Source: Octopus sinensis
Lineage: Eukaryota
NCBI RefSeq assembly: GCF_006345805.1
Contig: NC_043004.1
Span: 66,960,001-67,024,000 of the forward strand
DNA length: 64,000 bases
Reading direction: 5' to 3'
This document shows positions 1-64,000 of the stretch, piece by piece; the first letter of the stretch is position 1, and every line of letters begins with the position of its first letter. A program made the translations under genes and the position numbers. The notes below the pieces were generated by a model. The model was not told the DNA's origin. It made no database searches and worked only from the letters and a program-made list of their open reading frames with translations.

Positions 1-480
1 TAGAGCGTAGGCGAGAAAGATATGCCATAATATACATCTGGAAGATCTTGGAGGGAATTGTCCGAAACTTTGGCATCGAGAGTTGCACGGATGCCGGAAC
101 TGGGCGCCACTACACAGTGCCAAGGACTCCAAATTTGCCATCAAGATGTAGGATAAGATACTGTGATGGCCTGGTCTTCCGAGGCCCAAAGCTCTTCAAT
201 ATCCTCCCGAAGAACCTAAGACACCTGCATGGGGTGGATGCAGATGTCTTTAAAATTAAACTGGATCTCTTTTTGTCAGGTGTCCCAGATAAACCAACTT
301 CACGGCAGGAGGTGCAGATGAGGGCAGCTGCATCGAACTCTCTCATGCACCAAATGGCAGTTGCTAAAAAGCATTCGTGAAATAAAATCATGTAACAACA
401 CCAAATGGCGGTGCCCCAGCATGGCCACAGCTTGTGAGCTGAAACTAGATAAATAAAAATAATAAATAAATAAAATAATA
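1..480 (+). mobile_element. 3' end of a CR1/L2-type LINE (ORF2 C-terminus plus 3' tail)
   Basis: Frame reads LERRRERYAIIYIWKIL from base 1 into ORF 48-380 (GPKLFNILPKNLR..FKIKLDLFLSGVPDKP), a typical post-RT C-terminus of CR1/L2-group LINEs. It is followed by tail ggcggtgccccagcatggcc..ctgaaactag and (AATA)-rich repeats. Paralogous copies at 6365-7030 and 30185-32270. Confidence 0.8.
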
Positions 481-1028
481 TATATATATACAAAAATATA
501 TATAAACCTAACTTTACACCTTAATTCACATTTATGATTCATATTATTTGTAACCCCTTCCCTCCCGTTACCGTTATATGTATATGTATATGTGTGTGTG
601 TGTTTGTGTGTATGTGAGTGTGTATATGTGTGTGTGTGTGTGTATCATAAAAGGAGCTTTGTTAAATGCGACGTGCATCCAACCCTTTGTCTGAGTAATG
701 AGTTCCACACTCCTTTACATAAACCCGTGTAGTACGATGCGGGGCACCATTCTCAGGATAGGGTAATCGGCAGGATACGCGACATGTAATAGATGTAAAA
801 AAATAATAATTTGGCAATGGATGTGGTACGCATTGCTTTGTTGCGGATAAATGTTTCTCACGAGGCTGACGAACCGAATACATATTTCCAGAAGGAAGAT
901 TATGCAATGATATATCTTACATATTTAGTGCCCCGCAGTAAATGCCAAAATCGATGTTAAATTTTCAAATATATAGAATGCTTTCTGTTATACAAATAAT
1001 AATCATATAAAACAGCAGTTGGCATGAA

Positions 1029-1195
1029 GGCGCAATGGCCCAGGGGTTAGGGCAGCGGACTCGCGGTCGTAAGGTCGTCGTTTCGATTAATAGACCGGGC
1101 ATTGTTTGTGTTTATTGAGCAAATACATCGGGGGGGGGGCGGTGAACCCCGCTGTACTCTTTAACCACAACTTTCTCTCATTCTTTCTTCTTACT
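1029..1195 (+). mobile_element. tRNA-derived SINE, family A (5' part)
   Basis: Head ggcgcaatggccca..ggttagggcagcggactcgcggtc with A/B-box-like motifs; matches the copy at 3570. Confidence 0.8.
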
Positions 1196-2170
1196 TGTGC
1201 CACAAAGCAGAGGAACCATGGTTGAATCCACTTTGGTGTGGTAAACTTTCAGACCCTAGTCTAGATTGCGAATCCTCTGTACCCCAGGATGGTTCAGCTC
1301 TCCACCCGTTAAAACCCACCGTTTACGGAATGAGGATAACGTAGTTTTAGCGCCCGTGCAACTGCCACTCTATCGCATTCTTAGTAGCTTAGAGTAGGCT
1401 CGAATTAGATATTATTCTTTGTGACTAATGGTGTGAGTCCTGATTAGAAGAAAAAGAAGACAGCAGTTGGCAAAAATGGTATCATATAGAATGCGAATCA
1501 TGTCTGAAAATAACAATTCTGATCCAGAGAGAGAGAAAGGGAGAGAGAGTTTCCCCTTCTCACTGACTTTTATGCGATCATTATTTGCAAAGCCGAAAAC
1601 ATTTTATATATTTGGAAATTTAACATTGATTTTGGCATTTAGTGCGGGACACTAAGAGAAAGAGGAGGGAGCGAAACAGAGAGAGAAAGAGAAAGAGTGT
1701 GTGTGAGAGGAGAGAGTGATTGGGTGAGAAAGAGATTTACAGGAGAAAGAAAAACAGCAAAGTAAAGTGGGAAGGGAAACACTGATCTACGTCATAGGAG
1801 ACGGTCAGCCAGGACCATAAAACAGTTAGGGCTGTCTGAAAGAAATACACATGCTATTTATGACTTCAAAACGCAAACATATAGACTCACACGAAACCAC
1901 GCGTATGCAAATTTACATACACCCGCTCACACGCATAAAAATACATACGTACCTCCTAGATAAATACAAACGCGTGTATGAATGTAAAGGTGAGTGCATA
2001 TAAATATAAACGTGCAACTAAATACACACACATACACATATGTGTAATGACAAACAAAGAAAACCCATTCACATATAAATATTGATGCACATATACATAT
2101 ACAAACAGATGTATACATACATATAAAAATACACAGATACATATACATACATATGGATACCTACACACCC

Positions 2171-2575
2171 ATATTTCATTTCTTTATTGGCCACAGGGGA
2201 TAAACATAGGACAAACAAACGTGTCATGTCAGGTACATAGACCCCAGTGCGTAACTGGTACTTATTTAATCGACCCCGAAAGGATGAAAGGCAAACTCGA
2301 CATCGGCGGAATTTAAACTCAGAACGTAGCGGCAGCCGTAAAACCTATTTCTTTACTACCCACAAGGGGCTAAGCACAGAGAGGACGAACAAGGACTGAC
2401 AAATGGATTAAGTCGATTATATCGACCCCAGTGCGAAACTGGTACTTATTTAATCGACCCCGAAAGGATGAAAGGCAAAGTCGACCTCGGCGGAATTTGA
2501 ACTCAGAACGTAGCGGCAACCGAAATACCGTTATGCATTTCGCCCGGCGTGCTAACGTTTCTTCCATCTCGCCAC
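2171..2575 (-). mobile_element. tRNA-derived SINE, family C, tandem dimer (full unit plus headless unit)
   Basis: Reverse complement gives gagatggaagaaacgttagcacgccgggcgaaatgc..gagttcaaattccgccgaggtcgac..gtagtaaagaaata, then a second body starting ggttttacggctgccgctacg. Confidence 0.85.
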
Positions 2576-3569
2576 CCTTATACACACCCATATTTGCAAT
2601 GTGCAAAGCGGTGGGATAAACCCCAAACCATGTGGTTGGGCAGTACACAATCCTTGCTACACAGTCACAGTGAAGTTGAGAAAGAGTGGAAGTTAAATGC
2701 TTGGCACATTTTAACAGGAATATATCAAGGCAAAGCGTATTATCTTCTGTGTATACATTTATTCAAATTCAGATGACTTACTCTTCTATACGAAGCCTAG
2801 TGAACGTGCCTATTTTGTAAAGGTGAATGAACTGATTTAATTGGATTAGACATCGCTAAGACTAGCATTAATGCTGTCATATGATTAGAAAGGAAATTTT
2901 AAAATGTAAGGAAGTAAAAATTTAAGATCTTAGAAGCGAGATAAATCTAGTGAGCTATTCCTAGAGTTTAAGTAAGAGTAGAAGGAGAGGCGTTAAAGTT
3001 AAGAAGAAAATTGCTGTAGTTTGTTCGTTGCTTTGGAGTAGATCCTTCAATGAATTCTCACAATTGATAGCAGAATTGATTGAAAGAGGATAACAGCGTA
3101 ATTATTTAATATAATTGACTTTCGAATGAAAGTTCTAAAGATAATGCACATTGATTGTTTGAACGAATAAAACTTGTTTTTAGAGGAATTCCACGAATGA
3201 ACACTTATATCAACAGCACAAAACGATCATGGAAATCTTATAATCATGTGACACTGCTTCATTTAAAATTTGACTGAGATATTTCCTCGTAACTAGCAAA
3301 CGTTAATTTGTGGTACTTAAAATCTAAATGCAGGAATCAAAGGAGATGACTGTAATAAATATTGCAAATATCGATGAGGCAAAATGTTGAGAAAATATCA
3401 GTGTCAGAGACAGAAGAGGAGAGAGATCGACATGATCTCTAGAGGGAGTTTCAGTTTATTAATTTAATGGATAGCTTAATCTAACCTAATGCGAAAACCT
3501 TTTGCAGGTATATTAGTAATCGGGACATTTCTCAGAATTATTTCAGCCAACCATACTTCTATACGTGGA

Positions 3570-3884
3570 GGCACAATGGCCCAGTGGTTAGGGCAGCGGA
3601 CTCGCGGTCGGAGGATGGCTGTTTCGATTCCCAGACCGGGCGTTGTGTGTGTGCTTATTGAGCGAAAACAACTAAAAAGCTCCACGATCTCCGGCAGTGG
3701 GTGGTGGCGACCCCTGTTGTACTCTTTCACCACAACTTTCTCTCACTCTCTCTTCCTGTTTCTTGAGTAACGTTGCAATGGACTGGCGTCCCGTCCAGCG
3801 GTGGGGTGAGGGGGACACATACGCCACAGAAACCGGGAAACCGGGCCCATGTGCGTGGCCAGGCTTGAAAAGAGCGAAAAAAAA
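3570..3884 (+). mobile_element. tRNA-derived SINE, family A (near full length)
   Basis: tRNA-like head, then tactctttcaccacaactttctctcac core and ggcgtcccgtccag..gaaaccgggaaaccgggccc tail; homologous to 1029-1195 and 13997-14276. Confidence 0.85.
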
Positions 3885-4119
3885 TACTTCTGTACATCCC
3901 TGTGTATTTTATCATCGTTTTGAAATGTGTTTGTTTATTTTTTCCTAAAGAGCAAAATGACACCGACTAATTTTGAAATTCACATACACAGTCGACAATA
4001 TTTGTTGCAATACTATATAAGTATTAGCTCAGTGCAGAATACAACGAAACAAAAATACCATTCCCACAAATATTACAGTATTCATTTTCTTTTTCTTTTT
4101 AATATTTCACTATCAGACA

Positions 4120-4289
4120 TAGGTGTAGGAGTGGCTGTGTGGTAAGTAGCTTGCTTACGAACCACATGGTCCAGGTCCAGGCCCTCTGCGTGGCACCATG
4201 GGCAAGTGTTTTCTCCTATAGCCTCAGGCGGACCAAAGCCTTGTGAGTGGATTTGGTAGACGGAAACTGAAAGAAGCCCGTCGTATATA

Positions 4290-4339
<50 letters not shown>

Positions 4340-4577
4340 GATGTATATTTGTGTGTATACGTTTGTGTGTCTGTGTTTGTCCCCCCAACATCACTTGACA
4401 ACCGATGCTGGTGTGTTAGGTCCCGTAACTTAGCGGTTCAGCGAAAGAGACCCATATAATTGGTACTAGGTATACAAAGAATAAGTCCTGGGCTCGATTT
4501 GCTCTACTAAAAGGCGGTGCTGCAGCATGGCCGCAGTCGAATAACTGAAACAAGTAAAAGAATAAAAGAGTAAAAGA
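4120..4577 (+). mobile_element. tRNA-derived SINE, family B (full length, internal TA/TG microsatellite)
   Basis: Head ggagtggctgtgtggtaagtagcttgcttac, body gggcaagtg..gaccaaagccttgtgagtggatttggtagacggaaactgaaag, tail ggcggtgctgcagcatggccgcagtc..gaaacaagtaaaagaataaaag. At least five further copies in the window. Confidence 0.9.
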
Positions 4578-4578
4578 G

Positions 4579-4685
4579 ACGCTCCGGGCAAAATGCTAAG
4601 CGTCATTTCGGCGCTTATGCTCTGAGTTTAAATTCCGCCGACGTTGATATTGCTTTTCATCATTGTGGAGTCTTTAAAATAATTA
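4579..4685 (+). mobile_element. SINE family C fragment abutting the SINE-B tail
   Basis: ccgggcaaaatgctaagcg..ctctgagttt..aattccgccgacgttga matches the family C head/body. Confidence 0.65.
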
Positions 4686-5300
4686 CTAACTTAGCAGTTA
4701 TGTCGATGAAATCGCCGTACTCTCTCTGAAGCAATAATTGGCCTTGTCCTAAAAATTTTATACCTATATTTCATAATCCGTGAAGTAAGAGAGTAGACCA
4801 TATCAATCCGTATGGCGTTAAAATAATTTTACTTCAGTATGTAATTACGCTCCTTTACTTTCTGATTTTATATGAATATCGCATTATTTCTTGTTTTGCG
4901 GATGTTTATATAATAAAGTACAAGTTATGGTAGACTTTTCAAAATTATCTTACACCCGAAATATGAGGCTTTGTATCAAAATTAACTATACCAGACCGCC
5001 TGGGAGAAATTAGGTGAGACGCATCGATATCGAAAAATTAACAATTAAATATTTTCCGCATGTTTCTACGATTACTTCCCGGTTTATCCGTCAAGTGAAC
5101 GTTCCACTCCCTTACAAGTAACATTTACTTAATTATCAGGCGAAATATAAGATTCCGACTGGTTAGTTACATACAGATTTTGCCACCTATAATTTGTCAA
5201 AATATTTGGTTAAACTCCAGTCTATAGTGTAGAAAACGTTTGCAAGACGTCCAGTAGTACGATAAAAAGGGAGTTCTCTATTGCAAAGCAAGCTTCTAAA

Positions 5301-5474
5301 AAGTCGGTTATACAGTTCTACATTGAAGAGATGAAGAATTATGTACATTATTTACATTATTTACATTATTTACAGAAGGCTGGATGGTATATAGGCCGAA
5401 ACGTTTTCTTAACAACAAACAAGATGAAAGACAAATATCCGTCATATGTAAATAATGTAAATAAAGTCGGTTAT
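5301..5474 (+). mobile_element. Miniature Penelope-type insertion with target duplication, internal inversion and hammerhead-like motif
   Basis: aagtcggttat at 5301-5311 and 5464-5474. (ttacattat)n at about 5345-5374 is the reverse complement of the terminal tgtaaataatgtaaat. The motif gaaggc..gccgaaacgtt resembles stem II-GAAAC of PLE hammerheads. Confidence 0.55.
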
Positions 5475-5651
5475 TTCGTGTATATTTTACTTCATTTGAG
5501 TTGGTAATATTCAATTACATTCAATAAAAGCATTATCAAAAACTAAACCAACACAGGATTATTTAATTTTCTATGGATATTTAGAACTAGCCTCTCAAAC
5601 ACGTAATTACTAAAGAACTTGTATAAGTTCTGAAACATTTACTCACTTTAG

Positions 5652-5995
5652 TATTGGGTTGTCCGGAAAATTTGTGCCGATTTTTAAAGGAAAGAAAAGG
5701 TCAATAGATACTTGCCATTACATTTATTGCACAATGCACAATGCGTCTCCATCCTTCCTTTAACTTGAAAATACTCTCTTCCTAGAATTGAGGTGGTTTC
5801 ATGGCAAAGAATTCATCAAGGTATCATTTTATGTCATCCAAGGAATTGAAATTTTTACCATTAAGACTATTCTGAAGAGACCTGAATAAGTGGAAATCCG
5901 AAGGAGCAATATCTGGTGAATATGGAGGGTGGGGTAACACATCTCAGCCGAGCTGCAGCAATTCTTGTCTGGTTCCCAAAGGATCAAGTGCCGGA
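5652..5995 (-). mobile_element. mariner transposon remnant (3' end and TIR)
   Basis: Minus strand translates HPPYSPDIAPSDFHLFRSLQNSLNGKNFNSLDDIK*YLDEFFAMKPPQF*EESIFKLKEGWRRIV (mariner YSPDxAPxD motif, with stops). Ends in TA-ttgggttgtccggaaa TIR. Confidence 0.85.
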
Positions 5996-6364
5996 AATAC
6001 ACACACACACACACCCACACACATACACACACATGCACACACACACACATACATATAATTCCTTAGTATGACAATAAACTGCATCCAGTGGCAAAGCTCC
6101 ATTTCAGGAGTTCAGGAGCTGTGGGGAATGTGGAGTTACCCTTTAGTTTCGTTCTTCCCAGGTCTGCTCTGGCCCAGTGTAGTAGTACCTGTTAGAGTCC
6201 CATTTATGTGTTAAATAATTACCTTACGCAAGAGGCGCAGGTAGAGTGTTATTAGGCATTGAAAGTAACCATGGAGAGTATACGTAACAGCATTACTTTA
6301 GAGCCCCCAACTACACTGTCAAGGAGAAGTCTGGTCGTAACTGTTCAACTGGTTTAGAGCCACA

Positions 6365-7030
6365 GGGTTGGGTCCTGAGAACCTTAAAAGACAGAGAGAA
6401 GGAAATCATGATGGTTCTCTGGAAGACACTCGCCATCAGCCGCCTGGACTACTGCTCCCAACTATGGTCACCACACAAAGTAAAATTAACAGCAGACCAT
6501 GAAGCAATCCAGTGAAGCTACACAAAGAAGATCGTCTCATTTCAACAGCTCAGCTACTGAGAAAGGCTGAAAGAGCTAACTGTCTACACCTCGGAGTGAA
6601 AACGGGAGAGATATACACTAAGATGCATCAGAAAGATCCTGGGATTGTGTCAAATTTTGGCATTGAAAGCTACACATACACCAGAACAGATCACCTATGC
6701 ACAATACCAAACATCCTAACAATACAGTCGTGCTTCATGACCAGTTACTTCAACATCTTGGGTTTGAATGGCCCACAGCTTTTTAATATTCTCCCAAAAA
6801 TCTTGAGGGACCAACGCAAAGTGGATGTAGCTTTCAAAACAAACCTGGCTGCTTCCCTATCGAGAGTCCCAGATGAACCTAGCCCGCCTCAAGAGGCACA
6901 AACGAGGGCAGCGACATCAACCTCTCTTATTCACTAAATATCACTGGAGGCTCTCAGTAATAAAAACGCGGCAAAATGGCCTGACCCCAGCATAGTAGCA
7001 GTTTTGAGCTGAAACCGCTGGAAAAAAGGG
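6365..7030 (+). mobile_element. CR1/L2-type LINE 3' remnant
   Basis: GWVLRTLKDREKEIMMVLWKTLAISRLDYCSQLWSPHK, then GPQLFNILPKILRD..SRVPDEP (ORF 6512-6937); tail aaaatggcctgaccccagcatag..gagctgaaac like 403-450. Confidence 0.8.
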
Positions 7031-7283
7031 ATACGTTAATCCTGAAAAATAACCGCCCTGACACCCTTCATTTATTTCGGAATGCGATTTTGTACATGTT
7101 GGAAAAAGGTCAATAGGTCCCTCCAGAGGGCCGCAAGAGACTCGGGACAACTTCCATTGTACTCGCCCTGAAATTTTACGCAAGAATTAGCTTCTAGTTT
7201 CTATATCGAAGCTGTAGTATTGCTTCGTATAGAAGGAAAAAATCTCTCTCTCTCACACACATACACATCCATTTTTATTATAT

Positions 7284-7456
7284 GGGGTGGGGCAGTCGAT
7301 TAGATCGATCCAGTACACCACTGGTACTTAATTTATCGACCCCGAAAGACAAAAGGCAAAGTCGACCTCGGCGGAATTTGAACTTAGAACGTAAAGGCAG
7401 ACGAAACATCGCTAAGTATTTTGCCCAGCGTGGTTACGTTTCTCCCAGCTCACCAC
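7284..7456 (-). mobile_element. SINE family C
   Basis: Reverse complement of gagctgggagaaacgtaacc..aagttcaaattccgccgaggtcgactttgcc..ggggtcgataaattaagtaccag. Confidence 0.8.
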
Positions 7457-7586
7457 CTTCAGTTGGTTTCATATTGAGAAAGTTACCAGTCTGAACACGA
7501 AAGAAATATCAGTCTGGTTAAACCCGCAAATAAAGAATATTTACCTACTAATGCGGTGTTTTGCTCTCATTCTCACTGTTCCATGC

Positions 7587-7621
<35 letters not shown>

Positions 7622-9423
7622 TATATCTATATATAATACGTACACAATAGCAATATCCAATATGAGGGACTTTGACTACCATTTGTAAGCGTTCAAACGT
7701 CTTCCTTCATTAGCACACGATAAGATTTGGTGTCCGCACTTGCCTCTGGCATTTCCTTTAAACTAAATGAGAAGTTGTTTATGCTTAATGATTTGACAGA
7801 GTACCAAGCGAAACGAGTAGAATTAGCTTTGCATTGTGGAGGCTGAAAAAGCGACGAAACCTCATAATCATGGTCCCGTTCTTAGAATAATACAAATGTA
7901 TCGGGCAAAATTATTTACGCATGATATGGTTTAAATTACAAGTATTGTATATAGCTGTGCATAAAATTAAAAGAAAATAAATCCATCTATTCGCATTGAA
8001 ATACGTGACAGAGAGCATTTTCAACATTTGAGGTGGGTAGGGTTCTCAAAATTCTTAATGGCACTTTTATCTGCTTTGTAAAAATGTAAGATCAACAGCA
8101 CCGTCATAGTCGAGGAAGCAATGTTCCATAATACGAAAGATATATTTATGAAACGAAATATCTGTTGGCACAGATATGGTGAAAACAATAAAACTACATA
8201 AATTACGGATGCCAAGTAGTACGAGAAGAGGGCCTATATCCGCCACTGAAATTCGAACTTGTCGATAAAATTAAGACTAATGTATTAGCCACCGCCACTG
8301 GCAACTTGGCTTCAGTTGCTGGTGACAAAATCAGAAAGGGATATCAAACCCCGATGTTTCAAATGAATACTCATCGAAGTGAGGTGCCAATGATAATGTT
8401 TCCGAATATATTTTTGAAGATAAATGGAATAATATACAGTAAGTTGTAGGGAACAGAATATTTTTGTCAACATATTGTATTGTTTCTATTCAAAAGAAGA
8501 TATCAAATCTACATGTTTACATAATTATTATGTTTCATATATTTTTGAAAACATTCTAACTCAAATCCCGAGTAGATGATCTTAATGCGCGTTCGCAGAT
8601 AATTATCCGATTGTATTTTATTCTAAAAGAAATTTGATGTATTTTTGTTCCACGAAGACGTTATTTACGACTTTTCAAAACGATTTATGAGAAGATACGA
8701 AGAAGCATATATTTACCCGAGAACAGTGAAAGATATTACTACTACAGAAGCCAAACTATCGGTTTACAGAAAGTTTACAGTTAAAACTGAATGTGAGATA
8801 AATACAAACTTCATTTAGTGTACATAATGCAACATCCCTTTAGGAGATAAAACGAAGTGAAACAAAAATTGTAACTCCAAATTACCTGGTGTCAATGTTT
8901 TAGTAATTTTACTTTTCTTTCATTTAATCTAACATTTCTGTTCTGAAAGAAATATTACGAAGGTGTCCATAGTGAATTGTGTGCATACATGCACGAAGAA
9001 GCGAAGTTTAAACGGAAATATATACATAAATATAATCGAGGGTATGTACAAAAGTATTCAAATGACTTGAGCTCGAGAGAGACATCTTACTGCCAAAGGA
9101 CTGCGAATGTACACCACCCCATGCAGTTGCAGGCTTTCTTTATCGGTTTCAGCTCATTAGACTACAACGCATGCAGCCACAGACACACACGCACAGAAAC
9201 ACACACACATATACACATACGCTCACACACACACACACATATTAATGCAAACATACTTATGTACATGGATGTATATATATACTTATACATATATATATTT
9301 ATACATGTTATATAAAAGTATATATATCTATAGATATATGTATATAAATATATACATACAAATATCTTTATACATATATATATGGACATAAACACATATA
9401 TTTATATACACACACACACACAC

Positions 9424-9528
<105 letters not shown>

Positions 9529-10701
9529 ATATGAATATATATATAGACACACATATACATATATATTCTATATTATGCATTATGCTCTATCTCCTCATTT
9601 GTAACACGAAAACGTTCATGTTTGTGGGAGGGTTTCTGTGTGTATGCGTATGAGTTTGTGCGTGTGTGTGACTGTGTGCGTGTCTATGTGCATGTAAGTG
9701 CGTGTTTGTGCATCTGCATATTCTGTATATGTCTTGAGAAATGTCAAACCAGCGATAACTAGGTTCATTGCGTTGTACATTCAGACAATAGGAATTAATT
9801 AAAATTGAGCAATGAAATGATTCAGCGAAGAATATGTTGCTCTAACTTGAAAAATGGACAATAGAATGTACAAGATAATTTTATTTTCTAAGAATTAATT
9901 TACACTTAATTACATAAGTTAATTGAATTTAATTTGATCACATCATATTCTTTATTATATTGTCTAGAAGACATTCTGAAACTTATTTAATGTATGTTTT
10001 AACAAGTTGTCTCATGATAACACTGTATCATTTGCATTATTTCAGAAAAGTGCATATTTGGTAACCTAGAGACAGCGGTATTATTGTTACTTGAATATAA
10101 AGCTATTGTGAAGTTGGAAGCGTCGTGTCATAGATGTGTCTTAGAACATACATAATTTTTATAAACGCATAATATATACATACACAGACATACACTCATG
10201 CACACACACACGCACGCACACACACACACACACGCACTTACAAACACATACACACACATATGCATATGAATGAATATATATCCTTATCACATCCTGTTTT
10301 TCAAATTACAAGTCAGCGTGAGTCGGTTGGGTTATGAAATGCAATATATGAAGTCAGTTATTTGGAATACAAACATTCGGTGGTTTTTGTAGGAACGGTT
10401 AATTTCAGATGGAAAAAAGAGAGAAAAGGAAATTGAAAGAAGGGGAAAGATAGAAAATCGCACAAGTGCTAGGAGATGTCGTTGAGTCGTTGGATGATAG
10501 GTTATCCATAATTTTGCATAGGTTAACCTCTGAAATTGAACTGACAGTTCGTAGGGCGGCAACGTACGCATTGATACCTTAACATTCACTCCCATCACAG
10601 GCACTTCATAGCAAACCACATTTAACAGCATAATTGAACACATAAGTAGCAGGAAGATCAGATTATCGATAGAAAATTGATCATGAAGATGCATGAATAA
10701 T

Positions 10702-11104
10702 GGAGTGACTGTGTGGTAAGTAGCTTGCTTACCAACCACATGGTTCCAGGTTCATTCCCACTGGGTGACACCTCGAGCAGCTGTCTTCTACTATTGCTTC
10801 GGGCCGACCAAAGCCTTGTGCGAGGATTTGGCAGACGGAAACTGAACGAAGCCCGTCGTATATATGTTTATATATATGTATGTGTGTGTATATGTATGTG
10901 GGTCTTTGTTTCTCCCCCAACATCGCTTGACAACAGATGGTGGTGTGTTTACGTCCCCGTAACTTAGCGGTTCGGCAAAAGAGACCGATAGAATAAGTAT
11001 TAGGCTATCAACGAATATGTCCTGGGTTCGATTTGCTCGAAAAAAGGCGGTGCTCCAGCATGGCCTCAGTCAAATGACTGAAACAAGTAAAAGAGTAAAA
11101 GAGA
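10702..11104 (+). mobile_element. SINE family B (full length)
   Basis: Same head, body, internal microsatellite and tail as 4120-4577. Confidence 0.9.
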
Positions 11105-11683
11105 GCACTAATCTTAGTAGTAATAGTGAAATTTACTAACTTATACTTTAATAGGAGAATCACTTAGTGCAATTCACTCATTTTCTTTTTCTGTTTATAT
11201 CTTTTCAAATTCTGGAATGATTTACTCAATATTCCATTCACACTTCCGCATTTAATATCTTTGCTTAAAACACATTTTAATGCTAGTATTTTATTTTAGG
11301 AAATATTTGCTGTTTATAACAAATATTTCTTTTTCACTCGAAGATAAAATGTTTCCCTTTTCCTGAAACACAAATCAATTAAATGTTGCTTCAAGACAAT
11401 GAATTTTTCCAGGCAACAAATAGTATTTTTATTGTGTAAGCACCTCTAACAATATATGCACACACATAAGCACACATACGCACATACTCACTCACACATA
11501 CATACACACACACACACACTTACCCACACATACAGACACATGCGTATTTGAGCGCATATACAAATACAAGAAAACACACGCACCTCCACACATATACACA
11601 TTTATAAAATATATATATATATATGTATATACATGGATATGTATATACTATATATATATATATAAAGAGAGAGAGAGAGAGCT

Positions 11684-11690
11684 AGATAGG

Positions 11691-11763
<73 letters not shown>
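11684..11763. repeat. (GATA)n microsatellite
   Basis: Directly visible pure tetranucleotide run. Confidence 0.95.
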
Positions 11764-12622
11764 TTGAATATATACTATATGAATATGAATGCACGTTTGT
11801 ATAAATGTCATATGTATTCGCCCATCCACATACATAGAAAGTTCCATGCCTCGGCATACGGTATACAAACACTGACACAAATATGCAAACGTATTATGTA
11901 TTTCTCTTCTTTCTGCAAAAGATTTCATCAAGTAACAGAAAATAACAACAAAAATCGAAAGGAAAACGCTTATATGCACCAAGTCAGCAGCATGCGTATA
12001 ATTACTACACAGATAAACCCACACGTACACACATACACACATATGCATACAGGCACATATATAGACACATAGATATATCTATGTATAAATATGTGTACAT
12101 ATATATGCAAGCGTATTGACAATCTTAACGATGCAAGTATTAACAAAACTGCTCGCATACAGAAAGAACTACATCGCCATAGCATAAATCTTGAATACCA
12201 TTGCGTATACATAAATACAAAACACGCACACGTGAATACAACATACGCACACAATAACACCAACTACATGTACTGTGCATATTTATTCTCGGTGACAAGT
12301 ATGCTTTACCATACAATCTTTTGTGTAACATTTAGTTTTCTTTCCGTATGTATTTGGAAATCATAACCTCCGGTTAACCCTAAAATATTCCATGAATTGA
12401 GATTGCGATTGCTGTAATTTCATTTTCCCTGAAGGGCAAAGTGTTTAATAATCACAAGGATATATTTAGAAAAAGTGAATAATACGAAGTAAATGGGGAA
12501 AAAAATATGTTCCATGAAGTTGCCTAAGGTTTAGCATATTTTAGAAAATACTAGCTTTTCTCAAATCTGTTCTGCAACGATAGAAAGTTTCATATTTATT
12601 GTAGAAACCAAAGTAGCATCAG

Positions 12623-12662
<40 letters not shown>

Positions 12663-12670
12663 AATCTAAA

Positions 12671-12715
<45 letters not shown>

Positions 12716-12864
12716 TGCATGTGTTTCTGTGTTTAAGTGTGTATGTTCGTGCCTCTGTGTATGTGTGCGTGTGTGTAATATATTATATAATATTTGCCAT
12801 AGGCTAGATGAAAAGGAATATCTGTACAAAACAATATATATGAATGGTTGTTCTCTTCTGTTTT

Positions 12865-13500
12865 TAATTATTTCAATTCTTCCTGAGAGAAAAGAGTTGG
12901 TTTCAAGGAAAGATGGAAACCTCCATCTTTGAAAAGTATATAACAAAAACAATATCATATTTTAAAATTTTTTTCAAAAATCTTGCATGCTTTTACTGTT
13001 CGATGTACAAATTGTATTCGTCATATGCAATTTGGTTGATTTACCTTTCTGAAAATCCTTGTTTGTCCCATTTGTCAGTGGGGAATTTACTCAGAAAGTC
13101 GAATACTGTTGGTATAAATGGGAATTTATAATCTGGATATAGAAGATAGAAGTGTTGAAGCAGTTATCTATAGTTATCTCCTTTCTCTTTGATATATACG
13201 TCAGCGATCAGCTGACCACTATGATGGTACATACGTTTTCTTGTCTGACCCAAACAACAATATTTGACCTGTTAGGTTTACAGATGACACGTTTTGATTG
13301 CAATGATACACCAATATTCCTTCTCTTAATGTTTCTGCATGAATTCAAAGATAGGGAGATTCTGTATATTTATTCGCGGACAGTCTTTTTTTTCTTCTGA
13401 AAAGCCTTCTGTGTAGTTTTTCTGATGACATCGTGATCATGACATGTGGGACGTCTTCCATGGAAATATGACATTTTAGTTTACATTTTACAGCTGCAGG
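12865..13500 (-). mobile_element. Degenerate RLE-class (R2/NeSL/R4-like) LINE C-terminal fragment
   Basis: Minus strand gives CKLKCHISMEDVPHVM (zinc-finger-like) and KPNRSNIVVWVRQENVCTIIVVS*SL (decayed NRPDIVV..IEVSCP restriction-like endonuclease motif); many stops. Confidence 0.5.
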
Positions 13501-13557
13501 GTCTTCATTTAGCAGTTCAAACAAGTACTGATGTATTATGCAGTAGGCTAAAATAAT

Positions 13558-13652
13558 ACATCCTGGGGTCGATTTGCTCGACTAAAGGCGGTGCTCCAGC
13601 ATGGCCGCAGTCAAATGACTCAGACAAATAAAAGAATTAAAAGAATAAAAGT
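13558..13652 (+). mobile_element. SINE family B, 3' tail only
   Basis: cctggggtcgatttgctcgactaaaggcggtgctccagcatggccgcagtcaaatgact..ataaaagaattaaaag. Confidence 0.8.
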
Positions 13653-13996
13653 ATATATCATCGTCGACGCAGCCAGCATCTATTCGGTGTTTATGATGTA
13701 TTACTATCACTTCTACAAAGAGGTTTTCGGATTTTTTTTCTGAAGTCTTTGCCTTTCGATATTGAAGATAAATCGTTGTCTTTTACCATTAAATCCCAAA
13801 TCAAATATTATGACACATCCTATTATAAATGATAGAGAATATCTATTTGAGATGACGAATAATTCATATTGTACTGTGGATGTTCGTACTGTAGTTACAT
13901 GATTAAATGAAGACATAGACGAAGACACTGACAACACAAGTTTATATGCTGCGTATAAGAAGCAATGTACTCCAGCATGTGAGGCTGACGACCAAG

Positions 13997-14276
13997 TTGT
14001 TTGTTGTTGTTGTTTCTTCCTTCTCGAGCCACGCCTGGGTCATAAGGGCCGGTTTCCAGGTTTCCTTGGTTTATAGGTTCCCCACCTGGACGGGACGCCG
14101 GTCCGTCGCAGGTGAGCTGCAAGATGCAGGAGGAAAGAGTGAGAGAAAGTTGTGGCGAAAGAGTCAATAGAGGTATTTCGCTCATAAACCCACACATTGC
14201 CTGCCCGGTCTGAAATCCGAACCTGCGATCCCTCGACCACAATTCCGGTGCTCTAGCCACTAGGCTATGTGCCTCC
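13997..14276 (-). mobile_element. SINE family A variant with (CAA)n tail
   Basis: Reverse complement: ggaggcacatagcctagtggctagagcacc.. head, ctctttcgccacaactttctctcac core, ggcgtcccgtccagg, ending aaggaagaaacaacaacaac. Confidence 0.75.
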
Positions 14277-14757
14277 AAGACAACCAAGTTAGCGACAGGA
14301 AAATATTTAAGGGACGACAAAATTATTCAGTTAACTACCAACGTGGGAGATAGACCGGGCCGAAAATAATGGCTGTAAATGAAATCTGTTTCATATTTAA
14401 GACGGAGAATTAGCAAAGCCAAGTAACATCTTAAGTGCTAGTCATATTTATTCCAAATAAATATTGTCTACAGAAAAAATCTCTAGTGGAGAGACATGTG
14501 TTCTGTAAACTCATTGCTAAATTGTACTTTCAGAAACAAATATTTTCTCATGTGGAAACACACATTTTCCCATTTAGCATGAAGTATTCATTGTGCTTTT
14601 TTCTTCTAAATGCTATCAAAGGTCTCTGATACAATCACATTCTTAAGAAAAGATAAATTGCTACACGATCTGAAAACAAATTACCACAATATGAAAGGCT
14701 GACATGAACATACATGCGTTCTTTCATACATACAAACAAACAAACATACATACATAT

Positions 14758-14838
<81 letters not shown>

Positions 14839-14869
14839 AATGTTTAGGCATATATATTTTCTTTCATTT

Positions 14870-15030
14870 CCCTGCCCCCTTTCAATGTTTTCTGTCCAAG
14901 AGCGTAGGCTCGAAACGTCAAAGTGTTTTCCAGTCATCCTGAGCGTCAAACTAATACATCTGCTTGTTGTTCCTTCAGCTGTCTTCATCTTTTGTTTCCT
15001 GTAAATTCGTACTATATATATATATACACT
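14870..15030 (+). repeat. About 170-bp dispersed Penelope-LTR-like repeat with hammerhead-like core (copy 1 of 3)
   Basis: gagcgtaggctcgaaacgtc..ctgagcgt..ctaatacatctg..gtaaattc; homologous to 20715-20905 (+) and 36225-36415 (-). Confidence 0.6.
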
Positions 15031-16424
15031 CACGTATGTAAAATAGAATTTGAGTACGAATACGAAGTGACTGCGATCTAAATTGTAATAGAGAATACCT
15101 TGTACCCATGTATATATGTGCCAAGTACTTTAAGCGTTCATCTGTAATGTATTTATGACCACTTATCTTTAGCCGTATATGTACGTGCATAAGTCTTGTG
15201 TGAGCTTGTGTGTGTGTACATATATAGCTACAGGTATCTATATGTGGATATACATGGATACATGCATATATATATATATTTATATATACGTACATACACG
15301 TATATATATGCTTGTATATATGCCTGTCTATCTCTATGTATGTACGTATGTATGCATCTATATGTGAATGTATGTAGTATGTACGTATTCATTCGCATAT
15401 ATCTTTATATATGGATATATGGCGTTGAAGGTGAAAGAGGTGAATTTAAAATTGAGAGCTATTAGGTACGAAAGGAAATTCCGAAAACAAAAGCAAAAAA
15501 ATAGATAAACAATGCAATGCTCCTGTCTGTATTACACACGGTTTCTCAACTTTGAGCTAAAGGAGAAATATGCTACACATAAAATCCGATTCGACCTCCA
15601 AGCCAATACTGTTTCTTTTATTCTTAACGTGATAAATTCACTTAAAAGTTATGAATAAATTCCCCGACGTTCTCAGGCGTATCAAACAGTAAAGATAAGA
15701 GAAAGGCAAGGAAAATGAAAGCCGCTTCAAGCAACCCTTTCACCTGTTTCAAATTCAATTGTCGAGAAAGTTTTGAAATTGCCATCATGATTCTCACTAA
15801 AGGGCGTGAACTTGGAAACTTTGAAGATTCTGGAGGAAAAAAAAAAAAAGAGATCGACAAAGATTTCCAACTGTGGCAAGTGAATTATGCATTCAAATGC
15901 TTTCAGCGATACAGTTGTGAACTGATCATACAAGAATAACATGTGGCATGCTAAATGAAGTCAGTAAGAAAAAAAGAAAATGTTACTGGTTACGTCAGTG
16001 GTGAACTTAGCTCAAGATATGTTAAACAAGCGGACGTTTGCGTTGGAAACGAACGCACTGACGTCTTATGATCTCAAAGGTTTATTATATTCCAAATCTT
16101 TCAAATTAACAGACACTGAATTATAATAAGCGATTCATTCAAATGTCTGTTTACCATATTCCGCTATTGGACTGTGGCTATGAAAGGACAAAAAATTGTA
16201 AGTTTTACTCGAACAAATCCAGTCGGTGCTTACTTTTTCTAAATCTAATATTATCCTATATTTATCGAACTATTAATTTATTAAGATGTAAAGAAATCTC
16301 TTCTAATCGCGTAGCTTTCTGAGTCAAATACAAACACATACTTATGCATACATATATACATACGTACAAACATATATTCATACTTACATGCATACATACA
16401 TGCATTCATCAATAAAATGTAAAC

Positions 16425-16770
16425 ACAATAGACCTGGTATAATGATTTCTTAGTGGGGAGCGAAACTGTGTGCAGTTGTGGAAATCAGCTGCCCAGGGGA
16501 AGTAATTATAAACGTGAAGATCATGGAAAAAGAGAATATCTACCTTGAACTTTTGAGAAATCTTCAGTCACTCCATCCAGATTACAAGTTCAGCTTCATG
16601 CTTCTAATCTTTGGGGGTACTGGAATATGTAACAGACTGCCTAAATACCAATGTTTAGAAATTAGGCTTCTGATAACCGGGAAAGAGAAAACTGATTCGA
16701 AGACTGCAGATCCAATCCATCAATGGAATTGTAAAAATGTGTAAAACTTTCGAGAAATTTATCATGTAAA
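16425..16770 (+). mobile_element. RLE-class LINE 3' fragment (restriction-like endonuclease domain)
   Basis: HNRPGIMIS*..VVEISCPGEVIINVKIMEKENIYLELLRNLQSLHPDYKFSFM..GG.G (PD..E.S.P..K..KY-like RLE motif); frameshifted. Confidence 0.7.
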
Positions 16771-16847
16771 TATATATATGACCATGTGTAGACATGCAAC
16801 AATATGCATGAGAATTCATACATAAACTAAAGCGTACAAATATACAC

Positions 16848-16932
<85 letters not shown>

Positions 16933-17384
16933 TATATTACGGAGATGTACGTGCATAGCAAGTGATTTGATCTGAGATCGTGTACTGGAACGAAAACTAT
17001 TGCAGCGTGGAAGGTGTTTATAAGCCATTTAAGAAACGCAAAAAAACGTTAGATTCACTTCAACATTTAAATATAATTTGTCTAAACATTTTCACCGCTT
17101 TGAGACCGCGACCTGTTCACTGACAAAACTGACAATAATACGATGCAAGGTGAGATTCTATTTAAAACGTAACTTTGAAAACGAAAACAATTATAGTTGT
17201 TTCTTTGGAGAATTTTTTTCCTGTTGGTGTTTTGATGTGCAACGTGCGACATATGACAGGCTCCAAAAATATGAGAGACAACATAGTACAATTTATATAA
17301 CTGAAATTAACGTGGAATTGGAATATGAAAGGTTGTTCTGTCGACAAACCTTGAGATATATGATATATATATATATATATATAT

Positions 17385-17530
17385 ACATGGGACAAGAACG
17401 CAAAAGACAGGTGAAACAAAAAAGGGACAACAAAATATCCATACAGACGATATGAGGAAAACAAGGACGGATCATCGAAGTTTCCTACCATCGGTCGAGT
17501 TCCAGATTATCTTTGCAATTTCGGTTGGTT
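17385..17530 (-). repeat. Second dispersed Penelope-LTR-like mini-repeat
   Basis: Reverse complement of 22490-22650 (aaattgcgaagataatctg..acttcgaatgactcgtcctt..ggatgttttgcgtccttgtccca); partial copy at about 18130-18190. Confidence 0.5.
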
Positions 17531-18209
17531 ATACTCGAGATTGCTCCTGTCTGGCCAGCCCTAAGGAAAAAAAAGCTAAGTGCATTACATTCCTTGGAAG
17601 AAAGCAGCGAATGTATACAAAACAAGGACGGAAAAACAGAGAAATGTTACACTAATACAAATAACAGGACAAGTGTCTTTCGGCTAAGGACGAATTAAAT
17701 TGAGCTGGCGTGTCTGGAAGTAAAGCCTTAAATCGGGGACAAAAGATTTAACAAGCACCGGAAGGAATATAGATGATGCACTGACAGTAGTCCAACAAAG
17801 AAAGGTCAGGCCTGGCTGAACACCGGTCACATGGGGAGAGAAGAGAGAGAGGTAGAGGCAAAGGGATAGTAGAATTAAGGAGGGGTGAGAGAAAAATGAA
17901 GGAGACACAGTGAAGTGAAAGAGGGAAAGTGAGCATGAATAGAAGGCCAGGAAATGTGAGAGAACGAAAGAACGAAGAGTGGAATGAACGAGGTGAGAAT
18001 GTGCCAATAGAAATATGGAAAGAATGAAATAATAAAAGGAACAATAGAGACGTACAAAATTTAGAAAATACTCTTACATATAAGAGACCAAAGTGCACGT
18101 ACGCCGCTATATTATATATATAAAAATGCAAAAATGGGACATGAACGCAAAACATCCAGACAGTTAGGAGAAACAAAAACGGGACATCAATATATATATA
18201 TATATATAT

Positions 18210-18270
<61 letters not shown>

Positions 18271-19488
18271 AGTGAGTGAGATGGGATTTTTTCCAGTTCT
18301 GAGTTACTTCTATTAAAAATATAATGCATAAATGTCAATGTGATTGATCTTACGATCAGGAAAATTAAAATGAATGCTGAATACATAACTTGACACACAC
18401 GAACGCGCACACCTCCACAAGTTCGTATATGCACACACATATTCATACATACGTATACACATGCATACATACATACACACATATTTAATACATACATATA
18501 TAAATATATATATATATCTATATACATACATATTCTTGTTAGAAATGTTAGACGGAGTAATTCATACAAATCTGTCGCAGCATTAGATTTTGTTAACTTT
18601 TACAGAACTAAATAATCTATACATTTAAATCACAGGGCTAAAGTTGAACAAACTATAAATAAGCGTCTACAAAAAATCGTTATATATTTTCATTGATCAA
18701 CTCCATGGGTACATGTTCTTATTTTATAATGTAACATTATCAAATTCTCGTTTACAGTTATTTTCACCTCATATATATGTACGTTAGAGTCTCTGTGTGG
18801 GTATGAAGGTGTTTTATATGTATAATTATATATATATATACATATATATATAGATACACGTATATATGTGTATATATGTATATATAAATATATGTATATA
18901 TATATATATGTATATATATTATATATATATACAAATATATTTAAATATATATACATACACGTATATACATGTATATATATATATATACAGGTATGTATAT
19001 ATATATGTGTGTGTGTGTATATGTGTGTATGCGTGTGTGTTTGAGTGTGGGTATGTGTGTGTGATGCACACACACATGCGCACATTTCCATGCATCTTCA
19101 GGAAATATAAATGTCTATATTAATGTAAGCATATACATGGACACACAACAAAATGTATGCACAGAGGTGCGAGTGTATGTGTGTATGTGTGCGGGAATAC
19201 GTTCGAATATTGCTTATTAATATATACACATGTTCAATAATGCATATGCACAATAAATGATTTTTTGTAGGCAAATCGATATTTGTGAACATTAACATAT
19301 TTTCCATTAAGCTTCATCGGTAAAAACGTACATATACATTCTGAGACAGACCTATCGCTTCTACACGAAGACATACATACATATAAATGTATATTTATAT
19401 ATCCACATATATATAAATATACATATGCATGTATGTGAGCGTTTATGTATAAGTATATAGAATTAGACATGTATATACACACATATGC

Positions 19489-19555
<67 letters not shown>

Positions 19556-20094
19556 TATGTATATATACTTGTGTACGTGAGTATGTACCCACTTCTTATA
19601 AAATCTAACTCTGGAACTGCAATACTAAAGCTTTGATACCACCATGCAACCTCAGTAATTGGTTGGGTGAACTGCTAGCTTTGCGACCAGGTTTTTTGGT
19701 TTCGATTTATGAGACGTTCCACTTAGGCTATGTCTTATCCAAAAGCATTCAAAGACGATGCATTTTCATTGGCATTCAGTTGAAGTGATATCTATGAATT
19801 AAATGTCCTCATGTGTGTGTACACACTCACACACACACACACACAAACACACACGCCCACACTCACATTATTTCAAAAGCAGCAGAAATATCACAAAAAA
19901 CTGTTACTCAGAGTTTCACGTTCCCGTTCGGCTGACAATTTTGTTAGAATCCGACAATCGGGAACATGGAATTCTGAGTAACAGCTTTTGTGATGTTTCT
20001 GCTGCTTTTTAATAAAGCATATTACTCTGACTCTGGTAATTGAGTAGTCTTTTTTCCACCTTATTTCACATTTATGTGCTTACTCCGAAAAGTT

Positions 20095-20190
20095 GGGAAG
20101 CTGGCAGAATCGTCCGCATGCCAGGCAAAATGCTTAGCGGTATTTTGTTTGACGCTACATTCTGAGTTCATGTTCCGCCAAGATCGATTT
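20095..20190 (+). mobile_element. SINE family C 5' part, interrupted by SINE-B
   Basis: aagctggcagaatcg..ggcaaaatgcttagcggtattttg..ctgagttcatgttccgcc directly followed by a SINE-B head. Confidence 0.7.
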
Positions 20191-20191
20191 T

Positions 20192-20640
20192 TAGGCACAG
20201 GAGTAGCTGTGTGGTAAGTAGTTTGCTTACCAACCACATGGTTCCGGGTCCAGCCCCACAGCGTAGCACCTTCGGCAAGTGTCTTATTAGTATAAGACAC
20301 AGATATACAGATATAGCCACGGGCCGACGACAGCTTTGTGAGTGCATTTGGTAGACCGAACCTGAAAGAAGCCTGTCGTATATATGTATATATGTACATA
20401 TATAAGTTCATGTGTGTGTGTGTTTGCGTGTCTGTGTTTGTCCCCCCCCACCAACATCGCTTGATAACTGATGGTGGTGTATTTACGTCACTATCACTTA
20501 GCAGTTCGGCAAAATAGATCGATACAATAACAACTAAGCTTACAAAGTGTAAGTCCTGTGGTCGATTTGCTCGACTAAAGACGGTGCTCCAGCATGGCCG
20601 CAGTCAAATGACTGCAACAATTAAAAGAGTAAAAAAGAAT
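20192..20640 (+). mobile_element. SINE family B (full length)
   Basis: Head taggcacaggagtagctgtgtggtaagtagtttgcttac, internal TA/TG run, tail cggtgctccagcatggccgcagtcaaatgact. Confidence 0.9.
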
Positions 20641-20714
20641 ATATATATATATATATGCGTGTGTGTGCGTATACACAGTCACCATGATAGATCGTGAGCC
20701 ACTACACACATTTT

Positions 20715-20905
20715 ATTCTCTCTTTTTTTTTCTCCTTTATTTCTGTCCTTGTTTTTTTTCTCTGTTCCTTTCCGTAGAAGAGTGTAGGCTCGAAACTTAA
20801 AAGACTTTTTCTATTCCAGAGTGTTATACTAATACATCTGTTTGTTTTGTACATCACCTGCCTTCGTCTTTTGATTTTTTCGTAAACTCTCCCTCTCTCT
20901 ATATA
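20715..20905 (+). repeat. About 170-bp Penelope-LTR-like repeat (copy 2)
   Basis: cctttccgtagaagagtgtaggctcgaaacttaaaagac..ctaatacatctgtttgttttgtac..cgtaaactctccc. Confidence 0.6.
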
Positions 20906-21876
20906 TATATATGTACATACATACATATATACATTTGTGCGTACGTGTATCTATATGTCTATTTGAGTCAGTGAATCGTGCATGTAAAGGATATTAACAT
21001 CGAAATAAAACTACAAAGTTGTGTATTACTGACTTCATTATATGCTTTATGTTTCATAAACCTTTTCCAATCTCTCCTCATCAAAAATGTTTTGGACTGA
21101 TACTTAGACCATTGGAAACCTATAAACAAGAAAGCTTTTGTTAAGAAATTGCAAAAGAAAATACATCTATGCATACGTTCGGACATACGCACGCACACAC
21201 TCACACTTTTACACTCACACACACACACAGAGTATTATATATATCCAACATATAACGGATAAGCATATGTAGAGGTATATCGTTCTCCTTGCTGCTCATT
21301 ACATTTACAGTTCAATTACACCTGCACCTTCATACATGCATACAAATATGGCCACTTCTTTGCACGTCTTTGTAGATACACAGAAACACATAGACGCGTA
21401 TATGTAAACATACAATAAAATATATTTGTCTATGTGTATTTATGTATGTATGTGTATATGTATGTATGCATGAATATATGTAAGTTTTCATATATGTAAT
21501 ATATATGTATACATCAGCTTTTCAATGTTTGTATGCGCTGAAAATTATATTTGCTTAGATGCCATTTTATTTCTATTTTGCTTATTTCTTCTGCACGAGT
21601 CTAGAAAACGGAAATAAACAGGAAATTCGTTTTTTGTCTTATACATAATGAAGGAATTTTTGCATACATATATTTCACCTTTGATATGTGTGTATATATA
21701 CTACATTTCTATGGTGATATTTTTGCAGTGTATCATAATCCTGTGTAAGTCATGGATTCTTGTATAATTTGCAATAAAAAAATGTGTACAGAATAGGAAA
21801 TTTTGCATGATAGTAATTATATGTATATGTGTGTAAGAATAAATATAGATATATTTGTATGTAAGTGTGAATGTAC

Positions 21877-21913
<37 letters not shown>

Positions 21914-22390
21914 GATATATATATATATATATATATATATGTACGTGTGTGTGTACGTGTTGATGGATGTAGGTTTGTGTGTTTATTTAAGTATCGAAAG
22001 GTGTACATAAAACATATATACAGACTTATAGGTATGTTTAGAAATCTCTCACGACACACATATTTTAATGCATATGTAGGTATATATGCAATGTGTGTTC
22101 GTTGTGCTGCAAGTGTTCTGTAAGATATTCTATGGAAAGAATCTACGTTTATTTCACAAATATCATGTTCCGTTTATCACAATTGACCAAAGGATGACAA
22201 CGGGGAAATAGGAATAACGATTTACATTTTCCAACACACTGCTATACACACACGCGCGTGCGCACAGATATGCAAATATATTTATGCATATATGTTTCAG
22301 TGTGTCTATGTATGTATGTATGTATGTATGTATGTATATATATATGTCTCTGTGTGTGTTCATATATATATATATATATTATATATATAT

Positions 22391-22422
<32 letters not shown>

Positions 22423-22489
22423 ATATATATATATAATGCTCTTCGCTTAGTTTTCACTTGGGGCTGGCCAGATTGGAGCAATCTCAAGT

Positions 22490-22650
22490 ATAGTCAGCCG
22501 AAATTGCGAAGATAATCTGATACTTGACTGAGGAAAGAAAACTTCGAATGACTCGTCCTTGGTTTCTTTGTATCATCAATCTGGATGTTTTGTTGTCCTC
22601 TTTTCGTATCACCTAAATGTCCGGATGTTTTGCGTCCTTGTCCCATTTTG
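22490..22650 (+). repeat. Second Penelope-LTR-like mini-repeat (copy)
   Basis: Homologous to the reverse complement of 17385-17530; contains gactgaggaaagaaaacttcgaat. Confidence 0.5.
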
Positions 22651-23262
22651 TATATATATTTATATATATATATATAATGCATAAACAAACGACGTAACGT
22701 ATACCGAATGTAAAAACGAAAGGGAGACAAACAGATGGTCCATAATTCTTCTTCAGTTATCGACTAATTGGTAGTGTTCAGTTTCGCATATTTAACGATA
22801 TGTCTGTGTACTTCCCAATTGGCGGCGCCCGCAAATTGCTTTTTTCTTGCGGAGAATTAGTGACGATAGCAAACAAAACAAAAGAGATAAAACGACACAG
22901 AGTATGATATCGGACGGTGGACGATTACGAAATGTCAAACAAGATACGGCTTTAAGGCAAAGGAGGTGAGAATAGTGGGTAGCGCTTAGAAAATGTCATG
23001 AGGGATGGAAAATGGAGAGACAGAGACTTTGCGACTGGTCAAACAAGGAACCAATTAAAGAAAGGGAAAATAGGAAGATAAAGGGAAACTGGTAGCTGGT
23101 CAATTGAGAGCAGCAGGCAGAGGAGAAAGACAGCGAGAGTGACAGAGAAAAAATGTGAAGGAGATGAAGAATTTAGGAATACAAGATGAAGAGTGAGAAA
23201 AGGGGTAAGTAGAAATGCTAGAAGTCAGAAGGATAGAGAAAGAAAAAATAAAAGAATGAAAG

Positions 23263-23315
<53 letters not shown>

Positions 23316-23472
23316 AAGAGGTATATAAAAACTTGCTTCTTAATACAAATTCGGTGTGTGTGGCGTTGCCACCCGTTCGTTTTTACATCCAGTATACTCT
23401 ACGTCGTGTGTATATACATTTTTCATTAATGGAACGCACCACTCTCCGAATATGTATTTACTAGTAAATTCC

Positions 23473-23531
<59 letters not shown>

Positions 23532-23636
23532 TTAAATGATTATTCTGGATCATATTCACCATCTACATAAATTTCTGCTTCCCATTCGCTTGGCAGACAG
23601 TCGGACCGTAATTGCTATAACAGTGTTATAGTGAAG

Positions 23637-24066
23637 ATGTTATAGCACGCCGGGCGAAATGCTCAGCAGTATTTTGTCTGTCGCTACGCTCTGAGTTCAA
23701 ATTCCGCTGAAGTCGACTTTTCCTTTCATCTGGAGGTCGATGTAATCGCCTTAATCCGTTGGTCTGTCCTTGTTTCTACCCCCTGGGTTTAGCCCCTTGT
23801 GGGTCGTAAAGAAATAGGTATTTCGTCTGCCTCTACGTACTGAGTTCAAATTACACCGAGGTCGACTTTGCCTTTCATCCTTTCGGGGTCGATAAATTAA
23901 GTACCACTTACGCTCGGGGTTCGATGTAATCGACTTAATCCATTTGTCTGTTCTTGTTTGTCCCCTCTGGGTTTAGCCCTTCGTGAGTAGTAAGGAAATA
24001 GATATTTCGTCTGCCGCTACGTTCTGAGTTCATATTCCGCCGACGTCGACTTTGCCTTTCATTCTT
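23637..24066 (+). mobile_element. SINE family C tandem array (one head, three bodies; period about 184 bp)
   Basis: Tail gtaaagaaata joins ggtatttcgtctgcc at 23816/23817 and gatatttcgtctgcc at 24000/24001. Confidence 0.85.
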
Positions 24067-24354
24067 TACGTTGATTTTCAAGCGTTTCCACAATGTCTCT
24101 CTAGAAAGCATGCTCGTTATGTGGCGTTGCCAAGTAAGCTAATGTCACGCGATATAGACTGTTTCCAAAGTTTTATTTTCGTTTCTCTGTTATTAATTTT
24201 ACACTCGTCTCTATCTTAGTAGAAACTGATGAAGCTTAGTTCAGATATTCTCATTTTAAAAATCATCTCTTGAAATCATCGTTGAAAGGACGTCTGTGTT
24301 GCCTTAGCGGAGGTTTATGCTCTCTGAGTGCTCTTGTTATTGTTTTTGTTGTGA

Positions 24355-24560
24355 AAGCGCATGGCTCAGTGATTAGAGCGTCGGTTTCACAATCATGCGG
24401 TAGTTATTGGGATTCCAGGAACGGGCTGTGTGTTTTGTTCTTGAGCAAGACACTTTTTTCTCCTTGCTCCAGTTCAGTCAGATGTAGAAATGAGTGCCAA
24501 AGTGTATCGGCCTTTGCTTTTTCCCTTGGATAACATTGGTGGCGTTGAGAGGAGAGGTCG
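24355..24560 (+). mobile_element. tRNA-derived SINE, family D
   Basis: agcgcatggctcagtgattagagcgtcgg.. head, then gttcttgagcaagacactt..ttgctccagttca..gtagaaatgagt central domain; second copy at 41423. Confidence 0.7.
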
Positions 24561-24688
24561 GAATTCATTAGCGACCGCTTCTCATAAAAAAAACAACTTT
24601 CCCGGACATGGACCGCGAAGGGGAACATTCAAGATGCCATCCCTTAGTCATTCATGGCCGAAGGGGGTCTTTGCTATTGTTGTTTTTG

Positions 24689-24942
<254 letters not shown>

Positions 24943-24943
24943 A

Positions 24944-25140
24944 AGCTGGCAGAACTTTTAGCACACTGCACGAAATGCTTAGCGCTATTTCTGCCGTCGC
25001 TACGTTCTGCGTTCAAACTCTGCCGAGGTCGATAAATTAAGTACTTTTGGGGGTCGATAAATTAAGTACGAGTGAATCACTGGGGTCGAGGTTATCTATT
25101 AGACCTCCCCCCCACAAAAAAAATTGAAATCTTGTGCCTC
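24944..25140 (+). mobile_element. SINE family C (alternative tail)
   Basis: aagctggcagaac..gaaatgcttagcgctattt..gttcaaactctgccgaggtcga; ggggtcgataaattaagtac duplicated internally. Confidence 0.7.
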
Positions 25141-25469
25141 CTATTTTTCTGTTCAGTCCAATGTGTCTTTCATTCAAGGAAGCAGAACAGGAGGAGGTAC
25201 ATGGGATGGAAAAATAACGGAAGAGGTCACAGGCAATGAAAATAAGACGAGATAAGAAAAATAATATACGAGTGAAGAACGAATATATAAGCGTTTGTGT
25301 ATTTGGAAAGAAAAAAGTATGATCATACTTTTATATGAATTATAAAATTATATGCCTGGTAATACGGTCATAGAATGATCGACTGCTTTGCATCAATCAA
25401 GCACTTAGACTTATAGTTTCGTTTTTGGTAACACATTGCACATGGCTGCCTATATTAATTATATATATA

Positions 25470-25986
25470 TACTAGCAGTATCGCCCGGCGTTGCTCGGGT
25501 TTGTAAGGGAAATAACTATATAAGCATTTTTAGAGAGTTACTTCCCTTATAGATGCCAATTCGGGCTTTCTTAGCCATTTCTGTTTTGGTGTCTTCAAGC
25601 CATGAAGTCGTTGTTCTAAAAGAATGCTGGTCTCCTTGACAACGCTTTACGACGTTGATTTCCTTACACTCCCTTCCCCACAGCTTCACGAGGGAGGGAA
25701 GAAGGGGGAGAAGCAACACAGGTGCAGGTGTTTGAGCGTGGACGCCAACTCCGCCGCCATCGACACACGAAATATTATGCATTAAAATGGAATAAAAAAT
25801 GATGTTAAATTATTTTTAAAATCGTAGACTCATCGTAGACGCGCGCTAATAGCCTGACGGGCTCGATATGAATCACGACTATAAGATGCCCGAATTTGGT
25901 TAAACTGCACCGCAAAATGTGGGAGTAGTAAGGAATCTAAATCGAAGGGGACAGACACTCACACAACTGGTTTTATATATATAGAT
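25470..25986. mobile_element. Non-autonomous Helitron-like element (Lep1/HINE-like architecture)
   Basis: Starts t-actagcagtatcgcccggcgttgctcggg (short hairpin cccg..cggg) and ends acagacactcacacaact..ttttatatatatagat, the terminal layout I recall for Lep1-type Helitrons; no coding capacity. Confidence 0.55.
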
Positions 25987-26006
25987 ATAGATCATTACCT
26001 TCGCAG

Positions 26007-26191
26007 TATATCATATAAAAACAAATTGGCTTCTACGTGCTTGTTCCTACAAACGTACGATCGACATTGACTTATCAAACCGGCGAGATGCTTATAAATT
26101 TTGTTACAAATACTTCAAACCTTATGCCTTTCTTGTGGAGGGTCCTCATTGGTTTCCAAATGACACGTGTGGAATGAACGGCATTATTCGC
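26007..26191 (+). CDS. Candidate host exon, product unknown
   Basis: ttaccttcgcag| acceptor, 61 open codons (YHIKTNWLLRACSYK..VEGPHWFPNDTCGMNGIIR), |gtattt donor; non-repetitive; no family recognised. Confidence 0.3.
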
Positions 26192-26316
26192 GTATTTGTT
26201 TTATTCACTCAATTTCTGTCACGAGCCTGTTCATCCCTGTTGTGAATGTCGAGATCGAATTCCATCAGTCCTTGAAACGCATCATGGGTTTTAACTGATG
26301 TATATTTTTCTTCCAG

Positions 26317-26357
26317 CCAACTTTTCATAAAATATCTACATGGAAATGTCCTGTACA
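26317..26357 (+). CDS. Candidate small exon
   Basis: tttttcttccag| PTFHKISTWKCPV+CA |gtaaag; phase-compatible with both neighbouring candidates. Confidence 0.3.
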
Positions 26358-26429
26358 GTAAAGGAAGACTTTGCGTATGTGAGCTTCTATAAGCTCTTTT
26401 CTGTTCGTGTGTATGAGTATATGTATATG

Positions 26430-26466
<37 letters not shown>

Positions 26467-26870
26467 ACCAATATATATATTTATGTATACACACATACAT
26501 GTACGCGCGCGCACACACACACACTCAAACATGAATATATGTGTGTGTGTGTATGGGATTGCTGTATACATGCGTATAGTTGCATGTGTTTGTAGCTATA
26601 CTCATTACTAAATACAGAGAAAGAAGAGATGGACAGGCTGAAAGAGAGAGGAGAGAAAGAGAAGTGGAGAGGAAAATTCATACACTATTTTGATCTCCTG
26701 AGATAACGTCCACGCAACACAAGCATTTTTGAAAATAAAAACCTATTTATATGCAAGTTTATGGCTGATATTTCAATTCTTTCAACAGTCGTGCATAACT
26801 TACAAACTGCTTTTTTACCGATATATGCTGTACCTCTTCTTCTTTTTCTTTTTTCTTTTTATTTTTTTAG

Positions 26871-26991
26871 GAGGCTCGATGAAGATTTTGCGATAGACAT
26901 TATTGAAGAATTTGCCTTCGTAAATCATGAGAAATATATACTTCGAAATTTCAATATTAGCTGGCTTCCCATTTTGATGGGAACGAATGAT
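26871..26991 (+). CDS. Candidate host exon (alternative donor at 27078)
   Basis: Very strong 35-nt polypyrimidine tract ending ttttttag|; G+RLDEDFAIDIIEEFAFVNHEKYILRNFNISWLPILMGTND |gtacgt; frame stays open to AAG|gtaaac at 27078. Confidence 0.4.
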
Positions 26992-27685
26992 GTACGTTTC
27001 ATATATATTACAAACGTGTGCGAAATAATTATTGGATTTACGTTTTGCCACAGGTGTATTACATTTCTCATAAATAAGGTAAACGTGGAAATATGACAAG
27101 ATGACAAGGGATCATAATAAGTAACAAATTCAAACTTGCCACGTCTAATATAACAGAATTATGTAAATCACAGTATAAAGATGTGAATCAGGAAAGAAGG
27201 GCGCCCAACCCGGAGTCCTTAGTTTTGCATTATGAGGAAGAAATTGTAACATGATTGACGTTTAATAAAGTCACTTTTGGAAGGATCAAAATAAATCCCG
27301 GAAAACAGTCTACGTATAAAAATTTGAAGACATCCTTATATTGTTAAAAGGCGTAAATAATGGAAGAAGACGAGTGTAGTGTCATATGAGACGCAGACGT
27401 ATCGAAGAGGAGAGAGATGTTAGCTGTGGCAAATGATTATTATTTTGGAATATATTATGCGCATGGAGAGGCAATGGTGTGGGCGATGAATGATTCTCTG
27501 AAGGCGATGTGTGTCTGTTTTGTTTTTTTGAAGTCATTGTGTTAATATTTTGGGCGTATTGATGCGTGTATACGCATCGTACTTTTTTGTTACGGCTGTG
27601 ATTTATTTGCTTCCGGTTTGTATGTCCTGCCTGATGTTATATATATATATATATACATATACATACATACACACACACACACACA

Positions 27686-27741
<56 letters not shown>

Positions 27742-27838
27742 CAACAAGCTTCTTTGAGTTTCCCTCTACCATATCCACTCACAAGGCTTTGGTCGGACCG
27801 ACGCTATAGTACAAAACACTTCCCAAGGTGCCACGCAG
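27742..27838 (-). mobile_element. SINE family B fragment
   Basis: tccactcacaaggctttggtcgg..ccaaggtgccacgcag is the reverse complement of the SINE-B body. Confidence 0.75.
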
Positions 27839-27842
27839 AATA

Positions 27843-27874
<32 letters not shown>

Positions 27875-27878
27875 CTGC

Positions 27879-27931
<53 letters not shown>

Positions 27932-28347
27932 GTGTGTCTGCGTATATATATATATATGTGTGTCTTATTCTGTGAGCGCGTGAGTGTGAGTGAATAAATG
28001 AATACGTATGGATGTATGAGTGTAATCATGCATCTATATGTGTGTAGAGTTAACAAGCAAACATTTATGATGTAATATAGGGAAAAAACATAAAACTAAG
28101 TGCTAATTTTCTTTCCAACTGAAAGTGCTATCGCATTTCCAAAAAGCAGGTGTGTACTCATACAATATGGAATACATCCATTTTGAAAACTTGAAGAAAA
28201 TTATAAAGATTTATTTTAAATGACACATGTACACACACAACATACAGACGCTAACGCACACAATCACACACCCACCCAAGCACACACACTCATATATAGA
28301 GAGAGAGAAAGAGAGAGAGAGAGAGATAGAGAAAGAGAGAGAGAGAA

Positions 28348-28402
<55 letters not shown>

Positions 28403-28476
28403 TAAACAAACACACACACGCACACATATATATGGATATATATATATATGTCGGCATATGTATAGATATATATGCA

Positions 28477-30129
28477 TACTGGGTGGGCTGAAATGTTCAC
28501 ACGTTGAAGATGAATGTGTAATGTGGGCGATGAGAAAACTTGCGTGCATTAATTTTAACATATCTTGTTAATGGTTATATTGTTTCTTTCCAGGTAAAAC
28601 CGACTTGTTTTAAAAAGGAACAAAATTTGTCAACCTGGTGTTATCAAGTTCCTGCAGAAGAAGGGTTCAGCCCCCAACGACATTCATACTGACATGGTTG
28701 CTACATTAGGAGATGACGCATCAGCTTTATTAACAGTGCCCCAGAGGAAAACTGTACCTAAGAAAAGGAAGAGAGATTGTTGAAGATGAACCACTGTCTG
28801 GACGTCATTCAGCTTCCTCCAGCGAGGGAAACATTGATCCTGTTCACAATGTTATAGAGAATAGGCGACACTCGAAGGCCCAGGAAAACTGACGTAATGT
28901 GACTTGTTACATCAGGCAATGCTCCAACACTAAAGTCCTTGGTGTCAATGGTTGTTGTGCGTGACTGTAGCGTTGAAATGTTTGATCACCCTCACTTGGC
29001 TTGGATTATCATACAAGAAGACACCCTAAAGAATCCGAAAACTTGCAATATTATCTCATTTACTTAGATTTACATTTTTGCACTTTTATTGTCATCAAAA
29101 TATTCTCCATTTGAAGCAATGCATCGGTCCAGACGGGTTTTTCCTTATTCGAAACAGTGCTAGAGCTCTTGCAAAGCGATGCCATTTAACGCCTCCGTCG
29201 TTTGTTCTTCACCTCTTCCAGGTCTCAAAATTCTGTATCAGCAGTTTTCGTCAGCAGTGATGACCTTCGAAAAAAATTCCGGATCTACTTACAATTGTTC
29301 TTTCAGCTCTCGATATGCATTCAGTCATGACTGCTTTTTATCTTCCGTGAGCAAAGGAGACACAAATTTTGCTGCAACCCCATTCATTCGTAATTCTTCG
29401 CTCAAAATTCGTTGGCAGAAGCTCCAGGACATAACAGTCATATCATCAAGTTCATCAATTATACGGTGATGGTGCTGCAAGTTCACTTCATGAATTTTCA
29501 TGTTTTCATTCATTCGGAAGGTCTTTGGTGATACTAAACGATGCTGGTTTTCAAGCGACAAAGGACAATTCCTAAAGCGGGGAATACATTCGTCAACTTG
29601 TGTTTTGCTCATTGCAGCGTCCTTTTAAGCTGTTTGATGCATGACGAATTTTTCGGCCACAGTTTTTCCAGCAAGAAACAGAATTTCATGGAAACACGCC
29701 TTTCAGGCATCGCAAAAATCAACGAAGGGAGGAGAAGCACTTCAAAACAAAGACGGGTTGACAAATTTATGCCTAAAGGTTGCATCAAGTGGCATCTAGC
29801 GGGGGAAGCTTGAACTACTACGGGTTTGTTTCACAGAGACCGTTTCCGGTTACTTTTGAGTACCTCCTCCTATAATGTCCAATATGAAAAAAAGAAGAAA
29901 AGGACAATTACTGGGAACCTGTATTGGAGTAACGACAACCTCATATTTGATGGAGAAATTCTTTTACCAATAGGATGAATGTTTCTTCACTAATGATCCC
30001 AATGGTGAAGAAACCAGTAGAAGGAGAGGATGGACTGCAACAGGGATCGTGTTGAAAAATAATCCTGATTTCGTCACATTCCATGAGAGAATATTCGTCA
30101 GTCTATGAACATTCCAGTCGACCAACGTA
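28477..30129 (+). mobile_element. Internally deleted mariner element (outer), with diverged TIRs
   Basis: 5' tactgggtgggctgaaatgttca versus 3' reverse complement tacgttggtcgactggaatgttca. GVIKFLQKKGSAPNDIHTDMVATLGDDA..VEDEPLSGR HTH region at 28638-28870; decayed LH.NAP..HP motif at about 28905-28995. Confidence 0.65.
29078..29872 (-). mobile_element. Second mariner remnant nested in opposite orientation
   Basis: ORF 29325-29612 ..IDELDDMTVMSWSFCQRILSEELRMNGVAAKFVSPLLTEDKKQ (mariner HTH and linker); C-terminal RCIASNGEYF near 29090-29125; TIR-like ccggttacttttgagtacctcc-TA at 29846-29872. Confidence 0.75.
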
Positions 30130-30184
30130 GAATTATACATATCTAAATGCATATATTTTGATATTCATATATTGTGCATGTATT

Positions 30185-31011
30185 TATCTCTTTCTGTTTT
30201 CAGCCAGTTGGCTGCTGCGCTTCTGAGGCTCACAAATGTTGCTGCTATTATTTCCCTGCTCCTCCTTTTGTAGTTGGTATTTAATCTTCGAGGGTATTCA
30301 AATTTACTGAGTTTTTTGTCCTTGAACCAGGCTCATCTGAAATTCTAGACAGTAGAGAGTCCAGTTTTGTCTTGGAAATATCTACACCATAGATGTCTTT
30401 CTGTACGATATCTAATAACTCTCACTATTGGATAATGCAATATGTGTTCTTAACTCTGGATGCGGAGGATGAGATATTTGATTTTATGCAATGGCTCTCT
30501 GTTTAATGTTTGGAATAAATTTAAACGCTAAAGTTTGCAACCGGTCCTCGTTCTAGGAACTTTCAGATTTATGGCACGGTATCTGTCACTGTCATTCACT
30601 TTATGGTGTAGAGGCAATCTTTTTGAAATGTTCCTAGTACTTGTCAGTTACACTGGGGCAATCCTTTTTGTGTAGCAGAGTTCAATTGTGTTAGGTTGCA
30701 CCTGCTACGCAGTGATCACGAACAGGGGTAAAATCTGATTACTGTTGACAGGAGAACCGTCTTGATTTCTTGCCCGCTTCCACTCAAATTTCTTGGAACC
30801 CGCCCCCCTAGTCGTTTACATTTCACTGGTGTCTATAGGCGAAGAAGTGGCTCCCTGAGCGCAGGAGTGGATGTGTGGTAAGTAGCTTGCTTACCAACCA
30901 CATGGTTCCGGGTTCAATCCCGCTGCGTGGCACTTTGGGCAAGTGTCTTCTACTATAGCCTCGGGCCGACCAAAGCCGTGTGAGTGGATTTGGCGGATTG
31001 AAACTGGAAGA

Positions 31012-31080
<69 letters not shown>

Positions 31081-32270
31081 CGTGTGTGTGTGTGTGTATG
31101 TGTGTGGTTATGTGTGTGTGTATGTGTGTGTGATTGTGTGTCTGTTTTTGTCCTCCCACCATCGCCTGACAACCGATGTTGGTGTGTTAACGTCCCCATA
31201 AACTAGGCTTACAAAGAATACACCCTAGGGTTGATTTGTTCGACTAAAAGCGGTGCCCCAGCATGGCTGCAATCAAATTACTGAAACATAAAAAGAAAGA
31301 GTGAAAGAAAGAAAGCATTTGAAAAGATGTATACTTGCTCACTTTAATGGCCAGATAAAGTCTTGATGGTGAATCAAGGACTGCGATCCCTCCTAGTTTA
31401 ATGCATATTAATTTATTCAGTCGAAATATGTTTCATACTTCGTCATGTAGAAGGTACGTGACACCTCTAGGACTCATTACTATTTGTGATATTATTGAAT
31501 GGAAGCAGGTTGGAAAGGGCCACTCGAAACAGCAGAAGCGCCACAATAGTAATGTCTGCTACTCCAAGAACAATAATTTTTTCTTGAAAAAAGGAAGCAT
31601 TGGTCTTCTCGTATATGGTCATCCTCTTTTAGATAGTCAAGCAAATACCCATTTCTGACCATGATGAGATCAGGCAGTTTGTAACATGACATTTCACGAG
31701 CGACTTTCTTTTCCAAATTCGTGATACATTAGATCCCCTTTTAAGCTGTTGAGGAAATGTTTAATGTCGAGTCGTTGTGTTGTAGGAACTAGGTCTGCAG
31801 CTCCTTAAACATGCTGGGTGTTATCAACTCATTTTGAGCAAAGCACATGATTAGTTTCCTTCAGACTCGTCATTCCAAGTTTTTACTAATATATGAGCGC
31901 TGAATGACAGGTCCTGGATTGTTAGCCTCTACATTTCTACCGCCTTTATGAATTGGGCATATTGTTCTGTCCTTTAATTTGCTTCGAAATTTACCAACAT
32001 AAGGAGCTCAGGTTGCAGTGGATACGTTTATCGAAGGTTCACTGAGAATATATGACTGCCAGTATCTGGGGTTAGGATTATTTCATTTCCATTACATCAT
32101 TTTTATATAGACGTAACAAATTATTGGAGCCTGTCTCAATAGGCAGATCGTTAGCATCTGTTGTGGTAAAAGACTTAACGTGGTCGCTCACATGCGTGTA
32201 CAACAGAGGGCATGTAAAAACCCATATGAAGTGCTCACATAGTATTTTATTTACGCTTTTGTGATCTCTA
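30185..32270 (-). mobile_element. Heavily decayed CR1/L2-type LINE (RT region to 3' tail), split by a SINE-B
   Basis: Minus strand pieces LLDYLKEDDHIREDQCF (cf. LI.FLE.N.LL...QHGF) at about 31580-31660 and DIYGVDISKTKLDSLLSRISDEP at about 30325-30395; tail-like gcagccaactggctgaaaacag at about 30195. Confidence 0.55.
30861..31315 (+). mobile_element. SINE family B (full length)
   Basis: Head gcaggagtggatgtgtggtaagtagcttgcttaccaaccacatggttccgggttcaatccc; internal (TA)n(TG)n; tail gcggtgccccagcatggctgcaatcaaattactgaaac. Confidence 0.9.
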
Positions 32271-33318
32271 TTTAGACAGCTAGGCTCTTAGATCAGTGAC
32301 CCTACCTTGAAATACAACGTGGGTGATTCTTTAGCAAATTGTAAGAAAGCTATACGACCTGTTATTATATATTTATAACCGTGGCTCCTTTTCTTTCTCT
32401 CACTTTCCCTTTTCATGGGTGCATTGCAGACATTTTCCAACCTCAACAAGGAAATTTTCGGTGAGCATTTTTCTGCGTTATATTTAAAGTATTTGCAAAT
32501 TTTGAAAATCATCATGTCTCGTAAGACGTTTTATCTTCCTGGAAATGGTGTTTGTGTATAGGCTGGCTGTACCCTTTCGAATATATTTTATACATAATGC
32601 TTGCGTTATTGATAGGAATGCAGATTCATATCGGTGCCAGGTGTGGAGAAACAGTTATGCCAACTGTGCTTCAGGAACTACTTTTGAATTAATTTCTAGA
32701 TTGCTTTGTGAATGTTCACAAGGTTAGAGTCTAGAAGTATCATATAAGCAACATGTATGTGGCTTTCTTCGGCCCATACATCGTCAGCTCTATTTCATAG
32801 GGATTTGAGACTAACGTGGATGAATGTGAATACGTTTCATATATATGTGAACCAACTGCAGTACTACTTATCGCATAGAAAAAACACCTCGGTGAGATTC
32901 CAGAGAAAAATAATTTCTTATTCACATCACATCATTGCATAGATACAAAGGGAGAGACAACTGGCACGGATATCATGTAAGCTGAAAACCTACACACACA
33001 CACGCACACACACATACACACACACACACACACACACTCATACAGAGTCACACACACAAACACACACTCACATATGTATCAAAGATTTAATGCCCTTCCC
33101 GACACATATGTCCATGGTCACATGGATTCTGTTTCGTATATATCGCCTTGCACACACCGATCGCGACCCAGGTCTGCCGCAGGATTACTCCCTTTGCAAG
33201 CTGTTTGAATGGGATTAACGGAAATAATGTGTTTATCTCTTGCCAACAAGGCATCCTTCGGCCCTGCAACGAAATACATACATGCATGCATACATGCATG
33301 CACGCATGCATACATACG

Positions 33319-33388
<70 letters not shown>

Positions 33389-33394
33389 CACATA

Positions 33395-34555
33395 CAGGGT
33401 GCCCCCAAAATGTGTGCATACTTTAAATAATTGTAAAGTAGGTGTTTATTAAAATATATTTCATTTTCAAAAATTAATATAATCTACAGACATTATTTTA
33501 TTGTTTTGCCAACGCCTTTTTCAAACTGATGTCCTTTCTGGTCCAGTCACCGCTGACAACATGAAGCAATGGAATCACAAACATCACGAAAGAATTTCTC
33601 GTTCAATGGCTACTCTCAAATCAGTGACTGTAGCAGCTTTCATAGCGCAGACTTTGTCTTTAAGGTATCCCCATAAATAAACCTATCCACATGTTTGACA
33701 AGATCTCATCAAGGAAGGATCTAATACCGCGATGGTAGTGTGGGAGTGGCTAATCTTGCTGAACATAAAACACCTCATCTTCAGAGTCTTCTCTGATGCT
33801 TAGCAAGACAGTCTGTTGCAGCAAGTTCAAGTAAACGGACCAGTCACAGAAGCATTAAAAAAACGATCCAGTTAATCCTTTTGATGATAAGCCACACCAC
33901 ACTGTAACCCCTGGTAAATTTACATGGTGGTCCACCATAGAATGCGGATTCTCAGGTCCCCAGTAGGTCCAACTGTGGCGGTTAATTGAAGCGTTTAATT
34001 TGAACCTGGCTCTTCATTGCACACAATCTTTGTTGGAAAGTATGCAGGTTCTACACATCATGCCAAGTACCAATCGCAATACTGTCTAGATCATCGTTAT
34101 TAATAGCATGGACTTGTCTTGGAACGTAACTTTTCCATTGACAACGCTTCAAAATGATTTTGAAATACCTGCTTCACGACTCGCTTGCCGCACAGGTTTT
34201 CTTGAACTTTGGTGATACGTTTCCAGCATTCTTTCTTGCTTTTTTGGGGTTGTTGATGTTCGTGGTTTTCCGGAACGCTTCCTGTTCACATTCTGAACAG
34301 TTCCATCGGCTTCAAACTTATCTCTAATGCGAGTAATCGTAAGTCGCGTTGGTGAATCTTTCCGAAACTCACTCCTAAACAGTCTTTCCACTTCAACTGT
34401 GTTTTCACACTTCCAGTAGCATTTTAGAATGAATTTCCTTTGTTCAAAGCTTAGTCTGAATGGCATCATTAATTCCAGTGAGTTTTATCTGGAAAGAGAA
34501 AACACCAATTGAGTTATCAGCTGTTAAAGTGTTTATACATTTTTGGGATACCCTG
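33395..34555 (-). mobile_element. Tc1/mariner-superfamily transposon, both TIRs present, transposase disrupted
   Basis: TA-cagggtgcccccaaaatgtgtgcatactttaa versus reverse complement TA-cagggtatcccaaaaatgtataaacactttaa. ORF 34149-34469 is a DUF4817-type HTH ([42 protein letters not shown]); downstream [20 protein letters not shown] with frameshifts. Confidence 0.85.
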
Positions 34556-34562
34556 TATATAT

Positions 34563-34636
<74 letters not shown>

Positions 34637-34773
34637 TATGTATGTATGTATGCATGTATGCATGTATGTATGTATGTATGTATGTGTGTATGCATGCATG
34701 TATGCCTGTATGTATGTATGTGTGTATGTATACATGTATGTATGTACGTATGTATGTATATAAATGTACATAT

Positions 34774-34825
<52 letters not shown>

Positions 34826-35064
34826 ATGCTTGAATTTATTTATTGCTGAGAGTTTTCAATATGCCAGAATAATTAGAATACAATATTCTTTTACCGCATA
34901 TACTTTACATTATAATATTGTTTAATGTGGTAACTTTAGAAATCATATAAAAAAATCGAACCGTTATATCTGAAATATATTCGAAAAGTTTTTTACGTAA
35001 CACTGATACATATATACGCATATCTTTGTAGCTACCCCTCTTACCACCTATGAAGCTGGCTCTA

Positions 35065-35065
<1 letters not shown>

Positions 35066-35161
<96 letters not shown>
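35066..35161. repeat. (TATC)n microsatellite
   Basis: Direct. Confidence 0.95.
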
Positions 35162-35162
<1 letters not shown>

Positions 35163-35168
35163 ACTAAC

Positions 35169-35203
<35 letters not shown>

Positions 35204-35550
35204 ATGTGTATATAATTCAATTGCTTCCTGAATTTTATGCGTATCTTTTGAGGAAACATATTACATTTAAATGGATTTTTTTCCCCATTTAAATTCCTTG
35301 TATTGAAAATGTATGAGAAAATTATGCATACAGCATCAATATATGTCAAAGTATTATATGAAAAGTAAGATGAAGAGTAAGTTTCATTTTTTTTTTTCAT
35401 TTTCTCCCACCGAATATTAATATTATGTGCATATATTTTTACATCACATGGAATATCATATATAATTCAGAAATATATTTCCATTCCATGATTATTTTAA
35501 ATTTTGCTTCATTTCGTGTATATATATATATATATCTATATATATATATA

Positions 35551-35605
<55 letters not shown>

Positions 35606-36038
35606 CATATATATATATATATCACATACAAAAATATATGCATATTTATACAAGAACATCTAGGCATATATACATACATATGTGTTTGTGCGTGTGTGGG
35701 TGGGTGTGTATCAAAACTGGGTAAAGTAACGGCAGTATGAAGAGTTTCTTGAAAGACAGAGTTTTTGATGTAAAAGTTGCTCAGTAAATGTTTTCAGTAA
35801 ATGCTTAAGAATTTAATTATTCGTTCGTTTATTTCTGAGAACTCTTACGTCGCGGAAGGTTTTGCTCACTTAATAATTCAATACCCTATAACATATCGGA
35901 GATTCTTATCACTAACTCATAGACGCACACTTTAAAGACACAATCACACTTTGATTGACACAGGGATAGTGAGATAGATTTTTATATATTTGGTTCGCTG
36001 TCCTAAATACCCCCCACACCTGTTTACAGTCATTCAAG

Positions 36039-36084
<46 letters not shown>

Positions 36085-36224
36085 TATATATATATAACTG
36101 CATACGTAAACATACATTGTGTGTTTGTGATTTTCTGTACACGTTTATGAATACTGTTTGTGTGATATGCAATTACTCTAATTTTCGCGATATAGTTTTT
36201 GAACAAGACTTTTATATATATATA

Positions 36225-36415
36225 TAGGGAGAGTTTACGAAAAAAGACAAAAGACGAAGAGAGGTGGTGTACAAAACAAACAAATGTATTAGTATAGCGC
36301 TCAGGAAAAGAGAAAGTATTTTACGTTTCGAGCCTACGCTCTTCTACAGAAAGGGACACAGAAAAAACAAGGAAAGAAACAAGGAGAGAAAAATGTGTGT
36401 AGTGGCTAACGATCT
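36225..36415 (-). repeat. About 170-bp Penelope-LTR-like repeat (copy 3, least decayed)
   Basis: Reverse complement gtccctttctgtagaagagcgtaggctcgaaacgtaaaatac. Confidence 0.65.
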
Positions 36416-37261
36416 ATCATGGCGTATATATGTATATGCATATATATGCATCTATATACACTTATATATATTTATATGTATATATATAAATTCACACACA
36501 CACACACACACACACACACCACACACACTTATATACGGCATGTTTATCTATGTATACATATAGATAAATATACAGAGGTAGAGAAGGGGAGAGCACTGGA
36601 ATTGTACATAAATTTTAGAAGTACTCAAATGGATAAAAAAGAAAACAATCTTTTGTTTTCCAGCTTATTTGTGGCAGTGAAATTTATATTTACTTTGAAT
36701 TTTAGTTGTTCTACTAGACATTTTGTTGATGCTATCCTTGTAGGCCATTCATATATTCGTTGTGTTTTATATTCTTGTATTTGGTTTTCATCTTACAGTA
36801 AGAAAATTGTATTTATCTTTGTTATATGTTGCTTTCATACCCATAGAGGATGTCATGAAAAAAACAATCATCGTATCTATTCTTCCCACCACTGATTTCA
36901 TTTGCATATACTTGGACGTCATAATAAAAAATTCTTAGCTGTCATAGTGATGTGTCTGTTTTGGTATGAGCGTAGTATATAATGTTCTGCTTATCTCAAC
37001 GAAATGAGTCAAATATTCATTACAAGTAGAAGCAGATACACCTAGATACTACCTTCTTGGAATGTATCACTTTCTGTACTTTATCCTGACAGAATCATTT
37101 CGCCAACTTCCTACATATTTATTTACTCTATGTCGCCCAGAATAGAAAGAATTTGTGCAACGCTTTGATTGTGGCACCAGAAAATTCAGTAAGATGAAGA
37201 ACACCGTAATTGAAGAATTGTTTTTAATCCAACATGTCAATACCTGAATTACGTCAATGCC

Positions 37262-37495
37262 ATACCTATTTCTTTACTACCCACAAGGAGCTAAACACAG
37301 AGAGAACATACAAGAACAAGCAGATTAAGTCGATTATATTGACCCAATGCGTAACTGGTACTTAATTTATCGACCCCGAAAGGATGAAAGGCAAAGTCGA
37401 CCTTGGCGGAATTCGAACTATGAACGTAGCGGCAGACGAAATACCGTTAAGCATTTCGCCCGGCGTGCTAACGTCTCTGCCAGCTCGCCACCTTT
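37262..37495 (-). mobile_element. SINE family C (full length)
   Basis: Reverse complement ggcgagctggcagagacgttagcacgccgggcgaaatgc..gtgggtagtaaagaaataggtat. Confidence 0.9.
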
Positions 37496-37587
37496 TCAAT
37501 TCGCATCAGTTCACGCGGATAGCCGCGCTCTTCATTGACGGACGAGCCGAGTGATTCCCCGTCCATACGTCTATGCCATACGTTATA

Positions 37588-39258
37588 CAGTGTACCACTG
37601 CTTATTCGCGGTTCGGCATTCAAGAATTTGTTACTGCAAGAAAAAAAAAACATCCCCTTGCGTGCTAACATCATCCGCAAGAAAACGTGGAAATTATACT
37701 AGGAGCTCGACAGAAGAGACAGAGCAGAAGGCATCAAAGAACCAAAACCAAGACAATCGACAGAACCGGAACCCGAAGATTTTCAAACCATCAAGGTGTT
37801 GTTTAACCGTTTCCAGAAACGGTTTACAATAAAGTGTGTTCCCTGCATGGAGAGACAGTATCAGCCGACAAAGAAGCCGTCTTGAAACCTACAGGCAGAT
37901 CATCGAAGACAAGGAATAGAAGCCAGATCAGGTTGTCAATATGGATGGCATTGGTATATTCGGGAAAAAGATGCCTTCCAGAATGTACATTGTGAAGGAC
38001 GAAGCCAGCGCCCCAGGATTTAAGACACAGATAGACAGAGTGATGCTAATTATGTGTGGTGATGCTGCTGGCTTCGTGATGAAACCAAGACTTATTTACA
38101 AGGGCCTTGAAAAATAAGAATGAAAAGCTGCCTGTCAACTGAATGCACAAACACAAGGCCCGGGTTACCAAAAGTCTAACTTTGAATTGGTTTCACTAAT
38201 GCTTCATTCCTCAAGCAAGGAATACAAGCAAACCGTATGCATGGAATTCAAGGTGCTGCTTGTTCTGGATAATGCTGGTGGTCACACTTCGAATTTGAAT
38301 CACGAATGACTCCAAGTAAAATTCCTCTCTGCTAACACCACCTCCCACATCCACTCTATAGCTCAACGCGTGATCCGTGCCTCCAAGGCACTTTACACCC
38401 GGAATTCTCTCCAAAATATTATGGACGCAATGAATTCGGACAGGAATTTCAAGTTAAATGAGTACTGGCGTAACTTCACGATTGCAGTGTGCCAGGCAGA
38501 CATCCAAGCGGCACTTAAAGACCTGAAAAAAGAGACACTCATTGCATGATAGAAGAACGTGTGGCCAGACTGTGGCCAGGACAACGAGGGCTTCTCACCT
38601 GCAGATATTCAGCAGGAGGCTGTCAACGATGCGGTGAAACGTCAACAACCTCATCGATGCCAACTCAGAAATCCTGACAGATGAAGATTTGTTGAAGTTG
38701 ATTAAGCCTGCCAGCGAAGAGGAGGATGAAGTGCCAGATCGAGAGGAAGAGGAGGATGATGTGGGCCTGATAATCGAACGTCTGTCCGATCTTTTAAGGA
38801 CAACAAAGAAAGGCGAAAGCATGGGATCATTATATGGTTCGGTCTCTCCAATTAAAAAATATCATCGATACTGCCGTACAGACATATCAAGCACTCCTCA
38901 CCACCATGAAGAAACAACGATAGCAACTACCTATCACAATGTTCCTCAAGCCCACCAAGAAAACACGACATCCCTTAAAACACCTGAAAAAGAGTTGTCA
39001 CCTGAAGAGCTTTAAAACGTCTTTGGTGACCAACCATACATTCCACTTTATTTTTTATTAAATTATTATCAAATATAATAATACATACATACATACACAC
39101 ACACACACACCACACACACACACACATATATATATATAATGTTTTACGTTATATTTGACTTTATAGGCATTTTTATGGATCATGTCTTATATTCGCGGTT
39201 TTTCAATATGCACGGGTGCTCAAGGAAGGTAACCCCTGTGTATACCGGTGGACTACTG
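37588..39258 (+). mobile_element. pogo/Tigger (DDE_1) transposon relic
   Basis: TA-cagtgtaccactg..cggtggactactg-TA ends. Decayed DRVMLIMCGDAAGFVMKPRLIYK, FKVLLVLDNAGGH and GVIRASKALYTRN motifs; acidic EEEDEVPDREEEED tail typical of TIGD1-like transposases; many stops. Confidence 0.8.
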
Positions 39259-40172
39259 TATTCTGGGTCGATGATTGTATTCATTAGAAGCTACACAGTA
39301 CCTCAACAAAATCCATTCTTTTCAGTGACTTATACGCTGGTGAGAAAAGTGTTACTCTCATTGACATCTAGGATGCATAGGATCACACCAGCCATATGCA
39401 TTTTATACAATATTTTCATGGAATAAACTGTTTCTCTTTTACAGATTACTAAGGACTTTTGATTTTTTTATATCATATTTCTTTCTGTATACGCCACCCA
39501 GCCAGTTTGATCTTTTTGTGTCTATTGAAAGCATACTGTCAAATGTCGATAAGGCAACCCGAATAGACAGAAGTGTTATTTCAATTTTGTTTTTTAGAAT
39601 TAAGTGACAATCAGCTCTCTTAACCAATTTCCTATCTAAAAATTCTTCAATCACATCACATGCATAACACTATTTCCACCTCATGATTTAGAGTGCTGAA
39701 TTGACAATGGATCTTTTGGATTGCTTTTTGCCACAAACCATCCTATATAATCTATTATTTCTAACTCTTTATGTTTTCATAGAATGAACGCATATCTTCC
39801 AGAGAGACAGCCTCTATATTTTTCCTTATTCATTGTTCACTTATCCCTGTATAAACCGCCGTCTCTGGTTGAACGGATTTCTTTTTAATTATTTCTATCT
39901 TACATTTCTGCCATGTTTTTACAATGATAGCATTTCTTCCTGGAAGCTTTCAACTGCTGTTTGAGGTTTATCAATTCATATTTACATTCCTACCATTGTA
40001 TTTTACAATGTTTCCCAGTGAAGAATGTACCGATTTGGTTGTACCCATTTAAAGAATATGTTTATACAGCGAAGGCTCTTACCAGATTTACATTCTAAAC
40101 AGTTTTTCATAATCGATTTTTGCATTGTTTCAATGTTTTGCGTATATATATATATATATATATATATATACG

Positions 40173-40211
<39 letters not shown>

Positions 40212-40898
40212 CCATGTGTATGTGTAAGCATGTATGATTTGGCTATGTTTGCATCTAGAGGTGTATATTGTTATTAAATTTTCTCTTATTTCTCTCATGA
40301 AATCTTATTTTCACTTACTTGTACGCACCATCTTTCCATGTCACAGTTTTTTGTATTTGTGTCCATTCACACATTTCTATTACAGCATTCACATTATTAT
40401 TGTCGTACCCATTCTAGTTTTTACTTAATACTTACAGTGTTCAACCCTCCTAATATCCACGTTCCCTTCACACACACTAAAATGTTACACTCGCACACAC
40501 ACCTTTGATGACTAAAAACACATATGCATACAATGTACTTCAAACACCCATTAAATTCGCCATTACATTTCTGTGCCTGCACTATTCTGCGCTCATCCAC
40601 TCATGACAAGGTCATGAAATGCACACACAACATTGCTAGACGATACTTATACCAAAACACATAGACACTGCTATGCATGCGCGTATGCAACCGTTCACTC
40701 CTCTCTTTATACAATAATATCTGTGCAAAAGTGTTTGTAATTATATGTAGATAAAACGACCAAAATTAGTGAAGAGATCTGCTGTTGGTTGTTCAGACAT
40801 CTACTTAACATAAAAATGCAAAAATCCATCCTATAATATTTCTGAAGTGCCGATTCCATGGTAGGTCAATGAAATATAAATGAGTAACAAAGCTCTGC

Positions 40899-41185
40899 AG
40901 GTGTCAATTCATTACGGCCGTTTCAAACGACACCTTTAATTGATTAATAAAAACATTACATCATTTCAAGGAATACGTTTTCGTTAGATGTGTGCATAGA
41001 CTTCATACACAAAGGACTAAACAACTGCTTCAAAATATACGAATATGTTAACTCAGTTGGTTTGTCCTTTATGTTTCAAGTTTATCCAATCATCTGACCA
41101 TAACTGTTTCTTTGCAATGATGTAATGTTTTCATTATTCAAATAAAGTAACCGGTTGAAACGGCCGTAATGAATTTCGACATGTA
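40899..41185. mobile_element. MITE with about 65-bp terminal inverted repeats
   Basis: gtcaattcattacggccgtttcaa..aaaacattacatcatt at 40903-40965 is the inverted match of aatgatgtaatgtttt..ttgaaacggccgtaatgaatttcgac at 41115-41180; non-coding interior. Confidence 0.7.
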
Positions 41186-41299
41186 CATCTTTGTCCCTCA
41201 TTTATATATATATATATATATATATCTACATATGTATATGCATATATATATATATATGTGTGGGTATGTATAAACATACATATATATGTATATATATAT

Positions 41300-41575
<276 letters not shown>

Positions 41576-41696
41576 GATATGCATGGTCTGCTGCTGATCT
41601 TATGCGTACTCCTGCCTCGGAGGGGATCTTTCTAGTTGAATTTCTAAGGTTATTCATTACTGAAGGGGTTACTTACTCCTTATGTATATATATATC

Positions 41697-41745
<49 letters not shown>

Positions 41746-42163
41746 ATTTTTTCCAACACAACTCGTCAGCTTCAAGAATGCTTTAGGCAACATTCCTGCC
41801 GCATTTTAGTTATTTCTGACCTATTTTAATTCAGCAAAGAAATAAGATGATCCAGTCTATTAAGAAAATCGGTCACGAAGGCAATGCTGTTCAATTATTA
41901 TGAATTCAAAACATAAATAAAAAGCAGAAAACAGGTTGACCAAATGTGGATTCTAAGAAAAATATAATATATATTATTCACTAACGAAGGTATTCTGCTT
42001 CAGAACAATCATTTTACTTAACAGAATAAATATTTAACATAACTCTAATGCGATTCAGATAAATTAAGAAAAGCAATAAAGATGAAAATTTTATTAAAAA
42101 TTTAAATCTAAAAATATTTAATAATAATGATTAAAAATATTTAAATACAGCAGTTAAAAGTGC

Positions 42164-42164
<1 letters not shown>

Positions 42165-42228
<64 letters not shown>

Positions 42229-42285
42229 TAATAATAGCAACAACAACAACAACACCAACACCGCCACCACCACCACCAAATTGAT
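42165..42285. repeat. Compound (AAT)n(CAA)n(CAC)n microsatellite
   Basis: Direct. Confidence 0.9.
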
Positions 42286-42291
42286 ATTCAC

Positions 42292-42495
42292 AAATTGGTT
42301 AAGCAGTGTGCGGACAAAATGCTTAACGGCTTTTCGCCCATCTCCACGACATAAGTTCAAATTCCGCCGAGGTTGACTTTGCCTTATACTATTTCAGGAT
42401 CGATAAAATAAGTACCTGTTGAGCACAAGAATAGATGTGATTGACTTACCCCTTACCCCGAAATGGCGGGCCATGTGCCAGGATTTGAAATAAAT
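42292..42495 (+). mobile_element. SINE family C (alternative tail), decayed
   Basis: caaaatgcttaacgg..aagttcaaattccgccgaggttgactttgcc..gatcgataaaataagtacc. Confidence 0.6.
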
Positions 42496-43139
42496 ATTTA
42501 GAAACCGTTTAGCTAGATGTTTCACCGATACTAACCTTAACAAAACAGTTTTTGCAAAGATGAAACTGTCTTTATATATAATATTAAATGGGGTCATTAG
42601 GGGTGAAGAGATTTAAAGAATCTAAAAGATGGATTTGGAATGAATACCTCGCACTCACATATCCTCTTAATATTGTATCACCACTTATGATGTAAGTATT
42701 GATGCGAATACACACGTGTCTCCCTGTGTGTAGGTGTGTGCATGCGCACGTGCAATCGACTGTGCACACAGGTGGTTGCACTAATGTGCATCTCTCTATC
42801 TATCCACATCAGTGACATAAATCTCGTATTTCGAGCAAACTTTAAAATTAATTAAACTCCTAATATGAATCACTTTTGTCTGTCATAAGCTTTTTATATC
42901 TCGCGTCTTTTTCCCTCTGTTCCCCCTCTCTCTCTCCGCGTATATATCGCCCTCTCTCTCTCTCCGCATCTCTCGCCCTTTCTCTATCACCCTCTCTCCA
43001 TACGTATTTGCAAACAAAGTACGTATACATACATGCACAAATACACACGCACATATGTATACGTGCATAATTACATTTACATACACATACACAACGATGC
43101 GTAAATATTCAGATACATAGATAGACAGACAGATAGATA

Positions 43140-44896
43140 TGTTTCTTTATTAGCCACACAGAGCTGCACACAGACAGGACAAATTACAAGGTAGAGTTTT
43201 CTTTTGGGGATAAAAAAAGGGGTTTGGTTTTCGATCAAAAGGGATCGTAAAAGGAAAGAAAGAGCAACAAAAAAGGGGGGATAAAAGATAAAAAGAAAAG
43301 GAAAAAAACGATCAATAGGGATCGTTATCACAGAAATGTCAATATGAAGTGTAAAGGGGAGGACAGGTGAGGTTTACCCGTGGAAAGAAAAGCCTACGGA
43401 AAAGACTACGGTAACCTCTATCAATGAAGTCACATGTTATATTTTTTTACAAATAAGCTACTCTCTGTATTAATTTTTACGGTTCATAGGATCATAGTCA
43501 AGGTGGCTTCGTCATTCATACGTGCCACCCTTGCTACATTCACCCATCTTTTTTTAAAACATTCACTAGACAAAATTTGCCTCTCTACTCTCACTTTCCT
43601 CTTCAAGTGATACTTGAAGTTGATGAGAGATTGACTAGAGAGGAAAGTGTTTGTCTCTAATCCTTTCAGGCGCATCCACCAGATACATTCTTTCGCTATA
43701 GCCACAAGTATGATAAAAATAGCTCTTCCTTCCCGTTTGAAGGAAGGAGGCGTGACGATATTAACGATAGACTCAGCTGATAAACCGACACGTCCCACAC
43801 GTAACAGCAGTTGTTCGACATAAGTCCACAGGTGGGAAATTGCTGGACACTGCACGATTGCGTGCAGAGCGGTTTCGTCGCTCTGCCCGCATCTCGGGCA
43901 GGTCGGCCCCGTGTTTCTCGAGCGATGCCTATAGAGCTTATCCCGAACGGGTAGCGCTTCTCGGTAGCACTGCCAGGCCAGGGATCTCTGGAAGTTGTCC
44001 ATAGGTCCCGGCCCGAAAGTCGTTTCAAACAGGCGGGTCAGGTATACCTCGTCGACGCCCAGGTTTGCCCCAAGATCGTCGTCGTACCTTCCCTCCACTA
44101 ATCCCCTATAGAATGCTTTGGTTGTGTTGAAGTCACTCCACGTCGACCTGGGACGGCAGAGTTGCTTGAGAGCAACGCGACACTCGCGGTGCCATTCGCT
44201 CTTCCTCGGCCTCTTTTTGATCCACGACTGCAGTTCGGTCATGGAGACGAGCTGCGGGAAAGCGTGCCTCACAAACGGCGACCACACCTGTTCACCGTCG
44301 TCTACATAGAGCCGGAGATGTCGCAGTCTCAGCGCGTGTCTGCGCATCATCAGCCACGGCACGCCCAGCCCTACTTGTAACGGGTGTTGACAGCAAATGG
44401 ATCGCCTGACCATCGGGACGCATCCTTTCCAGCGGAAGAGAATGCGTTCTAGTTTGGTGATGGTAGGGTTGGGACAAGGTACGACGGTCAAGCGGTAGTA
44501 GATGATGGACGCGATGTACGTGTTCGCCACCTCCACCCGACCATTTAGGGACAGTTTCCTCTCGGCCCATTGCCGGGCGAGAGTGACCACCCTACTCGTT
44601 TTCTCGTTCCAGTTCTTCTCCATTTGGAGGTCCAGACCGAACCAGACCACGAGCAACTCAACCGGGCCGTCCGTTCAGCGTCCCACGACGGTGGTACTGG
44701 TGGACGGCATCGGCTTGCTTCTCCAGGTGCCGAGCCGCAAGCCCACTGACTTTTCCCGTTTAATTTTCGCTCCTGTCACCGCTTCGTAGTCTTTCAGTGT
44801 CTCGCCGACCAGCTCGGTGTGCTCGTGGCTTGACACTATGACGGTGACGTCGTCCGCGTATGCAGACAGGCTCATCCCGCATCCCAATTCTTGCGG
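43140..44896 (-). mobile_element. 5'-truncated Tx1/L1-clade LINE
   Basis: RT YADD motif, zf-RVT, about 340-nt 3' UTR ending ctaataaagaaac; flanked by GATA/GACA repeats. Confidence 0.9.
43484..44887 (-). pseudogene. Tx1/L1 ORF2 C-terminal half (RT plus zf-RVT)
   Basis: ORFs 44675-44887 (SAYADDVTVIV..GAKIKREKS) and 43484-44656 (..LAWQCYREALPVRDKL..CPRCGQSDETALHAIVQC) are in the same frame, separated only by one TGA (GR*TDGPV, probably TGG). Confidence 0.85.
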
Positions 44897-44903
44897 GATA
44901 GAC

Positions 44904-45001
<98 letters not shown>

Positions 45002-45044
45002 TTAGATTGATTGATATATAAATGAATAAATGGTTAGATAGATT

Positions 45045-45060
<16 letters not shown>
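44897..45060. repeat. (GATA)n microsatellite at the Tx1 5' junction
   Basis: Direct. Confidence 0.95.
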
Positions 45061-45075
<15 letters not shown>

Positions 45076-45139
45076 GTACTGACAGAGAGAGAGATGGAAA
45101 GGGCAGGAATAGAAACAGCGACAGCAGTGACAGTAGCAG

Positions 45140-45154
45140 CAATAGTAGTAGTAC

Positions 45155-45208
<54 letters not shown>

Positions 45209-45215
45209 CAGCAGC
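45140..45215. repeat. (GTA)n(GCA)n microsatellite
   Basis: Direct. Confidence 0.9.
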
Positions 45216-45629
45216 AGCTGAAGTAAATTGTAAATTCATAGTAGCGTTTATTTGGTCTTACCTAAATCGGGTATCGATTATATTATTGGCTAAACGATAG
45301 TATAGCAGATAAGTAGTAAATACACAAAAACCAAAAAATATTAGATATTTGAATGATAATGCTTTTTTAGAATTTGCTGAATACATTTCAAAATGCTAGG
45401 AAGGATCTAATATATACGCAGCATTCGAGCAACGCCTAAGGCTGTATATAGATATACATAGATATCTGTGTTCGTATAGGTACAGATTGATACATTCATA
45501 CATACATACATACTTATATACGTAAATGCTTGTGTGTGTGTGTGTGTTTGTGTGTGTGTGTTTGTGGGCGTGCATGCGTATATGCATAGATAATAGAGAC
45601 AGAATAAACAACGTAACTGAAACAAACTG

Positions 45630-45713
<84 letters not shown>

Positions 45714-45725
45714 TATACACACACA

Positions 45726-45767
<42 letters not shown>

Positions 45768-46334
45768 CATATATATTATATATATATAGATATATATATA
45801 GATATATATACATATATATATATATATACATATATATATAATATATATATATATTATATATATATATATATGTATGTATGTATGTGCATGTGTGCGTATG
45901 TGTGTGTGTGAGTTATATACGCGAACAGCACTAATTGTGTTCATTGAAAACGATGAAAAAGTGTTATTAATATGTGAATAGATATATTTCTATAGATGAA
46001 TGTAAATAATGTAAAAGTTTATTATGGGTATTTTTGATTGGATTCAAAATTGCTAGTTAAAACTACAGAGACTAATATAAGAAGACAGACGGAGAGAAAC
46101 AGAGACGGGAATATTGAGGGAGTGATTGAGGTAGAAATTAAGTAATTGATGTGTCGTGAAAGAGACAGCTAGCAATTAATATTTCTTCAGTTCGTGAAAA
46201 CGATATTTATATTTACGATTACGAACTACAGAAATTTATGAGGGAAACTTTAAATATGTGCTTTAATATAAATACACAGCTACAAAAATATATACATACA
46301 CATATGTGTATGCTTATATATATATGAATATATA

Positions 46335-46406
<72 letters not shown>

Positions 46407-46416
46407 ATATATATAT

Positions 46417-46465
<49 letters not shown>

Positions 46466-46500
46466 TATATATATACATATATGTATATATATATTATATA

Positions 46501-46542
<42 letters not shown>

Positions 46543-46657
46543 GATGTCTGTGCGTATGTTATTTGCCCATATATGTGTACACAAGGACATAAATAAATAT
46601 ATACATGCTTATTTATATGTGTATAGATAAAGGTATATATACTTGCACACACACACA

Positions 46658-46699
<42 letters not shown>

Positions 46700-46708
46700 A
46701 TATGTATG

Positions 46709-46774
<66 letters not shown>

Positions 46775-46780
46775 ATATCT
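45630..46780. repeat. Cluster of long interrupted (TA)n tracts
   Basis: Direct. Similar tracts at 9400-9560, 16840-16940, 34556-34820, 41200-41420, 50490-50750, 62250-62580 and 63360-63460. Confidence 0.9.
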
Positions 46781-47602
46781 TAAAACTATAAATGCGTTCA
46801 TACGTACATATCGGCATTGAGCGTTGCATACATAAAGGCATCCATATATAAATGCATACGAGCGTATATAAGTATTTTGTGCGTGTTTGAAGATCAATTA
46901 GTTTGGTTTTTAATATTTCAATACTTCTCTTTCACTAGATTGGCAAATCGTGTGTGTTTATTAATTTTATGAAAAATAGTTTTATCATAATTCGTTACTG
47001 AATTTTATTGATTTTGGTTTTTTATTTATCTATCCAAATTTTCATTTGGGAGACTTCAATTAGTTTCGATGGCATGGAGCGTAGTATACAAAAGTTACAT
47101 AACATAGAAATAATCGCGTTTTATTAAGGAGTGTATTTCGCCTTTGAGGAATTATATAGAAAGTATTCATTACATATCATACACTGATTCGATAAACTCA
47201 TTTCATAAATAACACAAAGTATATAATAGATTATAGCGTGCTCTAAATACGTTATTTCACTACTGAACAATTTTGAAACAATGTAGATATGTAAGTATTT
47301 GAAAAGGTATACGTATGTATGCTTGTAGATTTCTATGAATTTTGTCTATGAATATGGCTTTAGGTGTATATACGTACATAATACACATATACGTCTGTGT
47401 GTACACACACACACACACACACACTCAGACTCTCACACACATATATATATACAATATATATTTATATATATGTATATATACATATACATACACACATATG
47501 TATATGTATAGATATATATATATATGTATGTGTGTGTATGTGTGTGTGTATGTGTGTGCATGTGTTTGTATATAAATATATATATATATGTATGTATATG
47601 TG

Positions 47603-47634
<32 letters not shown>

Positions 47635-48447
47635 AAGAGAGAGAGAGAAAGAGAGAGAGGGATGGATGGATAGATAGATTGATTGGTAGACAAATAAAGA
47701 GATAGATATACATGTTCATATACACATGTGAGTAGATGTTTGTGAGTTTGTGTATGTATGCATGTCTCAGAGAGAGAGATAATCCATAATAGTCTAAATT
47801 TTTCACAGCTGTTTTACATATTTCATTTAACACGATTCGTGTATGTCTAGATTCTCTATGGCTTCTTAGATCACAAATAAAGTGGAGCAACGTGTGATAA
47901 TGTTTCCGATTGATCCCCTAAATCAATTATCAATATCAAGGTAAATTACCTGCAAATGAAATCGTAACCTTTTGAAATAGAAGTATACGTTAGATAATTT
48001 TATCCAAGGTATGTACCAAATAAAAGGAAGACGCGTTTGGAAATCTGTTTGTCAATAGAGATGGATCGGACGCTATCCAGGAAAGGAGATATCAACGTGA
48101 CAAGTAATTAAATATAAAGAAACATTGAAACAAATATACCAGCTATAAAATATAATAATAACCCCGACTAGCAGCAGGGAAAACGTAACAAACAATTTGG
48201 TTTCGCAAATTGAAGTTAGATTTTCGTTTCATCTTGTGCTAAGTCACGTAATTCTTCCATCTATCTCGTAGTCCTTGAAACAGAACTTTGGCATTGTCTT
48301 CTTTCTTTCTCTGATCAATCCCTTCGAAAATAGATAGGTTTTCAACTTTTCGATATGCGTCTTACACTTGGTTTTCAATATAACCATAATTATTGGAAGC
48401 TTTTAACATGGCATATTGTATAAGGTTTTTAATGTATCTCTAGACCA

Positions 48448-48535
<88 letters not shown>

Positions 48536-49001
48536 AGAAAGAGAGAATGAGAGAGAGAGAGCGAGAGAGAGACAGACAGACAGAGAGGGAGAGAGACAGA
48601 GACAGACAGCCAAAGACAGAGTGAGTGAATGAGGGGGAAAAATTTAATAGCATGAAATACACTTATAATTATGGGCACAGAGTCTTCTATGCCTATATAC
48701 TGAAGATGGACGATAAATTCGTCTAACCACTTCGAGGCATCACTTTATATTCTACACATACTGAAAGCGAGGAAGAAGACTGACAGAAATTCATAAAATA
48801 ATTCAAACACTTTTGGATGGACGAATTTGTGGATTATTTTAATAACTTTTCCTTCATCAGCAAAATATACTGGGCGAAATAAATTAAATATTGATGCATA
48901 CCCACTTTTAAACTATTATAAATATCTATGCATGAATTTACCTAATTTGGTCAATTTTATATATTGGCCACTCATACAATGATCTTATCCTTAATTATAT
49001 T

Positions 49002-49035
<34 letters not shown>

Positions 49036-50483
49036 AAGTTGAAAGTGCAGTGGGAGTCGCTTTGGTTTTTATATTTGTAAATGTATATTTTTATTTGTAT
49101 ATATATATATTCATGTATGACTCTGCAAGTGTGAAGGTGTCTGTTGTTTGTACTGATACATTATAGAATCTCATTTTAACGATCATATTAAACCTCATAA
49201 TTTTGTACTCTTATGCATTTCTTCTCCAAGGAACCAAACAAATCCATTTGTATATCATTTGATTGTCGTAAGAATGAATATTATATCACTTTCTGTCTAT
49301 TATCATTTATCATTCATGAAAGAAATTGTTGTGTTCAGCTGCTGAACTTTCCCTCCCTGTTTATCTTCATGCGAACGTAACTATTGTTATTAGGAGCAGT
49401 ACCGAAGTTATAATACAAATAGATTACCATAAATCTGATTCCTGAAATGTATCTAATTTAAATAATATTGCTTTCAAAATTATTTTTATTGGGTTTGATG
49501 TAAAGCGGACTCTATGTACAAAATGCATACCAAGGAGATGTCGAATTTAGGTTATGATTTCCAAGGCATTTTTCATCATCATAAATATAGTGCTGAAATA
49601 TTGAAGTATTGATAACATTATATTTATTCGAAGGCTTTAAGATATTGTACGAGTCCACCTACTTCCATATACTTACATCAGATCGGATATTGCTGAAATC
49701 AAACAATTATTCTTCGATATGGGTTAGCAAATTATCTCGGAGGTCATTCTAAGATGAAAGCGAGCATCTTTAGACATTTCCAACTTTGACGACGGTCTCT
49801 AGTAAAAATTGAACGAGCTTTATGCTATTTGGAACATGAATGTAATAAATCGGTCTAAAATGATGATCGAGTTAAAATTGTGTTCTTAATATGAAAGAGC
49901 GGATGGGGTTCAGAATGTGTTTAATACACTTTAATGTAGTAATAGCGAAGACTGTGATAGTAATGGAATTATTGGTTATGGAAGGGGGCATTTGTAATAT
50001 TATATTAGTAGTATATGTTGTTGTTAGTTTCGGTAATATGGTGAGGTAGGCTTCTGTGTGACGGTTACGACGGAACTAATGTTAAGATTACTTAGCATGC
50101 AAATGGTACCTAGATGCTGACATCCATAAAGTGATTTCGAAATATAATGCTAGGCAAATTCACTTTACATCTTATAATATACATTAATCCAATAGCTACT
50201 TATAACTTGAGAATACGGTTTCGAGTGCAACAGTAATGGATAATATAAATGAATAACCATTCTACTGCAGAAGGAAAGGTCAAGACGGCTATTTGTAGAG
50301 CCAGAATGCAATAATAACTGTAATCTAGTCGAAGACAGATTTTATGTCCATGTGATAGAGACTGCTATTAACGCTATTTCTTAAAGTATAGACGAAGATA
50401 TAGGGAAACTGTTGAAATAAACATTCAAGAAATGTAGACCGAGAACTTTCTGGCGGAAACAGCAATTACTCTATTGTGTAACA

Positions 50484-50525
<42 letters not shown>

Positions 50526-50610
50526 ATATACACACACATACACGCACATATATATATATATATATATGAATATGCATACTTATATCTATGATATATACAT
50601 GTGTGCATGC

Positions 50611-50678
<68 letters not shown>

Positions 50679-50700
50679 GTATGTGTATATACATGTGTAC

Positions 50701-50739
<39 letters not shown>

Positions 50740-51447
50740 TGTGTGTGTATATTATGTGCATCTGAGTGTGCATATATATTATGTCTGTATAAATAGAAAA
50801 TGCCTGTGCGTTTGTGCCCCAATGTGTATGTTGATAAAATCATAGAAAGAGAAAAAGGAGATTACGATGTAAGGTGCAGACAAACAGATGAATCATATAT
50901 ATACATTCTTTGGTGACAAGAGCATGTTAAGTACATAAAAAAGTTTAACAAGTTCACACACACACAAAGACACACACACTCACACCATTCTGACCTCCAT
51001 ACAGACACAGATATACACACACATATACACACGCAGCACCATGCCAGATGCCAATCACACACATATCATACATACAGACACACACACACACACACAGGCA
51101 CACACACAACTTCAAGACAACCACACACGCGGTTGACAAACGGGCACACATATACACACACCATCCTACCAGATTTTAAAAACACACAGACACATCTATT
51201 CACACCACATATGTATATACACACACACTCAAACCATCCTGACCTCTAAATCAATCCCCCAAATCATTGATGCTTGAAGGAGAGACAAAAAGGAGAAATT
51301 CTTTTCAGTTCCACATTACTCCTCCTTCACCCCACCCAAACACACCTACAGTGTCCCTTGAAATAGATAATATTATTTTATGTTAACATGGTGGACAGGT
51401 CAGTTTTAGCTTCCCTACTATTATAATGTAAACCTTTTTGAACTCAT

Positions 51448-51860
51448 AATATTCTGTGCATGTATACCAATATTCCACTGAAATTTTTAATAATTCCTTC
51501 TGGAAATTATCTTGAGAATGTTTAATATATTTGTTGTAATCTTTTGTGCCCAATATTTTAATGAACTTGTTAAACATTTTTATGTTCTTAACATGCTCTT
51601 GTCTCCAAAGAATGTATATATATGTATTGTAGTACACTGTGTCAACAAATATTCTGTGCGCGTTTGAATATACAGATACAATACCAATATCCCACTGAAC
51701 TTTTTAATAATTCCTTCTGGAATCTATCGTTAACATGTTCTTGAGAATGATTATTTATGCTGTAATCTTCTGTGCCCAATATTTTAAGGAACTTGTGAAA
51801 CTTTTTTATGTCCTTAACATGTCCTTGTTACCAAAGACTGTATATATGTAATGTAGCATT
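51448..51860. repeat. About 200-bp tandem duplication
   Basis: aatattctgtgc..ataccaatattccactgaa..taataattccttctggaa..tgtgcccaatatttta..cttaacatg occurs at 51448 and 51648. Confidence 0.75.
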
Positions 51861-51879
51861 TTGTAACAACCAATAATTA

Positions 51880-52450
51880 ACGCAACCAAACATGTTACTT
51901 TTGACAATATTTTTCCAAAGAGTGAAACCGGTAAAGTAAGTAAATATCTTTTAAAATTGCATTTCCAAACCTTCTTTCGTAAACAATTCCACTCGTGCGG
52001 TACCCCACAACTCCACTTTGTTATATATAAACATCACATGAGTCCCGAAAATTCCACCTAAGTCACAACAAGCAGAAATTTAATGAACCAAAATATCCTA
52101 AGAGAATTACAAGAAATCTCCTCGAAACTTTCAACCCTAATCAACAAAGTCCAACAATCGCACTTATACCTAAATGGACTCCTGGAGGCTAAAACAGTCA
52201 ATCAAACCCCTGACATCATCCCAACACTACAAAATCTAATTAAATCTATAGAGACAACAATACTCCCAAAGCAGGAACAAACTAAAGACTGCCTCTCAGT
52301 TTAAAACACTCTTAACAACACCTGGATTAAAAACCTCAAAGCACGCAAATTTGCTTTCTGGAACATCATAAAAAATAATAACAAAGCAGACATTTATGAA
52401 AAGTCGCTCAACTCCACCCCTATCATTCTACCCAGAAAACTGCAAATAAT
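51880..52450 (+). mobile_element. Probable retroelement coding relic (family unresolved)
   Basis: A/C-rich stretch encoding MNQNILRELQEISS..(52083-52304) and TWIKNLKARKFAFWNIIKNNNKADIYEKSLNSTPIILPRKLQI; no catalytic motif visible. Confidence 0.3.
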
Positions 52451-52552
52451 CTTTTGCCAAACCGCTAAGTTACAGGGACGTAAACACACCAGCATCGGTT
52501 GTCAAGCGATGTTGCGGGGACAAACACAGACACACAAACGTATACACACACG

Positions 52553-52590
<38 letters not shown>

Positions 52591-52745
52591 TATTTATATA
52601 TATGCGACGGACTTCTTTCAGTTTCCGTCTACCAAATCCACTCACAAGGCTTTGGTCAGCCAGAGGCTATACTAAAATACATTTGCCCAAGGTATCACGC
52701 AGTGGGACTGAACTCGGAACCATGTGGATCGTAAGGAATCTACTT
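52451..52745 (-). mobile_element. SINE family B, body and B-box half of a split copy
   Basis: Reverse complement of the SINE-B body up to ..ccatgtggatcgtaaggaatctactt, where it is interrupted. Confidence 0.9.
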
Positions 52746-54774
52746 TATTTCATAAAATTTGTCATCATAGACAGTACAAAGAGTGTGTAGCTTTGCGGGC
52801 TGGACAAACACATTAATGAATGAAAATGAAATAGAATGAATAAATGAGAGACGAAACCCAACACCCGCCGATTGGAGTTTTCTCGAAAGCATATTTTCTT
52901 TTTTAAAAAATCAATATGAGGTTTCAAACTTCTTACAAGAAGGAGGCACTAAAACCTCTTACTTAACGTGTGCTTTTGGGTTTTTTTAAACACACAATTG
53001 AGGTTATAAACCACTACAAATAATACAATAAGATGAGGTTTCAAACCATATAACGAGGGTCTTTCACCTCCTACTCTTCGATATATCCATCGATATATTC
53101 ATCATTATCTTCAATGCCGCTTGAGTTCCTGTATCCCGCCATTTCCCATGCCTCATTCATGTAGAACGTGTAAGTCGTGTAAGGGCCACCCGGCCATATG
53201 CGACACTCCTCCCCAAATCCTTTAAGCCTTTCCCACAAGGGAAACCTTATGACCTCCACAGCTATCTGCGGAGGCCATTCGGGATCCCGTGTGAAGGGCA
53301 TATCTACTGTCTCTTTATGTTCTTCTACTATTTTTTCCACCTCCCCGCCCTTATAGAAAAAAGATAATTAATTGGGCATCTTTAAGGGTGGGGGTGTTTT
53401 CTTCCACCGTGGGTGGTACAACTTCGGGGCATGCAGACGGCACATCATCTCCCCGCTGAGACGACCTGTTCTTCTTCCTTTTTTTTCTTTTCTTCCTGAC
53501 TTCGGGAGAGTGGAGCACTTCCGCTTTGTCCGGAGACTCTCCCCCGCCTCCCGAAGCCTTAGGTTCCTTTTTAATCCTTTTTGAGTTGAGGAGGCTGAAG
53601 CATCCTCGACCACATCCACCTCTCCCTTTGAACGGGTAGGGGAGGTGGAATCTAGTGACTGTTCCAGGACCTTACCATGGTCCTTGGGGCAGTTCCTTTT
53701 AATGTGGCCGGGTTGCAGGCACGAGTGACACTTGGGGGGACGTCCCTCAAGTATCACCGGATACCTGAGGCCAGCCATTTTCAAGAAATCTGGAAAAACC
53801 AGATCTGTTGCGGCCGATGGGGTCCACAGGGTCAAAATCGCTTTTGATCCTTCCCAATCGACCGCCGGCAATACCCTTACATTTAAGAGCCTGTGGCCGC
53901 CATCCCCCAGTCTCTGTCGGATGGTATCTTCAATTCAATCCGCTTCGGTGCCTGGTGGTAACCTACATACCCAGACTCGTATTAATTTTCTCCCACAATA
54001 TGACGGAAGGAACAGCATTTCCTTGCCTTCTAAAGGCTGACTCGCAAATTAGCGAGCCTTTTCCCCGTTGTCAAGCAGCAACCATACGGTTGCATGCTTG
54101 ACACCACGAGATATATATTTTAAAGAGGATAAATATTCTTTAAGTTCATTTTTTATGACATGTTTTGGGAAGACGGTGATGGAATTAAAAACTTCAGAAT
54201 AAGTTCTAAGTATCATCGTCTCCTCCTCCATATCTTTTAACCACTGCTTATGCGGGTTGATTTCCCACTCTACGACAGAGTTTTTTTTTTTAAGTTCCTT
54301 CTCTGCCATTTCAAAAAACAGTTCAGAAGTAGTTCAAAAGAGAGTCTGCAAAAAAATTACACCGAATAAAAAATAAAACAAAATAAAAGAGGAGAGGGGG
54401 AAACTGAAATTAAAGTAATGAAAAGAATGAACCAAAATTTAGAAAGAAAGAAAAATAGGAGGGAAAAGTAAAAGAAAAACCTCACAAATAGCACAGACAG
54501 GGAATCCTTTGTATAATACTCCAAAAAAGTAATCCAAATGGCTTTTTCTTATTTTTCTGGTGAGATACGCCCACTAGAATTTACAAGAAGAATTTTCAAG
54601 CAAAAATTCTCAATTCACCGTTACAGTGATGAGAACCCAGTATTTGGCTCGCTATAGCGAGTCATAATTGACAATATTTCTTTTTGTTGTTTTTTTCTAT
54701 TCACGGAGCCGAAACTCACATCTTCTCACTGTAACAGTCAAGACCAACAAGTGTTGCATTCTGGGTAACCGTAA
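52746..54774 (-). mobile_element. ORF1-only (zinc-knuckle) non-autonomous L1/Tx1-like retroelement, copy 1 (about 2.0 kb)
   Basis: 5' UTR about 465 nt, ORF1 from ATG 54309, 3' UTR ending atgaaata; no EN or RT sequence; bounded by the 15-nt target repeat. Confidence 0.75.
53071..54309 (-). pseudogene. ORF1p/Gag-like protein with CCHC zinc knuckle (copy 1; frameshifts and stop)
   Basis: MAEKELKKK..ILRTYSEVFNSITVFPK..YISRGVK; ..LPSYCGRKLIRVWVCRLPPG; GRPPKCHSCLQPGHIKRNCP (CX2CX4HX4C at 53689-53730); basic low-complexity tail, then an acidic ORF at 53071-53340. Confidence 0.7.
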
Positions 54775-54789
54775 GTAAGCAAGCTACTT

Positions 54790-56462
54790 TATTTCATAAA
54801 ATTTGTCATATAGACAGTACAAAGATTGTGTAGCTTTGAGGGCTGGACAAACACATTAATGAATGAAAATGAAATGAAATGAATAAATGAGAGACGAAAC
54901 CCAACACCCGCCGATCGGATTGTTCTCGAAAATATATTTTCTTTTTTTAAAAATCAATATGAGGTTTCAAAACTCTTAGAATTGTTGTAAATATATGTGC
55001 TGCCCTTGTGGCAAATTAAATTAAATAAAGTAGCTTGTAAGATGTTTTAGTCCCACTTGCGGCTCCGTCGGCGGCCCAGGAACAACCGCCGACCGTCCTA
55101 TGCTCCACTTTTTCCTCTCTCTTTTTGATGCTGCGGGAGCAGGGGGCTGCGTCGACAGACGCAGGGGCGTCGTTACCCTCCTCCGCCGCCTGTACATTCT
55201 TTGGTGAGCAACCATTGTTGATCACCTTCCTTTTTCTTTTCGTGGAGGAAGTTGCCTCCACGACTTCCACCATCTCCCTCTCCAATGAATGGGCGGCGGG
55301 CATTTCCTCTTTTTCATGCTGCAGGGCCTTACCACGGCCATCGGTACAGTTCTTACTGATATGGCCAGGCTCCAGGCACAGGTGACATTGGGGGGGCGTC
55401 CCTTAAGTATCACCGGGTACCTGTATCCGGCCATTTTTAGGAAGTCTGGGAATGTCATATCTCCCACGGCCACCGGGGTCCACAGGGTCAAAGTTGACTT
55501 TGACCCCTCCCAGTCGACCGCGGGAGTAATCTTTACACTCAATAGCCTGGGCCCGGATGGTCTCCTCGATCCACCCGCTTCCGTGCCCGGGGGCAACCCG
55601 CATACTCAGGCACTTCTTATCTTCCTTCCGCAATAAGTGGAGAGGAACAAAATTTCATCTCCCTCAGGGGGCTCGCTAGCAATTCTGCTAGCTTCCTCGG
55701 GTGTACCAAAGAGCACACACACCGATGCAAATTTGGTCCCCCGTGAAATAAATTTTATAGTTGGCAGGTAGTCTGCCAACCCTCTCTCTATTACGCTCTT
55801 GTCGAAGAGGGCGATGGCACCACACGGCCTAGAATAGGTTCGTAGTACCACACTCCTCTTCTCAAGATCTTTAATCCACTGTTTGGGAGGGAGAACCTCC
55901 TACTCCAAGGCAGTGGCTTCATTCTTCCTTACCATGTGTAAAAAGTTCAAACAAAGTTCACACTAGATTTAGAAATGAAGAAAGATACAAAAAAGAAAGA
56001 AGACACAACAGAAGGGAAGAAAAAATAAAATAACAGTTCAATAAAGTTTTTGTTCCAAACCAAATGATAGACATGAAGAAGAGTTCAAATGATAACAAAG
56101 AAAACAATTTTCGGCCGAAAGGTACTCCTTTCCACAGAAATTTTCAAAAAACAATTTCTCACAATTATGTGAGAGAACACACACGTCTCCACCGCAAGGC
56201 AGACAAAAAGCTCCGAATCCAGTAAGGACTCTTTGCTAGTACAAAAAGATAAACCTACAAGCAACAAATCCTACTGGACTCAAGGAGCAAAAGGTCTTAC
56301 CTTACAGTAGAGCGTCTTTTAATTCTCGTCCGCTGCACACCAGCGTGACGACTTCAACAGGTGCGTGAAGAACACTTTTTGTTATTTTTTCTTTTTAGGA
56401 TGGAGCTCAAATTTCACGTCCTCACTGCTCACTGGCAAGAAGTCGACTAGACGCGCATGAGC
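54790..56462 (-). mobile_element. ORF1-only non-autonomous L1/Tx1-like retroelement, copy 2 (about 1.7 kb)
   Basis: Homologous ORF1 from ATG 55935; last about 185 nt nearly identical to copy 1; no RT. Confidence 0.75.
55016..55935 (-). pseudogene. ORF1p/Gag-like protein with CCHC zinc knuckle (copy 2; frameshifts and stops)
   Basis: KQWIKDLEKRSVVLRTYS..KFISRGTKFASV..LSTYCGRK; PAVDWEGSKSTLTLWTP..FPDFLKMAGYRYPVILKGRPP; CHLCLEPGHISKNC at 55346-55387 after a 1-nt frameshift. Confidence 0.7.
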
Positions 56463-56500
56463 GGAAGCAACTACTTACCACACAGCCACTCCTACGCCTA
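56463..56500 (-). mobile_element. SINE family B, 5' head (A-box half) of the split copy
   Basis: Reverse complement taggcgtaggagtggctgtgtggtaagtagttgcttcc matches the SINE-B 5' end seen at 4120-4158. Confidence 0.85.
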
Positions 56501-57000
56501 TATTATATCATGTAATATATTTTAGATGGAGTGATGAAGTTAAAAACGTGTTCGTGTTGTGTAGTTAATCGCAAAGAATCACGAAGATATGTTTGTTTTG
56601 GTACGTTGTTCGAGACGAGCAAAACACAACATAATTTTGGCATTGTCAATAGTGCTTCTGTAGTTGTGATCCTATGTAGGAGGGAAAAGTTTCTTGAGGT
56701 ATACCAAGATTGCAAAATCAGTGAGTATAGAAGCGTAGAATTGTTAAACTTTTAGAGTGAATGTAACTTTACTTGTTCTGTCTATGCTCTGAATTCAAAT
56801 ACCAACAAACACAAATTTATTTTCCATTATAACCGGAACGATAAAAGATAATTGATCCGTTTGATCAGTGCCAGTGTTGGACCCCCTATTCACTATAATG
56901 GCCTGAAATTCCCAGTACCTAGAGGTTGTGTGTATATACATACATATAGATGTGTATGTGTGTTTTAGACATATGTGTACAGGCACACACATACACTCCA

Positions 57001-57043
<43 letters not shown>

Positions 57044-57050
<7 letters not shown>

Positions 57051-57821
57051 TCAATATAGGGTGCCAAAAAATTTTGTAGAATTTTTTTGCCACCAGCGGC
57101 CTAGTGGGAAAAAATTAAATAGTCATAGACCATTTTTAAGTTCAACATCAACAATCAAGGAACGGCCATAATAGGCCATTCACCCACTAGAAATAACAGC
57201 CAAAGCTTCAACCGCAATAAAAATCAATTCCGTAAACCAGGAGAAAATTTAAAAACATTTACCCTGTAATTTCTTATACGATGCACCGTTTCATCTGCTG
57301 TTTAATGGTAAACTAACCTGATTAAATTAAATCAAGCCAATCTTCCATAGGCCTCAGATTCTTCAGTAAGAAATAGCCAAGTCGGAACAGATATTTTCAC
57401 GAGGCATTTCCGACCCTGCCAAGGCAATATCTGACCTAAAATTTTCAAATCATCGCACTCGCGCCAAATTTATCGGCAGCAAATAAATATAAGCCGTCGA
57501 TTCCATTACGGAATTAACCAGAAAATTCATAATTAATCAATATAGGGTGGCAAAAAATTTTGTAGAATTTTTTTGCCACCAGCGGCCTAGTGGGAAAAAA
57601 TTAAATAGTCATAGACCATTTTTAAGTTCAACATCAACAATCAAGGAACGGCCATAATAGGCATTCACCCACTAGAAATAACAGCCAAAGCTTCAACCGC
57701 AAATAAAAATCAATTCCGTAAACCAATTCTGGTTTACGGAATTGATTTTTATTTGCGGTTGGAAGCTTGGCTGTTATTTCTAGTGGGTGAATGGCCTATT
57801 ATGGCCGTTCCTTGATTGTTG

Positions 57822-57862
<41 letters not shown>

Positions 57863-58590
57863 TTATGCATATATGTATGTATGTATGTATGTATGTATAT
57901 GTATATATCGTATTTCGTTTCTGGCCCGCTGATTTAGAGTGGATCAGAAGCAATCCCCAAACCTTAAGGCCCTTAAAGTTTTGTGACTTTCTCGGTGTCA
58001 CCATCAGATAAAGGTATGGTTAGAATGATGTGTTATACTCCCGTTTCGAAATAGACGGCTAAAATCTCAAGTTCTTGTTTTATTTTGCTCTTTACAGGGC
58101 ATCTATAATTCTTCTTAATTTATTTTTATGACATTGTGTTTGAACCGTGAATGAATGAATATCTGACGAAAACAGCTTATAATTCTCTGGCGGATGTAAT
58201 ATCTGACCTAAAATTTTCAAATCATCGCACTCGCGCCAAATTTATCGGCAGCAAATAAATATAAGCCGTCGATTCCATTACGGAATTAACCAGAAAATTC
58301 ATAATTAATCAATATAGGGTGGCAAAAAATTTTGTAGAATTTTTTTGCCACCAGCGGCCTAGTGGGAAAAAATTAATAGTCATAGACCATTTTTAAGTTC
58401 AACATCAACAATCAAGGAACGGCCATAATAGGCCATTCACCCACTAGAAATAACAGCCAAAGCTTCAACCGCAATAAAATCAATTCCGTAAACCAATTCC
58501 TGGTTTACGGAATTGATTTTTATTTGCGGTTAAGCTTTGCTGTTATTTCTAGTGGGTGAATGGCCTATTATGGCCGTTCCTTGATTGTTG

Positions 58591-58631
<41 letters not shown>

Positions 58632-59748
58632 TTATGCATATATGTATGTATGTATGTATGTATGTATATGTATATATCGTATTTCGTTTCTGGCCCGCTG
58701 ATTTAGAGTGGATCAGAAGCAATCCCCAAACCTTAAGGCCCTTAAGTTTTGTGACTTTCTCGGTGTCCCACCATCAGATAAGGTATGGTTAAATGATGTG
58801 TTATACTCCCGTTTCGAAATAGACGGCTAAAATCTCAAGTTCTTGTTATTTTGCTCTTTACTACAGGGCATCTATAATTCTTCTTAATTTATTTTTATGA
58901 CATGTGTTTTGAACCGTGAATGAATGATATTCTGACGAAAACGCTTATAATTCTCTGGCGGATGTAATATCTGACCTAAAATTTTTAAATCATCGCACTC
59001 GCGCCAAATTTATCGGCAGCAAATAAAATATAGCCGTCGATTCCATTACGGAATTAACCAGAAAATTCATAATTAATCAATATAGGGTGGCAAAAAATTT
59101 TGTAGAATTTTTTTGCCACCAGCGGGTCCTAGTGGGAAAAAATTAAATAGTCATAGACCAATTTTTAGTTCAACATCAACAATCAAGGAACGGCCATAAT
59201 AGGCCATTCACCCACTAGAAATAACAGCAGCCAAAGCTTCAACCGCAAATAAAAATCAATTCCGTAAACCAATTCCTGGTTTACGGAATTGATTTTTATT
59301 TGCGGTTGAAGCTTTGGCTGTTATTTCTAGTGGGTGAATGGCCTATTATGGCCGTTCCTTGATTGTTGATATATTATATATATATATATATATATAATAT
59401 ATATATGTATATTTATGCATATATGTATGTATGTATGTATGTATGTATAATGTATATCGTATTTCGTTTCTGGCCCGCTGATTTAGAGTGGATCAGAAGC
59501 AATCCCCAAACCTTAAGGCCCTTAAAGTTTTGTGACTTTCTCGTTGTCACCATCAGATAAAGGTATGGTTAGAATGATTGTTATACTCCCGTTTCGAAAT
59601 AGACGGCTAAAAATCTCACGTTCTTGTTTTATTTTGCTCTTTACAGGGCATCTATAATTCTTCTTAATTTATTTTTATGACATTGTGTTTGAACCGTGAA
59701 TGAATGAATATCTGACGAAAACAGCTTATAATTCTCTGGCGGATGTAA
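57044..59748. repeat. Complex tandem array: about 486-bp unit, then three units of about 770 bp each containing a long hairpin and a TA/TATG run
   Basis: Unit starts aatatctgacctaaaatttt at 57426, 58198 and 58966; taattaatcaatatagggtg at 57044, 57530, about 58302 and about 59070. Confidence 0.9.
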
Positions 59749-61164
59749 CAGTTTGACTCGTAAATTTTACAATTACATTCAATTGTGACTCCTGTTCATT
59801 AGTTTGTGCTAATGTGGAAGTTTTCCATTCACACTGAATGTAACATGGTCTAACCACGAGATTTTGAGTAGCGTAGCACCTGCTTTGCTTTATGAGATTT
59901 ATACATCCATTAGGTACTTGATTAATGTTATGTTGTTTGTGATTTTTGTTTCATTGGTGCGGATGGGTTTGCACACGTACTGTTCTAAGACCTGCAAGGC
60001 TTTGTTATTCAACGACATTAACGGTTAAAATTTCCTTATTTAGGCTTCTTTTATATTTTGCTAAATTAAAAGTTCGATTAAGAAGTAATTTGAATTCCGA
60101 CATTTTGTACATGCAGGAAACTCCGTTCACCACTTTTGATATTTTTGCTGTTTATAAAGTGTCATTTCCTATTGCTGTACAAATGTTTAAGAGAATGATC
60201 AAAATATATCTTTAATTTATGCTAGAATCATGTATGGACGTAAATATGAAATCCTCACAATTTTTACTCACAGACTAAATGCTGTTTTCTCGTGAGTATA
60301 TTCTGCCAAATAATTAGATCGAGAAAATCAAATCAGGAATACGTTGAATCATACGGATGTACCATCCGGGACTAAATTAAGCAGAACATTTGCCTTCCCG
60401 ATGTTGAAACTCAAGCACACAAGAAAATAGTATCCATACTTGCAAATTTGTATTATACATAACTAGATATACAAAGAAATGTACAATGACTGTATTATGT
60501 ATCTTAATATGTATACAAAGCTGAATGTGAGAAAGTTATGTGAAAAGGATGGGAACAAGCATTAACGTATTGCCTCCTTTTAAAATTCATTTGCGACGTA
60601 AAGACAATTATCAGGGATTATCGTTGCGTGTTTATATGGACATATGCGTATATGTGTGACAAAGACAGACATCGTAAATGGCAAAGACTGAGTCTGCTGT
60701 TTATCACATGATATCTCTTCTTTCGATTATATTGCGCCACTTAATATGTCTCGTATCTTCAATGAATCTAAGACTTCGGAAACATTGTTTTTCTCACTTT
60801 ATTTTCCATTTCACTATGTACACTTATATAGATACATAGATATGTAAATTTCAAACGTATAAAATTGAATTTCTCTGTCTGTCTGCCTGTCTCTCGCTCT
60901 TTCTTTCTCTCTCTCCATCTTTCTCCCGCTCTCTATCTCTCTGTCACTTCCTCTCCTTTTCTAATTTTATGTATGTATGTATGTATGCAGGTTGTTCACA
61001 ATTCCATATAGTCAACTACACTTTTCACAAATTTTTAACTTATATACTTGACTTAGATAAGAGCCAGAGGCAGGGTCCCGGTTACTGAAAGCTGAACGCG
61101 TCGTTCACGGCACGCCAGGCTTACAGGGACCGGATTACCACATTGCTAATAAAGCAAGTTAACT

Positions 61165-61180
61165 ATCTATCTATTTATCG

Positions 61181-61255
<75 letters not shown>

Positions 61256-61320
61256 AATCTATCTATCTATCTATCTATCTGTCTGTCTGTCTGTCTCTCT
61301 GTCTTTCTGTCTGTCTGTCT
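61165..61320. repeat. (TCTA)n/(TCTG)n microsatellite
   Basis: Direct. Confidence 0.95.
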
Positions 61321-61593
61321 GTCTACATAATACATACGTATCAATGTATCTCTCTATCAATGTTTTTGCATATGTGTGTTTCGGGATGTCTTAGCGTGTG
61401 TGTTTATGTAAGAGATGGGTGTACGTGGATAAGTAGCTAAAATTACTGACTTATAAACGTCGTAATCTAGAATCTCAAGTGAACATGTACATGTGAATGT
61501 GTGTGTGTGTGTGTAGATACACAGATAAATAGTTCTACAAGCCATCTAGCTGTCTCTGTCTCCCCAGGTTAATGACTGGAATAGTTAAAAGAT

Positions 61594-61684
<91 letters not shown>

Positions 61685-61733
61685 ATATATATATATGAGA
61701 GATTCACATACGTAATGTATTATACACACACAC

Positions 61734-61764
<31 letters not shown>

Positions 61765-61979
61765 TATGGCTGCTGGATTTTGTAAAGTCTGAATGTGTGT
61801 GCCCGTCTGTGTTGCAGTTATCAATATGTGAGTATGTTAATTTAATTTCTTAATTCAGTTGTCAATACTGTCGATCAATTCATAAGTAATATTGACCCAG
61901 TAAATTTGTTATTGGAATGGTGACTCCAACTTACACACATACACACATACATATACACACGCACACACACACACACTCG

Positions 61980-62010
<31 letters not shown>

Positions 62011-62254
62011 GCAAATATATATATAGACACACGCGAACACATATGTATATCTATGTACAGGTCTATACATTTATCTATATAAACATGAAAACACACATAT
62101 ATACTTAAATGTTTACGATGAAAATTATTTTGTATGTTATGACTTAGTGAATGGCTTTTTTGTCGATATGTGTAATATGTATACATGGTTGCATATATAT
62201 ATATATGCATAGTTATGAACGTATATGTGTGAGTATGTCTGTGAGTGTGTGTAC

Positions 62255-62296
<42 letters not shown>

Positions 62297-62393
62297 AATA
62301 AATACATACATGTATATATATATGTATATGTATATGTTTGTACGTATACATATACATTTATACACACCATACAAATATATATACATATATATA

Positions 62394-62546
<153 letters not shown>

Positions 62547-62650
62547 TATATACATACATATATATATGCACATCCATATATACGTATGTAAGTGGGTAGA
62601 TTGAAGTGTGACGTTCCTAAATGAGGAGGAGTGAGAAAGAGATTCAAACG

Positions 62651-62693
<43 letters not shown>

Positions 62694-63363
62694 CGAGAGA
62701 CAGCGAGTGAGAGAGATAAACAAAAAATGTGAGGCATCCCAAAAGGCAATTTGTGTCAATATGTCCTTTTAACCCTCTAACTTATATTATTTCAAAAAGA
62801 ATTATCTATTTGTTCGTTTGTCATGTTTGAATAATACATTACAATTACTCCGTTTTCGAAACAATCGACGTTATATATTTGGTTGCGTATGGCAGACCAA
62901 TAACTTTTCATTTCTACTTCATTTTTGCCTCGTTCTATGTTAATGTTTTCCCTTATTTAATATTGTTGTTGCATATTTTTGTTCTCTATGTTAGTGCCCT
63001 CTCTCGCTCCCTGCTTCTTTCTCTGTCTCTTCATATATTTACCCACATATATATGTACATACATACATAATATATCCATATATCTACGTGTGTGTATATT
63101 GTATATGCGAATATGTGAATATATGATTATATATTTGTGTGTGTCTGTGCATGTGAGTAAGCTTGAGTTTGCGCACTCGGGATGCTGTATCTAAGTATAT
63201 TTGTGTGTACGTATGGAATAATTTTCCTCTTGTTTTACCTTTTTTCGCCCTCTTATTTTCAATCAAGAAATGGAAATTTCATGTAAGTGGATGTTATTTT
63301 GGGTCGAAGTCAACAAAACAGTTAATTTCCTATCTTCATTCCCCAATATACATACATATATAT

Positions 63364-63464
<101 letters not shown>

Positions 63465-64000
63465 TCATACATACACACATACATGCATAAATACAAAGAC
63501 ACATACATCTGAATGCCCACACACGTATGAGTACATATATGTATGTATATGTATGTATGCAGGCATAGATATATATATGCATACCTGTATACATGCATAC
63601 ATACCCACATAAAGACACATAAACATACATACAATCATACATATGTATGCATGCATGCAAGTGTATTTGCTCATTGCACCCATATTGCAACCTAATTTAT
63701 TCTAGTATAATTCTCATAAATATATCACTTTTTGCCCTCTTCTCTTGTGTGTGGAAATCTATATATATATGTATGTATGTGTGTATGTATGTATGTATGT
63801 ATGTATATATATGTATGTATGTATGTTGCGTGCTTTTGGTTTTACATATTGTCATTACTCGAATTTGTAAGTATGTGTGGCTGTGTATGTGTGTGTGTGT
63901 TAAGGTATGAGGAAATGGAACGCAAGAACTGCAGTTACTATATTCTTTGTGTTAACATTTTTTTTCAAGATCAACAATAGACATTAGTAGTAAAGGGCAC

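What the first reader, a model, noticed from the sequence alone, without database searches (positions are those of the whole stretch)
52451..56500. Two ORF1-only retroelements stacked at one exact site inside a SINE's tRNA head: candidate SINE-targeting non-autonomous Tx1-like system
Seen in sequence, reading the minus strand: SINE-B head (56500-56477), 15-mer aagtagttgcttcc (56476-56463), element 2, 15-mer aagtagcttgcttac (54789-54775, perfect match to the intact SINE), element 1, 15-mer aagtagattccttac (52745-52731), then the rest of SINE-B. Intact SINE-B copies carry this 15-mer once (4144-4158, 10718-10732, 20216-20230, 30880-30894). Both inserts are in the same orientation, have related 5' ends, encode only a CCHC zinc-knuckle ORF1-like protein with no room for EN/RT, and end ..atgaaata directly on the target. 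The site lies between the A-box (tggctgtgtgg) and B-box (ggttc.gtccc), so insertion separates the SINE Pol III promoter. Established: Tx1-clade LINEs are often sequence-specific (tRNA/snRNA genes, microsatellites, other transposons), repeated insertion at a fixed target gives head-to-tail stacks with a duplicated target, and ORF1/Gag-only derivatives exist (HAL1, HeT-A). Inference: this is an ORF1-only family mobilised in trans by a site-specific Tx1 EN-RT whose target is a high-copy SINE head, a parasite of a parasite. Two independent hits at the same nucleotide by two divergent subfamilies are hard to explain by chance.
Basis: partly seen in the sequence, partly recalled or inferred. Interest (0 to 1): 0.9.

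Follow-up and report, generated by a model that had tools for sequence, protein, structure and literature searches.

The report
Gag-only retroelements stacked inside an octopus SINE
Two decayed, reverse-transcriptase-less retroelements sit head to tail at one exact nucleotide position inside an octopus SINE, and two relatives elsewhere in Octopus join the same SINE position, so this is probably a non-autonomous, SINE-targeting offshoot of the site-specific L1/Tx1-type LINEs, a new combination of known behaviours.

Summary
On the minus strand the order is SINE head, a 12-14-nt target copy, element e2 (about 1.67 kb), a perfect 15-mer, element e1 (2.03 kb), a 15-mer with two mismatches, then the rest of the SINE.

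- **No ORF2.** Both elements encode only an ORF1 protein, with two RRM-like domains and a CCHC knuckle. There is no room for endonuclease or reverse transcriptase.
- **Family.** Its only detectable relatives are cephalopod, and it is rare in protein databases.
- **Same site elsewhere.** Two more copies at unrelated Octopus sinensis loci (e3, e4) are joined to the same SINE head at the same nucleotide.
- **Selection.** ORF1 dN/dS among the four copies is 0.09-0.28, so ORF2-less lineages kept a working ORF1 while they diverged.
- **Relatives.** The nearest ORF1 relatives belong to octopus LINEs with APE, RT and zf-RVT. These sit between matching microsatellites or form head-to-tail arrays.

Weak points:
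- e3 and e4 lack the 3' tail and the downstream SINE body.
- No autonomous partner was found.
- No genome-wide junction count was possible.
- Neither ARAGORN nor Rfam calls the SINE head a tRNA.

This is a new variant of a known kind, comparable to Tx1L/Tx1D, Tx1-Mar/SINEU and HAL1.

The parts
56465..56499 (-). Head of the split SINE (SINE positions about 1-29), carrying the A-box-like motif TGGCTGTGTGG
   Evidence: blastn SINE positions 2-31 = 56493..56465. One search compares it with 7 uninterrupted copies.
56463..56476 (-). Upstream copy of the target, AAGTAG-TTGCTT, followed by CC. The CC is probably the first two bases of e2.
   Evidence: In one search, 3 of 3 element-linked heads read GCTTCC and 7 of 7 intact SINEs read G(C/T)TTAC.
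54790..56462 (-). Element e2, about 1.67 kb: 5'UTR about 530 nt, decayed ORF1, internal deletion of the middle region, 3' tail
55016..55934 (-). e2 ORF1 remnant (two RRM-like domains plus CCHC), with 2 in-frame stops and at least 3 frameshifts
54990..55037 (-). Inside e2: an inverted copy of the element's own 3' end plus 10 nt of target. It includes a 15-nt exact match, CAAGCTACTTTATTT. Unexplained.
   Evidence: I1: 48 nt, 77% complementary; I6
54790..54981 (-). e2 3' tail module, ending ...TTTTATGAAATA. AATAAA spans the element/target junction.
   Evidence: 92.7% identity to the e1 tail; D1 and D7
54775..54789 (-). Middle target copy AAGTAGCTTGCTTAC, a perfect match to the SINE consensus
52746..54774 (-). 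Element e1, 2029 nt: 5'UTR about 465 nt, ORF1, middle region, 3' tail
53368..54309 (-). e1 ORF1, a single frame of 313 codons with in-frame stops at 54051-54049 and 53937-53935. The knuckle is CHSCLQPGHIKRNC.
53251..53287 (-). 37-nt block identical between e1 and e4 (O. sinensis). It folds into a 13-bp hairpin and lies in the non-coding-looking middle region.
52746..52938 (-). e1 3' tail module
52731..52745 (-). Downstream target copy AAGTAGATTCCTTAC (2 mismatches), continuous with the SINE body
52451..52745 (-). Remainder of the split SINE: B-box-like GGTTCCGAGTTCAGTCCC, body, (TA)n(TG)n and part of the 3' region. It is 3'-truncated at ...GGCAAAAGA.

Best explanation
e1 and e2 are two diverged members of an octopod-restricted family of non-autonomous non-LTR retroelements about 2 kb long.

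**What they keep and lack.** They keep a 5'UTR, a Type-I ORF1 (two RRM-like domains plus a CCHC knuckle) and a 3' tail. They have no endonuclease or reverse transcriptase.

**Proposed mechanism.**
- They are copied by target-primed reverse transcription, using the EN-RT of an unidentified sequence-specific L1/Tx1-type LINE.
- That enzyme nicks one defined site in the head of the abundant octopus SINE: the bottom strand opposite GGT(A)|AAGTAG, and the top strand 13-15 nt downstream, after GCTT(AC).
- Repeated use of this site, or a template jump from one element RNA to the next during a single integration, gives the stack: SINE head, target, e2, target, e1, target, SINE body.
- The insertion puts about 3.7 kb between the A-box-like and B-box-like motifs of that SINE copy.

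**Shown:**
- the anatomy and the target duplication;
- the absence of ORF2;
- the ORF1 fold class;
- purifying selection on ORF1;
- recurrence of the same SINE junction at three loci.

**Inferred:**
- trans-mobilisation by a partner;
- the exact nick positions;
- that element RNAs end a few nucleotides into the target, because AATAAA spans the junction, and anneal there.
For: **Anatomy.**
- Split SINE with a 13-15-nt overlap.
- The 15-mer is far above chance.
- Both inserts end identically on AAGTAG (D7).

**Recurrence of the junction.**
- Three unrelated loci carry the SINE head cut at the same nucleotide directly 5' of a family member: e2 in the window, e3 at L001 9463-9488, and e4 at L003 15719-15744. 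Their flanks are unrelated.
- All 7 uninterrupted SINE copies in hand read ...TTAC-CAACC there.

**No ORF2.**
- Complete units are only 1.7-2.0 kb.
- e1 and e4 share the same ORF1-plus-middle-region layout.

**ORF1 protein.**
- zf-CCHC by Pfam.
- The AlphaFold model has pLDDT 81.5, with two alpha/beta domains.
- Its best PDB matches are tandem-RRM proteins, at E about 1e-5.
- This matches Type-I ORF1p, which the literature associates with Tx1-type elements (PMC5203782).

**Selection.** ORF1 dN/dS is 0.09-0.28, with pS 0.5-0.75, among e1-e4.

**Relatives.**
- phmmer over 1.84 billion representatives gives 47 hits. All named ones are cephalopod.
- The nearest, P0002, is the ORF1 of a LINE with APE, RT and zf-RVT that is flanked on both sides by (ATT)n.
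- A fragment of the same LINE family lies in the window between (CTAT)n runs.
- Related LINEs in L029 and L030 form head-to-tail arrays.

**Literature.**
- Tx1-clade LINEs target other transposons and microsatellites, and non-autonomous elements share their targets (PMC4494074).
- O. vulgaris has 13 recently active L1-Tx1 families (PMC13282606).
Against: - e3 and e4 have neither the e1/e2-type 3' tail nor any SINE body downstream. The 3' junction on the SINE is therefore seen only in this window.
- All three full 5' junctions read GCTTCC where the SINE has GCTTAC. This could mean that the head travels with the element.
- The three target copies are not identical. The middle one matches the consensus perfectly, and the downstream one has 2 mismatches.
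- No LINE with the same tail or target was found. The tails of the LINEs in hand do not align with the e tail.
- Only four copies of the family could be examined. No genome-wide count was possible.
- The 93% identity between the e1 and e2 tails could reflect local gene conversion between neighbours rather than constraint.
Confidence: 0.6

Rival explanations
1. The first 29 nt or so of SINE sequence are part of the element itself. They would be a 5' leader acquired once by co-transcription, 5' transduction or template switching, and inherited since. Under this reading the elements are not SINE-specific. The window arrangement would arise because reverse transcription of a SINE RNA, and then of e1 RNA, switched templates at the shared AAGTAG...microhomology.
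For: - e3 and e4 carry the head but no SINE body downstream.
- All three heads share the CC that is not in the SINE consensus.
- e3 and e4 share an A-to-C change in the head.
- 5' extensions and target-derived heads are documented for Tx1-associated elements (PMC4494074).
Against: - In the window, e1's 3' end is followed by the SINE from exactly the position where the head stops, with a 13-15-nt overlap. e1 itself is preceded by only that 15-mer. This needs two breaks at the same nucleotide.
- The heads are 86-94% identical to the SINE consensus, while the adjacent 5'UTRs of e2, e3 and e4 barely align. That is unexpected if both were inherited together without constraint.
- Copies made by target-primed reverse transcription should be 3'-complete. 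The missing 3' ends of e3 and e4 therefore need a secondary event under this model too.
Confidence: 0.22
2. A single ancient insertion into this SINE was followed by local tandem duplication or unequal crossing-over and then long divergence. There would be no family-level site specificity.
For: The two units are adjacent and in the same orientation. Their tails are much more alike than their bodies, as gene conversion between neighbours could produce.
Against: - ORF1 synonymous sites between e1 and e2 are near saturation (pS 0.62) while dN/dS is 0.24. The divergence therefore took place under selection in active lineages, not in situ.
- e1 is closer to e3 of O. sinensis than to its neighbour e2: 71% against 68% nucleotide identity and 58% against 53% amino-acid identity to P0001.
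- The same junction recurs at two other loci.
Confidence: 0.05
3. These are merely dead, internally deleted copies of an ordinary full-length LINE. They do not form a self-propagating ORF1-only family.
For: Non-LTR elements often suffer internal deletions. e2 has lost about 400 nt relative to e1.
Against: - Copies from different lineages and species (e1, e4) share the same ORF2-less layout, including a 37-nt identical block in the middle region.
- ORF1 was under purifying selection during their divergence.
- No closer ORF1 attached to an ORF2 exists among 1.84 billion representatives.
- The middle region shows no similarity to LINE ORF2 termini.
Confidence: 0.08
4. An LTR-type element: the two 193-nt tails would be LTRs flanking a gag-only internal region.
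For: There are 172-193-nt direct repeats at 92% identity, 2043 nt apart, and the ORF between them is CCHC gag-like.
Against: - There is no repeat copy upstream of e2, e3 or e4.
- There are no TG...CA ends and no tRNA-3'-end primer-binding site next to the repeat.
- The protein has an RRM-type LINE ORF1 fold, not a retroviral capsid fold.
- Each unit is body plus tail, as in a head-to-tail non-LTR array.
Confidence: 0.02

Closest known systems
Tx1L in Tx1D (Xenopus) and other Tx1-clade target-specific LINEs: Keno in U2 snRNA genes, Kibi and Koshi in microsatellites, Tx1-Mar in Mariner-N4_AMi (PMC4494074)
   Same: - Insertion at a fixed site inside another repeated sequence, including other transposons.
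- Same orientation and a target duplication.
- ORF1 with RRM plus CCHC.
- The related octopus LINEs seen here lie between matching microsatellites and form head-to-tail arrays.
   Different: - The elements here have no ORF2 at all.
- The target is a SINE head. None of the targets listed in the sections of PMC4494074 that I read is a SINE.
- No RT is available for a clade assignment.
SINEU mobilised by Tx1-Mar in crocodilians (Kojima 2015, PMC4494074)
   Same: - A non-autonomous element that shares the target preference of a Tx1-type LINE for another transposon.
- Target- or RNA-gene-derived sequence at the 5' end.
- No partner with an identical 3' tail was found there either.
   Different: SINEU is short and non-coding. 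The octopus elements are about 2 kb and keep a selected ORF1.
HAL1 (half-L1) of mammals (Bao and Jurka 2010, as cited in PMC4494074)
   Same: A LINE-derived family that retains ORF1 but lacks ORF2 and propagates in trans.
   Different: From my own knowledge, not tested here:
- HAL1 carries the Type-II (Transposase_22) ORF1.
- It uses a poly(A) tail.
- It is not site-specific.
HeT-A of Drosophila telomeres (my own knowledge, not tested here)
   Same: - A Gag-only non-LTR element maintained long-term.
- Head-to-tail arrays at a defined kind of site.
- Dependence on an RT supplied in trans.
   Different: - HeT-A belongs to the Jockey clade.
- It targets chromosome ends rather than an internal sequence.
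- It has a host function.
R2 and R1 co-transcription with the target, and template jumping (cited in PMC4494074)
   Same: Target-derived sequence at the element ends could guide precise 5' and 3' joining. End-to-end template jumps could give tandem units.
   Different: - R2 uses a restriction-like endonuclease and rDNA targets.
- No ribozyme was detected at the e 5' ends.

Membership tests
Non-LTR retroelement of the L1/Tx1 lineage (non-autonomous derivative) | Type-I ORF1 protein: RRM domain(s) followed by a CCHC zinc knuckle | tested here: met
   zf-CCHC in e1 and e2. The AlphaFold model of P0001 shows two alpha/beta domains plus a knuckle. Foldseek top hits are tandem-RRM proteins at E about 1e-5. 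The definition is taken from PMC5203782.
Non-LTR retroelement of the L1/Tx1 lineage (non-autonomous derivative) | ORF2 with APE endonuclease and reverse transcriptase | tested here: not met
   Complete units are 1.67 and 2.03 kb. No EN or RT ORF is present. The element is therefore non-autonomous, not a LINE proper.
Non-LTR retroelement of the L1/Tx1 lineage (non-autonomous derivative) | Placement in the Tx1 clade by RT phylogeny | not testable with these tools
   The elements have no RT. The nearest ORF1 relatives sit in LINEs with APE, RT and zf-RVT, but those were not placed on a reference tree.
Non-LTR retroelement of the L1/Tx1 lineage (non-autonomous derivative) | Insertion anchored at the 3' end with a target-site duplication; no LTRs or TIRs | tested here: met
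   A 13-15-nt duplication flanks e1 and e2. There are no terminal inverted repeats or LTR structure.
Sequence-specific (target-specific) retroelement | Most copies lie at the same nucleotide of the same target sequence | tested here: inconclusive
   Of the 5' junctions, 3 of 3 with a SINE head (e2, e3, e4) are at the same position, and e1 sits on the 15-mer. Of the preserved 3' ends, 2 of 2 (e1, e2) are on AAGTAG. However, there are only 4 copies, and e3 and e4 lack their 3' ends.
Sequence-specific (target-specific) retroelement | An autonomous partner that shares the target and/or the 3' tail | tested here: inconclusive
   None was found in about 245 kb of octopus DNA in hand. The tails of the available LINEs do not align. 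The genome itself could not be searched.
ORF1-only LINE derivative (HAL1-like) | ORF1 retained and under purifying selection, with ORF2 absent across the family | tested here: met
   dN/dS is 0.09-0.28 among e1-e4. The ORF2-less layout is shared by e1 and e4.
ORF1-only LINE derivative (HAL1-like) | Descent from mammalian-type L1 (Type-II ORF1, Transposase_22) | tested here: not met
   Pfam finds only zf-CCHC, with no Transposase_22. It works like HAL1 but is not a member.
tRNA-derived SINE (the host element) | The head is recognisable as a tRNA with A and B boxes | tested here: inconclusive
   A-box-like TGGCTGTGTGG and B-box-like GGTTCAATCCC are visible. ARAGORN finds no tRNA in the window, and Rfam gives no tRNA hit on an intact copy.
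LTR retrotransposon | LTRs at both ends, a primer-binding site, and gag with a capsid fold | tested here: not met
   There is no repeat upstream of e2, e3 or e4. The protein has an RRM-type fold.

The most novel reading that the evidence does not exclude
A long-lived, octopod-specific lineage of Gag-only retroelements survives without its own reverse transcriptase. It would do so by keeping a selected two-RRM/CCHC protein and by carrying target-derived sequence on its RNA ends. Those ends, rather than only the partner's endonuclease, would then guide integration into the promoter region of the genome's most abundant SINE. Each insertion would knock out a SINE copy. This would be a three-level chain of parasitism (LINE, Gag-only rider, SINE target) with RNA-guided site choice.
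Probability: 0.12. Interest if true: 0.8.

Novelty: new variant of a known kind. Interest (0 to 1): 0.5.

Why it matters
Each ingredient is known separately: site-specific non-LTR elements that target other transposons, non-autonomous riders that share a partner's target, and ORF1-only LINE derivatives. I found no description of the three combined, that is, an ORF1-only family under purifying selection that lands at one nucleotide inside a SINE's promoter region.

If a genome-wide count confirms it, three things follow:
- Cephalopod genomes are about 12% SINE and carry active L1-Tx1 families (PMC13282606). They would gain a tractable case of nested parasitism.
- It would be a natural test of what ORF1p contributes when ORF2p is borrowed.
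- It would give a defined DNA target for studying how APE-type endonucleases, or RNA-end annealing, achieve sequence specificity.

It would also matter for repeat annotation in octopus. Such composites are easily split into 'unknown' repeats and broken SINEs.

Tried and rejected
1. **Ribozyme at the 5' ends.** I tested for an R2- or HDV-like or hammerhead ribozyme. An Rfam E-value scan of 52000-57000 found only microsatellite-driven miRNA noise.

2. **More family copies through proteins.**
   - Three word-index searches were run: e1 ORF1, a profile of e1, e2 and P0001, and a profile of the middle region.
   - They returned only P0001, or nothing.
   - The exhaustive phmmer search added one chimeric gene model, P0015, which led to e4.

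3. **Metagenome DNA scans.** The scan for the 3' junction gave 0 hits. The scan for the 5' junction gave 14 hits, all unrelated chance matches.

4. **Middle region as an ORF2 remnant.**
   - BLASTP against two LINE ORF2 C-termini gave nothing significant.
   - Pfam found no family.
   - dN/dS was 0.76 with no frame signal.
   - I rejected it as demonstrably coding.

5. **Shared 3' tail with the LINEs in hand.** There is no alignment above shuffles with the window LINE or the L002 LINE. With the second ORF1-only family (L011, L012), only a 28-nt TTCATTTCATT-type motif is shared (z = 6.5-7.6 for e2, about 3 for e1). That is suggestive only.

6. **A claim I made and withdrew.** I first noted that the L011/L012 ORF1-only elements sit in (TA)n. 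I withdrew this because a palindromic MITE-like element lies between the (TA)n and the element, and a 17-nt direct repeat, GCTGGGTTCG.CTA, flanks the L011 copy. Their target is undecided.

7. **Other checks.**
   - The LTR-element reading was rejected.
   - Synteny between the window and L001 was excluded.
   - A search for the missing SINE remainder downstream of e3 and e4, using body and 3' probes, found none.

Full report
**Source and context**

The window is AT-rich eukaryotic DNA, crowded with one SINE that carries an internal (TA)n(TG)n run. Every named relative of the proteins studied here comes from Octopus sinensis, O. vulgaris, O. bimaculoides or Argonauta. The window is therefore octopod.

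**Checking the observation**

The order on the minus strand is:
- SINE head, 56499..56465
- AAGTAG-TTGCTT followed by CC, 56476..56463
- e2, to 54790
- AAGTAGCTTGCTTAC, 54789..54775
- e1, 54774..52746
- AAGTAGATTCCTTAC, 52745..52731
- the SINE body, running on without a break to about 52451

Further checks:
- blastn with an intact copy maps SINE positions 2-31 to the head and 19-236 to the body. This is one SINE split with a 13-15-nt duplicated overlap.
- The 15-mer with up to 2 mismatches occurs 6 times in the window against 0.13 expected. The other four hits each lie once in an uninterrupted SINE.
- e1 and e2 share a 193-nt 3' tail at 92.7% identity, but their ORF1 regions are only 68% identical. 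No other copy exists in the window. An assembly duplication is excluded.
- Corrections: the first repeat is 14 nt and ends CC, the boundaries are ambiguous by 1-2 nt, and e1's 5' end aligns poorly with e2's.
- The SINE head shows A-box-like and B-box-like motifs. ARAGORN and the Rfam tRNA model do not call it a tRNA.

**What the elements encode**

- e1 has one 313-codon frame with two in-frame stops. e2 has the same protein broken by two stops and at least three frameshifts.
- Pfam sees only zf-CCHC.
- The one annotated relative, P0001 (O. sinensis LOC115225585, 281 aa), is 58% identical to e1 and 53% to e2. Its first knuckle cysteine is replaced by phenylalanine.
- An AlphaFold model of P0001, built on 30 homologues, has mean pLDDT 81.5. 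It shows two alpha/beta domains followed by the knuckle.
- Its best PDB matches are tandem-RRM proteins (SFPQ, NONO, hnRNP A1 UP1) at E about 1e-5.
- This is the Type-I ORF1p architecture, which the literature links to L1- and Tx1-type elements outside mammals (PMC5203782).
- Units of 1.67 and 2.03 kb leave no room for an endonuclease or reverse transcriptase.
- No ribozyme or other Rfam family is present.

**Other copies**

Protein searches are nearly blind to this family. Two further copies could still be fetched from O. sinensis:
- e3 (L001, the P0001 locus)
- e4 (L003, found through a chimeric gene model)

Their flanks are unrelated to the window.

Both are preceded, in the same orientation, by a SINE head that stops at the same nucleotide as in the window:
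- e2: ...GTGTGGTAAGTAG-TTGCTT CC GCTCATGCGCG
- e3: ...GTGTGGTAAGTAGCTTGCTT CC TGTGCATGCG
- e4: ...GTGTGGTAAGAAGTTTGCTT CC ACTGCGCATGTGCG

All seven uninterrupted SINE copies in hand continue ...TTAC CAACCACATGG. The link between this family and one SINE position is therefore real and recurrent.

The weak point is that e3 breaks off about 130 nt after ORF1, and e4 about 150 nt before the expected 3' end. Neither is followed by the e1/e2 tail or by any SINE body.

**Is the family a functioning ORF1-only lineage?**

- In pairwise comparisons of the 220 conserved ORF1 codons among e1-e4, synonymous sites are near saturation (pS 0.50-0.75). Non-synonymous differences are 0.17-0.26, giving dN/dS of 0.09-0.28. 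The lineages therefore diverged while the protein was under purifying selection.
- e1 and e4 share the same layout after ORF1. This is a middle region in the -1 frame, without coding signal (dN/dS 0.76, no frame preference, no homologues).
- That region contains a 37-nt block identical between the two copies, which folds into a 13-bp hairpin (-29 kcal/mol, z = -5.4).
- e2 has lost this region.
- The ORF2-less architecture is thus shared across deep divergence. It is not a private deletion.

**Relatives and setting**

An exhaustive phmmer search of 1.84 billion representatives gave only 47 hits, at 22-36% identity.

*LINEs with an ORF2:*
- The nearest hit, P0002, is the ORF1 of a nearly complete LINE in L002 with APE, RT and zf-RVT pieces. 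It is flanked on both sides by (ATT)n.
- A 5'-truncated copy of the same LINE family lies in this window at 44900..43140, between (CTAT)n runs.
- LINEs carrying P0007 (L029) and P0010 (L030) form head-to-tail arrays of two or three units.

*A second ORF1-only group:*
- P0008 and P0011 (L011, L012; O. vulgaris) are about 2 kb with no ORF2 following. Their target is undecided.

*What this shows:*
- The genome thus hosts a radiation of L1/Tx1-type LINEs that sit between matching repeats or stack head to tail, plus more than one ORF2-less derivative.
- This fits published knowledge. Tx1-clade elements target microsatellites, small RNA genes and other transposons. Non-autonomous SINEU elements share the Mariner target of Tx1-Mar (PMC4494074).
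- O. vulgaris has 13 recently active L1-Tx1 families (PMC13282606).

**Mechanism**

The most economical reading is target-primed reverse transcription by a borrowed, sequence-specific EN-RT. It would nick the SINE opposite GGT(A)|AAGTAG and again 13-15 nt downstream.

- In both e1 and e2, an AATAAA signal spans the element/target junction (gaAATAAAgtag).
- In the L029 LINE and the other related LINEs, AATAAA lies 5-12 nt before the element end.
- By inference, transcripts end a few nucleotides into the target and can anneal to the nicked site. This would explain the precise, poly(A)-less junctions.
- The tandem may come from two successive insertions, or from one event with an end-to-end template jump. 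The data do not decide.
- The middle 15-mer matches the SINE consensus perfectly, whereas the downstream copy of this old, diverged SINE has two mismatches. That leans slightly towards an RNA-borne origin of the middle copy. My estimate is that two later substitutions in 15 nt have a chance of about 8%, so this is not excluded.

**Rivals**

- The main rival is that the SINE head belongs to the element (0.22). It explains e3 and e4, and the shared CC. It needs two breaks at the same nucleotide to explain the window. It also does not explain why the heads stay 86-94% like the SINE consensus while the adjacent UTRs have diverged beyond alignment.
- Local duplication, private deletion derivatives and an LTR element are disfavoured.

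**Novelty and score**

- Each ingredient is known. The combination of a selected ORF1-only family with a SINE head as its fixed target is, as far as I could find, undescribed. I rate it a new variant of a known kind, with interest 0.5.
Nested, target-specific Tx1 systems with non-autonomous riders are already published, and the decisive genome-wide census and the partner are still missing.

Noticed in passing
window 43140-44900 (minus strand): A 5'-truncated L1/Tx1-type LINE: a 390-aa ORF2 C-terminus with zf-RVT, lying between (CTAT)n runs on both sides, with AATAAA 7 nt before its end. It belongs to the same family as the near-complete LINE in L002, which is flanked on both sides by (ATT)n. 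Candidate microsatellite-targeting LINEs.
   Followed up: partly
L029 6900-14300 (O. sinensis) and L030 7700-14600 (O. bimaculoides): Full-length LINEs (ORF1 plus APE plus RT plus zf) in head-to-tail tandem arrays. There are three units in L029, with junctions near 7326 and 12637, and two units in L030, with a junction near 13395. Only a few nucleotides separate the units.
   Followed up: partly
L011 ~9900-11660 and L012 ~9850-11700 (O. vulgaris): A second ORF2-less family of about 2 kb (ORF1 = P0008 and P0011, about 30% identical to the e ORF1). The L011 copy is flanked by a 17-nt direct repeat, GCTGGGTTCG(T/G)CTA. The same motif sits at the LINE-LINE junction of L030 and in the 5'UTR of the L002 LINE. 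A palindromic MITE-like element lies just upstream in L011, L012 and L030. The target is undecided.
   Followed up: partly
window 53251-53287 (minus strand); L003 ~17483-17519: A 37-nt block, GGATCCCGAATGGCCTCCGCAGATAGCTGTGGAGGTC, is identical between e1 and e4 although the surrounding sequence is about 66% identical. It forms a 13-bp hairpin (-29 kcal/mol, z = -5.4). It is a possible cis-acting RNA element. It is absent from e2.
   Followed up: partly
window 54990-55037 versus 54780-54827: e2 contains an inverted copy of its own last 38 nt or so plus the first 10 nt of the downstream target. It starts about 160 nt upstream of that segment and includes a 15-nt exact match. An RNA reading through into the target could close its 3'UTR into a long stem. 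It was not found in e1.
   Followed up: no
window 52744-52749 and 54788-54793 (minus strand): A canonical AATAAA is created across the element/target junction (gaAATAAAgtag) in both e1 and e2. The related LINEs carry AATAAA 5-12 nt before their 3' ends.
   Followed up: no
window 52499-52528 versus 52783-52812 and 54826-54855: The SINE's 3' region and the e tails share a TGTGTTTGTCC-containing box (67-70% over 30 nt). Similar TGTTTGTCC or TTGTCCC boxes occur in the tails of the related LINEs. This could hint that the SINE and these elements use related RT recognition sequences, or it could be chance next to (TG)n.
   Followed up: no
P0001 (L001 10001-10846): The only intact annotated ORF of the family has phenylalanine in place of the first cysteine of the CCHC knuckle (KFHLCLEPGHIKKNC). 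It may therefore not be functional despite the open frame.
   Followed up: no
L004 1-1930 and L005-L010 (Logan contigs, SRR118693xx): Contigs from sequencing runs of an unidentified organism carry intact distant ORF1 homologues. L004 continues into the start of an APE ORF2 (MSICLGCLNVKGLRS), so at least some LINEs of this group appear intact there.
   Followed up: no
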